From: Sarea resinae
Lineage: Eukaryota
DNA length: 64,000 nt
Direction of reading: 5' to 3'
Assembly (NCBI GenBank): GCA_026026165.1
Contig: JAPEUD010000050.1
Coordinates: 62,001-126,000 of the forward strand
Below are positions 1 through 64,000 of the stretch, piece by piece (positions within the stretch are counted from its first letter, which is position 1; each line of letters begins with the position of its first letter). Position numbers and translations under genes: made by a program. The notes under the pieces were generated by a model, which worked only from the letters and a program-made list of their open reading frames with translations, was not told the DNA's origin and did not search any database.

Positions 1-240
1 TATAGCGAGTGCGTGAATGCCAAATCGTTAATAGTATTTACTGTTTATGACTTTTACTTGTTTACTCTGCAGACCGTACTACTGTTGCTACTGCTGCTGC
101 TGCTGTTGCTACTCCTCCTCCTCCTCTTCCTCCTCCCCATCGTCCCCCTCCTATTAGACTCAACCACTACTAGGACCACCTCGAACAGAAGTGGGCAGGA
201 TCATCCTCTCGACCGGAGAATAGCTGGACAAGGACACGTG

Positions 241-274
<34 letters not shown>

Positions 275-860
275 TTCTTGCTACTTTCTTCACGTGAGGA
301 TTTCTAAATCGGTTGTTCTCAATTGGATTCAAGATGACGGATCCGAAAATCTAATCTGATGGATGGATGATTCTATGTGCAAATACCCCGCTAAGAAAAT
401 GAAAATGAAAACGAAAACGGCACCAGACGAGACGAGATGAGACGAGACGAGAGAAGACGCCTCCGCTAAACCGGTCAAAACCTGGGGACGTAACGAGAAA
501 TGTGGAAAAGTGAAATCTAAACTGTAGGCCATGAAACGTGAACGGTGAATCGTTGACCCGTGGACCCCGAATGGATTGGGAGGAATTGAAACCCGTGAGT
601 GAGCAATGCGAAGACCGAATGGATTGGACAACCAGACAAACAAATTGAGGAATAGGCAAATTGATCGACGAGGGCTTTGGGGAAGTGGAGAAAGAGAAAA
701 GACGGAAAAGGAGAAGAGGGCATTTGGCTGGGATTTAAGCTCGGGCTTGGCTTTGTGTGTCTTTTGGGCTGAGTCCTTTCCTTTCTGTTTTGGTTGGATG
801 TGAGAAGGTGTGAGGGGGTGAGGGTGTGAGTGCGGTGGTGATGATGACGAAGATGTATGC
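1..860. repeat. Microsatellite-rich tract ((CTG/CTC)n, (CTTT)n 241-272, (GAGAC)n)
   Basis: Tandem simple repeats are directly visible; ORFs here are low-complexity by-products. Confidence 0.8.
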
Positions 861-999
861 GGAGAAAGGCCGCGGTTATCCATGGAGAAGACTGTAGCTG
901 TAGATGGACGAGGAAGGGGTGGAGATCGCTGTCATGGACGCCTTGGCTTCCGCCTCCTCCGGCATTTCTGGATCGACGTCCCTTTCAGCCCTCAAGAAT

Positions 1000-1224
1000 T
1001 CACAGCTCCTCCAAGCCCCACTCCAACGTGACGTCCTCGCTACACTCGGGACAATAGTAATTGCTCAGGCCCGTACACGTCGCCTGCAGATTCCGACACA
1101 TGTCGACGGACCACGAGTCCGCGCTGTGGGCCGACAGCGTGTGGTTCGGGCAGATCTCGATCGTGTGGTCCCAGATGTACGTGCTGTGGTTGCAGCAGTA
1201 CCACGAGTAGGTGTAGGAGCACAT
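1000..1224 (-). CDS. Small cysteine-rich hypothetical protein (74 aa)
   Basis: ATG-started ORF MCSYTYSWYCCNH...C...C...C...CPEC; this MC..CxH...CxxC layout resembles small fungal putative Zn-binding proteins; TATAAG on the minus strand about 200 nt upstream (1422-1427). Confidence 0.6.
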   Translation of the reverse strand: MCSYTYSWYCCNHSTYIWDHTIEICPNHTLSAHSADSWSVDMCRNLQATCTGLSNYYCPECSEDVTLEWGLEEL

Positions 1225-2702
1225 GTTTCTTGTCTCTTTGTTGCCCGGGGAGGATCTCTAGAAGGCGGTCAGCTTGGGCGAATCGTTGGACAGATAACAA
1301 TCGGAGCTGCTGTGGAGACTTACGTATCTATTGAAGTGCACAGAGTTCAATTCCTTACACCAAAGCCCAGCTGTCGAGAGGATTGAAGTCAAGGCCAAGC
1401 TTCCGTTCGCTTCGAGTCCTTCTTATAAGCTCTGGGATGCTGGTTCTAGACTGGTAGATCCCTTCCCGATTTAACTGCACTTAGATGCGAGTGGAGTATG
1501 TGGAGTATGCGTCAATGTGTAGGTCGGCGGCTGACGGGGTCGAAACTATGTATGCGCGAGGCACAATCAAAATGGAAAAGCGGCTGTGGTATATCGACCA
1601 GTGAGAGGTGTCCACGATAGATATGAAGGGCCGCAACGAAGCTATGCAGCTGTATATGTATGTGCGGATTTTGTATGTATGTATGTATGTAGGTAAATAT
1701 GCAAAAGTGCGCGTCCTGTGAGGATAATAATGAGTGGCTGAATGGCTTATTAGCTGAATATATCAATGGACCGTGTGAAGAGCTGGCCAAAGTGGCAGCC
1801 TCATTGTGGTTATATGCTGATATGCAGGGTCCATCCACTCTCTTGTCATGATTTGTCGAGTCGAGGGACGTGAGGCTGTCGGAGCTTCTTCGGACGGGGG
1901 CACCCCGTCCTACGTAGTCAGCCGCTGGCGGACCGAGTAACGAACAAAGCAAATGCATTGCATCGCATTGCATCGCGCCACTTCTTCTCCGTGTGGAGAT
2001 AAAGGAACGGGTGCCGTGGAGTGATCAAGTCGAGACAAGACTCGAGAATGGCCGCCTCGATTCTCTTTCTGCTTTGTTTCTGATTCATTTGCCTCAATCG
2101 TCTATGAAGGCATGGCGGAAGATTAGTCAGGGGGACGACAAGTCATGGCCAAGGGGCAACAGATGAGGTTGGAGCTGATGGAGCTGACGGCTCTGACTCG
2201 GACACGATTTGGCTGCCGGCCAGCGACTCATGTGGGCATGTGGTGTGGGCAGGGCTTGTAGCGCTACCCCGGATACTATGGCAGCGAGCGCAGGGACCAG
2301 GGTGCCTCTACCTCGCACTACCGAGTACTATGAGTAGCAGTGCTTCCTCGCTTAGATCTGCACCCTCTCACCGCCTTTTGTGCGCCGCAAATGCCGTCTT
2401 CCGAGTCTTGCCGCCTCCCCGTCGGGCTGCTGACTCAACTCTACTCCGAACTTGACACTTCGAGCACTGCATCGCTCTATCCGGATCGAATCCGAGAAGA
2501 GATCACGTCGGGCAAGGCACCACTGTCCGATAGACTGGCAGTAGCTTCCGCCCTTCTTATCTGTAATCTGCTATCGGAGGAATCGCTCACGTAAGGTGAT
2601 GCTCTGGATCTTCAAGAGAGCTGGAAGCGTAGGCAAAGCATGATAGATCTGCAGCAGTTGATATTCTGATCCAGGTTGGATGAGAAATCATTGGTTATCG
2701 AG

Positions 2703-5214
2703 CTAGAAGAGCATCACATCATCGCCGTCGCCATCGCCCTCACCGTAACCCTCGCTATGACCAGCGCCCCTATAGCCACCATCACCCGGATCACCATGGC
2801 TGAGTTCGGTACTGCTGCAATATAGAGGCAAGGTAGAAACTGGCTCATATTCGACCCTAGGTGCAGACGAATACAAAGCCAGATCTAGCTCCGTCCGGGC
2901 TGGGCAACCCAAGATGATATGCTCAAGCTCCCGAGATGAATGGACAGCATCATCTCCCGCCGCTCTGCTGGTCTGGCCCAACTCATCCACGAGGATCTGT
3001 GCATCTGAGCCCCAATTCATCGCTCGAGAATCAATATCGTCCTCGTCATTATGATACATTGGCTCGTTGGGAGTCCCATATTCGGTGTCCCTATTTCTGC
3101 CCACATGAGTATTATCAATGCCATTGCCATGAGTCGACATCTCTGCCAACGTTTCCTTAGCGGTGAATGAAAGCTTCCGAAGACCGGACATTGTTTCCTG
3201 GCTGCCATCCTGGAAAGAAGTCCTGAAAAAAGTGTCTGCTCTAATTGGTGAGATATGAGAATGTAGGCACTGAAGGGGTGTTTCGATAGAGACACAATTT
3301 GTACGGTCGAGCATGCTGCTATCACTATGACTTGATACTTCGTCGAGACTATCGTACAGCTCAAATTCTTTTTCGAGAGCAAGAATAGAATGCATTGAAG
3401 ACGTGGAGTTAACGGCCGAATCGGTTTGCGGGAAGTGAGTCATCTGGTTATCTGGAGTGAGTTCTTGGATATCTGAATTGGCATCGGCGAAGAGCTCATC
3501 CAATTCATCTTTGTCGTGTGACAGCATGTCTGACCAAGCATTGTCCTCATTGAATGCGTCCTCCGTATTCTCCATATCCCCATTAACCAAATCCTCGATC
3601 AACCTGTCCTCGAGAATGTCCTCTTCAAATAAAAGAGACAAGTCTTCGTCATGCGTATTCAACTCTCCAGGAGAATCTGAGATAGCCGAGCAAGGAGCCG
3701 CATCATCTTGCAACATACTATCGAGTCTGCTGCTAACCCGGCTGGAAGATTTCTGGGACTGACACTCAATCGGTTTCAAGCGCCAAGCAGCACAAGGCTT
3801 GTACAAGGTTTTCTGCATCATTCGCCAGAGCCTTGCTTTGACGATCTGGTCTATTTGAGCCATATTTTCATTTTGCGGGGGTATAGTATCATTGCTCCTG
3901 TCAAGGCTAGACTCTGACGGCCATGGCCCTAAAAGAGATATTTGGATAAGTTTCTGTTTCAACGAGGAAGATTTAGCTCGCTGAAGCAGTGAAAAGGACA
4001 GGACTCGACTGATGGTAGGTAAAAAGTGTGCCCGTTGGGCAATAGCCTGGCCCTCAACAGTCAGAGCTAGAGCTTTACCCATCGGTTGGCTCACTTACTG
4101 GTAGGTAGCCAGGGCTCCATATTGCTGGAAATATCTCTGAAAGGCGAGGTGATGCATCTGTTCTTTTTGACTTGATTCCCGCAGCGCTCCTCTTAGGCTT
4201 TTTGCAAATAATTGAGCGCATTGCAAGATCGGTGAGAGAAACAACACCCCGAGAAAGTAGTTCCCCAGTGATTTCTGGCTCTTCACCAACAACAACAACA
4301 GCTCTCTGATTACTCCCCAATCCGTCTTCCGGGCTTCGCAAGAGGTACTGGGACATGCTTGCATCATCAAATTCCTGCTGAAAGAAAGGATCTTCGCGCT
4401 GGTTGGTGAAGTCTAGCTCATCTTCAAGAATCTCCGCTCCATCCAGAGATGAATACATTTCGTCTGCATCAAGCTCAATATCTCCCATGAGCTGGAGAGG
4501 GCTAATGTGCGATGCACATAGCATATCCAGGTCCATCCAATCAGCAACATGCTGGCAAGGATCTGTCCTGTATATTTGGCTTGCAAGAGTAGTATACGCG
4601 CTAAGGAGATTATCTCCTTTGGCCAACAATTGGATCTGAGCAAATTCGAGGTTAATTATTACGGCCTGCAAAGCCGCGCTGGGCACGCTTAGTGGTGGCC
4701 TTGCGTCCGCGTGCCTCATCCCTAATTGTGAGAGACGAGATTTTGATATGTTGGCCGAGTCGTCTATAGCGTACTGTTCATGGTTAATATGTAAGACGAT
4801 ATCGCTGTAGGTCCCAATATCAGAGAGATCATTTGGCTTGGGCAGCGATAACGAGGCCTGGAGATAGAGCTGGTTCCACAGCTACGGCATCGTGTCAATG
4901 AAGCCTAGCAACAGAGACAGTGGGGCTACCTCAGCATCTCGGAGACTTTGGCCCAGGTCCTCTACAAGCTTCAATTCGGCAGAATTCTTTCCTAGGCGTC
5001 TTGCATTGAGTGAGATGTGGAACTCCACTCGAAATCCCTCTCCGCGATAACCCCATATCTCGCGGGATGAAAGCAAGTCAAGCAAAGGTAGCTTTTGACT
5101 ATCGAGATCGTAGTCTTCGGAGATGGAGATTCGAGCTGAAGTAGCGGCTTTGAGCTGAAGGTGAGCATTTGGAAAGGCAAAAGCAATGCTCCCCAATGAA
5201 TAAGATGATGACAT
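2703..5214 (-). CDS. Multi-exon hypothetical protein with acidic disordered C-terminal half
   Basis: Intron 4098..4047 (GTAAGT...CTGAC...CAG) joins PAIWSPGYLP to AIAQRAHFLPTIS in frame. Further GT/AG pairs link upstream to an ATG at 5214, but the 5' exon structure between about 4600 and 4930 is uncertain. Confidence 0.6.
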
Positions 5215-5586
5215 CCGTAGATCGACATCTGGTTTTCAACTCTTTGACACTGCGCAGCAAGAATGGTCCTAACAGCCGTCCAACATGGTTCTGTTCTGTA
5301 TAAAGCAAAAGCTTTGAAGGAGAAATGAATGGAGAGTTGAGCGAATGGGTTTGTTGATAGATGAGAGGCCCTCAGGGTAACCGTATGTACGAAGAGAGGT
5401 AAGGTAGGTATACATCGCGTGCCTAGGCGTCCCTGAAGTTGGAGGACAAAGGACAACATTCACACAACCAGAGGAACCCACCACAGCAACAATGCTGCCC
5501 TATCGGTGACGAACTCACCTTCGACCTATTTTCGGTCTTTGAGGTCAAGGCTTCACGGCTTCAGATTTGCCAATTCAGCCACTACA

Positions 5587-6199
5587 ATGCTGTCCACACT
5601 TAATCTCCAACCGCGGCAACTTGCCTCGCAAATTCTCAATTTCGCGCTCGTTCTCTCTACAGCCTTTATGCTCTGGAAGGGCCTTTCCGTCGCAACCGAC
5701 TCTCCATCGCCAATCGTTGTCGTTCTTTCGGGATCCATGGAACCCGCTTTCCAGCGAGGCGATCTTCTGTTTCTGTGGAATCGGGGCATGGATACCAAAA
5801 TTGGTGAGGTGGTAGTATACAATGTGCGCGGGAAGGATATCCCCATCGTGCATCGGGTTGTAAGGAGGTTTGGAGGGGGGTGAGCTTACATTTTCTTGCC
5901 GTTGCTCTTATCAGGACCCCCGCTACAATTCGGCAACAGAGTATCAAAACGCTGATGAATGGACATTTAGGCCCAGCCCGTTACGGCTCTTGACCAAGGG
6001 TGATAACAACCTTGCCGACGACACCGAACTCTATGCGCGGGGGCAGGATTACTTGGAGCGTTCGAGGGACATCATTGGAAGTGTGAAGGGATATATTCCT
6101 TTTGTAGGTTATGTCACGATATTGCTGAGCGAGCACCCATGGCTGAAGACTGTCATGTTGGCTCTCATGGGCGCAGTCGTTGTTTTACAGCGGGAATGA
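5587..6199 (+). CDS. SEC11: Signal peptidase complex catalytic subunit
   Basis: [27 protein letters not shown] and LLTKGDNN motifs; exons 5587-5879 and 5971-6199. Confidence 0.97.
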
Positions 6200-6384
6200 T
6201 TAGTCAATATATTTAGGGTGGCTTCGATGTTCTTTTCAATCACCTTGCCAAGCTGCCTTTTCTATGTCCTTTCCAGACCATTTCATGCATATTTGTTACC
6301 AAACGCCGGATTGAACGATGACCAAAGTCTTTCGATATGACTCCCAGCACTAGGATTCGACTCTCCAAGGCAAGCCCTACTTGC

Positions 6385-7695
6385 TTACGATGTGCTACCC
6401 TCATCATGCTCAAGCCCAAGACCGAACATACGGATTGAGTTGTTCCACGCTCTGTTTCTTGTACATCAGTATTCTTTCCAGGAGAGGATATGGAAGAGCA
6501 GCTTACGCTTCACAAACCTCCTCTACCGGCACACCCTTGACTCTTGCAATCACGTGTGCTACGAGCGGAATCGTGGCGGGCTCATTTCGGCCCTTGACCA
6601 TCAGTCCGGGCGCCCATCGCTCCTTCTTGACTGCTTTGGGGACCTCTGGGGTATCGGAGGAAGGAGAGAGGTATTTAGAGGAGGCATGGGAGGGACGTAT
6701 CTCGCACTTGAATGAGGTATTGTCAGACTATTTGCGGGGACCTTTGAATCGCATCTAGGGCGGGGGATTTGGGAGGGGGGAAGGGAGAGACTCATACCCA
6801 TGGCCCATCAGTCTCGATCTGTAGTCTATCGAGCGGTAGCTCTTTAACGACTTGGAGATTTTCTTCTGTCTTCAGACTACACCCGTTGATTCCAACATCT
6901 AATCCTAGCGCCACCAATCTTCTCATCTCCTCTTCTGTGCCTGTAAAACTATGCACAAGTCCTTTCTTCGGTAGTAACGGCAACTTTGAAGAGAGTAAAC
7001 GCTCGAAATCCTCACTGGCAGCGCGGGAATGTAAGAAAAGAGGTAGTTGGACCTTCACGGCTATCTCGAGTTGAGCGGCGAAGTATTTTAGCTGGGGTTC
7101 TTTCGGGCAGAGGAACAGGCGATCATAGTCGAGGCCGATCTCACCGAAGGCGACGACATGGCCTGATGTCTTCGACGTTATGGCCAAGTCTTCTAGGGCG
7201 GAGAGAAGAGCGGTGGGACCATTAGGGTAGGAGTCGAATTGGCTGGCGGAGCATGGGTGAACACCCACGGTTGCATAGCAGAGGCCGGCTGGTGGAGGCA
7301 AATGGGTCAGACTTCAGCTGTTCCCTCGTTCAAATTGTATAGAAAACCCACGGTGTTCCTTTGCAATCTCAATGGCATGTTGGGACTCCTTCAAATCTGA
7401 CCCGGTCACCATAAGCTTCTCACAACCAGCGCCGATGGCTCGTTGTATGACGTCTCTGAAGTCATCCTCGTGTGCTTGCTTGCCGTGGTAGATGCCACGG
7501 AAGATTGGGTCACCGAGATTAATTCCAACCTGTCAAGCTCAGCTTATGAATTCTAGGAATGGCTTCTTTGCGCGAACCAACATCTACATATCTTAGTCGC
7601 TTGGATGGTTCGGCTTTGCCGGCTGCGGCTTGGGATTCGGCGTAAGATGGAAGGGCTGAAGGGTCTTTCGATGGAGGAGATGTAGCTGAAGCCAT
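6385..7695 (-). CDS. tatD: TatD-family DNase (TATDN1-like), 5 exons
   Basis: Spliced motifs YVDVGINL-DPIFRG-YHGK, TVGVHP, GEIGLDYDR, LFLHSR, VHSFTG, ETDGPWCEIRPSH, NEP; stop TAA at 6385-6387; in-frame upstream ATG at 7890. Confidence 0.95.
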
Positions 7696-9696
7696 ATCTG
7701 TAAGGTACTGATGAGTATGGTCAGGTGAACTAGGAGTGTTGGCTGTGGAGAGTTGAAGGGGGATATTACTTCTTGTATATGCTCCTACGGCTAGGAAGGG
7801 CCGCTGAACGCCTATTCGAGGTATTCGAGGTATTCGAGTGCAGGACTTCGCGCAAAGTCGCAAAACAGATGGCTTTAGATTATGTATCATGAGAATGTTC
7901 ACTCGGGGGGCGAAAGAGGCGTTTCGATCATAGACAGTAGGAATACATTATAGATTGGACGATTCGCAGATCCCAACGGATGAATAAGGTGCCCCGTCAT
8001 TGAAGATCGAAAGGGAAGATAGAAACTGCCGTATCGCTTCTCACCGCCTTCTCCGCACTCACCACTCACCAACAACGTCCCCCTCCATCCAAAAGTGCAC
8101 CTCTCGGTCACAGTGTTAGAAAACACCGCGGAATACCGATCAAAAAACCTCTTGCAGTGAATAGCGCGACTATAGCACAGGCAGAGTCTTTTTTCATTTC
8201 GATCAAGCAATTGCCACGGGAGAACGATAGACTGAAATGCATTCAGTGAATAGCATTGACCGACAAAAGCCATGATGATCTGTTCCAGTAATCATCACGG
8301 AGGATCGGTAGATTAACATCCTTTTGTGAATGGCCTTTCTTCTGCTAGAGGACCGACAGTGCGAACCATATACCTTATCAGGATATCCGGGTATCTATTC
8401 ACCAGCATGCTTTTCCGTGGACCGATAAAGCGCACAGAACCACGTTCATCTATTCAAACAGAAAAGCGCGGTCACCTAGATAGATAGCTACTTCCTTGTA
8501 CTATAGATTCACTGCGCCTGAGCACAGAACCAGGCGGGAGACCGACCTCTAGAGACTTAGGTGGTGAATCTGCTTATTATGTATAGCCCTTTCCCTCGTG
8601 ATCTAATAGAACATATAATCATAATTGCGACCCACCTCCTTCTGTCCTGATACAGGTAGGAAGCGTATAATATTTGGTTCGCAGCGCCATCCTCTAAACC
8701 TGGCTACCTTACCTACCTTAACTATCGCGATAGTTTACATTTTACACGTAGGTCTAAAGAATATTGGTCCCCCCCCTCATTGAGGTAGATCGTCTTCTGC
8801 GAGAATAAACAATGGCTAGTAGCAGGCATCCCCGAGCTCTTAAGCCCTAGACATAGGGTAGGTGCGCCAAACATGCGATATATCGGTCTACCAAGAGTAT
8901 TGCGTGAATAAACAAGTGAACAGTAGCCTTCCCACACCGGAAACAAGCCAGGTTCAAGGAGGTAGATAGAATGAATGCCGTCTGTGGCCTGGCCTATTCA
9001 CTATAGCATCTTAGCAGCCGATATCCGGCACTTCGAGGAACACCTCCAGCTCTTGTTCTTGTTAACGCGTCAGGAACACTCAGTTGGCACCTTTCACGCT
9101 TCACCCACATATCCGCTTCCATACGCGCACACACAGACATCTGCAGGAATGTTGACGTCCTCAAGCCCATTCCAGCGTCTGGCTGCAAACAGCTGAGACC
9201 AGAATAGCAACGAAAGCTCGCATTCTCCCTCTATTGTTAATAGCGGGGAGAGAGGAGACAAAGAGAGGCTGGGTGATAAGAGAAGAGTAGGGAAGACGTT
9301 CCCGAGGCCCGACGCGTTCATCAAGGGAAGAGAAAAGTGAGTGAGGACGTATCATACTGGCATTTTGGAGTGATCTGACGCGGGTCTCCACAGCTGGCTT
9401 GGCTTGGTTTGGCTGGTTTGTCTTGACTCAATATTCGATTTGGAAGGAACGCTGGACCACGCGAGTAAGTGCTCTCTAGTCTATCTAAATACAAAGCTAA
9501 GCACTGGCTAGAGCTCGTGCATGATATCTAGGTACCCAGCAGCCATAAGTGGGAGGAAAGAGGAAGCACAAAGCAGGACCAAAACATCAGATTCAAAGGC
9601 GGATAACAGACATCGGCTCAGCGCTATCATAGGGAACCTGGACACCTACATTCAGTTCATTGGCCTATACCTCATAAGCGACAGCCACCAGACAAG

Positions 9697-10467
9697 ATGT
9701 TGACACTCATGGGCCACCCCATTCCAAGTATGCGCGTCGAATACCTCGAGATATCCGAACGAAGCCCAACTGCACGACAGTACGCCCCCTCAGAGCATGA
9801 CACTGAAGAGGACCCCCAAGGCCACGATTATCTGAACCTGGAACAACCCCCGCGCGGCACAGATGACGGCGTTCCTGTCGATTGGGAACCATTCGATGAT
9901 ATGCTCTTGTGGAGCTTCCGCGGCAACGCAACGCAAGTGCAAGCGCAAGCCCAGCACCATTGGAACTTTGACCCGCCGCTGAGCCTTGATTGGGTTTCCA
10001 CGAGACTAAGCGTCAGCGCTGCGGCGCAACTGCAGCATCTGGAGAGTCTTCTGCCGGGGGAGAGTGATATGATTTTGAGGGTTCAAGTGAGGATCGGAAC
10101 GGCGGGGGACCCGCGACGCGAGGAACCGACTCCGGGCGACTGGGACGACTTGTCGGACACGTACCTTCCTTCGTACACGACACCACCAATGCCAGAGGGA
10201 CAGCCAGCGGACTGGAATAGGCTCGATGATGTTGAGGTGTACCTAGCACTGACTTCGGGGGAGGAGCCAAGCACTTTTTGCAGTCATCAGCCCGAACACA
10301 GAGTTCCCGAGGTTACTGAAGGCTTGAGGGACCCCCTTCTGCATTTTGTTGAGGAGAGAATGTGCCAGGCGAGGTATCTTGCGGTCAGCATGAGAGAGGT
10401 TACTGAGATGATGGAGTCAAGGCCGGAGCGCAACTTCTCTGTCCGCATGCAGAACCTTGGGATGTGA
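9697..10467 (+). CDS. Hypothetical acidic protein, 256 aa, no family recognised
   Basis: Uninterrupted ATG-started 771-nt ORF with no strong overlapping gene; internal P-x-D-W-x-x-[LF] repeats. Confidence 0.6.
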   Translation: MLTLMGHPIPSMRVEYLEISERSPTARQYAPSEHDTEEDPQGHDYLNLEQPPRGTDDGVPVDWEPFDDMLLWSFRGNATQVQAQAQHHWNFDPPLSLDWVSTRLSVSAAAQLQHLESLLPGESDMILRVQVRIGTAGDPRREEPTPGDWDDLSDTYLPSYTTPPMPEGQPADWNRLDDVEVYLALTSGEEPSTFCSHQPEHRVPEVTEGLRDPLLHFVEERMCQARYLAVSMREVTEMMESRPERNFSVRMQNLGM

Positions 10468-10640
10468 GGAAGAAGCTGAGGGGGGCGATTTGGCATGCTG
10501 TATTCATTCAAGGTGTTTCCAGAAAATCCCCCAGCTAGACCTCGTAGATGTCCATTCTTTTCATATTCTCTCCAATAGGGGAATCACCGGATAACCAATG
10601 GGATTAGGCTGAGATTGCTGAACGAAATCAAAGATTCTTA

Positions 10641-11630
10641 TTATATCCCTGCCACCGCTGCCTTTTTGGTGACCTTTGATTTGGGCTTGCAGGGCTCTGG
10701 TATGGTTGGTATGGGCATTGCTTTTTGGAATACCATCTGCTGAACCCCTGAATATACTGAATTTGATATCAGATAGATGACCAATGCACTTGGGAAATGT
10801 AAGGTGAGCGGGCCGAGGGCTAAGGCAACCATCTTGGTGATCTTATCGATCCTCCGCATCATTGTGGACCTTTCGCCCCTTATATTCCACTGAGCCAAGT
10901 ATAGGTTTGCCAACACACTTGCACTGAGCACAAAGGGGAGCGCCAGCGCCGTGTCCGGTAGCAGCAGATTTTCGAAAGACAAGATCCCTCCTGTCGAAAA
11001 GGACTGCTCAATCGGCACTGTGGCACTTTGACTCAACTCCTCAAGGACTGTAGAACGATCTGCTTGCCCATACAGAGAGGAATCGAATGGATGAGATATC
11101 ATTCCCAGGATTCCGGTGCCAAAGCCCGACATGCGACGGAGCGTCTCGATCATGAGTAGGAAGATGGGAATTTGGCCCGAGGTAACCAGAAAGCTTTTCC
11201 ACACTTGAACATCCCACCGACGGAAGATTTCGCTCCTTTTGCGAAAGAAGTCGATCCTGGTCTCCGCCACCATTTTCGATACATCCGGCCCTGTTCGGTT
11301 TCTCCTATTCACGGCACCCCATGCCCGCAGCAGTGGCATCAAGTCTGTCCGTCTTTGTTGACGCCTTCGCGAATAGATTGCCAGAGGCAGAGTGAAGACC
11401 GTGCGGACTGCAAAGGTAGTGGCGGGGATGGCCAGGTACCATGGAAGGCCTGTGAAGGTGTGCACACTTTCTAGTAGTGTATGTGCTCCGGAGACGCCGG
11501 CCTCGATGAACTTCTTTGGTGGTGAGGCGTGAAATTCTCGACGGGCATGAACCTGCTTTGACGCTCTAGAGACATGGAGAGATAACAGTGCGGAGCGCTG
11601 GAGGCGGCAGGGGCTGCAAAGGGTCGCCAT
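10641..11630 (-). CDS. COX18: Mitochondrial inner-membrane insertase, Oxa1/Cox18 family
   Basis: Arg/Ser-rich presequence, H-x-x-TGLPWYLAIP...VRT, QIPIF...ETLRRM, GG-LSF-NL--PD...LPF, P-ALVIY; intronless; ATG at 11630. Confidence 0.85.
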   Translation of the reverse strand: MATLCSPCRLQRSALLSLHVSRASKQVHARREFHASPPKKFIEAGVSGAHTLLESVHTFTGLPWYLAIPATTFAVRTVFTLPLAIYSRRRQQRRTDLMPLLRAWGAVNRRNRTGPDVSKMVAETRIDFFRKRSEIFRRWDVQVWKSFLVTSGQIPIFLLMIETLRRMSGFGTGILGMISHPFDSSLYGQADRSTVLEELSQSATVPIEQSFSTGGILSFENLLLPDTALALPFVLSASVLANLYLAQWNIRGERSTMMRRIDKITKMVALALGPLTLHFPSALVIYLISNSVYSGVQQMVFQKAMPIPTIPEPCKPKSKVTKKAAVAGI

Positions 11631-11968
11631 TGCGGTGGAAGGCCCTAAGGCTGATGGGTCAAGAAACAACGCAAGAAAGAGCGACCAGGCGGGAGCCAGG
11701 AAGACGTCTGACGAGGAATTGGGCGTCTAGTGGTTTAGTTGTTGTTACTGTCAGAATGGAAGACACGACGGAAGATTTAAATTGAAGGTCGCGGCCGGAG
11801 AAGGCCACGGCAGGGGCCGAGACGACGTAGCTGAGCTCGAGCTACAGGGTGAGACGGCCAGATATGGCATAAATCTACACACCGGGTCCTCATCATCACC
11901 ACCATCATCATCTGAACCTCTTGGCTCTGGGGACAATGCATGCCAGAGCAGATCGCTAAACATTCAGG

Positions 11969-13832
11969 ATGTTCATCTTCTTCATTCCGCTCACTTTGCT
12001 GGTGACCTTCCTCTTCTCTACGTGCTATGTTGCCCCGTTCCTGGCTCGCGCCCTTGGCCACGTCGTGGGATGGTACCTCCACCGCAAGACTGAGGGGCGA
12101 CGGAGCTTGATCCTTGCCCGCGTGCAGGTGGAGGAAGAAGATTACAAATCCAATGGAAGGCACGACAGTGCGTCCGAGGATGATGGTGACTGGGAAAGGG
12201 TGGAGAGCGATGCTGCCTCGTCTTCCAATGGCGACAAGGCAGATCGAGAATGGGAGGGCATCGTGGGCTTCTTTCACCCGTTCTGGTGCGTCTGGTCATC
12301 TTGAAAGCAGGATCAAGCTGGAGCTAATGATTGTGGAACAGTAATGCTGGTGGAGGAGGAGAACGCGTGCTCTGGGCAGCAATAAGAGCAACTCAGAAAA
12401 AGTACCCAAAAGCCGTCTGCGTTGTGTATACTGGCGATCATGAAGCAGACAAGGCAACCATCCTTGAGCGTGTCAAGGTGCGCCAAGCATCCTTCCCAAT
12501 CCAAAAATATGATCCGACTAATTCCTAAGCATCTAGACACGCTTCAACATCCATCTCCACTCACCCACTATGCTTTTTCTCTACCTCTCAACCCGCCACT
12601 ACGTTCTCAGCACCACCTACCCCCATTTCACCCTTCTTGGACAATCCCTTGGCTCTCTCATCCTAGCCTACGACGCCTTCTCGCTCCTGGTCCCCGACAT
12701 CTTCATCGACACAATGGGCTATGCCTTTACGCTGGCCTTTAGTAAACTCCTCTTTCCCAAAGTCCCGACGGGCGCCTACGTGCACTACCCCACCATCTCC
12801 ACCGACATGCTCGGCTCTCTCGACACAGCTACCGAAGAAGGCGGTCAAGGTGTCAACGCAGGAACAGGCAAGGGCCTCAAGGGTTATGCCAAACGCAAAT
12901 ACTGGCACCTCTTTGCGCGCCTATATAGCTGGGTCGGTGGCTCTGTCGACGTAGTCATGACCAATTCTTCCTGGACGCAAAACCACATCCGCATTCTGTG
13001 GGGTCCATCCCGCGTGGCCCGTCACAAAACCTCGGAGGTTTCCGTTGTCTTTCCCCCTGTTGCCGTCGAGGAACTTGAGCAGGAAATCGATGTCTCCCGG
13101 GAGAGCGAAAAGAGCCGCCAAAAGATCCTTCTCTACATTGCCCAATTCCGCCCCGAGAAAAACCACGCTCTGATCTTACAAGCCTTCTCCGAATTCATGA
13201 ACTCGCCCACTACGGATGAAGACCTCAAATCCACGCAGCTCGTCCTCATCGGCTCCGTCCGCAATAGCGAAGATGCGACACGCGTTTACGATCTCAGGCT
13301 GTTGGCCCACGAACTTCACATAAAGGAATCCGTGACCTTTATCTGTGACGCCACATGGCCGGAGATCCTTACTAACTTGCGCCGCAGCTCTGTGGGCGTC
13401 AACGGCATGTGGAACGAGCACTTTGGCATCGGCGTCGTCGAGTATCAAGCGGCGGGATTGATTTCCGTCGTCAACGCCAGCGGCGGACCCAAAAATGACA
13501 TTGTCGTCGAGTATGATGGTGGACCTACCGGTATGTATTATCTGATTGATCCTTTCTATCTTCCGCCCCCTTTTTTATCTACTATAAATTGACATTCCAC
13601 CGTATCGGCAGGATTCCACGCAACCACGCCGTCTGAATTCGCCTCGGGCTTCAAGCAGGCCCTCTCACTCTCTCCGGAAGATAAACTGGCGATGCGTCTT
13701 CGTGCGCGCGAGTCGGCGAAACGATTCACCGAGGCGGCGTTTGCGCGACTCTGGCTCGTGCAGATGGACCGACTTGTCGCGTTTCAGGTCGGCTGGAGTG
13801 GCCGGTTGCCGAAGCGAGCAGAGAGGTGTTGA
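11969..13832 (+). CDS. ALG11: GDP-Man:Man3GlcNAc2-PP-Dol alpha-1,2-mannosyltransferase
   Basis: [52 protein letters not shown]; exons 11969-12285, 12342-12477, 12537-13530, 13612-13832. Confidence 0.97.
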
Positions 13833-13899
13833 GTTGAGAGGAGGTAGGCAGGTAGGTGTGAGGTTTACAAGATATGAAAACAGGAGGTGAGAGGAAAAA

Positions 13900-16100
13900 G
13901 GATGGGAACGAGAAGGGAACACGCCTGATGTGTTCTTTTTTTTCCCTTCGGTCGGTCGGTCGGTTCGGGAGATCGGGAGATGCATAGACGGACAGACGGA
14001 TAGATAGATGTCTGAGACGCCGTAGTGTCGTTTGGTGCTTGATGATTGGAATCGTGGAAAGAGAGTGACGAAGAGTGAGGAAGAGTGTGTCCATGTTCAC
14101 AAGAGAGATTCAATCAATATACCCCCTGTTTCTTCCCTTTTCATACATACATACCATACATAGCACCCGAACCTGCCTGATATGTACCACGTTGGCCCAA
14201 TCTAACCTAATCTAACCCGACCTGACTTGACTTGACTTGACTTGACTTGATTGATACCAATCGACCGATTAATCGATTCATCGCGCCATCATCTACCTAC
14301 CCTACTGCACACAGGCTCGGGCACCCTCCCTCCCTCTTGGTCTCTTGATCCTATTAGTCCTCTTAGTCCTCTTAGTCCTCTGGGGTCCAGTTGAGTCCGA
14401 GTCCGAGTCCGAGTCCGAGTCCGAGGTGAATTAGAGATCCGAGATTAGAGACTAGGGAGATAGGAGGTGGGAGGTGCAAAAGATGGAAGCGTTGACTTTG
14501 CAGTCGAGAAGGGAGGGAGATGGAAGGGAAAGAGTGAGATAGAGCGAGATAGAGGGAGAGAAGGATAGGGGAAAGGGATAGCGATAGGGGTAGGATAGGG
14601 GATAGGGGATAGGGATGGCATAGCGATAGCGATAGGGGCAGGGACAGGGACAGAGACAGAGGTACGGGGATTGACGGCAGGGCAAACGGGATAGAGATGG
14701 TAGAAGCTTTAGAGAAGAGATGGTGCAAGAACAGAGATGAGAATCAGAGATGGGGCCAGGAGCTAGAAGCAAGCAAGTAAGACAGTAGAGGCAAGACAGT
14801 AGGAGAGGTAGGTAGACTGCTCTCCCTCCCCTCTAGTCTAGTCTAGTCTAGTCTAGTCTAGTCTACCTCTCTTGCAATATACTCATCCGTACAGTGGGAA
14901 GTGCGGGTGTTATAAACGTGGACAAAAAAAGAGAGGGCTGGTTCTTGGTTGTTGGTTCTTGTTTCTTGGTTCTTGTTTCTTGGTACGGATTCACCTAGCA
15001 TGTGGCATGTGGCATGTGGCATCTAGGATCTGGTGTTGAGCCTTTAGTGTTGAGCATTCTCAGTGTCTGGTATTCGTTACCTTAGGCATTGAGGCATGTA
15101 GCATATAGCGTCTGGTATTTTTTGATTCTTCATATGGGCCGGGATGAGTTTCTCTATAGAGAGATAGAGAGATAGATAGAAGGATGGATGCATGGATGTG
15201 ATCTGATGTGATCTGATCTGATCTGATGAGAAAGAGGAAAACGACCGAGGAAAAAATGAGAATGGAAAAAGGCAAACGGAAAAAGGCAAAGGTAAAGGGA
15301 AAGGGGAACGGAAAGGAAAGGAGAGGGACGGGAGGAAGGGCGAAGATGTAGATAGGGAGATGGGTAGACAAAGAGATAGATGGATAGATGGATAGATGGA
15401 TAGAAGAAAGAAAGAACGAAAAAGCCCACCCCGCAGCCCAAACCCTTTCCGGATCCCGAATTGAACAAGAACAAATGAGATGATGGATTTGACTATGAAG
15501 ATGAAACGTCTGGGGTAGGTGGGTGGTGTAGGGAGGGAGTGTGTAGGGTAGGAGGTAGAGAGGGAGGGAGGGGGCTGTAGGCGTAGTTGAGTCGGTGGCA
15601 GAACAATGAGTGGTGGAGTACTCTAGATGGATGGATAGACAGGCAGATAGATAGATAGATGGATAGATGATAGATGGATGGATGAATCAATAGATATATA
15701 GATGGATGGACGTGGTGATATGATGTGATTTTCTATGACATGACACGATCTGATGAGAAGAATCTACCGATGAGACATCGAGCATGTAGCCCGGGATACC
15801 GAAAGCTGGAATTGATGAGAAAGAGAGGGCAGAAAAAGGAGAGGTGGTATCATAGTCCATTCGACAGACAAACGGAGAACCAAAACGAAGGAACAAATAT
15901 CAAAAAAGAAACTGGGATGGCCCAAAGACGGACATAGACACGAGACCGGCAAACCAGGTATCAGGTAGCCGCGAGAAGAAAAGAAAACCAAAAAGAGAAG
16001 ATATATGTCTATGTGAGATCGAACGAGAGAGGGTAGAAACAAGCCGCGAGAGAACAGGCCGCCAACGAAAAGGCGGAGGCAGAGATGAAAGGTACGTAAG
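13900..16100. repeat. Microsatellite-saturated convergent intergenic/3'UTR tract
   Basis: (GACTT)n 14224-14250, (GAGTCC)n 14393-14425, (CTAGT)n 14832-14865, plus (GATA/GATG)n, (GATCT)n and (GGGATA)n arrays. Confidence 0.9.
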
Positions 16101-16143
16101 GCCTGGCAAAAGATGACCGAGAAAACAGACTGCTCGCCTAACA

Positions 16144-18447
16144 TCATCGGCCCTCATAGTCACTGGCCCAATCCCCACCCGCACTACCCGCACTGCCACC
16201 CCACTGTCCACTCACCCCAGGGTTCGAAGCATATCCGCCGTCACCAACCTCGTCATCGAAATAGTCCCCGCCGCTACTGGCATCATAGCTGCTCCTGCCG
16301 CTCAGATCCCCATCGTCTCCAGGCTGCGGCGCCGAGTCAATAGCATCCCATTGCAGGCCCGCAAGTGCAGGGTACTGCGCCAGCAGGGCGGCCGGGAGTG
16401 TGTAATTGCCGCTATTGTTGCCCAGACTGTCGATGCCGGCACCCAGGTCGAGAGGAGGGTCCTGGGTAGCGGGGGCGCCGATCCCTGGTTGGAGATTCAT
16501 CAAGGCCGCCTGCTGCTCATTGTAGACACGCTGCCGCTCGAGTCGCTCCTCATCCAGCAGAGGCTTGATGCATATCCTGCCGGCTTCGGAGCGAAAATGC
16601 CGGCCTAGCGCATCTGCACGGGCAAAGCGTCGACCGCAACCCCATGTGCTGCTGGACTTGAGCTGTCCTCGGCAGACGAAGCGTTTTTCGCCCGAGTGGA
16701 GACCCTCATGACGCTTGCGGTCGTGCTGGCGTGCAAAGGCCTTGCCGCAGACTGTACAGACGAAAGGACGCTCATCGGTATGAGTGCGAAGGTGGGAACG
16801 CAGGTTGTAGGCGCGCGTAAAGCGTTTAGGGCACAGTGTGCATTGGAAGGTTGCAGGGTGTTTTTGAACTCGTCGGGAGTCGCTGGCGTTAGCACCAGGG
16901 CGTTGCGGATCGGCAAGGTCGAGGATATAGTCGCGATTGGGGAGAGAGGATGTGGACGACCGACGGACGTGGCCGGCTCTTTGGCTGGGTGACGATGCCC
17001 CACTGCTGCGGGCACCGACATCAAGAGGCGATAGAGAAGTGGCGGCGTCGATCGATCCGTGGTGGGCCAGATTTGACCCCGGAGTCGATGGCCGTGAGGA
17101 AGGCCTGGATAATGGAGTTCCGTATGGATCGGATCTCGACCGATCTCTTCTTCCACGGGGTCGTTCCGGTGGACTCAATGCATTACCATCGTCGGGGCCC
17201 TTGGCAGGTTCAAAACTCTGCTGTCGTGATGGCGCGGCAAACTCGATGCTAATCTCAGGAGGGGCCATCTGGTTTGCTTGACCCAAATCGACAGGAGGAC
17301 TGGTCTGCATGAAAGATGGAAAAGCTTCTTGGCTCGGATTGGAATACATGTTTGTCCCTCCACTTTGTTGGGTATCTAGAGGTTGCTGAAAATTGCTCTG
17401 CTCGTAGTTAAGCCCTTGTACTTGGGGTGACACGTGCGGCGAAACGTGCGGGCTTGGCCTTGGACTGATCCTCTGCTGCTGTTGGACGTCCGAGAGTGTG
17501 AATTGCTCGATACCTAGACCGGCGTCTTGGTAGACATTTGCATCTTGCTGTGCGCCCATCAGAGGGGAATGGTGCTGATCGAACGAGTCGAAATTATCAT
17601 TGTTGCCTAGGTATGGCGACGGGGCGACGGACGAGGAGACATCCGAATGTTCTGATGGTGCTCGCCGGTGAGTCTGGAATGCAGGCCCTTGGAGCATGCC
17701 GGAAAAGTCTTGCGGAAATCCGGCTGTGGAGGGATCTAGAGACGTATGGCGCGAATGATGCGGGGAATGAAATTGCCCTTGGTTCAGGCTCGGAGAAGAC
17801 TGTTGTACCGGATGGTGTGCTGGAGAAGGATATTGCCTCTGGTCAGGTTGAAGCAGGTTTGGGGGTGTGGGATTCGGGGGAGGAGGTGACAGGCTGTTCA
17901 TTATATCGGCTGGATTGATTGACTGATTCTGCGGGAGACTATTTCCAAAGAGTTGTGGGTCCATAAACGACGGGTCAAATGATTGATCCGGATTCAATTG
18001 ATTGTCCTGGAACAGAGAGAAGTCGTTGAATTGCTGATCCTCATTCATGTATTCAGAGGGAAATTGGTCATTCTGCTGCTGCCCGAATGGAGAGGATGAC
18101 TGAGGGACTGAGGTGGGGGCTTCTGGTTTGTTGGAAGAGAACCCTTGACCCTGGAGGAAGTTGTCCTGCGAGCCTATGTGCGCATACGCTGCGCTCTGGT
18201 CTGGGACACCCAAATACGGCGCCGAATTGTTGTAGTCGGCGCCGACTGCTTGGGAAAGCAAGTCGGGGTGGAACGAATTGTTGTTCGAGAAAGCCTGCTG
18301 GTCAGGTACAAAGGAAGAATCGAGTCCAAGGCCGCCAACATGGTCTGGATAATTGTTCGGCGATGGAGAAGGATTTATATGATGGCCCCCATGTGAGCTC
18401 GACGACCTCCCACGCTGCTGCTCCTGGTGATGCTGTAATTGCTCCAT
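16144..18447 (-). CDS. CRZ1: Calcineurin-responsive C2H2 zinc-finger transcription factor
   Basis: [80 protein letters not shown]; PxIxIT-like PEISIE; first ATG at 18447; apparently intronless. Confidence 0.96.
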
Positions 18448-20623
18448 GGCGGCGAGGCTCGTGTTACTTTTCTTAGGGTTCGAGGGAGCTTGGACCAGCG
18501 GTTGGACCCGAAGAGGCGGAGGTGGAGGCCAAGTCGACGGCAGAAGCCTCGATGCGGGACGATGGGAAGATCTGGGACCCAAAAACGGCCCGCTAGGTTG
18601 AAAGCAATCCCCAGGGTGGGAGAGGTTCAATAGAGGTTGAGACGTTGGACAGCGGAGCTGAGAAGGTTCATCTGCGACCGAGCCTCGCGGGGAGCTTCCG
18701 AGGCGCAGTATCGATTAGCTATGACCGCGCGACCGTGAATTGAGGGTGCAGACGACGGCAGTATATTAGCCACCGCTGTCCGAATGACTTGGCACAGCAA
18801 TGCTTAAAATAGCCTGGGCCTGTCGTCCAGGACGCCGACGTAGGAGATATAGGGCTATCGCCAATCTTCACGAGAGGTGCCCCGGGTAGGCGCCTACCAG
18901 GTTTAGCGCCCTCGCGACGTGGAGACCGCCCCGATGAGTTTGCGGTGGGTTTGTCTACTTCAGGGTGCGCCGTGCGACGGGGTCCATCCAGCAGTCGAAC
19001 GATGATCAATGCTTGGGGTCGGAGAAGGGCTCGGTAGGGCAAAGTCCCCGTCCAGACCCTGTTTGCCCTACGCTGTCCTGTCCGCACTTCTAGAGATGTT
19101 CGACGAGTACGGTCCGGCTTGGCGGCGATCGAAGCCCAACGAGGAGAGGTCTAAGCCTCGTCGTGGCTGCGCGCTTGAAGTGGGCGGTATGCAGTACGAG
19201 GAGTATGTAGTACGCAGGAGTGACGAAAGAAGAAGCGTGGGGATGGCCGTGTACCTGTGCCTGCCCTGTGCGAGACAGGGTGTGATGGGTGTGATGGATG
19301 TGATGGATGTGATGGATGACGACGGACGGATCTGGGACGAGAGATGAGGCAGAAAGCGTGACCGAATGGTTGATACCTGGCCGTAGTGTCACCGCCGACA
19401 CTACTGTTTCATCGTAGGAACAGTGAGAACCGGTGAGAGACGGTGACCGACGGTGACGATCAGGCACGGCAAGTGAGGTGAGGACGAAGTCAGATGAAGG
19501 GTGGTGGATGTCTCCTGCAGGTAGACACGGGTGTGGTCAAGTCGCAAATCGACTTGGACAGTACCTCTCCGGTTCTTCGACAATCAATCCATCATCGCTG
19601 AAGAGGGGGAGTGGGAGTGGGAGTAGGACGAAACGAGACTCGTGCTGGGCCGTGCAGCAGGTCCCAGGGTCCCGCGGGCGACTCTACGTAGTACAGGTGG
19701 AGAAGGGGATGCATCAGAGAACACTCGGATGCGGGAATGGCCAATACCTCCAGCTGCCAACCCTCGTGACTCCGACCGTCAGTACTGGCACAGCCCGCCC
19801 GGCTTGTGTTGCGGTGCGGGGGGTGCACTGCCTGGGACAACGTGCGAGGCACCTCACGAGGCAGAATGCTGCAAGAGGTACCCGGTACTTCGGTCGGCCA
19901 GCTTCCTTGGTGGCGAGAGAAGTCACCGAGTCCACCTGCCGGGCAGTACGCTGCAAGTCCATCTAAAAATACAAGTAGCAGATGCCCGTCAGTTGATCCG
20001 GGATCGATCCACCGTCGATGGCGAGATAAGATTCCCCACTGCCGTCCATGACCTCATACATCACACACTCGCTGACGTCCACTGCCCTGCTCTTCTTTCC
20101 CGTCCTCCTCTCAGTTGCGTCGTGGACACGGTGGAATCAATCCACTTCGTATTCCGTCGGCCCTTTCATGGTATCAAATGCCCCTTGGCCACCGCCCAAA
20201 CCATTCAGGGGAGGCCAAGACGGTGGGAAGTCGCTGGCGGCGTGCTAGACGAGAGGCTAGAGGCTAGGAAAGGCCTTCCGATGAGAGTCGTATTTCCGAG
20301 TGACCGATTTGGCCTCTGACTGAAGCCCACGAAGAATCTCAATCTTGAAACACGGCGTTGCGCGAATGGGTTGCTTCGACAGCTGTAATGATGCTGTTGA
20401 CTACGGTGGGCTTTACGGGATCCTCTACGTGACCCGTCGCGTATTCCGGCGTGATATGACCAAAGCGAATATCAATCAGTTCTATGTTGTTGTCGAGGAT
20501 CGTCCAGAATGAAGTCGTGATCGAGCTATCAACCATCGTTTGGCATCTTGAGACCCAATGATTGTCATGATGCGCTTCTAGACACATCTTCATCGCTCTG
20601 ACTCGAGCAGCAATCGAAGCAGC

Positions 20624-22267
20624 ATGGCACCGAGACCTCAGCTGTCATTGCCGACTCCTGCGCCCCTCCCCCATACGCTTCGCCTACCGTCGAATAGTCC
20701 CGTCGTTTTCAAGACGCTGATCAGAGTCTCACGTCCGGCTCTGATCACTTTAGCTCTGGAATGGCTTCAAAAGGCCAATCAGAACCTCTGCCCACCATAT
20801 CTATCCACAGACGAGGACGACGAAGATGACGATGGCGCGTACTCTGCGGCCCAAAGCCTCGAAGAATTGCGCGAAATCTATCAGGAGCTACAAGATCGCA
20901 AAGGAGCAAAGAGGGAAGTCGTGGATCGCATCCTCGAAGGAGATTGGAGACGAGGCATCACGCTCTACCAGCTTGCGACCGTAGACGTCCGGTATCTGCT
21001 GGACCGTCCGTCTTCGCAGCGTTGGACTGCCCTCACGCTGTCGCGCGTCGTCTCGGATAGTGCCCATTTGGAGGACCGGGCCGATGCCGGAAATGGAGAT
21101 AATAGTACCGTCAGCGTTCCACGGTTTCATGCTCAGACGTTTCTTCGAAATCTCCAACAAGAAATTGCCCCCATCGTCAAAGCTCATTTCTATCTCACGC
21201 GAGCGCCATCCTTGCCCGTTACTCTTCTCCGTGTATACATTCACGATTCGCCGTATAATAGCCAGAGATCTTTGTTTGAATCAGATGCAGTGAGGCAAGC
21301 CATCTCGGATTCAGCAAAGACCTTGTATGTCGCGTTTCCCGATGGCGCTCCGGCTATATACGTCTCTCTAGTGACTACACCTGGACAGTCTGCAGCGGGT
21401 GAAGGTCGCAGCCTGCGAAAAGTCGTTCTCGACGTGAGTGCAGTCAATTCTCTCTTCGTTTGATTGTCTCTTACATATAATCAGGCCCTTCCCAAAGCCC
21501 TCTCCCGTCCGAGAGCTCGCTTCACACTACGGCCGAGTTCTCTCTCAGCTCGATCGCTCACCGCACTGCTTGCCCTACGAGGTCCTGGTCGAGGAAGCGC
21601 CGCACCGGGGGGCTGGAGCATATTTGCTGATGGCAGTGCTGAAGACAGTCCGCTGGATCATGCCTTACCCGAAAGCAAAAGGTTAGATAAGCAGCAGGAG
21701 CATGCAGACACTCAAGAAGACAAGCCAGATAAAACGAATGGTGTCAGTCGACGACGGGGTCGTCCACAGTCGACATCTGACTCTACGGTATCGCCAGCCA
21801 CAAAGAAGAGAAGATTGACAGCCAAAGGCCGCTTTGGTGATTCCGCTCTCGAGTCAGACGGCAAAGGTCTGGAGCGTCTCGATATCCGCATCGAGGACCC
21901 GTTGCCACAAGACACAAGAATATCGTCACGTGCCACTATTTCTGGCGTTGCGAATGCCTCTCCCACTCCATCCGAAGCAAGCGTCCAAGCAACGCCATCT
22001 CAGCCCGAAAAGCGTGGTCGCGGACGGCCCCGTCGATCCTCCTTCCCTACCATCGTCGATGATCCTACGACGTCTGAAGGCGACACCGGCTGGAGACCTA
22101 GCATCCAGCTGACGTTCCACGGTACGCATGTTTTTGCGGGGATCAGAAAGCTGGTGGAGGATGGGGTGGTAGACGGGTTGAAGATGCCTGGGTGGATGAC
22201 AGGCGAGGCGGGCGTAAGTGTTGGCGTCGTCAGAGACGGACGGGTCAGACGGCGAGAGGGTGTTTAG
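20624..22267 (+). CDS. CHL4: Kinetochore protein CENP-N/Chl4 family
   Basis: KREVVDRILEGDWRRGITLYQLA, ALPKALSRP...R-L-ALL-LRGPGR...GGWSIFA, F-GTHVFAGIRKL...MPGWMTGE; intron 21434-21484. Confidence 0.85.
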
Positions 22268-23191
22268 GCTCAATCTTGAGTGCTCGCCTTTGAACTGCAG
22301 ACTTTTTTAGAGGGAGGCGTTGGCTTGGACTTTGGCGCATGGCAATGCTGTGGAGAGAAAGGAGTATGAGGGGACTAGCTGCGTTGAAATGGCAGACTTC
22401 CAGGGATAGGATCGTGGCGTGGCATATCGATCGCACCGCCCGTCTTCTACAGATCTAGTATGAATGCACAGCAGCAGATGAGACAATGAACCCAAATCGT
22501 GTTCGGATCAAACTCGTATGAAGAGCTATACTCCGGAGTACGCCATCAAAGAAACATGTCCCCGATGGTAGAGATATCGAGACATGACTTACAAAGCGTA
22601 AACAACGCCCCCCTCGGACCCCACGTAGTACGACGTACAAAGCCACCAGGTACAGAGGTACGAACTACGTACTTCGTACATCTGCCCCTCCGATCTTCGT
22701 AATCACCAGCGCGGCTATCAACACCATTCGTAATCATCAGCTCAACTGAATTGAACGTTTCAGCTCGCACGTCAACGCCGCACAAACCACGCATTCCGCT
22801 CGACTTATACGACATATCATAAACTCCTCGGACTGCCTTTCTTTCTCTGCTTCCTCGCCTGCTTCGCGACACCAAACATATCAAGGTACGCCCGAGACCG
22901 CTGAGATTTACCGCGTCCATATCGTCGGGTCCTATCGCACCGCATCGCATCGCTTGAGAGGAGAGTACTTACGAGGTAGCGGGGTAGCTATCCAGCTCAC
23001 AAGGTTCAGCGCAGCAGTCTGACCCAGAGTCGAATCTTGCAAGAAAACAACAATAACAATTTTCGGGCATCATTCCCACTTTGGCTGTGCATCCTTGGTT
23101 TCACGTCTATAGCCCAGCCAGCTATTCCACCGTCGTTTTCCACGAAGCGCAATAGTGAGGAAAGGAGAAGAAGAAAGCAGAAGCAGCAACA

Positions 23192-23669
23192 ATGGCCGAC
23201 ACAGCAGCAGCAGCGGCGGCAGACCAGCAACCGCACACATACGATTTCTCGATCGCGATGAGCTGCTCCGGGTGTTCGGGCGCCGTGGAGCGCGTAATCA
23301 AAAAACTACCCGGTTGGTCTCGTCCCGCCTGCCCCCTCCCCCCTCTCTCCCTCTCAGCGGGGGCGGACAATAAAGCAACAACCGCTCTTCCACCATCTCA
23401 CAGCATCGATCATCTCTACCAGCCGCTCTACTCCCAGCCCATCATTTCGAGCCAGCTAACGCAAGACTCACAAACCAGGCATCAAATCCTACGACGTCTC
23501 GCTGGACGCGCAGACCGCCAGCATCGTCACCGACGGCGCCACGGCGGCAGAGACCCCGGACTACGAGACCATCGTCACAAAGATCCAGAAGACGGGCAAG
23601 AAGGTGAACAGTGCGCGCATGGACGGCCACGAGATGGAGCTGGAGAAGCCGTTTGGCGTCAAGGCATGA
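23192..23669 (+). CDS. ATX1: Copper chaperone (HMA domain)
   Basis: MSCSGCSGAVERV metal-binding motif and KIQKTGK; intron 23313-23478; stop at 23667-23669. Confidence 0.95.
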
Positions 23670-23689
23670 ATGGGCTTGATTTGATTTGA

Positions 23690-24264
23690 TTCCATTCGAC
23701 TCAACTTGAAAGTAGTGGTGTGAGAGATAGAACGTCATACTGGGGGAGAGATGAGAGGCAATCAGCAAAAAGGGGTCTGCAGGGCCTAAAGGGCCTCATC
23801 AGGCAGGGCAGGCAAGGTCTTTGCTATGATTGGCGTATGAGGGGGTTGATCGCTCTCTCTCTCTCTCTCTCTTCCCATCTTCCACCCTTCTATCCGTTCT
23901 ATCCCTCCCTCCTCTTCCGCGGCGGCGTCCTAGTTCCTCGCGCTCTTCTAATACCCAAACACACACAAACACAAACACAGATACAAATAGATCCATAGAT
24001 CCATGGCAAGCAACCGACAAAGCAACCAACAACTTCCGTTTCATCCATTACCATCTCGTCTCCATTACCATCCCGTCTCCATCCCGTCTCCATCCCGTCC
24101 CTGCCTTCAAGCAAACAAGAACGATGAACAAAGGAAAAAAAGAAGCAGAGAAAAGATAACGAACCCGTACCCTCACGCTCCTATCCTAACCCAGCCCCAA
24201 CTCCAACCCCAAACCCTAAACAAAACCCGAAACCCAGCGCGCCCCTGGTTCGAGGCCCTTCTGT

Positions 24265-24303
<39 letters not shown>

Positions 24304-25040
24304 GACAGATGTAGACGTCCACGTACACATACATCCACGTCCACATGCGTACACATACACGTACACGTACACTAGGGCGCTCGTAGCAAGAATAGAGAAT
24401 GGAGAATGGAGACGGGGATGGGGATGGGGATACGAACAGGGATGGGAATGGATGGGAATAGCCGCTCGCTGTCGTGGTCAGTGTACCTAGAGGTGAGACC
24501 TAAAAAAAAGTCATTGTAGAGTAGGATGCAGATAGATGCAAAGGTGAGTGAGATGAAGTCGCCTTCAAACTTCATCTTCATCTTCATCTTCAAATATTCC
24601 ACTTCCATCTCTGGCGGCCCAATTTTGACCTCAACTTCGACTTTCCAACGTCAGCTCCAGCTCCAGCTTCATGTTCGACTTCGACTTCGACTTCAATCTT
24701 CAGAGAGACAGAAAAAAAAAAGAGGACGGAAGCACGCCACGCCACGCCACGAGAGGAAATTCTTCTATTAAACCATACAAATTCATTGCTACTATGATAA
24801 TTCTTCTTCTTCTTCTTCTTCTTCTTCTTCTGCTACCACTCATATAGCACGGTAGCCCTTTTTCATCCGCTTTTGGATAGGCCGAGTGGTCGGTCATTCG
24901 CCTAGCCAGCCAAGCAGCCAAGCCAAAACCAGACCAGACATGATACGACATGATACGAAGATGCGGGGAATTGCTTTCTTTCTTTCTTTCTTTCTTTCTT
25001 TTCTCTAGATATCTTCTTTATTCGCTCTGCTCCCCCTGAT
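23690..25040. repeat. Microsatellite-rich convergent intergenic tract
   Basis: (CT)n, (GCAGAC)n 24265-24303, (GGGATG)n, (CTTCAT)n, (CTT)n 24801-24831, (TTTC)n. Confidence 0.9.
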
Positions 25041-25046
25041 TCCCGT

Positions 25047-27396
25047 TCATTGACTCCCTTCCAGCACTTCCTCTCCACCATCCTCGCTCTCCTCATCCTC
25101 GGTCTCGGACCTATCAGCCCAGCCCGCAGACTGGCCCGCTCCATTGGCGGCCTCCATGCGGATTTCCCGGATGCGCCGCACGAGCAGCGCCAGTCGCTCC
25201 TCGGCGATGACGCCGTTTTCCATGAGCGCGGCCTCGAGGAAGGCGCGTTGGGGGTCGTGTTCGCGGGGCGCCGCGGGACTGTCACCGTCGCTGTCATCGT
25301 TGTCATCGTCATCATCGTCGTCGTCGTTGGCGTCGTTGTCGCCGTCGTTGTCGTCGTTGCCAGAGTCGTCGCCAGACGGGGCAACGGTGAAGACGGAGCG
25401 GAAGAGATCGGCCAGCGCGCGGCTCTCGCGCCCGTTCGGGTCGAAGTTGAACGTATTTTCCGGCGCCCCGGGTCGAGGGACTGTGGCGTCAGGGTCAGGA
25501 GGCGGTAGGGGGTCTGAGACGAGCCCTGGGTGTTTGGTGAATTTGCGCGGGATGAGAGCTAGGACTTTGGGGTCGTCGGCGAGGAGGGCGTGGCGGGCGT
25601 AGGAGAGGGTGAGAAGATTCTCTGTTTTGTCTTCGTCTTCGTCCTTGTTTTCGTTGCTGTTGCTGTTGCTGTTGATGTTATTGTTGTCCTGCGTTGCCGA
25701 TTTCGAAGACGCGGCAAGGGACCCCGTCTCTGCAATCTCAACGAGCAAGCTAATAGCCTCGGGCGTGCTCCAAATGTCCTTTGCGTGCGTGGCATACAGT
25801 TCCGTTACGACTGCTTCCCAGGGCGTAGACGGCGCTTTCCCCCATATGGATGGCGGCACACGGTCGATGTTGAGTTCCTGGAATAGTCGTGCAAAGACGG
25901 CCGGGTGTTTTGCTAGTCCCTCGTGGAGGACAGCCCGCGCTTCCTGCGGGTGACCAAGTTGCGATAATGCGAGCCCTTTAGATAGTTGGAAGTTAGGCAG
26001 CCAGAGAGAGTCGGGAACACACTGGCTTTCGGTCAATTTGACGAGATAATCTGCTTGTTTTGATCGAAGAGCGAGCTGGTCAATCATAAGGCGCATGCAG
26101 TACGGATCTTCCTCCGGATCGAGGGCGAGTATCAACTTGGCCCATTCGAGCGCTGTTCGCCAAGTGCCTCGCATTCCGAGGTTGCCGATATATCTCCAAG
26201 CGGCGAGCCAGAGTTCACGGTTCTCAGGCCGCGAGAAATCGAGCCGCGCTTTGCCTTCCTTGAGTCGGGTAGCGAATGTGGAGTGCAGGGAGCGGCCAAA
26301 GGAGAAGAGAGCGCGCTCGATGAGGTCGCCCGCGATGGGGTAGTCGCGTTGTTGTTTTGCAATTTCGGAGGCTTGGAGCAGGGTCGAGATGTGGTAGGCT
26401 GCACTACATGATTAGCCCCCACAATTGGACTCAGGAGGAAAAAGACAGGGCGTGCTTACGGTTGTACTGCAACAGCTCTAAAACGCGACCGGGGTCCATT
26501 GATTCAACACAAAGCCCAAATTGATTCTGTACATCACGGTATGCTGTATTGTGAACGAATTTGTAGATGACAACTCCGTCGTCAAGCTTCTTGGCAACTT
26601 CCATACCGAGCCCGCCGGCTGTCGCCCGAGGCCATTCCTCCTTCCCCTGTATGAAAAGATTCCGTCGAAGACCAAGAGACCCTGTGTTTCTGCCTCCTCG
26701 CACGTTTCTTGCTGCGACCAATTGTCCAAGATCGAGCTCTTGATCTCTTCTCCCGCGTCTTCGTCTCCCTTGGCCTGCATTACGGTCATTGTCTTCGCCT
26801 GCACCGCCTTCGACTGCTGCCCGGCCGAATAGCCGACGCATTTCATTGTTGACGTTCAAGTGTTGTGGATCGATGGATAGGAGTTCGTGTTTTTCTTTGC
26901 TCTTTTCGTTGGGAGCTGCCGGAGCGATGGCCTGATCAGACGTTGACAGCGAACGTATAGCGAGATCGATCTCATCAAGATCGGTCGGTTTAGGGGTTTT
27001 CTTCGGCGTGTTGTTTCCAGTGCCTGGTGAGTCAGTCTCGGTATTTTTCTTCGAAGCCTTGCCCCTCTTCTTCTTCTTTTTCCTCTTGCTCCGTGAAGCT
27101 GTGTTTGTTGGTTGTGAAGCCTCATCGGCGTCCAGATGCCTGTTGTCTGCGTCCTCGTCATGTTTCGTGTCCGCGTCATTGTCCCCCTGTCCTAACTCAT
27201 CATTCTCGTCCTCATCCTCATCCTCTTCATCCTGATTGAGTAAAGCAAAAGCGTTCAGTTTGGCGACTGCCGGCTCGGATTCGCCATCTTCACTTCCAGA
27301 GCCGTCCTCGGGCTCGCTCCTAGCAGATTGAAGGGATTCTAGCTGCTGTTGCTTTTCGCGCTCTCGCTGCGCTTTCCGCAAAGCTCTGGAAGACAT
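25047..27396 (-). CDS. RQC1: Ribosome quality control subunit Rqc1/TCF25 (Nulp1)
   Basis: MSSRALRK start, L---NEMRRLFG, RNLFIQGKEEWP, NPYHISTLLQ across intron 26459..26399, RGTWRTALEWAKL-L-LDP-EDPY. Confidence 0.92.
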
Positions 27397-28022
27397 GTTG
27401 AGATAGAGGGACTGGAAATGCAGATATGGGGTTATTCTCTATGTTTTGGAAGATGGCAGTCCTAGCGAGGGCTGAACATGTCTGATGCGAAGATCCACGC
27501 ACTGATAGGTGGTGTAGATGCCGTTTTCCAGAAGATCCCAACCTCAGGTCCGTTGTGAATGAGAGAGGTTGCCCAGCTCAAGCAATGGCAAATGGCAAAT
27601 GGCAAGTGACTGCGACGATATGACGCACAAGGCTAGACCTAGGCTGCATGATGATGTGCACCGGGTAACCTATCGTGACCATTATCTGATCCAGATTCGG
27701 ATGTTGGAAGCGGCAAGTACCTCTGCACTCGATTCACCCGAGACGGTACCTTGCTTTTCCGCAATCAATCCCTCCTTCCTCCTTGGACCCGTTTCAAAGC
27801 CGTTGTGTACGAACGAACGAATACAGTACGTGAGGTTCCATGATCATCGCCGTCACCATCACCATCATCACATCCTCAACACCGCGTCTCTTTCCTCCTC
27901 TCTAGCATCCCGATCCTCCTTCTCGCTCTCCTACTGAATGTGGTGACGACGAGACGCCTGGACGAGGTTGAAATCATCCCTATCGACGAACTTCAGGACA
28001 GTGTCTCGTGTCCGTCGTCTCA

Positions 28023-30101
28023 ATGCGTCGAGCTGCTGTCCAAGCTCTGCGTTCTGCTCGTCGTGCTCCCATTCGAAAGCTCGCCCGAAGCCGCTCACCT
28101 CCAGTCCTACATTACACATCAGGCCTCCGCTCGCTCTCCACAAGGAGAGAGCATGGCGCTGGCGGTCTTGCAAGTTCCTCCATGTACTTCCGCAATTTCT
28201 CAGTCGCATTAGTCTCGACCCTGGTAGCATCCGGAGCGTGGTATGCTTATCGACATAATTCGCGGGACTCGTCAACCCTAGCAAAAAACAACTTGAGTGC
28301 GAACAACGGTGGCTCTCTCTCTGGAAACGGCCAGCAAGGTCAGGGCTTGACCGCCGCCAACGTCTTTTCTACAGCGCAAGAAGCAAGCTCGAGCAGTGCA
28401 ACGCCCGAGGAAGCAGCGGAGACCACGAGAAGAGCAGTCGTTGTCGAACCGGATCAGTTCTATACCGGGGCCATCATTGGAGACGAACCTCTGTCCAAAG
28501 CTACCGACGACGCTGGTCGCAAGGTCTTGGAGATGATGACCCCTGAGCAAGCTACGCAGAAGCTTCGACGGAACGAGGAGTCGTACTTGGTTGGTCGCGG
28601 GAAAGGAGTCGTGCGTTATGACGTTGTTCAGATACCCAGCAATGATCCTATCGAGGACGACCACGCCGAGAAGATTGTGGAAGTTCCCCAAACCGTGGCA
28701 GCTACAAACGACGCCTCTCCTACTAGTGATTGGATGTTTTGGGGTGTTTTCGACGGCCATAGGTAGGGTCTTGCTGCAGTATGTATGGATTTCATGCTAA
28801 TCGTCTTTATAGCGGCTGGACCACATCGGCCAAGCTACGCCAAGTGCTTATCTCTTTCGTTGCAAAAGAACTCAACGCCACGTACAAATCTGCTCTAACG
28901 GATCCTACATTGACCGTCCCAACTCCTGAATCTATCGACAAGGCCATCAAGAAGGGATTCGTAAACCTCGACCATCAGATCGTTCACGAGAGTGTTGAAA
29001 AAGTCATGAAAGCAGGCTCGAAGCGTGTCGCCGCCGAACTGCTCGCCCCCGCCCTCTCTGGTTCTTGCGCGCTCCTCTCCTTCTATGACAGCAATTCAAA
29101 GGTGCTCCGAGTTGCTTGCACAGGTGACTCTCGCGCCGTCCTGGGCCGTCGCACCGCAAACGGTAAATGGGTGGCTTCACCTCTGTCCACAGACCAGACG
29201 GGTGGAAATGCAGAGGAAGCGGCACGGCTTAGAAGAGAACACCCAGGCGAGGAGAACGTGACGCGAAACGGCCGTATCCTGGGCGGGTTGGAACCTAGTC
29301 GGGCTTTTGGCGATGCCATCTACAAATGGACGCGCGAGACTCAGGACCGCATCAAGATGTCGTTCTTCGGCCGCACTCCGTCTCCACATCTTCGCACCCC
29401 TCCCTACGTCACTGCCGAGCCTGTCGTCACCTCCACGAAAGTCCAGCCCGAGAACGGCGACTTTGTCGTCATGGCCACGGACGGATTGTGGGAAATGCTT
29501 ACCAACGAAGAAGTTGTCGGGCTTGTCGGTCAGTGGCTAGAATCTCAAGCCGAGGGCAGCAGTCTGGCCAACGGGAACACCAACAAGAACAACTCCTGGC
29601 TTAGCAGTTGGTTCAGCTCGTCACAGAATGGCTTACCCGTCGAGAAGAATGGTCATGATGGCGCCGGCGACCAGAGCGGCCAACGCGCCCCTATTCGCCA
29701 ACGCCAATGGGGCGTCACTGGGTCCGAAAACACGCGTTTCGTGGTTGAGGATAAGAATGCTGCTACGCATCTCGTGCGCAACGCGTTAGGTGGCAAGGAC
29801 AAGGATATGGTGTGCGCTCTGCTGACGCTGCCGAGTCCGTACAGTAGGCGATACAGGTACGTTCTTCATCCCACTTACCATCTCCCCTACCCCTTATCGA
29901 AGAGAAGTCGAGAACGAGAAGCAGAGACATCGATTGCGGAATTCAGCATATCTTGCTGACGCCTCGGCCGGAACCAATCACAGAGACGATCTCACCGTCG
30001 AAGTCATCTTCTTTGGCGAAACAGACAAGAGCGGCAACGTCGTTCTCAACCAAGACGCCAGCGCTTCCGTGAAGAACGGCGATCTGAAAGCGAAGCTATA
30101 A
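28023..30101 (+). CDS. PTC5: Mitochondrial PP2C / pyruvate dehydrogenase phosphatase type
   Basis: SNDPIEDDH, GVFDGHSGW, ACTGDSRAVLG, LEPSRAFGD, ATDGLWE, RRYRDDLTV; exons 28023-28762, 28813-29856, 29984-30101; C-terminus ...LKAKL. Confidence 0.93.
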
Positions 30102-30684
30102 GACCATCCATGATCTTTTATATTATCTCTTCTTCTTCCTACCGAGCCAGGGCCGGGAGTATCTTCAACCTTACTGTTTTAACCTCCTTTTCTGTCATTT
30201 GAATTTTTATCCAACACTTCTTTTATCACGTATGCCAGTCAGGCAAGATATCGCAAGGTAAGATGAGATGAGATCAGATGAGATGAGCAAGCATGGCGTT
30301 ATGATCGTTCTGTCACCCTTATAGTTTCATGGATTTTTCTCTACTGAGTTTCTCCCCCAGAAAAGTTCTGGAAGAGAAAGAAGGGGGCCTACTAGCGTCT
30401 ACAGAGATATTATTCTTTGCACCTAGACGGGTGGACAAATTAGCGTTGTTAAAGATCCATTTAGCAGGCATCATTTTTACGTATGAAGTGAATGATATCC
30501 TCCCTCGCTGAGTGGTAGCCAGGCAAACTTAAGGCTGCGGGAAGAGTGTGAGACGCTCTCGCGTGCATGAACAACTGCTCCAAGGCAGACATCCGCTTAG
30601 AGGAAAACAACACTATACGAACAGTCTTCTGAGTGTAGTCGAATGATACTACACCCATTGTATACCGTGTAAGAATACTGACTA

Positions 30685-32001
30685 CTATGGCTTGCCCTCC
30701 CAAACCTTAGTGAGGAAGTCCTCTATTTGAGTGAACTTATAATCCGGCAGAAGCTTGTTGATCTCGTCCGAAACATCCCACGCCCCCTTTGCACTGCTGA
30801 TAAGAGTGCCAATGAGGACACTCTTCAGCATCTTCTCGACCTGGTCCCCACTAACGCTTGGGTGGCTCGCTTCCAACGTCCACGATGCCGTAAGAATTCC
30901 ATTTTCAAGATCTTCGAGTTTGACCTTGTCAACGGTGAAGGGGCGACCTGTAACCCCATGTGAACAACTCTCTGTTTTCGAGGGGGCTAAGACGCACCTC
31001 GGACTTTCTCACCAATCTCGAGTATACGTGAGATGGGCAGCCTGTTGCCCCTGATACCGCCGATGACGGGCCACTCGCACTTGAGGTCGACTGCCCTAGC
31101 GACGGCCGCGGCGAGATCTTGGACCGTGGTATAAGTCATGATACTGTCACGGCCATCAACGACAATCGCACGTCGATTCTGGAAGTCGATCATCGTGTTC
31201 AGCGGCTCCAGATATCTGGCCGTTTTATAAGGAGCAGCCAGATAGTTCAAGAACAGGCCGGGCTGGAACAAGGTATACTCGAGGACCTAAAAAAGCGCAA
31301 GATCAGAATGGAACTCGGTATACAAAAGTATCGACCAGTGTAGGAGAGAGGGCATGGGATCGATCTCTCTACCTTTCCATTCTCATTCACCTTCTCCAGG
31401 TATTCTGTAATCGTATCTTTTCCTGCCCACCAAGGCATGCCTACCGTGGATGCACTTTTTTGAAAGCTGTTAGATACCATCGCAGTATAAAAACTTCCCG
31501 TCCACCTTACTCACCTTCCCCACTGGCTGGGCGCAAAGCGTTTCACGCCCGCGACAATAGCCGCATCAATCAGATTCTTCTGCGCCGTATTCTCCGGATC
31601 CGCAATGAGCTGCGTGAACGACAAGACGGTGTGGATCCCCCGCAGGGCTTCGACCAGCCCGCTCGGGTCGCCATAGTCTACAGCGCGCCAGACGACGAGT
31701 CCGGGCGCGCTGTCGCCAACAGCAGCTTTCTGTTATATACCGTGTGGTAAGCCACCTCGGTCACAACGAATACTAATTGAAAAAACCCCCCAAGGCATTC
31801 GGGGCACTACCTACTGCATTCCTGCTAAAAACCGTGATCTCGTGCTTCTTTGTCGCGACTAAAGCATCGATGATTTCCCGGCCAACCTCTATCGGTGAAA
31901 AGAAAAAGTCAGCATGGTTGTGTCGTCTGTGATTCAGAAGTATACGCATAATGGAGTGGCCCCGTACGCCCCGAGCCACCAGCCACGGCGATCGTGACCA
32001 T
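30685..32001 (-). CDS. NmrA/isoflavone-reductase-like NAD(P)-binding protein, multi-exon
   Basis: MVTIAVAGGSG...VGREII (Rossmann fold), AGVKRFAPSQW, LEYTLFQPGLFLNY, TTVQDLA--VA-A, FTQIEDFL--VW; several short GT-AG introns. Confidence 0.88.
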
Positions 32002-32036
32002 TCTTCTAGTGCGCGGTCGCCGTCTTGAGACAAGTG

Positions 32037-32067
<31 letters not shown>

Positions 32068-32444
32068 AAGAAATGATAGGATGTCAACTATCGTTATGGG
32101 ATTGACGAGCTCAGGGCTATGTAGGTATTCGCCATCATGAGAATGCGAATGAGAATTGCGAATCACCGCCAGGCTATAACATTGTCCATTGTGGTCGTGC
32201 CCAATTGGATGGGGGTGGTTCCACCGCCGTGCTCGCGATCTCAATGCGGCACCTTACCACCCCGGTAGATGGGTGCCTATCGCCTCAACGAGCATTTTCA
32301 ATTTCTATCGGACCTTGCAATTCAACGCGGTATCTCCTAAGTTGGCATGCAGCGCGGACCCAAAAACCGTCGAGCATTTCTGATATCCGGTATAATCTAA
32401 CTTTCACAACCTCTACACAAAGTACATATGCGACTGTGTGGCCC

Positions 32445-32815
32445 CTATAATAGAACCTATATCTCTACAATCAATATCTAGACCTCTTTACTTCTAGAAA
32501 GACAGTTGTATCCTTTTCTGTTTCTTGAACAGCATATATTGAGTGGAAACAAGGCTATATTAATTACTATATCGCTAAATACTATTATTATACATATTAC
32601 ATTAAGATCTACTTGTTGTTATGCTTTTACTTACAAGGACACTATACTCTGTCTTCAGATAACAAGATATTGCTTGACAGTAAAGTCCTATCAGAACAGA
32701 TTGATAGTAGTCTTTGTACCACTCAAAGTATACTGTAGGAGGCGAGTTTGTAGGGGTTCAAGGTATTATATTATAATAAGCATCAACGTATGCAGAGTCT
32801 TGATTCTTAAGTAGG
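32445..32815. mobile_element. AT/TpA-rich patch, possible RIP-degraded repeat relic
   Basis: Abrupt local drop in GC with dense TA dinucleotides between two normal genes; no terminal repeats or transposase motif recognised. Confidence 0.4.
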
Positions 32816-33024
32816 AGAGTTGGGTTGCTGCTTTTGCGAAACCGCCATTGAGACAAAGCGTATGTAGTCCGCCATATCAATCGCCCAAACCAGATGTCAA
32901 ACGCCAGACGGGGCCAGAGCCAAGGGCCTTGCCTTTTTTTGTTCCTTCGAAACTCACCGGTACCGAGAGAGTAGAGTAGAGAGGGAGGACCGGAACCAGT
33001 TGACCGTCACATAATGCATCCAGA

Positions 33025-36000
33025 TCAGCCGAATTGCAGACCACGGCTCGGGTCCCAAGTCGTAGGTCCTGGGGCTCCCCTACCCCTTCCCTGAAGCTGA
33101 ATTTGAGGCTGAGGCTGAGGCTGAGTCTGATTCGGGGCTTGCGGTGGTGCAGGCACCTGACCTGCGAATCTTGGGGATGACATGTTAGCCATGGGAGCCG
33201 TGTAGTTTCCCTGCCCCTGTATATGTCCCAGCCCTTGCTGTGTTTGAGGCTGCTGCGGTACCAGCAGGGGCGGCTGCGATGTCGTGGCGCCATCGCCGAA
33301 CCGGATGCCCATTTCCGGAGTCCACATGCCTGGGGTTGGCCCTACCGATTGCGGCTGTGGGACTGGGGGTGCTGCAGACGGTGGAGGCACAGGGCGGTGA
33401 GGAATCGGGGCGGGGAGGGGAGGGTCGCTAGGGGCTGTAGTTGGTGAGTAGGGATGCATTTGTTGGGTTCGAAGAGCGTGAGTATGTGGAGCTGATGGAG
33501 CGCTGGCTGTCGTGGAGGTGGAAGGGGCGGACAGGTGAAGCGAGGACATGGCCGTCGTGAGATCTCTATCATTCATCGCAAGAAACAAATTAGTAGGGCA
33601 CTTGATGGGCGAAAGCAAGAGAGATGATTCAGAATGGGGGAAATGCAGGATCCGACGTACGACTCAAGCTGATTCGCTTCATCACGGCGTTGGTAAGCAA
33701 AATTTTTGCACTCGTCCCTAAATCTGCCCACGATTTTCGCAAGGTCATTGTAGAACTTCCTCCCAACATCAAGATTCGATGTGATTTCCTTGTACTTGAA
33801 GTATGCATTCTCCAATTCTTGAAGCGCCTTCTCCCGTTCTCGTGTCGATGTGTCTCCACGTCGAGCGCTTAAAAATGCCGAGTTAGCTTCCTTTATACGA
33901 TTCGCAATCTCTGCTTGCTCTTCCTCTTCTTCGGCGACCATATTCTGATCTACATTGTATCTTTGAAGGCGCCGTTCAAAGAGGTCTTCGAAATTAGCAG
34001 CCTCGATTTTCTGCATCGGAAACTCTCTTTCTAGGCGTGCAGTTTCGACGAGGAGTACAGGATCTGGCAGTCTTGTTTAATCTTTACACCTCAATAGCTC
34101 TTGTTAGTCTGTAGGACTCACTGATATCGTCCGCCTTTGCCTTCTCCTTGAGAGCGTCAATCTTCCTTCTCCTTCTGCTCTCTAGCCTAGCAACCTCATT
34201 CAGTGAGGATCGCAATTTTGCTGCTTCTCGTTCAACCTTTGGTGTCAAAGCCACGCGTCGACTACTTGGCACAAACTCCTCCAAGTCTCGGTCAGAACCT
34301 CCAAGCAACCTCAGGACCTCTTCGCAATCTCGCAGCTTTCCCTTGACCAATTCATCGCTATTGTTGGCCGAGCTTAAATAGCCATCGATTTCGGCAGCTT
34401 GTGCATGCAGCTTCGCAGCTGCCTCTTTGGACGACAGTCGAGTCCAGCGATCGGTGCCATACTTCATTCTTGCCCGATCGTCCTCATCAGCTTCGTCTTT
34501 CAAGACTTCCACACCTTCGAAGTAGGTGGCCTTATCACTGTCTTTGAGTTTCGACACGTCCTTCATAGATCGGTAAAGTCTGTTGAGCCCGTCTTGCTGG
34601 CGTATCTCTTCCGCACGAGACGTTAGACCCGGTGGTAACCCAAGCGGCCTCTCGAGCGCCTGTAAAGACCCAGGCAGATTGAGAGATTGAAGGAGACTAC
34701 CAAGATCTCATCAGTATTGTCGCAAGAAAATAATCTGGCGAGGACATACTCATGTAATCTTATCGTTAGGCCTTCTAGTTCATCATTGACATTGTGGTTT
34801 ACCAGATTATCTCTTCTTTGCACATAGATGCTTGCGGCCACATGAACTGCATATGGTACAAGCCTGGCAAAGAGCGGCTGGCCAAACTGTCCGTGCTCTC
34901 CAAGCGTCGACAAAGGATCTGATATCTCCTTTGGCACCTTTGCAGAAACCATACTCGCACGGTCAAGGGTCTTCAATTCAGACTTGGGTGGCACAGGCAC
35001 TGCAGATTCCCTTTTAGCCAAAGTACAAGAGCACGATTGAGGATCTAAGCACTTACGCAGATATATCATGTCATTGTCTTTCTCTGCTCTCTTCAGGTCC
35101 TCTTGTACTTTATTCCTTAGCCCATTCAAGTCGCCCAGAACGACTTTATTGATCCACTTGGCCTCCTTTAAAGCTTCATTGACACAGTTGACACTGTCTT
35201 TCAGCCTTGCAACCTCTTCTCCGTATTTGCGTTTTTCCAGACAGTCACAAGCCGCTCGATATTGAGCTGCCGCCGCGAAATGGTGATGCTTTGCCGTCAT
35301 ATGATGAATCCATTCTGTACTTATTGCATCTGACTGGATCCCGAAATCTCTAGCCTGAGAATAGAAATCCGACACCTTGGCAGCTAGCTTGGCTATTGAA
35401 GCATCTTTGAGGGAGTCCTTGACCGCTTTTTGCCAGAAGCATTCCTGAGCTTGAGCCAACATTAATTGTTCCAGCCCTTCAAGTGTCATATTGTCCATAT
35501 CTTCTGGTGGAGTTGAACGTAGATCTGGAATGACATTGTTTTTGAGGTAGGACATGACGCCAGCAGAGAGACAGAAGTAATTGCATGCTGATTTAAGCCC
35601 CTCAGAAGTAGTTCTGTTCAAAGAGATAGCAAGTTGAGAGTATAAAGAAGCAAGATTGTAGAGGATGTTTGCAAGTTCGAACCGCAGGTTGTTCTGAGAG
35701 ACTATCGAAGGATTAGCCAGGGCATCCCACCAGCTCGCACAGGCGCCGTACTTGGTCGCTGGGTATTATATCCGATAGCTGAGTACCAGGTAAAGTCTAC
35801 ACCGATCTAGATTTGGCGACGCTTTCTCATTATTCTCTCTGTGCGACTAGATCCATCCTACACAAACCTCGAGGAGGAGCCTACATCTATTGGAAATTTG
35901 CCTCCCATCCAAACCAGCTGCGCAGCATAAGCTGTCAGCTTCTTGATGCCACTCGTGTGTGGCTCCAAAGTATTGATTGCATCGTTTCGTAGTCGATCTA

Positions 36001-36183
36001 TGACCTCGAGGTCTTGTGTGAACATGTCCGGGTGTTGATCATATTTAGTCGATATATACTGTCTGGTGGCCGCGGAAAGCGAGACGGAGTGCGTCCGCCT
36101 GAACGGCAGGTAGAGAATGTTTCTTTCTATGGATTAGCATAATTTCAATGAAGATATTGGCGATATTAGGCTCACGAGGTCAT
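33025..36183 (-). CDS. palA: BRO1/ALIX-V domain pH-signalling protein
   Basis: 8-nt first exon giving MTSNILYLPFRRT, KFPID-IGVDFTWY, NLRFELAN-LYNLA, LAQAQECFWQKA, NLDVGRKFYNDL, Pro-rich tail ending GMWTPEMGIRFG...WDPSRGLQFG (RIM20 orthologue). Confidence 0.94.
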
Positions 36184-37031
36184 GGCACACTGAGGAGAAG
36201 TTGTGAGTGAAGTGTTTACGGTGCGATGGTGGGATGGCCGAGCCTTTGGAGGTATGACGCGGGGTCTACGGCAGACTACAGACATGTGCAATAACTTGCT
36301 CACAACGAATCAATATCATGACATTGGATGCATAACGAGGCAAGACTCTACAGGCAAAAACCATGAAGAGCAGAGCCATTAGCAATTAAATTGCTCATGA
36401 TCATTGATTATTTATAGATGCCTCTCTAAGCTCACTTATACCTAATGGAGTCTGAACTAACGAAATCAGGAGAATGGCAAATGATGTAATACATACAAAT
36501 GAGTCAGGAGGAACGCAAATGCCAGTCCTCAATAACCTTCTTAGAAGTGAAAAAAAGATAAGGAAGAAAAGAAGTCTATACAGCACGATTCCAAGACAAA
36601 GTAGCGATTTCAAATCAACTCAAAAACAAGCTCGAACGTCTCAAGTCACATTGTTCCCTCAGTCAAACCCAAATGAACCCAGTGCGAACCTGAACCCAGT
36701 CAACGTAAATTAAAGCCCATCCAGACCAACCCAACCCGACCCAGCCCATCACACCCGCTATGCGCCGCGCGAAACGAAGAAGCAAATAAGCGTGTCTGAG
36801 CCTGTAACACGCCGAAATCCTCAAAGTTGTAGACATGCAGAAAGAGATTCAAAGAGGAGTTAATATAGATGAAGATGAGAGCCTGCTCTGCCCCGCCAGT
36901 AAGACCGCGCCATGAAGAGCCCGACGCTAAAGTAGTCGCCAAAGAGAAAGGGGATAAGGCGATATAATATGTGCAGTGAAAGATATGTTCTTTTGGGTCA
37001 AGAATCATCAAAGGAGAAATCGGGTACGATT

Positions 37032-40000
37032 TCAAACATCCCGGGGAGTTAACGGCCTCGAGCTTCTCCCACTTCTTGGATCACTATCCTCGCTCATCAC
37101 CTTCTTCATTGTACCACTGCTGCCACTTCGAGTTTTGCTTCTTGACATGCTGCTGCTGCTCCTAAGAGCTCGGCGCGACAGCTCGCCATTGCTAACGCTT
37201 TCGGCTCTCATTCTGTCCTTGCGCTTGGACATGACAATGTAGTCACCTTCTGAGTCAGAGTCATCGTCGCTTTGGATGGCGTGGCTGGCTTCTCTATAGC
37301 CTTTGAATCGGCGATTGTCGCTGTCACCATTGTAGCCAGCTTCGTCATCTGATGCTATATCTGCTGGATTCTGATCAGGCGTTATCGTTTCATTGGTACG
37401 TCGCGATCGTGGTCTGTAGGGCTTCTCAAAAATTGCTGCCGAATCATCGGCTGAAATCGAAGACCCTGCCGATATTACCGATGGGATTGATGGATCAGAG
37501 GTAGATTGAGACATGCCAGAGGTAAATTGATCTTCAGACGAACTTGATATCACTGGTCGTACAAATTCATTAGAGGCCATCATTTCTGATGGTGTCAAAG
37601 GATCTAGCTCGGTAAGTGACGATCGTTTGGAGTCTTCGTCCGCATGCTTTTGGAAGAATATCTCATCATCTGGGCTTGGTGGGCAATTTCCCGGAAGCGC
37701 AGGACTCTCTGATCTTGACTCCGCAGGTGATACCGAATGTCGTCGCTCAGCGTTGATGACGTTCTGGAGATGTCGGCGCCGATGAAGCTGCTCCTGGGCA
37801 CGCGCGATTGCAGTCGGATTCGAATCGCCAGCCTGAATTAGTGGTCGTCCACTCGGTCGACAAACCATAGAACCTCGTCGTTCATGCGCAGGTGCTGTTG
37901 AAGAACGATTTGATGATGTGCCTGAAGGGGCATACGGTTCTCCGATAGCCGGCGTTTCTCGAGCGATCTCTACAGAATGGGAATTCTGGAGATGGGAAGG
38001 TCTTTTCAAAGCTCCTTCCGCTTCTGTTTCAGGCCGGTTAGGCGAGACCTCCTTGAGGACTGGGGGTGTGTCAACATGTCCAGAGGCGAAGGCTTTACTA
38101 AAGGCAACACTGGGCTCCGCATGCGGATCTTCGAAACCGGAAGCTACTCTGTCTGACGAGGGTATCCTTCTGATACCGCCCGTTTCGTAGGCGTCTCGAT
38201 TACGTTCTCGGCTGCGCATACTTTTGACCAAGCGGCGTCCAGCTCCTCCAAAAATACCACCGATGTTCGTAGTCGTAGAATGCTCGACCACGGTAGGCGT
38301 TCCAGGCAGCCCAGGAGAAGGGGCCTGTGACAAAGCTTGAAGGCGACATTCGTCAGAAGCTCTGATTGTCCGCATGGAGCCCGCGGTTGATGCTGCACGC
38401 TCAGGAGGACTAGGCCTCGTAGATTTTGTCCGAGCATTGAAAGATCCTTTTCTCTGAGGTCTTTCGACAGGTGTGGGCTGGCGGTCGAGTACCGTACCAG
38501 TGAAAAATGGGTTTTCGTCATTGGGGTTTTCCGGACTAGCAGTGACACTCTGGGCGAGAGGGTGCTCGCCCTCTCTTGAGGCCTTGAGAGCCGAGAAAAT
38601 AGACTCGTCTCCCCGAAGACTGAGTCGCCTTCCGTCGATGCTGATCGCGCTAGTGGAAGATGCAGGAGAGGATGGTGTGCGCTCCGCGCTGTGTGCGGAA
38701 CTCTGTGCTCTTCTTCGGCCTTCTTTACTCTTTCCGATCCCGAGAGCTCCACCTAGTTTGCGCATACCTGATCTCATCCGCTCAATGAGGTTAAGCGGAA
38801 CCACGGCATCAGCGACCTCTTCGTTCGATACCTCGATCTTCTTTCCGTGGCTTCCACTAGAGGGATCCGTCTGTTCGAGCCAAGCAACAGGATCAGGAAT
38901 ATCTCGTATCACCCATGGATGATGCTTGACTTCCTTCAGTGTAATGCGCTTTGTCGGGTCTTTTTGAAATAATTTCTTCAGCAGATCATATAGATCGTCG
39001 TCGATATCTTCATAAGCCAACTCGGTCTCTGTTCTGTTGTTGCTACTTGTCTGGTCGATGAATTGAGCTTGTGGGTCTGTTCTCGAAGAAGGATGTACCT
39101 CCACTGCTTTCAAGCGTTTTCGAGGTATGAAGACTGGGTCTTCCGCAATGGACTTATACAAAAGGAACTCGTCATCCCCAGTAAAAGGCAGTCGTGCGAA
39201 AAGTATAGCATATAGCGTGACTCCAAGAGCCCAAACATCAATTTGACCGGTAACGGGAGGCCTTTTGGCCGTGAAGTCGGTATGGCAAAGCTCGGGTGCA
39301 TAGAAAGCAGGCGTGCCAACAGTCTTGGCCAATTCAACAGCTTCGTCTAACTCTTTCGCATCTGATTCCGAAAGATTTTCCGTCTCATCATCATCACGAA
39401 TCGGCTTTCCCAGGTAAGAGACACCAAAATCCGAAATCTTTACGCGATATTTCGACGTCCAAAGAAGATTAGCAGGCTTGATATCTCGATGGATGATACC
39501 TTGGTAGTGGAGGTACTCAAGACCTAGTACAGTATCCCTAAAAGTGGAGCGAGCAACCTGCATGGTCAAGCAAGGAACGTAGGCGTAATCCTCGTCGCTG
39601 GGATCATAGGTGAGGTCGGAGGAGACATGAGAGACAAGACTATCGGCAACACTTCCGGTACGGGTACGAACTTGCTCTGGCGAGTAGGCACCGTACATTG
39701 TGCCCTCGAGTGCGACAGATGAAGAAGACCGGGACATCGCACCCTGAGCAGAGGCGCCTACCCTCGGGCGATGGGATGCTGATGAATCCTCTTCGGGAAT
39801 GGTGAGTGGAGCCAAACTATCCGCGTCTGGTGGTAAAGGTGTGGACATGCGGGACAGATTTGTGTTGATTGTTGCGACTGAATTATGCCGGGAACCTAGC
39901 ATGCGCATTTCGACCGGACTGCCATCGGAGTCTTGCGTCCTGTAGCTTGATGACTGAGGAAAGTCATCCTCATCTGAGTCCCCATACTCCAGACTCCAAT

Positions 40001-41478
40001 AGTCTGCTCCTGTCTTCTGCATATGCCGGGCCCTTGCTTGGGCACGCTCTTTTCTTCGTCGTCGTATCTCTGCTTCGCGCAAGAGCCGCTCATCCTGGAT
40101 TGCGTAGGAGATGTCGTCGACTACACCACGAGATTCACGTTCGGTTCGTCTCCTCTCAATAGTCACGATTTCCCTAACGCCTTTTCGGCGCCAGATGATC
40201 TCCCCCAAAGCGACATATTCGAGCACAATGTAGACCTTCTTCTTCGCCGGGTCATCGATGACCTCTAGTAGGCTTACCACGTTTGGGTGGCGCGCCTTCT
40301 TGAGGATAGCAACTTCTCTTTTTACCTTGTCTTCGGGGTTGCCTAGCTTGCCGAGACGGCGTCGCTTCGAGTAGCGATCAACAATCTTGATAGCAACATC
40401 GTCACCAGTCGTAAGATTTCGACCTAATTTCACTTTTCCATGCACTCCGCGACCAAGCTCATCAATGATCTCGTATTGATTGATAAGCTTGCGACCAGAG
40501 ATTGGATCGCGGTCAACATCCGCCACGTGCGTCCTATCCACGGCAGATTAGCAAGACTGGTCAAGGGCCTTGTGGTCTCTTTTGCAAAAAATGGAGGGCA
40601 TCTTACTCTTTGGGCACTTGCGTCTGGGTCCAATGCAGATATGGGCTTCGATAGTTAGTGTCGTCCTGATCGGCGACATGCTTTGCCGGAGAAACAGGTG
40701 GGTTGAAGAGACCTGGGCTCGTAGCTGGCGTATTACCGACCGTCTTAGATCCAGATTCGATTGGAACATCCGGTACGGGCCTGAACGGTGATCCTCCAGC
40801 CAAGTAGAACGAATGCTGAGAAGGGTGTGAGATGCGTGTCCGCAGATTGTGGGGTATGTAAGCTGGAGGATATATTTGATTTTGCAGCACAGAAAAGGAC
40901 TGGTTGGGATACACCGGCCCATCTTGATGTTGTTTGTGAGAGCCTGTGGAGTCTCCAACATGCATTGAGGCGGAAGCGGACGCGATTCTCGTGTGGGCAC
41001 CAGGAGCAGTCACGGTGCTGGTGCTCACGGTCGATGAGCCAGAGAAATCTCTGAACACACCAGGGCGTTCCAGTGGGCCCGTAGACGCCGGACGGATCTG
41101 CAAGGAACTTCGGACGGAAGGCGAGAAGGTCGTTGTGTTAAGGGAAGTGGTCGATGCGTTCGTGCTTTGCAGAGGCGACGATTCAGTCGAGGTCGAAGCG
41201 GACGCAGGATCAGGACGATGATTTCTCGGCACGAATCTGGATTCGAAATATCCCTCGTGTGAACTTTCACCGTACGGACCCTCTGATCGAGGCGTCCGCG
41301 CCGGATCCAATTCGCTTTCCATGCTGTGTTCACCCTCGTTCATCTCATCTTTGGCTGGTGACTGAGATTGGACGTCATCCGGCTCCCGCCCTGACGAGGA
41401 ATCGGGACTGTCGCCCCTTCTAGGCTCCTGATAGTGATCACGCTCATCGATACCCATCCCCATCGCCGGGCCCGCCAT
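37032..41478 (-). CDS. SAK1: CaMKK-family Snf1-activating Ser/Thr kinase (Sak1/Ssp1-like)
   Basis: VPKETH across intron 40606..40534, INQYEI--ELGRGVHGKVKL, HRDIKPANLL, ISDFGVS, AKTVGTPAFYAPE; start ATG (41478) is a best guess. Confidence 0.9.
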
Positions 41479-44400
41479 ATTATCAGCCACTAGATCGGCT
41501 TGTCTCCACAGATTTCATGAAGAGCGTAGATTTGACTCCACTTCGACCAAGAGAGAGATATATATTGGGATCAATCGAATAGGAAGAAAGAAATCATTTC
41601 CACATCGTGATATGAAACCCCAGCGAGGCTCGTAGTGGTATGGCACTAAGCTTCCTAGGGAAGAAAAGCTTTCGGCTGGTTGGTTTCGCAGCGACGCATT
41701 CAGAAGGGTGGCAACTCGTGATAGGTAGTTAGGAAGACAGATCGCCCTCAAATCGGCGATGTCGGCCGGTATACCAGTAGGATCGATGATGTGTGGGCTT
41801 TATCTGAGGATGCTTGAACGTAAAAGTGCCAGGATTGCGGAGCCTACAATGTTTGCAATCGTCAGACGGGGTCAGGGAAAGCAGTCTGACGCGAGGGTCT
41901 GAACAGGGAGGAGAGGGATGAATCTGCTGCAGATTCGCGGAAGCTGGAGAGGTAAATCGCTTACCGTAAAGGCCAAGAGTAGGTGTAGGAAGAAAATAGA
42001 AAGGAAGAATGAAGAAAGATGTATGGAGAAAACGGGGGAATAAGGAAGGACGTGGTTGATGTCTTTGGCTTGTCCGTGTTCTGTCTGTCCGTCGGTCTTG
42101 TCTGTCCTGGGGATATCCTCTCGCTTGAAATGGATGGACGGTTGGATGAGAGCCAGGGAGGAAGTAAGGATACTTGATCATTCAAGTCACTCTCCGCCTG
42201 GACAGCAGTAGATTGAGTACTTGGCCGAGTACCAGCAGGAAACCTCCATTATTTGCAATGTTCTAATCTCCAGGGCTTTTGCAAAAGTACAGGAACCTCA
42301 CCGAGGTACCTACAAAGTATTGTACCTACGTCTACACCACTAATGAGGGCGCATCCTGGGTACCGAAGGTACGTCAAGTATCTCAAGTACCTTGACCTAC
42401 CTTACCTACCGGTACCCAGTAGGTGATACGCCCATAATCATCATCGTCACATCGCAAATCATCCGCAAATCGTATGGATAAGGTAATAGTCGCTAACTTG
42501 CTCAATATACTCCGCTACGCTATGCCGCTATATCGAGGGGAGCATTATGATATTCTCTACATGGACTTCTCGCTATTGCATCCACCCACATCACCACTGG
42601 AAAGCTTGGAAGAGATTGTTGCTAGGTGAACCTTGAAGGCCAGGCAAGGTACGATAGACCATACGCCCATCATTCACCTCATTTTTGAGGCTTCTTTCTG
42701 GCCTGCTCCCGTTATCATGCTGATGCCAACTGGTCCCGCCAAATCAGGTCTTTGGGATAGGCCTCCGTACGGTGCTCGCATGGTTGGCTAGAAGGGGTCA
42801 AGCTTCGTCTTAGAGCAGCTGGCCTGTGCTCGGGACGACAACACAGAGGATATCAGCGAGACTCCCGTCGCGTTGGATGGGTACCGCAATAGGTACCTAC
42901 AAAGTGCACGCAATCCAGGTGAAGCCCAAGTGTGTCTTTCAGGTACCTTGACGTTGAGATCATCGCTTATCCTATGTACCCTACTAATCTTAACCATCAC
43001 GATTGTCACCTCACCACACTCCCTCCCTTTGTTCCTAGAGCTCAAGCTGCAGTCTTCGTGGCGTGGTAGAGACATTGTGGTCGGATGGAATAGGGATTCT
43101 GCATCGAAAGAGCATGATCCTTTCGTACCCTAGACGGAGAGGGTAACATGGAAAACGGTGGAAACGATGCATCACAAACGGGGCCCTCGGACGACTTTCG
43201 CCCATTCTCGCGTCAGAGTTGAGCTTGACTGCCGGGGGCCCCTCCTGATGGCGAATAAGATGCGCATCAGTCGGTCTATGCTTTGCCTTAGTCTTGTCGG
43301 CTACATGCAGGTCTGTCCATGCCTTCGTCGATATCCGTTGAAGTACGAAGTTACTCCTCTCGCCACTTGCACTTCCATTGCGACCACGGTACCGAGGACA
43401 CAGTAAAAGCGCCACCTCTCGACCACAGAAGAGGGAAATGCATCGACCATGGATGCCGTAGAGTACGTCTACCTTAGTCGTATGGATGCAGAACAGTATC
43501 GACCTTCAATCCACGCGCTCGGGCAGCGAATTCGGGGGCACAGAGCGTCGTCATTACTTTCCAATCCTCCTCTTGTAGTTCTCCCCTCTCTGATCAGCGA
43601 AGCCGAGCTTCTACTACTCGGAGTATGTGCCTTGGGCGGGAACCGAAGCGAGAAATCTGTGTTTCTGGTTGGCCTGTTTAGCTACAAAGCTATTGCAGAT
43701 CGGCCTGTCAAATGAGATGGTGTTCTCCTAACGAGGCCATAGCGCGGCCAGTGCCTCTAGAGTACTGAGTACGAGTACTCCGGAGTAGAGTATTCTCAGG
43801 TTCATCATACACTGACCGGTGGCACTCAAACGGTGCAGCCAGGCAGGGACTAGATTCTCTCCTCCTCGAGTTCGGAGTACTGCGCAGTAGACACGCTTCT
43901 TGCCACGCGGCCCAGGGAATCTGTCTCGAGAATCATCTGGTGGACACTAACCGCTGTCGTCAGGATCCTCCTTGTTCGAGGTCACCTAACTCCTCACCTG
44001 CTGCCCGTACCGTACTTGCTGCCTCCACTCTTTCCTGGCGACGAGCAAGGCCTTGGATATGCAGTGTCCCTCATGGATGAATTTGGGCTTTTTACCCCAG
44101 ACTTCTCTATCTAGAGGGGTCTTACGCTAAGATTTACAGTGACTTGTATCTCTGCAGGCATGAAATCAGGCAAAGCAACATGGAGTGCCCGCTAGTCGAG
44201 ACATCATTGTGCATCCGTCACGAATCGATTACTCGACGGCAGCTCTCAACGTGGCTGTCTGGACCCGAAGTCCTTTTACGTTGTCGTTGCCCTCCTCACG
44301 GACCACGTACATGTGGCTTCGAGGTGCTCTATCGATGGGGACTGGCAAAGTGACCGATCATATTTCGACGTTGAAGTCATGCGTTTTGACCAACGGTTCT

Positions 44401-45721
44401 TCACTGAGGTTGCACCTTTGTACCTACTAATCATCGGATGCCTGGCAGCATGCGTAGCGGCACAATAATGTTCCTCACTTACACTTTATACAGACCTCGC
44501 CTCCACCTCAAACATACACATACTAGGGCACTATCTCCTATCAGTCGCCTTTTTGATCCGCCTTTAGAGACACGCCTTTGAAATGGTCTAATCGTGGGTG
44601 ACCAATCTGATCATCTCATCATATTCATGGTCCTCCCCAAGGTTCTTCCTAGGGGTGACTAATAAGCAGCCGTTGACATATTTAGCCGGCCCGAATGTCT
44701 TTGGCGTTGAACATGCTGTCTTTTTGGTCTAGACACCACCGCGGAAGCGTCTGTAAATGGCTGGCTGTATGGAATACATGACGCCGCTCTCATGTGGAAC
44801 ATGCCTAGCAATTACGGTAGGCTAATGATAGGAATGCTAATATTCGTTGACAATAACCATCAGACATCGCTCTTCAGTAGCCATGCCGCAAGAGTCAAAA
44901 AGGTACTTTGCTCTGGTTGAGACGATGGGCATTCATGTCGCACCTCCCTGGTTATATTAGGCATGTCGGCCATACGCTTGATCACTTTCCGGAAGAACGC
45001 ACCCAAACAGCATAATGGGAAGACGAATTGTCACAAAATCGACCCTGTAGCTATTGGTTTGTATTCCATCCTATGGCAGCTCTTGATATTTCCAGCTCAT
45101 CGAGTTCAGTCCTAGTCAAACCACTTTGGTGCTGACCCGCACCGTATATGCGCATGTCTCAGTCATCTGTTGCAATTTCAAGAACGGACTCTGCCAGGAG
45201 AAGACATTGTGTTGCCGTTGATCTATACTCGGTCCAAGCAAGATGCTGAGGATGATAAATTCACCGGAATATCTGATGAGGTGTAATAGCACATCAAAAA
45301 ACTCCATGATAAATCTTGCATTATCCGGTGATGATAATGATCTGATATAGCTAGGTACCTAGGTGGGTATTCAAGACAATCGCTGGTCGTTGTCAAATTT
45401 GAGGACAAGTAAAGCTAACATGACACATTACAGAGGCAGCATTTTGTTGGAGACATTTTCTTTGAGGCTATCTACCGCGAGATTCTAATTAGAGTACAGG
45501 GTACACTGAAATATCGATCAAGGCCAACCACCAATCACCCAGGATGACTCTACTGTACGGCTTGCTGTGGGACCTGGATGGGTTTTGGGTACCTGTAATT
45601 CACCAAATAGGAGTTACCCGAGAACGACTACTCCAAAGGACAAGGGTAAAAAGAACACGCATCATCCCCTTTCATCTCCAATCAGAGCGTAACAAGATAA
45701 GTTGGTTCATCACCGGCTGGA

Positions 45722-45799
45722 AAACCTCAGAATCAACTGTACGTCATCATGGTATTTGCAGCAAGCAATCAGAGAAACACATTTAATCATCATCGGCTT
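45722..45799 (-). ncRNA. Candidate box C/D snoRNA-like RNA (about 78 nt), target unknown
   Basis: AAGCC-G-ATGATGA(45793-87)...CTGA(45772-69)...ATGATGA(45750-44)...CTGA(45730-27)-GGTTT; full C/D'/C'/D set with 5-bp terminal stem in canonical kink-turn spacing. Confidence 0.45.
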
Positions 45800-46143
45800 G
45801 AAAGCCACTCAGACACGGGTTATTTTGCAACAGGGGGAAGAAGGGCTCTTTGATACCCTGGTGCACCTATCTTTGAGTGGTTTCTGCTTTCGATAGAAGC
45901 CTTCGGAGACCGGTGCGCCGATGCACTATGTGAGAATACGGGGTCAGCTTCTTCATCATCCGTGGATGCCCTTTCATCTGCAATCAGATTGAAACACGGA
46001 TAAAAGAACAATGATGATGCATCGGTATGTTGCGCTCGTACCTTTCAGCTTATGTAAGTCGAAACGGACGATAGCGCAGCATAAGACCCTGAGTTTCAGG
46101 TGGGGTGGAATAGGTGCTCAAACACCGTTAGGAGGGTGTGCCA

Positions 46144-46261
46144 TGACAAGAGAATCGAAGGAGAGGAGGGCAGGGATCTGGGCTGTATTTATGCTGTCTT
46201 CTGCTGCGGCGAGTGATCTTTTACGCATCCGAGTGATCTTTTTGGCACTCGAGTGATCTTT
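46144..46261 (-). promoter_or_regulatory. Promoter-like block: 3x AAAGATCACTCG at 20-bp period, TATA-like CATAAATA, CT-rich tract
   Basis: Plus-strand CGAGTGATCTTT at 46210, 46230 and 46250; TATTTATG at 46186-46193; minus-strand pyrimidine tract 46144-46175. Confidence 0.5.
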
Positions 46262-49200
46262 CGGGCATCTTCTACGCAGCTTGCTTACCATTGGTCAGAT
46301 CTTCTGTATCTCTAGCATTGTCTCGGTTGAGGCTGTTTATGTTGCTTCAGATGGGAAGGAGACGTCTTTCATTCAAAGCAGGCAGGAACGACTTCTACTT
46401 GGGGCGCAGACGCCAGCTCGCGAGACGAATGCGGACCTCAACACTCGCCTACCATCTCAGAGAGTGGTTGGCTCTGGAAGACTAGCTTTCTTTCGGTTGG
46501 AAACTATCTGCTTCGAATTGGCGGTAGAAAGAGACACCCATCTTCTACAACAGGAAGGAAAGACTTCTATTCTATTGCGCGCGAACACCATATTGCGCGA
46601 CAAAGTTGCCCATCTGATCTCGCTTGCGCCGCCAAAGGACGCGAATAGCTCTCGATATTCAGCTCAGAATGTGCCTGCTGTTACTCACCCGTTGAGCATT
46701 TTATTCATTCTCTTGCGTCCATTTCCGCGCGTGTCTTGCTAGATGAGTTTTCCACACCCTGAAGATGCTGTCCAGGAACGATGGTGACCATCTTTGTCAG
46801 TCACAAGATCGATTATTGTATTGCATCACACAAGGACCGTTGCTCAAGCCGATTGCGGCACATTTCTCTCCCCAGACAAGGCTGACTTGATCAGCTTACA
46901 AAACGCTCCGGTGCATCATGCGAGGACGATATCAAGGCTGACCTTTGCATATCTCCGTTGCAGACAAGATCTACGTGGTAAGCTCTCAGAGCTCACGCTC
47001 AAGCGCATTGAAAATGTGTAACCCCTAACATCTACCCATGCTCCTATTGTCATTCTCAGGAGCCTCTCTGGCCATCACAAGGGAGGCGTCGGTTTGGCGC
47101 AGCATTACAGCCCCTATATGAAAACTAGCCACTTCTCATATGCATCCCTTGCCAACCGATGCTCATAACCGCGTAGCAAAAAAAAGCTTGTGATTTGTAA
47201 TACAGCATAGACGCAGAAATGAACGTTTCGGACCTTTGCAGATATCCAAGATCAGTGACTCAAGGCTTGCTCTCCAGTTGAACCTCTTCGCCCGCGAGTG
47301 TCCAGGAGCCATGTCTGCTGTCTGTTCTCTGGCTGCTGCGGAGTCACCCTTCCCTCCACAATTACGATCCTACGTGTATGAGAAGCGGTCGATAAATACG
47401 CATTCACTCCAGGTATCTACCAATATCCAAGAAGAATTCTCTTGCGATGATACAGAATGTGGGCCATCTCTTCAATCTATCAAGCGTTTCAACCGTTACT
47501 CGAGTGATAGATTAAGCTTGATCTCTACCTCCCGAGTACCTCTACTGTTTACATGTCACCCGTCCCTTTTCCCCTTTTCAGTCTTTGCCTTTCTCTTTCC
47601 CTTCGCCTTGCCTTCCTCCCAGCGACCAACTGGCCTTTTCGCCTCCTCGTCTAGCCAGCTTTCTCCACGATGTCTGCAACGTCAAGAAAACGATTCAACC
47701 CTGCAAGCCTGGAGGCCTTTGTACGCAGTACGATGATGATTCGAGCTTTCTCCGCACGCGAGACGCTAGGGTCAGGAGGGATGGATGCTCATGCACTCCA
47801 CACTGCAAAGTTGCGGTACCTCGTATCCATCCACGGATCCATTACTTTGGTGATACGTTGCCGACGGACTACTGCTGTACTCGGTACCTACATAGTAGTC
47901 TCCAGACATCAGCATGACAACGGGCACCTTGCCCCAAGGCGCAAGGATCATCGGAACCGGCTGCGAGATGCAGTAATCGCCTTCTCCGGCGATACTGAGT
48001 CGTGCAGGATCGCGAGACATGTCGACACCATCGGGGAGGACTGTGTATCCAGTGCAGGTAGCGTAAAGTGCGGAGGAAGGTAGGCAAGGTCGGTAGGTAC
48101 TCGTCGATGTCGAGCATCATCCTGCTGTCAGTGCGTCTCTCATGGTCTGTTCCGATGCCCCCTCGAGCATCGTCGATCAGAGCCATCACCCACGGACGCC
48201 CTTGACGAGTACTCTAGGATAAAGACATCTGTCCCCGCTCTCTCCTAGACGTGGAAGATGCCGGCGATGACATGTACGGTCTCGTCAAGTCAGTCTGGGT
48301 AAAGGCATTCATTACCTTGGTCCGCGGACTCCCTACTCCTATGGTAATGAATTGTTCGACTGAGGTCTAGATACTTCGATGAAGTACAAAGGGGTTGCAT
48401 TGGCGGGGCACCCTCCATGCCGTATCTCTCTCTCCCTTGCCGGCCCATGATCGTCCCCCCTCTTCGAGAACGGAACCCAACAACTTGACTTCTGCCAATA
48501 CCACCTACTATCTACCTCGAGAGCGAATTGCTCACTCAGCTCAGCTACCAGATACGGGAAAGACGCCGCAGTCGTATATCGCACGGGGCGTTCCAGGCCG
48601 GTCTCCAGAGCGTGTTGGGGTGTACCAAGTAGATTCACGATGCCCCTCCAGCCGGAAAGTCGATTTTCGTTTGGTGCTTTCGCCGCGTCTATCGACCTAT
48701 GAACGGTCCGCCTAGTACTCCCGAGTACTGTTGCTCCAACGACGCCTTTGTTGACGGTCGTGATCCACACGGATCGCGCGATGCCCTCGGGTCAGATTGC
48801 ACGTTGCATCGACATTGATTAAACCACTTTGTCAGCCACACCCCATCTTCCTCCAACTCGTCTCTTGATTGGCGCTTCTGGGTTCTATCGCCTTGATCTG
48901 GCAGCTTTAGGCTTGATAGCTGTAAATATGCCCATATCGTGGCTGAATGCACCCCAGTCTCCGAGGGATGTGCGCGTCCCCGTCGATCCGCTCTCACGTG
49001 GCGGGTCTGTGTGTTGATTCTGCGGCCCTCCTCGCGGCCTTTGAGAACCTCATCCTTTCTCACCAGTATTGATATTGTACCGGCGCAGAGCGTGAAGGCC
49101 TCAGATTCCCAGTCCCACTGCTGGCAGATTGTACTTCCTCGTCGACAGACTGGACCTCTCGCGTCAGATCAAGTTGCTGTACTTCGCTTGCTTAAGAGGT

Positions 49201-49329
49201 GATTTGCTCCAAAGTCGAGGCCAAACGCGTGCCAAACGGTCATCAAGATCAGATGTTCCGATAGATGAGAATCCTCGCCCCGGGCGTCTTCTTTCGATCC
49301 TCGCCAACTCTACATTCGCCTCCGTCACG

Positions 49330-52281
49330 ATGAAGCGGTTCAAATCATCCAGCCTGCCCTTATGTCTCGTCGCCTTGCTTGTCTCAAACTCAAGGGCAGA
49401 TCTACCGTACAATCCGGCAAGGGTTTTGATGTCGGCGAAAGACAACGGTCTGGCATACATATTCTTACCCGCGAACGAATCCTCTTCAGACTTTCAATAC
49501 TTGCGGCTCAACATAACCTCGAACCTCGACGCATCGAGTCTGTCCTATGACACGCTATCACCATCCCTGCCTTTCCTCTCCTCTGACAACTCGACGGCCT
49601 TTACGCCAATCATAGATGGTGATGGGGATGTTTCCGTCTACGCAGGCAGCTGCGACCCCCTCTCTGGAGGGTCAAGCATCTGGCGCTTCATGCCGGAAGA
49701 AGCGGCGGGCAAGGGCCGAACAGGAGCATGGAGTCAGCAGTCAGTTGACTTGGGTCAGCTGAATACGCTGAACGTGCTGAGTGGTGCCAACTTCCTGTCG
49801 GCCGGGATTTCCTTTTCCAGTGCCGCAGACGGAGATGCTGCGAATTCGACATTCTACATCTTTGGTGGCATGTGTCCTAGCAATCACTCCTCTTCAGCTT
49901 CATGGCAGTCTTCCGCCGACTACTCCAATTATATGCTGACCTTGACGCCGGCTGCTTCACACGATGCAGGCCCATCTAACACAAGTTACAGTTTGGGCTT
50001 GAGCTCTAGCCGTGGCCCACCTGTGGCGGAAGCAGGCTTCAGCATTACCTCATTACAGCCGACATATTCGAATCAGACAGGAAACTATCAGAGCCAGCAA
50101 GAAGACTTTGTGCTTATTGGAGGCCATACTCAGTCAGCGTTCATCAACATGTCACAAATCGCCTTATTTTCACTGCCTCAGCAAGGTTGGACCTTCATAT
50201 CTGTGGACGCGGATTCTTCCGAGGCCAAAACTGATCTGGCGGCTCGAAGTTCTTCAACGGATGTGGACCCACGATCTGGCCATACTGCGGTCTTGACTCC
50301 GGACGGGAAGAAAATAGTCGTATTCGGTGGATGGGTCGGGGATGTCACTAACCCTGCTGAGCCTCAGTTGGTCGTGCTCAATGTTGGCGAGGGCTACGGA
50401 GGCGAGAGTGACTGGAGCTGGTCTGTCCCGTCTCCTACTGGGGGCGGTCCAGATATTTCATCGGGAATATACGGTCACGCTGCTCTGATGCTGCCGGGAG
50501 GAGTAATGATGATCATTGGAGGCTATTCGATCCCCGCATCCAAGACGAAGGCAAAGAGGGCGAACCCAGATATGAATTCCGATGTCTACTTTTTCAACGT
50601 GTCATCCAGCGCGTGGATGACAACCTACGTTCATCCCTCCATTGCTTCTTCTTCCGTCTCGCACGTATCGCAATCTGGGCCCTTGTCATCAATCTCTCAG
50701 AAGGCGGGATTCGGAACCGGTATTGCACTTGGCTTATCTGCGGTCGGTGGGGCGATTGCCGTATTTGTGCTTTATTCCCGCCGGCTGAAGCGTCGGCGTG
50801 AAATCAGAGAAAAAGAGCTCCACGACCTTGCTCTCACCGCTCATCGATTCGGTGGTCTAGACCTAGCAGACGAGTACTGCAGTGGACAGATTGGTGGCAG
50901 GAACGACATGGAGTGGATCGGAGATCGGCAACGAGCCGCGCGTGAAGCAGCTTATCCTTATGGCGCTAGGGTGCATGATGGGGCGTCAGGGGAAGGGCCG
51001 GGGTGGAAAGCGCATAGCGGAACAGACGCCGAACGGACAGGGCTACTAGTGGAGATACCGAGTCCTACGAGAGGTCTAAGAAGAAGCTTGCATTCTCGGG
51101 CTACCTATGCTCCAAGCCCACGATACGAAGATCTGAGACGGAGCGGAGGCTCAGGTGCAATCCATGTCATAAACGAGAGCGAGGAATACGATGAGCCGGA
51201 GATGCAGCCTTCTTATACGGACCTTGAAATGAGCGAGAGAGGGGACAGCGGCCTGATCCCCAAACCTTTAAATCTTGATCCGTTTCGAGATCCTGATCCT
51301 TCAACGAGCAATGCCGGGGCCGACGCTCCATGGGCCCACCACTCGCCTGCTCGTGAGCGCGAACGTGAATTGCAGGCCTGGGTCCAGGACTGGGCTGCTG
51401 CTGACGTTCTTCTTCACAGTCCAGGCAGGAACTCACCAGATAAGACCGACCGGACCTCGTCAACTCTCAGCGATCGCTCCATGCACTCTTTGACTTCGGC
51501 TCGATCGGCACCACATACGACGGTCCAAGGCCGCAGTAGTTCGCAGACCCCACAGTCGTTCAACAGAAAGAGTCCTTCACCTACTTCGGACCACCAAGGT
51601 CGAGGTTCCCCGAGCAGTTATGGTCGGAGCCAGAGTTTGACACTTCAGCCTCGACCGAACACGGCCAACACAGGCGACTCCTTTGCTACTGCTGCGACTT
51701 CCTTTGCTCAGCTCCAGGCCGAAGGCGAGACGCTCCTGGGTGGAAGAGCCTCAGGCGTCAGCAGCTCGGGGCCCAGCAGTCCGAACAGGTCTCGCGCTAA
51801 AGCGTTCGGTTGGATTGGTTCCGTACGCAGAGCCCTCCCTTTTTCGGGAGAAAGAGGCACGTCCTCCTCTCCCTCACCAACGGGAGACCGCAGCTCTTCG
51901 TCTTCTCCCATTAAGCATTTCCATCACAGTGACGGGTTGCCTAGACGTGCTGCCAGCGCCTCGGCAGCCGTCTGGAGACAGAGGAAAGGTGCCGCGGACT
52001 GGGATGTCGCTCGTCCTGCAGACGGGGGCTCGCACGAGGGTAATCTGCTGGCCGAGGACAACGACGAGTGGGACGTGGAAGCCGCCATCGAGAATCGCGT
52101 CGTGCAAGTCATGTTCACGGTGCCGAGGGAGAAACTGAGAGTCGTCAACCAGGATGTCGAACGAGCTAGTCTCAGCGACGTCGGGGACGTGGAAGAGTAC
52201 GGGAAGAGAGAACAGGGGGATGAAGATGTAGCTGCCCGTGGAACATCAGAGGCCAAAGGCAAGGAGCCTGCAACGGAATGA
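49330..52281 (+). CDS. Single-pass membrane protein with extracellular kelch/galactose-oxidase-like beta-propeller
   Basis: Signal peptide MKRFKSSSLPLCLVALLVSNSRA; kelch-like YIFGG, LIGGH, RSGHTAVL...VFGGW, YGHAA...IIGGY; TM segment AGFGTGIALGLSAVGGAIAVFVLY followed by RRLKRRR; Ser-rich tail ending WDVEAA...VQVMFTVP--KLRVVN. Confidence 0.88.
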   Translation: MKRFKSSSLPLCLVALLVSNSRADLPYNPARVLMSAKDNGLAYIFLPANESSSDFQYLRLNITSNLDASSLSYDTLSPSLPFLSSDNSTAFTPIIDGDGDVSVYAGSCDPLSGGSSIWRFMPEEAAGKGRTGAWSQQSVDLGQLNTLNVLSGANFLSAGISFSSAADGDAANSTFYIFGGMCPSNHSSSASWQSSADYSNYMLTLTPAASHDAGPSNTSYSLGLSSSRGPPVAEAGFSITSLQPTYSNQTGNYQSQQEDFVLIGGHTQSAFINMSQIALFSLPQQGWTFISVDADSSEAKTDLAARSSSTDVDPRSGHTAVLTPDGKKIVVFGGWVGDVTNPAEPQLVVLNVGEGYGGESDWSWSVPSPTGGGPDISSGIYGHAALMLPGGVMMIIGGYSIPASKTKAKRANPDMNSDVYFFNVSSSAWMTTYVHPSIASSSVSHVSQSGPLSSISQKAGFGTGIALGLSAVGGAIAVFVLYSRRLKRRREIREKELHDLALTAHRFGGLDLADEYCSGQIGGRNDMEWIGDRQRAAREAAYPYGARVHDGASGEGPGWKAHSGTDAERTGLLVEIPSPTRGLRRSLHSRATYAPSPRYEDLRRSGGSGAIHVINESEEYDEPEMQPSYTDLEMSERGDSGLIPKPLNLDPFRDPDPSTSNAGADAPWAHHSPARERERELQAWVQDWAAADVLLHSPGRNSPDKTDRTSSTLSDRSMHSLTSARSAPHTTVQGRSSSQTPQSFNRKSPSPTSDHQGRGSPSSYGRSQSLTLQPRPNTANTGDSFATAATSFAQLQAEGETLLGGRASGVSSSGPSSPNRSRAKAFGWIGSVRRALPFSGERGTSSSPSPTGDRSSSSSPIKHFHHSDGLPRRAASASAAVWRQRKGAADWDVARPADGGSHEGNLLAEDNDEWDVEAAIENRVVQVMFTVPREKLRVVNQDVERASLSDVGDVEEYGKREQGDEDVAARGTSEAKGKEPATE

Positions 52282-52857
52282 ATCGGACATACGGCTCGAA
52301 GGCGTTTTTGGGTCTTGGGGATCTTCATGGGCCTGGCAGGCAGCTTTTGCGAAAGTTTGGCGTTTTTCTTTTTTTTTGTTTCTCCGTGTTTGTTTTGTTA
52401 GGGGCTTCTCCTTGTGCTGCTTGTAGCGACGGGTGGGATCTTTGGCTTGGCTTTTTATCTGGCGGTGGAAATATCTTTGGCCACACACAATGTTAAGTCG
52501 TCGAGCTGGCCATTTCGGGATACTAGAAGGCTGGGCTGGACATTCGTATACAGTTCTGCCTCTGACGTCTTGGAGAGGAAATCAAATGGGTGTAGTATAT
52601 TCTGAATATTTTTGAATGCCCATATGTCTTATCACAGCGAGAATGAAAACCCTCACGCGCGATTTTTGAGGTCTATGGTCTAAGAGCTGAATTGGTTGGT
52701 ATATTGTGACTCTGATGAGTGAGCTAAGACTTAAGACGGTACATCCCACGGAACAGAGGAGGGGATATCAAGAAAAGACATGGCGTGTGATAGATAGATA
52801 AAGCCTTGCACAAAAAGCGCATCCATCCAGCCTTAAGAGCCCCCCGGCCCCTCCCAT

Positions 52858-53747
52858 TCAGACCACGGCCTGGCTGGTGCTCTTCTCCAACCCCACCTTT
52901 GCGGCAATCTCCAGCGCCTCGACGACCTTGTGGGGCATGCTCAGGAACGGCGAATGCGAGGCGGCACAGCGGAAGGTGGTGATGTCGCCCATGCCGGCGG
53001 CCATGAGTTCCTGGATCGGCAGCGCGATGGCCTGGTCGTTTTCGCAGAACAGGAACATGCACGGGATGTCGTGCCAGGGCTCGTAGGCCACGGGGGCCGT
53101 GTAGACCTGGGTGCAGGTGTGCCGGAGGAGCGAGATCCATTTCTCTTGCTCGGGGGCGGCGAGGTCGTGGTAGAAGATGTTTTCGGGCGTTTCGGCGAAG
53201 CAGTAGTCACCCTGAGGCAGGCATGTCAGTGGGCTCGAGCTCGAGCGTCAAGAACGCGAAGAAGCCCTTCTTCTGTCGAAGAGAGGAAATCATCACGAAA
53301 TAGCAATCAATCGCTTACGTCGACCTTCATCCACGGCAGATATTGCCCGCCCAGCATGTCCAAGACGCTTTTCCCCTTTTGTCCCACAAAGGCGGACATG
53401 TACACCATCATGATGACGCCGCCCTTCTGGCCCGCCTTGGCTCGTTGAGCGTGGCCCAGGTCTTGGACGGCGTCGGCGCCCACCAGGCCACCGTACGAGT
53501 GCATGATGACAATGACCGCCTTGCCCTGGTCGGCGAGCTCCTGAACCTGGGAACGCACGGCGGCAACGTCGTCGGCGAAGGTCTTCGTGGGCGGCTCAGC
53601 GCCAACAGCGGGAAGCGCCACCGCTTCGCTCTCGAAGCCGCGTTCGGCCAGCTGGGCCCGCACCGCGTCGAAGCCCTGCGGGAGGTGCCATGCCCCTGGA
53701 CAGAAGACAATGGTGGGCTTTGCGGTTGAAACAGCGTCAGCGGCCAT
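52858..53747 (-). CDS. Alpha/beta hydrolase (Abhydrolase_6, methylesterase-like)
   Basis: IVFCPGAWH, HSYGG nucleophile elbow, CENDQA, ASHSPFLS; intron 53318..53212. Confidence 0.92.
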
Positions 53748-54978
53748 GATGAATGTTTTTCCGAATAATGAGAGAGGAAACAAGGAGATGCAGGATCAAT
53801 GACGGGTCGTAATCCGAATAGATTAAAAAGCTCATGGGGGGGTGAAGAAGGGGAGGGGAGGAGCGCCGACTCTTCTCTTTCAAGGATCTCTCTTCTTCTC
53901 CAAGGGTCTCTCTCTCTCTCTCTCTCTTCTTCCGCCATGACTACATAGTACTGACTACTGACCACGGTTTGGCCTTTCATGAAGGAGCGGAAACAGGCCC
54001 GTCGCCCACTTGCAATCGGTGCCTGGGACCCTCTCGCACATGCCCCTACGGATCGTCAAACAGAAAAAAACAGCAGAGCAGATGCAGACCGGCAGTGAGT
54101 TCTGGCAGTCCAGTATCAGCAACAAGAAGAGTGGGGAGTCTCAGGGCGCGTGGGGTTTTTTTCCCTCTTCCACGGCGAACTTACTAGATTCAGATCGCGG
54201 GCCGCCCCCAGTCCGTACCAGTGATCATTGATCTGAGTGTTCTGCTGCTCTGGAGGACCGAAGTAGTAGACGCGGCGACCGCTCCTTTGCGGACTCTAGT
54301 GGTCGAGGGAACGAGGGCTAGAGCACGTCCGGAGTAGGGCTTAAATGATGCGCAAGCGAGACCCACTTCGAGCGGTGACTATCATCTGGAATTGTGCACT
54401 CTGACACGCCAAGTCTGGCCGCGCCTGGAGATTTGGCATCGAAGCTTTTGCTCCATGGCAGTGCTCCGTCGTCGTGCTAGAGAAGCGTCGTGATGGCAGC
54501 TGATGATCCAAGGCCTTAGACGCCGGTTGGCGCGCTATATGCGAATAGTATCGTACCATCCTCCCATCCAGGCAAGGAGAACGAATGGATCTTCGATAGT
54601 GTACATAGTAGGCATCATTGACGACGGTCGATCCCCGGATGAGGCATGAAAGAAAGGCGCCTGGCGCGATAGAGGAGTCTCGCCGCATACCTCAGCATCA
54701 TTACCGAAATCGCATGCCTGCAGTCTGATTCATACACACCACCTTACTCGTACACACTACTAGCACTCCAATCTGGTACGAATACTCTACATACTCAATC
54801 TTCCAACCTGGTCAAACGTCAGCGTTCGGGATTCTACGAAATCCGAATTGATCCCTCCTTGGTCCCTCCTTGGTCTCCTTGGTCTCCTTGGTCTCCTCCT
54901 TGACCTCCCCTAGATGCCTCCCTGATCCCTCCTCCTCCTCGATGCCTTTCTGATGCCTTTTTTCAGATACCTTGCCAC

Positions 54979-54979
<1 letters not shown>

Positions 54980-55014
<35 letters not shown>
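54980..55014. repeat. Poly(C) homopolymer, 35 nt
   Basis: Direct count in the sequence. Confidence 0.9.
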
Positions 55015-55972
55015 TTCTCCACACCCTCCCCTTCCTCCCCTAGCTGCAGATTATGGGTCCCCTTCCAAGTTCGTACTCTATGCTGGGTGGCCTACAGGAT
55101 CATCTGCCGGTTGGGTTGCGACGCACTATCCCTCGTCGCTTGCGGCTAAAGCCCCGCCTCAGACGGTAGCATCTGTTTCCCCCTGAGTGACTACCCCCGG
55201 ACCTGAGGATCCGAAAATCGCCCATCCCTCATCGAGATATCATTCTCCGACGAGATTCTGACAAGGCGATTGATTCAGCCCATCGGGCAATTGTCCCCAG
55301 AAACACCTGCGATCTACCGTGTACTCGACCGTCCAATGCGAGTGTGATGAGCACGGCGTACCGCCTATCTCGTACCTTGCACGCCCATAGCGCAGCAGGC
55401 ACCACCATCCAGCCCCCATCCAACGGTCAAGCCGCACACAAAACGCATGATCTGCGCTCCGTCTCTCCAGATGCTGCCCAGTTCCGGGGCCATGGTCCGT
55501 TCGTGTTCGTCACGGTTAACCGTAACGGTGGATCAAGACCGATGGAGATGTTTCTTAGGTCACTAGCCCAAGAGGCAGTCGGCAGTCCTCGATCCTCGAT
55601 TGCATATCTTGTGTTTGGAGTTGTGCTCGAGCAGAGACGAGATGCTCGCTTTTGCATGGCAGTCTCTGCCAAATTCCCCGTTCTATTCTCATGTGAAGCT
55701 TGGACCTGTAGACCCCCCCCCCCCGGCTCGCTCTCCTTCTCCAACGGCCGGACCTTGGATGTCTCTGAGCCAGATCGACGAGCCACGGACTGAGCACTCA
55801 TTATGGCAATTTTGACCTGCATGTTCTCCCACTCTTCCTGTCTTCTGTGATCTCGGATCGATCGATATAAACCAAGGCGGTCACCTGAACGCCTTCGGGC
55901 TTGCTATTCCTTTCTGTTTGACCCGCACGTTCGTTACTTCAATTTGTCGTTGTTTTGCGTTGAGCGTTCGGA

Positions 55973-57390
55973 ATGGCCTCGAGCTCGCCACTTCCTGCTG
56001 ACTTGCACGCAAGCACGCAGTCGAGTCAGAGAGCAACGACAATAGCCCTGACCGTCCTCGCTGCTGTCTTCGTGGGTCTGCGCTTCTTTGCGCGATGGAC
56101 GAGAGGGGTTGGATGGGGCGCTGATGACTGGGTCATTCTTTTGGCATTGGTAAAGAGCCCCCTCGATGTCGTAGCAAGATGAGTGCTCACGGGTGTTAGG
56201 TCTTTTGCTTTGGTATCTGCGGCATGAATCTGGGCAGTAAGTCTCCCGTGGCGTTCGCTCCTAGATCGTCTGAATTCTAGCTGATCCCGAATAAAGTGGT
56301 TCATTACGGAATGGGCCTTCACATTGCAACCTTGTCTCAGTACCAAGTCACCAAAATCCTCAAGGTAAGCCTTTTAGAATCTTGGCCATCTGGCCAACCG
56401 TTGCATTGCATTTGCCTGTGCTGATATCCTTTGTCCAGCTCCTGATGGCTTTTGAGTGTGTCTATTGTACCGCGGTTGCGATCGTGAAGATCTCCCTACT
56501 GCTGATGTACTGTCGCATCTTCCCGCTGCGAGGCTTCACGGTCGCAGCATGGATTTTGGGCTCCATTGCCGTGGCCTGGGCTATCGCCATCAACTGTGTT
56601 AGCATCTTTCAGTGCAATCCCATCCGGAAGGGCTGGCTTCCATGGCTCCCCTACGGCCACTGCATCAATCTCAAAAAGTCCTTCATTGGCAATGCCGTGC
56701 CGAATATTCTTACCGACGTCGCCATCCTTTCGATGCCTATTCCTCAGGTCTGGAAACTGAACGCTACCACGGCTCAGCGCGTTTCTATCATCTGCGTGTT
56801 CTTATTAGGGACATTGTAAGCGCGCATCTTCCCAAATATGACATCAACACGGGTGTAGACACGCAGGCTTATCACCTTTCTAGCGTTCTTTTCGCCAGTA
56901 TCTACCGTTTCGTCACCGTCTTCAATTTCAATCCAGAGGACGTTTCGTGTAAGAGCTCGACCGTCTTATCATACGCTGGCCGACTAATTGGCTCTTCGCA
57001 GGGACTCTCGCCAAGGCCTGCACCTGGTGCGTCGTCGAAGTCGCCTCTGGCATTATCAGCACCTGCCTACCCACCCTACGTCCCCTTCTTCGCATGGTCT
57101 CCACACAGTTCAGCTCGGGCGTCAAGTCCAAGACGAAGACCCGCACGGGCGACTTGGCCACGGTTGGAGGCAGCGGAGCCCGAAACCTGAGGGGTAGCAA
57201 CAGCCACTTCCATCGGCTCAACGACTTGGTCTTGCGCCCGCAAAAGGACGACAAGTTGACGACGACGATATTACAGTCCGAGGGAAGGGATGATTCGGAC
57301 TCGGATGGCATCCCCCTCAACAACATCCACGTGCGTACCAGCGTCGAATGGCATGAAGGAAGTAGGCATGGCCACGCCGAGATTGTCTAG
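55973..57390 (+). CDS. PTH11-like integral membrane protein (fungal rhodopsin-type domain, no CFEM)
   Basis: LRF-AR...GADDW, GMGLH, KISLLLMY-RIF, IFQCNPI--GW, N--TDVAIL-MP---VWKL, W-VVE---GII--CLPTLRP; 6 exons with canonical introns. Confidence 0.92.
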
Positions 57391-57899
57391 TGTCTGGCCG
57401 TCATGAACATTGTTTCCTTGCTGCCAACTCGCGCTGCTTCATATACTGGGTGGTCACGGATCCTTTGTGTTTGGGTTTCTGGGTACGGAATAGATGGACG
57501 ACGTCAATTTCTGAACAATCGGCAAGGGCAAAGTGTATGTAAATGGGGCCGGGCCGCTATTGTCTGTTATATACATATGGGTTTGGTTAGATATCCCAAT
57601 TCGTACATATGGGTCTGATTCTCCATGGAGTCGAGGCATCTGTTAGATACTATATCAAAGACCCTCCCGAGCGTAAGTGGCGGGGACAAGATCACAAAGC
57701 ACGCATCCGGCAGTCTGATACTTGAGGCGAAGAAAACGGGTCAGAGAGACGCACGGCAAGGGCAAGCAAGATACGCCGCTGTTGGTGGTTCGATCGGTCG
57801 AGCCACACACACATGGCACGGACTCTTGAGGCCTCATTTCTCGAGAGCAGGGCCATGCCCATCCCATCCCCATACACACCTTAGTACGCCGTCTACGCC

Positions 57900-59735
57900 G
57901 TCTACACCAGCCCCACTGGAGCCACCATCTCGAATAGGAGGTGGGTGGACAGATGGACAGACAGACAGTACACCATAGTAGTAACAACCGCGCTTGCGCC
58001 TGCGGAGCCCCTTCCCGAAAGGTTCCCCTGGAAGGTTCCACTTTATCCCACCATGGATGGGCCAGGGCTTTTCTCTTCTCTACTCTACTCTACTAACGAG
58101 ATTGGATCGGCCAGCCAGCCAGCCATCTGCCGCACTGGCTCCGAGCGAAGTTATGGTCACCTCCGCTTTGCTTTGCTTTGCTCTGCACATCCGTCGTGGG
58201 AATTGCGGCGCCTCGTTATTATTGAGGGGAGGGGATGATGGCGGAATGAAGGCGGCATGCCTGGACTGTCACGGGGCATTTTATATGCACTATCACGGGA
58301 TACTGGATACCAGGTACGATGTGAGGAGAGGGAGCTAGATGCATCACAAAGCATTAAGCCGTTGGTGTCGTATTCGGTGAAAAGTTAGGTTATCCATCAA
58401 GCCGATTCCTTACCCTTTCCCCCTCCCTGCCTCCGGGCGTGCTCGCACAACGGGGCCGGTCGCCACGATCTTCGTTCCACGTCAAACGGCTTCGTAGATT
58501 CCTCTCTCTCTCTCTCCTCTATCTCTCTCTCTATCTCTCTGGTATCATATCAGGCGCGGGAAGAACGTCAGCGCCGCATCTCGAGCTCTGGCTTTACGCT
58601 CTTGACATAGTATACTCGACGTCTGCCTTCCAGCACCACAGCACCACCACAGCAGCAGCAGCAGCAGCAGCAGTACCGCACCCTCCATATCCGCCTCCTC
58701 CGCAAACACACCAGCTCTTCTCCCCTCTCCCAGGATACCGGGCTTTGGGGGGCGGTGATTCCCAAGAGACCGATGGCTCGCTCGGTCCGCCCAAGACCTG
58801 GGATGAAGCATGTGCTGTTTGTTGAAAAATGGCATCGAGGGTGCTTCTGGAGACTAGAAAGTGTGGGGCATGGCCTTAGAGAGGCAGGCAGGCAGGCAGC
58901 TTGCTAGTCGGTCCCACTACAGGACGGCGAACTGGCCCCCCTTCCCCTTCTTTCTCTCTCTGGGATCGATGGCCTTACAGCGTCTGAGCTCTCAAGTCCT
59001 AGATTCTCCTCCCGGATATATTCATAATCCGCTGATAGGGGGCCCTGGCACCGCGACGAGGCTGGCTGGACAATCGGCGGCTCTCCGTCCATCTAGTCTG
59101 AGAAACATAACAGCACAGCATGTTGGCGGAGCGAAGACCCTCGTGGAGGGTGGAGGGACTTAGCCGACTGCGCGCAATTGTTACGCTGGCTCGGCCATCA
59201 TGATGGCAAGATCCCGCCGCCACGACGTAGGCATTAAGGTTAGGCGTCTTCAGGCCTGATCTAATACGAAGGGTTCTGTTTCTTGGAGACGTCGTGACGG
59301 GGACGTTTGCGGTGTTGTCGCTGCTGATGCTGCTGCCGCTGTCCCGAGGCCAGACACTCCCAGCTCCGTCGAAAACAAAACGGCATAGCCGCTCCATTTG
59401 GATTGATATTTCCGCAGACCTCGCCTCAGCATCGCCGGCGCACCTCACGACCCGAAACATCTTTATCCTCGTCTTCCTCTTCGTGCAGCCGAACGCCTGG
59501 GCCCAGGCCTTGAGAATGATGCCGATATCTGATTCGGATCCAGAGCCTCGCTCCATGTCCCACAGGGATGGGTATCACTCCACGAGCACGGGGTCCGGAG
59601 ACGTGAGAATGGTCGTTTGCGGCTCTTTTACCGTGCCTTGCAGGACCCCTCCTATTCTCCTCTTCTCCTCTTCTCCTCTTCTCCTCCTCTCGACCATCTT
59701 CCGTGAACCCTAAACACTACTAATCCCCCCCTTTT

Positions 59736-59767
<32 letters not shown>

Positions 59768-61750
59768 TCATTCAAGACCTGACCCGCAGAACCTGCAGGA
59801 CATGCTATATCACTTCCTAGCGACTCCAGCAACCCAAGCAGCAGCAGTAGTCACACACTGCAGGTAAGGTAAGGTAAAGTAAGGTATCCGGGATCCGGGA
59901 TCCATGTTCCGATAACGGCCGCCCGCCCATTTGCAAACGCGGGTATCACAGTGACGGACCGCGGTGTTTGATACTCGAACGCCAATGCTAACGCCAGCGT
60001 CAATGCTAATGCTAATGCCAGCGCCAATGCTAAGGCTAATGCTAATGCCAGGACGTCTGGCTCCCGAGGCGCGCGGAAACGGCTTCCACATTCACATTCG
60101 CTTCCACCGCTTCCACGTCCACATCAGTGCTAAGCGCTCAACAACCCATCAACCAAACAACCAACCAACCAAACAAACAAAGACAGAGCCCAACCCCGCA
60201 GCACAACAGAACCTCAAACCGGAAACCCCAAAGTCCCCCCTTTCCTCCCTCCCGCTCCCCCTCCCCCCCGAAACATAGACGCACATATATATCTATCACT
60301 ATCACTACCATTACCACTATCACTACTAATACATCCACATCCACACCATACAGCCGTGCCCATAAGCGTTAGAAGCGCTCGAGGGATCTGGGCCTGGTCT
60401 GGTCTGGCCTGCCCGCCCGCCCGCCCGATGCGATGAGAAACCGCGGGGAATCCGGCCGGGGTGGGGGGGCACGGCGTGAGGGGCATCCGGAGGGGAAATA
60501 AACGAGGGGGAATGGAATGATCTGGTTGTTTTGAAGGGGGGTGGAGTGGAAGTGGAAGTGGAAGTGAAGTGAAATGATGCATTCACCCCAACCCCCGTCC
60601 CCCCGTCTCCCGCCTGTCTCCCGCCTTTACCCCCCTTTCTTTTGCGCTGGATGGAGACACGGGGAGGGTGGTTAGTGTTAGGTAGTCAGTTAGTATAGAA
60701 CAACAGTACTGTACTATGCTATCCCATCCCATCCCATCCCATCCCATTCTATCCCATCCATCCCATCCTATTCAAGCATTCAAGCATTCATTCATTCCAC
60801 CCATCCATTCAATTCAGACAAACAAGACACCGCCTCCACATGGAAGTATAGAAGCATAGAAGTATCTACGCAAGCAACACAACTCACATAACTCACATAA
60901 CTCACACAACGAACACGACTCACAACGAACACAACGAACAACTAACAACCAACAACTGACAACTCACACAATTATCACAAAGACGATATTGAGTAAGCCA
61001 AACTATGCCAAACTATGCCACACTATGCCCAAGTACACCAAGTACACCAAGTACACCAAGGACACCAAGTACACCAAGGACACCAAAATGAGACAAACCG
61101 AACCGAACCAAACTTTATTGCAATTCAACTCAATCCAATTCAACTCAACTCAAGTTGATTCAACTCGAGAATAACATAGAAGAGACTGAAAGGGACGGAG
61201 GGAGGATGGTGAGAGTGGTTGCGGCTGTGTGGTTTGTGAGCGTGGTGGGGGAAAGGGGGAGGACTAGACTAGACTAGACTAGACTAGTAGGACAAAAACA
61301 GGAACATGAACAGTAGCAGAGACAGGAGCAGGAAATAGATGTGGATTTAGATGTGGATTTAGATGTGGATTTGGCGCTCGGGCTTGGGGTCGGGCTTGGG
61401 TTTGGGCTCTTCACGGAACGGAAGTATATAGAGCACGGCAGAGCATGTCAAGGGATGTCAGGGAATGTTATGACACGGCATGGCACGGCATGGCACGGCA
61501 TGGCACGGCATGAGTACCTAGGCTGAGAGGTAGAAATAGAGGGAGAGAGAGTAGGAGAGGCAGAGGGAATCTTTCATGCATCACCAACCAACCAACCAAT
61601 GTAGCGTAGCATAGCATAGCAAGCAAGCAAGCAAGCACACCTCCCATGCATGCCATGACAATCACAAAAAAAAGGCCACAGAAAGAAAAAACACAAAACA
61701 AAGACGTTCCGTCCCGCTGGCTCCGACATCACCATCAATACCAACATCCG
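57900..61750. repeat. Long microsatellite/minisatellite-rich convergent intergenic tract
   Basis: (CT)n, (CAG)n, (TTTC)n 59735-59769, (ATGCTA)n, (CATCC)n 60721-60746, (ACACCAAGT)n, (GACTA)n, (GGCATGGCAC)n. Confidence 0.88.
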
Positions 61751-61760
61751 CATTCACAGC

Positions 61761-63327
61761 TCACGCCTCTACCTCTGCTGCCCTCTTCTCACTCTCGTCT
61801 GCAGCCTCGACGCCATGCCCGCCGGTGCCCGTGCCGGTATCAGTCTTCTCCTCGTCCCCTTCTTCAACGGCCCCGGCTCCAGCCTCGCTGCCCTCCTCGC
61901 TGACCTCGCCCCAGCCCGAGCTCCGGCGACTGATTCGCCCCGCTTGGCCGCCCGGTGTGCTGAGATCGCGTGGAGACGCTAATGGACTACTGCTCGCTAC
62001 CATGGGGGCCCCTGAAGCGGTCGTGGCAGAAACTGCAGCAGGAGCAGCCGCGGGCGTGGCACCACCACCAATAGACCCCGTGGTACTGTCATTCCTCCCA
62101 TGGCCCAGCAATCCGCTGCGCACGCTCACGGCGTCGCCCCCTCCTCCCCCTCCTGTTCCAGTCGCGCCCGCGGCCCCTGCCTTACCGGCGTAATAGCTAT
62201 TCCGCTCGGAGCTGAGCGCTGGCGCGGCGACCCCCGGAGACGAATACAAGGAAGCGCGCTCGGCGGAGACGACGCCGGCGACCGAGGGCCGCGGATATGC
62301 AGCCACGGCCGAGCTCGAGGTCTGGTCCCCGCCGCCGCTGAGAACGCTTAGAGGGAGACTCTCGCGGGAGCCGCCCCATAGAGAGGACGGCGCCAGGGCA
62401 CGCACCGAGGCGTCGGTGTCGAGGGAGTGGCGACGGCGGCGCTTCGACGACGAGGCGAGGGTGAGAATGCTGGCGTTGTCGGTCAGGAGGTTGTTGGCGG
62501 TGGCCGTCGTGTATGTCGTTGGCTGGCCTCCGGCGGCTTGTGGAGCAAGGTGGGCTGGAACGGCCGAGGCCGGTGGCGAGGTTGGGAATTGATGAGAAAA
62601 GTGCGGCGAGGATGCGCTTTGGGTGCTCTGGGTGTGCGAGTGCCCGCTCGCGTGGGGTTGCGTGGAGCTGGATGTCTGGTTGGTCGTCGTGCCCGGCAGA
62701 AGCGCCGAAGGGGCAGTAGATTGGATCGTTGTGAGCGTGGTGGTCAGGGAGCGCACGGATGGTGCGGGCGATGAGAACGTGCTTCCTCCGCCGCCGCCGT
62801 TGGAGCTCAGCGCCCCGCCTAGGGTGGCATTGGTGCCTGCTTTGGAGTATGCGGCCTCGGAGTGAACCGTGTCTGGGTTGGTGGAGAGAGTGGGAGCGGC
62901 GGATTTGTTGCTTGACTGGCCCATCTCGCCCTCGTTGGACGAGTAGAGGGCAGAGGGTGGGTTATCTCCAAAGGACGAGACGCTGCCTGTTGGTTGCGTG
63001 AGTGGCGTAGAAAAGGAGAGATGTCCGTTTGCGCTTGCGGCATTAGAGCCATTGGGTTGGCCGGACGCTGGGTACGGGTTATTTTTGCTCGAGGATTGTT
63101 TCTTCGATTTGGAGGTGCCATGGCCGTGTCGCTTGGAGGACCCATTGGCGTTGGATTCCGAGGATGAGCTCTTCAGGTTCGCGAGTCGCTTCATCCAAGC
63201 CGCGAATGGACGTTTGCGCGAGTGACGGTCTACCAAGCTAGATGTCAGCCTGATGATCGTAACATCCGATAAAGGGCGAGTTACGGAACATACCCTCAGG
63301 CCGTGAGGCAGTCTCGGCCGTCGCCAT
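61761..63327 (-). CDS. Conserved-looking Ser/Gly/Ala-rich fungal hypothetical protein
   Basis: Exon 1 63327-63294 (MATAETASRPE), intron 63293..63230 (GTATGT...GCTGAC...TAG), then RKRPFAAWMKRLANLK and LTDNASILTLASSSKRRRR-SLDT-ASVRALAPSS blocks that I recognise from Pezizomycotina hypotheticals. Confidence 0.82.
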
Positions 63328-63523
63328 TGCGAACGGATGATCAATGAAGGGCTCACGACGACTCCACAGTCGTTGGACGTCCCCGAGAAATGGCCTCGTA
63401 TGAATGATCCGAGCTGGTGATGTCGAGTACAGTAGACGGAGAGACGGTCAAGAGTTGTTGTCGCGAGGGAAGAGTTGGCGCAGGAGATTGCAGGGCCGCA
63501 ACACGACAACACGACACGTAGGG

Positions 63524-63567
63524 GGTGACGGGTGACGGGTGACGGGTGACGGGCGACGGGTGACGGT
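63524..63567. repeat. (GGTGACG)n heptamer tandem repeat
   Basis: About six near-perfect copies visible. Confidence 0.85.
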
Positions 63568-64000
63568 GGACGGGGTCGTCAGCTATGACATATGTATGCA
63601 GGTAAGGTGGCTCAGGTACTTCGTACCGCGGTGCGCCAGGAAGATGCCGTCGTCAGTCAACAATCCAAGAGATCGAGGTTGTCAATATGGTAGGCATGAA
63701 GGGGAGAACGAGCGAAGGAAGAGGAAGAGGAAGAGGAAAAGGAAGATGGAATTGAGATTGAGATTGATCTTGCAAGAATGAAGCCGAAGAGGGACCAGAG
63801 GTGTCGAGGTCGGTCTGAGGCTGAGCGAGTGAATTGCCGATTGGGCGGACAGACTACGGACAGCCTGATGGTGCTGAGGTGCGTACGAGTACGAGTTACT
63901 GTAGATACCAAGGAGACCGACTGCCGTAGCCAGCCCGAGTGCATCGAGAACCGCGACCGGTGGATTGCTCTCGATCTTATGATGACAGAAGACAATCGGC

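Follow-up and report, generated by a model that had tools for sequence, protein, structure and literature searches.

The alternating C and D boxes on the minus strand of this locus are genuine box C/D-type motifs, not chance occurrences, and the locus most likely represents an ordinary kind of gene and not a new class of eukaryotic guide-RNA array. Weighing the evidence below, we consider it probable that one intact C/D snoRNA gene (hereafter unit c, 45799-45722 on the minus strand) sits beside decayed tandem copies in a fungal non-coding locus, in which case strictly alternating C and D boxes would be how one canonical snoRNA looks when one or two duplicates abut it. Throughout, the window denotes the whole 64-kb stretch of DNA that was analysed, and its features are collected in the table.

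Scanning the minus strand with regular expressions, we recovered the boxes that an earlier note on this DNA had described, namely CTGA at 45812, 45772, 45730 and 45685 (each with a T before it) and C boxes at 45793 and 45750 (both ATGATGA), 45713 (GTGATGA) and 45665 (ATGATGC), together with further boxes at 45959 (ATGATGA), 45987 and 45947 (both CTGA). The alternation at about 42 nt that had been claimed for them also holds, with D-to-D intervals of 40, 42 and 45 nt and C-to-C intervals of 43, 37 and 48 nt, as do the two copies of the D-to-C linker termed type X (GGCTTTCAAGCC and GGTTTTCCAGCC), the three CTGATTG starts of the linker termed type Y (45772, 45685 and 45987) and the unequal C-to-D segments (14, 13 and 21 nt). 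Upstream of the D box at 45812, no C box falls inside ~40 nt, and the closest is that at 45959. Minus-strand RTGATGA occurs 23 times in the 64 kb, with 4 of the 23 falling inside 253 nt, and a cluster of four in 260 nt was reached by 1 of 300 dinucleotide shuffles. Searching for four boxes in order (RTGATGA-N9-25-CTGA-N3-35-NTGATGN-N9-25-CTGA) returned two overlapping matches, unique to the array within the window; the alternation thus withstands the shuffle test that the earlier note had proposed, with at least one four-box match in 2/300 dinucleotide shuffles and two matches in 0/300. Testing both matches for a terminal stem, we found that one of them passed, and this is unit c.

Unit c follows the order AAGCC-G-AUGAUGA-14 nt-CUGA-18 nt-AUGAUGA-13 nt-CUGA-GGUUU and is the sole full C-D'-C'-D match with a terminal stem within the window. 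Of the elements that characterise the box C/D class, it carries the four boxes and a 5-bp AAGCC/GGUUU stem (one G-U). Folding 45830-45640 (MFE) yielded this stem together with an outer 4 bp, GGCU at 45806-45803 pairing with AGCC at 45718-45715, which brings the length to 92 nt counting the outer stem. On this fold, the type X linkers, previously described as small hairpins, are better parsed as the opposing sides of unit c's lengthened terminal stem. An Rfam covariance search, which the earlier note had put forward as a check, found no family at gathering score anywhere in the window, a result that is expected for a snoRNA with new guides. Among sub-threshold matches, 8 of the 12 in 45000-46800 were C/D-box models on unit c on the minus strand, and four C/D models cover 45719-45799 end to end (snoR77Y at 23 bits with a cut-off of 52, sn2903 at 19.6, snoR117 at 16.8 and sR1 at 16.5). 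Patterns of unit c had no match in collections of prokaryote and virus contigs, which as non-fungal sets are uninformative on conservation.

Table. Features of the locus, in positions of the window.
Feature	Position	Strand	Basis
Unit c, candidate 78-nt box C/D snoRNA	45722..45799	-	four boxes and terminal stem; Rfam C/D alignments
Unit c box C, AUGAUGA	45787..45793	-	regex scan
Unit c D' guide, UUAAAUGUGUUUCU	45773..45786	-	rRNA pairing search
Unit c box D', CUGA	45769..45772	-	regex scan; exact consensus
Unit c box C', AUGAUGA	45744..45750	-	regex scan; exact consensus
Unit c D guide, CGUACAGUUGAUU	45731..45743	-	rRNA pairing search
Unit c box D, CUGA	45727..45730	-	regex scan
Extended stem of unit c, outer half on the 5' side (GGCU + UUC), in the first type X linker	45800..45806	-	MFE fold
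Extended stem of unit c, outer half on the 3' side (UCC + AGCC), in the second type X linker and serving unit d as its 5' flank	45715..45721	-	MFE fold
Unit d, paralogous partial copy	45636..45714	-	boxes; local alignment to units c and a'
Unit a', relic copy	45944..46022	-	boxes; 31-nt repeat (84%); local alignment
Unit b, weak 161-nt candidate	45805..45965	-	C AUGAUGA 45959, D CUGA 45812, CCAC/GUGG stem with a 2-nt offset
RNA-contig cover, one public library	45109..46868 (45109-45362, 45500-46242, 46213-46868)	.	contigs 98-99% identical
53-nt GT-AG intron of a spliced non-coding RNA	45057..45109	+	unique placement of an RNA contig's loose end at 45044-45055
71-nt GT-AG intron with CTAAC branch site	45363..45433	+	unique placement of an RNA contig's loose end at 45434-45446

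Seeing strict C/D alternation through four periods, a second overlapping four-box frame at 45756-45676 and type X linkers that are able to form small hairpins on their own, one might read the array as a single functional, multi-kink-turn concatemeric C/D guide in which each D-to-C junction is a kink-loop and each C-to-D segment a guide. We regard such a concatemer as extremely improbable: the alternative frame has no terminal stem, no D box closes the last unit, no C box lies close to the first D box, the units look like diverging paralogs and not equivalent repeats, and the thermodynamic signal of the fold is nil (z = +1.38). The sequence gives no support to the earlier picture of equivalent guide units strung into an open-ended array or a concatemer, as all four boxes and the stem occur together only in 45799-45722. 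The features of TIGR arrays, to which the locus had been likened, are also unmatched. In the available text of PMC12045711, these arrays comprise two alternating 8-12-nt repeats with spacers of 9 nt (exceptionally up to 12), arranged in 36-nt units repeated 5-15 times with minimal boxes ('CCA', 'UG') beside a Nop-domain Tas gene, their hosts being prokaryotes and their viruses, and the authors stress an evolutionary tie to box C/D RNAs. The likeness is that two kinds of junction alternate around variable segments, but the analogy does not extend further, as here we see full kink-turn boxes, guides of 13-21 nt, units of ~85 nt (half-period ~42) and at most 3-4 units, with no Nop-domain ORF of the TIGR-Tas kind in the 20 window frames scanned and a eukaryotic genome.

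Judged by their sequences, units a', c and d are diverging paralogous duplicates. In local alignments scored against shuffles, the a'-d pair was beaten by 0/300, c-d by 0/300 and a'-c by 4/300; these pairwise alignments are the basis for paralogy, and a MAFFT alignment of the three units, which misplaced unit c, was left unused. Unit d possesses a C box (GUGAUGA, 45713-45707), a 21-nt guide (45706-45686), a D' box (CUGA, 45685-45682) and a C'-like box that is either AUGAUGC at 45665-45659 or GAGAUGA at 45678-45672, with no CUGA afterwards. Unit a' carries AUGCAUCAUCAU (46022-46011) at the expected site of box C, a guide (UCCGUGUUUCAA, 46000-45989) that ends 1 nt from CUGA at 45987-45984, and then CAGAUGA (45980-45974), AUGAUGA (45959-45953) and CUGA (45947-45944). 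Between units c and d, identity is 27/31 in boxes and stem and 22/35 in guides and linker, a box-versus-spacer contrast that is weak (Fisher p = 0.047) in an alignment that is box-anchored. Gaps between units measure only ~3 nt, with neighbours sharing stem halves, and such abutment is unusual for separately processed snoRNAs. The earlier alternative, an 85-bp duplication in decay whose fit to the boxes is accidental, survives by half, in that the local alignments point to decaying paralogous duplicates, whereas a chance origin of the boxes does not hold; the boxes would be present because the duplicated unit was itself a C/D snoRNA. We found no dispersed copies elsewhere in the window, and a 25-nt likeness to the a' guide region at 9586-9610 was read and judged to be chance. 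Unit b has no D'/C' boxes and no target in the rDNAs tested, and we estimate that its combination of C, D and a 4-bp stem would arise by chance for ~1 C box in 8.

We searched for guide targets in five metagenomic rDNAs, which supply conserved rRNA cores of mostly unidentified eukaryotes; among the 110 metagenome loci, primer sites for ITS1F were seen only in L072 and those for ITS4 only in L015 and L072. An LR3-primer match in a viral contig was rejected as rDNA, this contig having a tmRNA gene and zero rRNA matches. For the D' guide of unit c, the best rRNA pairing is 8 bp (7 Watson-Crick and 1 G-U) with GAAACACG of the LSU, which 14-97 of 100 shuffled guides matched across the five rDNAs and which is thus not above shuffles, and the D guide has no conserved rRNA target in the five, being equalled by 2-88 of 100 shuffled guides. 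As the earlier note had anticipated in calling the guides orphan, neither has a convincing match in these rDNAs, and on sequence grounds unit c would for now be classed as an orphan. The neighbours pair more extensively: the unit d guide forms 11 bp (1 G-U, 2-nt offset) with CGTAACAAGGT at the SSU 3'-end, equalled by 8-12/100 shuffles in 4/5 rDNAs and reaching 13 bp (1/100) in the fifth, L013, and the unit a' guide is complementary at 12/12 positions to TTGAAACACGGA in eukaryotic LSU rDNA, a match equalled by 0-3/100 shuffled guides.

The 12-nt complementarity of unit a' sits four nt upstream of the U18 site. According to the available text and Table 1 of PMC2780460, U18/snR18 (Nc CD46A/B) guides LSU Am635 in N. 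crassa numbering, and from the CD46A sequence and this table we derived its register. Both the a' guide and, less strongly, that of unit c pair with the LSU segment of U18 (GUCUUGAAACACGGACC), but with the register shifted, D'+5 of a' falling on an A four nt, and that of c on an A two nt, upstream of Am635. Neither register places Am635 at D'+5, the position by which we would recognise a U18 member, the linkers bear no clear likeness to those of U18, and no U18 model appeared among Rfam matches with E up to 10. The main texts of PMC5824354 and PMC8583080, as available, hold nothing relevant on 2'-O-methylation at the predicted LSU positions. By eye, the 55 N. crassa C/D snoRNAs include no orthologue or matching guide, a text search of the N. 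crassa snoRNA supplementary files for guide fragments gave 0 matches, and the family may exist among the ~7,700 sequences of 'The fungal snoRNAome'.

These pairings bear on whether unit c is alive. The whole array, unit c included, could instead be a dead relic of a tandem-duplicated, LSU-targeting (U18-region) snoRNA, with the RNA cover coming from a plus-strand spliced transcript or from read-through, and we take this to be rather unlikely. Consistent with a relic, a box has been lost in 2/3 alignable units, no significant rRNA target turned up for the guides of unit c, of which the D' guide resembles the a' guide in degraded form (8 vs 12 bp), the strand-informative RNA evidence is plus only, and snoRNA pseudogenes are a recognised class in the available text of PMC12309372. 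Yet unit c keeps 22/22 box nucleotides and a 5 + 4-bp stem while the guides of the paralogs have strongly diverged, a strain variant in its guide is compatible with pairing, and orphans (CD53, CD55) are reported in N. crassa in Table 1 of PMC2780460. A more ambitious version of the favoured one-intact-gene account, which we hold to be quite unlikely, would make the locus a live snapshot of guide birth: an LSU-directed snoRNA would have been copied head to tail, the copies sharing stem halves, unit c would be under selection as a snoRNP, and its guides would have drifted to new, non-rRNA or lineage-specific targets, or would methylate the LSU two nt from the U18 site via an unusually short 8-bp duplex, with a multi-kink-turn precursor in which the core proteins may be drawn off, or their loading assisted, by the relic boxes alongside.

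The array locus is present in an RNA library, as assembled contigs that carry no strand, ends or RNA size. The remainder of 42500-48500 had no RNA cover (20/30 bins of the 6-kb stretch), which is not evidence of silence. Comparing the library strain with the window, a comparison of one near-identical strain, we counted four differences inside the array and zero in the boxes; that at 45781 replaces G-U by G-C where unit c pairs with the LSU, and with another the unit b stem stays paired, as G-U. Strand information near the array is plus only and comes from the two GT-AG introns, and because these plus-strand introns lie nearby, the array contigs may derive from the plus strand and so be antisense to unit c. 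A minus-strand splice-site scan gave pattern matches only, with 0 backed by a contig joint. One could propose a functional product from the plus strand, or none at all, the minus-strand boxes then being a by-product of a plus-strand non-coding RNA or of a short tandem duplication with no meaning at the RNA level, and the introns adjoining the array and two weak C/D-like plus-strand candidates (45245-45351 and 46006-46096) fit this proposal. We think it very unlikely, as those candidates have imperfect boxes or no D'/C' and zero targets, and the four-box and stem layout on the minus strand is itself very unlikely by chance.

Evaluating coding potential, we saw no notable ORF over the region on inspection, in keeping with the earlier note. 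The largest frames across the locus (including 46281-46742) hit no Pfam family, 10 of 12 being blank and 2 giving sub-threshold matches (E 0.023 and 0.041), and no homologue was found for a 74-aa frame at the locus. We rejected a 97-aa frame as a repeat-protein homologue, its match at E 9e-15 to a 3,212-aa repetitive predicted protein being the sum of nine weak repeats (by BLASTP, E = 69 per repeat, with a second match giving no alignment). A protein-coding or transposon origin was likewise rejected, given no above-cut-off Pfam match, no homologues and no dispersed copies in the window.

In the preferred reading of one intact gene beside decayed copies, unit c would be transcribed inside a longer non-coding precursor, where the AAGCC/GGUUU stem, lengthened by GGCU/AGCC, would join C and D into a kink-turn that binds Snu13, and D' and C' would form an internal kink-loop. 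The box motifs would serve as the assembly site for Nop56, Nop58 and Nop1 (fibrillarin), the methylase, a scheme that we draw from established box C/D snoRNP biology, exonucleases would trim the precursor to the particle boundary, and the 14-nt and 13-nt segments before D' and D would pick the nucleotide opposite the fifth base for 2'-O-methylation. We infer that the minus strand is expressed, that its RNA is processed to a stable snoRNA and assembled into a snoRNP, and that methylation follows. The array look would come from tandem duplication of the unit with hardly any spacer, after which the copies would have decayed, unit d keeping C, D' and C' and losing D, and unit a' losing box C and retaining the presumably ancestral guide, of which the D' guides of c and d would be diverged forms.

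Set against known fungal snoRNAs, the candidate is conventional in most respects. Its length and layout fall inside the range of the N. crassa C/D snoRNAs, 69-212 nt in Table 1 of PMC2780460, and it has in common with filamentous-ascomycete C/D snoRNAs the RUGAUGA/CUGA boxes, internal D'/C' boxes, short terminal stem, 70-100 nt length, a transcribed locus that is non-coding and the occurrence of orphans. It differs from the N. crassa genes, of which 45/55 lie one snoRNA per intron in the available text of the same paper, in being flanked by abutting decayed copies and in having no rRNA target of at least 10 bp in the five rDNAs. Duplicated snoRNA clusters and pseudogenes likewise arise by local duplication, with guides drifting while boxes persist for a while, and the available text of PMC2780460 describes functional elements that separate and recombine and duplication that gives isoforms. 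Compared with duplicated or polycistronic clusters, this locus has ~3-nt spacers, shared stem halves and only one intact unit. If unit c is expressed, it would be one more orphan box C/D snoRNA, from a fungal lineage that is poorly sampled, and would offer a clear case of tandem duplication, box loss and guide drift inside 400 nt, a case that bears on the turnover of guide repertoires in fungi. For this lineage, PMC4138321 in its available text yields no usable promoter motif. Around the locus, which has the kinase gene (37-40.5 kb) on one side and the Kelch gene (49.1-52.3 kb) on the other, the gene families of the window (Pkinase, BRO1 and Kelch) and its spliceosomal introns are eukaryotic, the source looks like a filamentous fungus, and the closest relatives of a neighbouring protein are only 77% identical.

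Every C and D box that the earlier note had read on the minus strand was recovered by our pattern scan, and their layout is beyond chance: 4 of the 23 minus-strand RTGATGA motifs in the 64 kb fall within 253 nt, an equally dense cluster appearing in 1 of 300 dinucleotide shuffles. Scanning for the full pattern (C-N9-25-D'-N3-35-C'-N9-25-D) revealed two overlapping matches at this locus only in the 64-kb window, with one match in 2/300 shuffles and two matches in 0/300. The reported box pattern is real and non-random.

Positions of boxes, units, introns and neighbouring elements at the locus
Feature	Position	Strand	Remark
CUGA	45812, 45772, 45730, 45685	minus	pattern scan
AUGAUGA	45793, 45750	minus	pattern scan
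GUGAUGA	45713	minus	pattern scan
AUGAUGC	45665	minus	pattern scan
AUGAUGA, further upstream	45959	minus	
CUGA, further upstream	45987, 45947	minus	
Unit c, four-box candidate	45799-45722	minus	C/D/stem scan
Unit d, partial copy	45714-45636	minus	
Unit a', relic copy	46022-45944	minus	
Candidate b	45965-45805	minus	161 nt
Inverted repeat	45802-45820 / 45865-45883		19 nt, 74% complementary
Tandem repeats (CGAGTGATCTTT...)	46210-46269		three of 20 nt, 80-85% identical to first copy
GT-AG intron	45057-45109	plus	53 nt, contig loose end
GT-AG intron, CTAAC branch site	45363-45433	plus	71 nt, contig loose end
C/D-like candidate in exon	45245-45351	plus	
C/D-like candidate opposite unit a'	46006-46096	plus	

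A search for C boxes followed after 40-220 nt by a D box and flanked by a stem of 4 bp or more singled out unit c, a 78-nt stretch reading AAGCC-G-AUGAUGA-UUAAAUGUGUUUCU-CUGA-(18 nt)-AUGAUGA-CGUACAGUUGAUU-CUGA-GGUUU; its four boxes (C, D', C' and D) all fit the consensus, and its terminal stem is 5 bp long. Because the fold of 45830-45640 extends this stem with an outer GGCU/AGCC pairing across a 3x3 internal loop, GGCUUUCAAGCC and GGUUUUCCAGCC, the two linkers previously taken for separate "type X" hairpins, are better interpreted as the 5' and the 3' side of a single, longer terminal stem. The alternating boxes had also been proposed to form a compact polycistronic or concatemeric guide RNA, a reading that we judge very unlikely, given that the overlapping alternative frame (45756-45676) is without a terminal stem and only one of the two pattern matches passes the stem test. 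In a permissive Rfam search of 45000-46800, 8 of 12 matches were C/D-box models overlapping unit c on the same strand, four of them aligning end to end over 45719-45799 (snoR77Y 23 bits, sn2903 19.6, snoR117 16.8, sR1 16.5), with all C/D scores far below cut-offs because the match is limited to boxes and stem. At the level of sequence, unit c qualifies as a eukaryotic box C/D snoRNA, sharing the boxes, stem, size and non-coding host locus of this class; according to PMC2780460, N. crassa C/D snoRNAs are mostly intronic, often in non-coding hosts with short ORFs only, and include orphans as well.

Local alignments with 300 shuffles per pair (a' taken as 46032-45940, d as 45727-45630) show units a', c and d to be paralogs, a' versus d scoring 47 (0/300 shuffles), c versus d 42 (0/300) and a' versus c 33 (4/300); a 31-nt repeat, 84% identical, was independently detected, and all three have in common (A/G)CCG-[C box]-guide-CUGAUUG-linker-GAUGAUG. 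In unit d, GUGAUGA, CUGA and AUGAUGC persist with no CUGA after them, and unit a' carries AUGCAUCAUCAU at the box C position. Kink-turn formation needs a GA dinucleotide in the box; AUGCAUCAUCAU contains none and therefore should form no kink-turn. Between c and d, identity is 27/31 in boxes and stem and 22/35 in guides and linker (Fisher p = 0.047), which in an alignment anchored on boxes may be a mild signal of box-over-guide conservation. Upstream of unit c, the segment 45900-45803 could not be aligned to the units (75-237/300 shuffles as good), and candidate b, defined by nothing more than one C box, one D box and an offset stem of 4 bp, a combination estimated to arise by chance for about 1 C box in 8, is given little weight. 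Pairing of the 19-nt inverted repeat would join the region of the D box at 45812 to a stretch inside candidate b, in competition with the latter's C/D kink-turn, and the strain of the RNA run has a 1-nt insertion after 45877, within one arm. Read along the minus strand, the tandem 20-nt repeats precede unit a' by about 190 nt, and an RNA contig ends in them with a loose end absent from the window, which suggests that their copy number or sequence differs between strains.

For the guide comparisons we retrieved 110 eukaryotic rDNA loci from metagenomes with the LR3 primer, Rfam confirming LSU, 5.8S and SSU in 3/3 loci tested. The a' guide UCCGUGUUUCAA (46000-45989), 1 nt from CUGA, pairs 12/12 with LSU rRNA TTGAAACACGGA, with 0-3 of 100 shuffled guides scoring as well, and by predicted pairing is the only guide examined that stands out for rRNA complementarity. 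Since the LR3 primer selecting the loci covers that site, the number of loci carrying TTGAAACACGGA is not independent evidence, and the sole point drawn from the locus matches is that this segment is LSU rRNA. It adjoins AACACGGACCA, with which, according to PMC2780460, N. crassa U18 (Nc CD46A/B) pairs and directs 26S Am635; by the D'+5 rule, a' has its predicted site 4 nt upstream of Am635. The D' guide of unit c keeps 8 bp with LSU (GAAACACG, one G-U pair), has its predicted site 2 nt upstream of Am635 and is a diverged homologue of the a' guide. U18 identity was rejected, the register being shifted and no U18 model being among the matches. In line with the orphan guides that the earlier note suggested, neither unit c guide did better than shuffles in five rDNAs (14-97/100 for D', 2-88/100 for D), and by eye none is shared with the 55 N. 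crassa C/D sequences; unit c appears to be an orphan within the rRNAs and N. crassa snoRNAs compared. The unit d guide forms 11 bp with the SSU 3' end (one G-U, 2-nt offset; 8-12/100 shuffles as good in 4/5 rDNAs) and 13 bp in the fifth rDNA, L013 (1/100). We consider it probable, and the likeliest reading, that the locus holds a single box C/D snoRNA gene, an orphan, beside tandem paralogs that have decayed: an LSU-directed ancestral snoRNA would have duplicated in tandem, one copy staying intact (unit c) and the others decaying. Its main rival, distinctly less probable, is that unit c is a pseudogene as well. The kind of RNA being already known, the locus is of modest value, mainly for illustrating within a short stretch the duplication of a snoRNA, the loss of boxes and the drift of guides.

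The impression that no convincing ORF covers the region held up, with no Pfam family above cut-off in twelve stop-to-stop frames across 45116-47021 and no homologue found for a 74-aa minus frame. The sole match of a 97-aa plus frame is a repetitive 3,212-aa predicted protein (P0121) with nine summed weak repeats, each at BLASTP E = 69; its repeats of about 304 aa resemble a translated tandem DNA repeat, and summing the nine matches inflated the HMMER E-value to 9e-15. With this match spurious and no other copy of the locus in the window, a protein-coding or transposon identity was rejected. The suggested likeness to TIGR arrays also fails: according to PMC12045711, these have alternating 8-12-nt repeats, 9-nt spacers (up to 12 nt in exceptional cases), 36-nt units and minimal 'CCA'/'UG' rather than kink-turn boxes, and occur in prokaryotes and their viruses next to a Tas gene with a Nop domain, whereas plan, boxes and host differ here and 0/20 frames scanned in the window have a Nop domain. 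Large frames of the window belong to eukaryotic families (Pkinase, Kelch and BRO1, the last 77% identical to its closest relatives), RNA contigs expose GT-AG introns that are short and use a CTAAC branch site, and we found no long bacterial-type gene array, no tRNA gene and no Rfam family reaching gathering score in the window. Taken with the wood-decay label of the RNA run described below, these features suggest that the window belongs to the genome of a filamentous fungus. About 7 kb (42200-49100), beginning after the last minus-strand frames, which reach 42181, and ending before the Kelch-repeat frame, which starts at 49129, is without any frame of at least 170 aa.

The locus is represented in one public RNA run, annotated as a wood-decay metatranscriptome, in which 48% of the words sampled from 44800-46700 are present. 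Within 42500-48500, the part of the gap examined, its contigs align at 98-99% identity to 45109-45362, 45500-46242 and 46213-46868, confining cover to 45109-46868 with none in the remaining 20/30 bins; patchy cover and a spliced contig therefore favour RNA over contaminating DNA. That 279-nt contig, whose loose ends map uniquely to 45044-45055 and 45434-45446 and whose 253-nt exon between the two introns is closed in all three frames, shows that a plus-strand spliced non-coding RNA adjoins the array. This non-coding or UTR transcript (45044-45446) heads towards the array, and a plus-strand or incidental origin of the boxes is a further reading, unlikely in our view, set against the shuffle counts. 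Across the array the contigs run colinear with the genome and carry no information on strand, ends or size, so that expression of unit c from the minus strand is only putative. Inside the array, the strain of the run differs by three substitutions and one 1-nt insertion, none in boxes; at 45781 the G-U pair of the c-LSU duplex becomes G-C, and the change at 45962 leaves the candidate b stem paired as G-U, both pairing-compatible and too few for statistics. For neither plus-strand candidate was a target found in the rDNAs tested. The one within the 253-nt exon has imperfect boxes (AGGAUGA ... CUGA ... AUGAUAA or GUGAUGA ... CUGA) and a 4-bp offset stem; the other, without D'/C' boxes, has a perfect AAUGAUGA, the reverse complement of the ruined unit a' box C, in a near-palindrome around ATGCAT, with a 4-bp stem and a CUGA located 71 nt downstream, and the strain of the run carries a 29-nt insertion directly after 46095.
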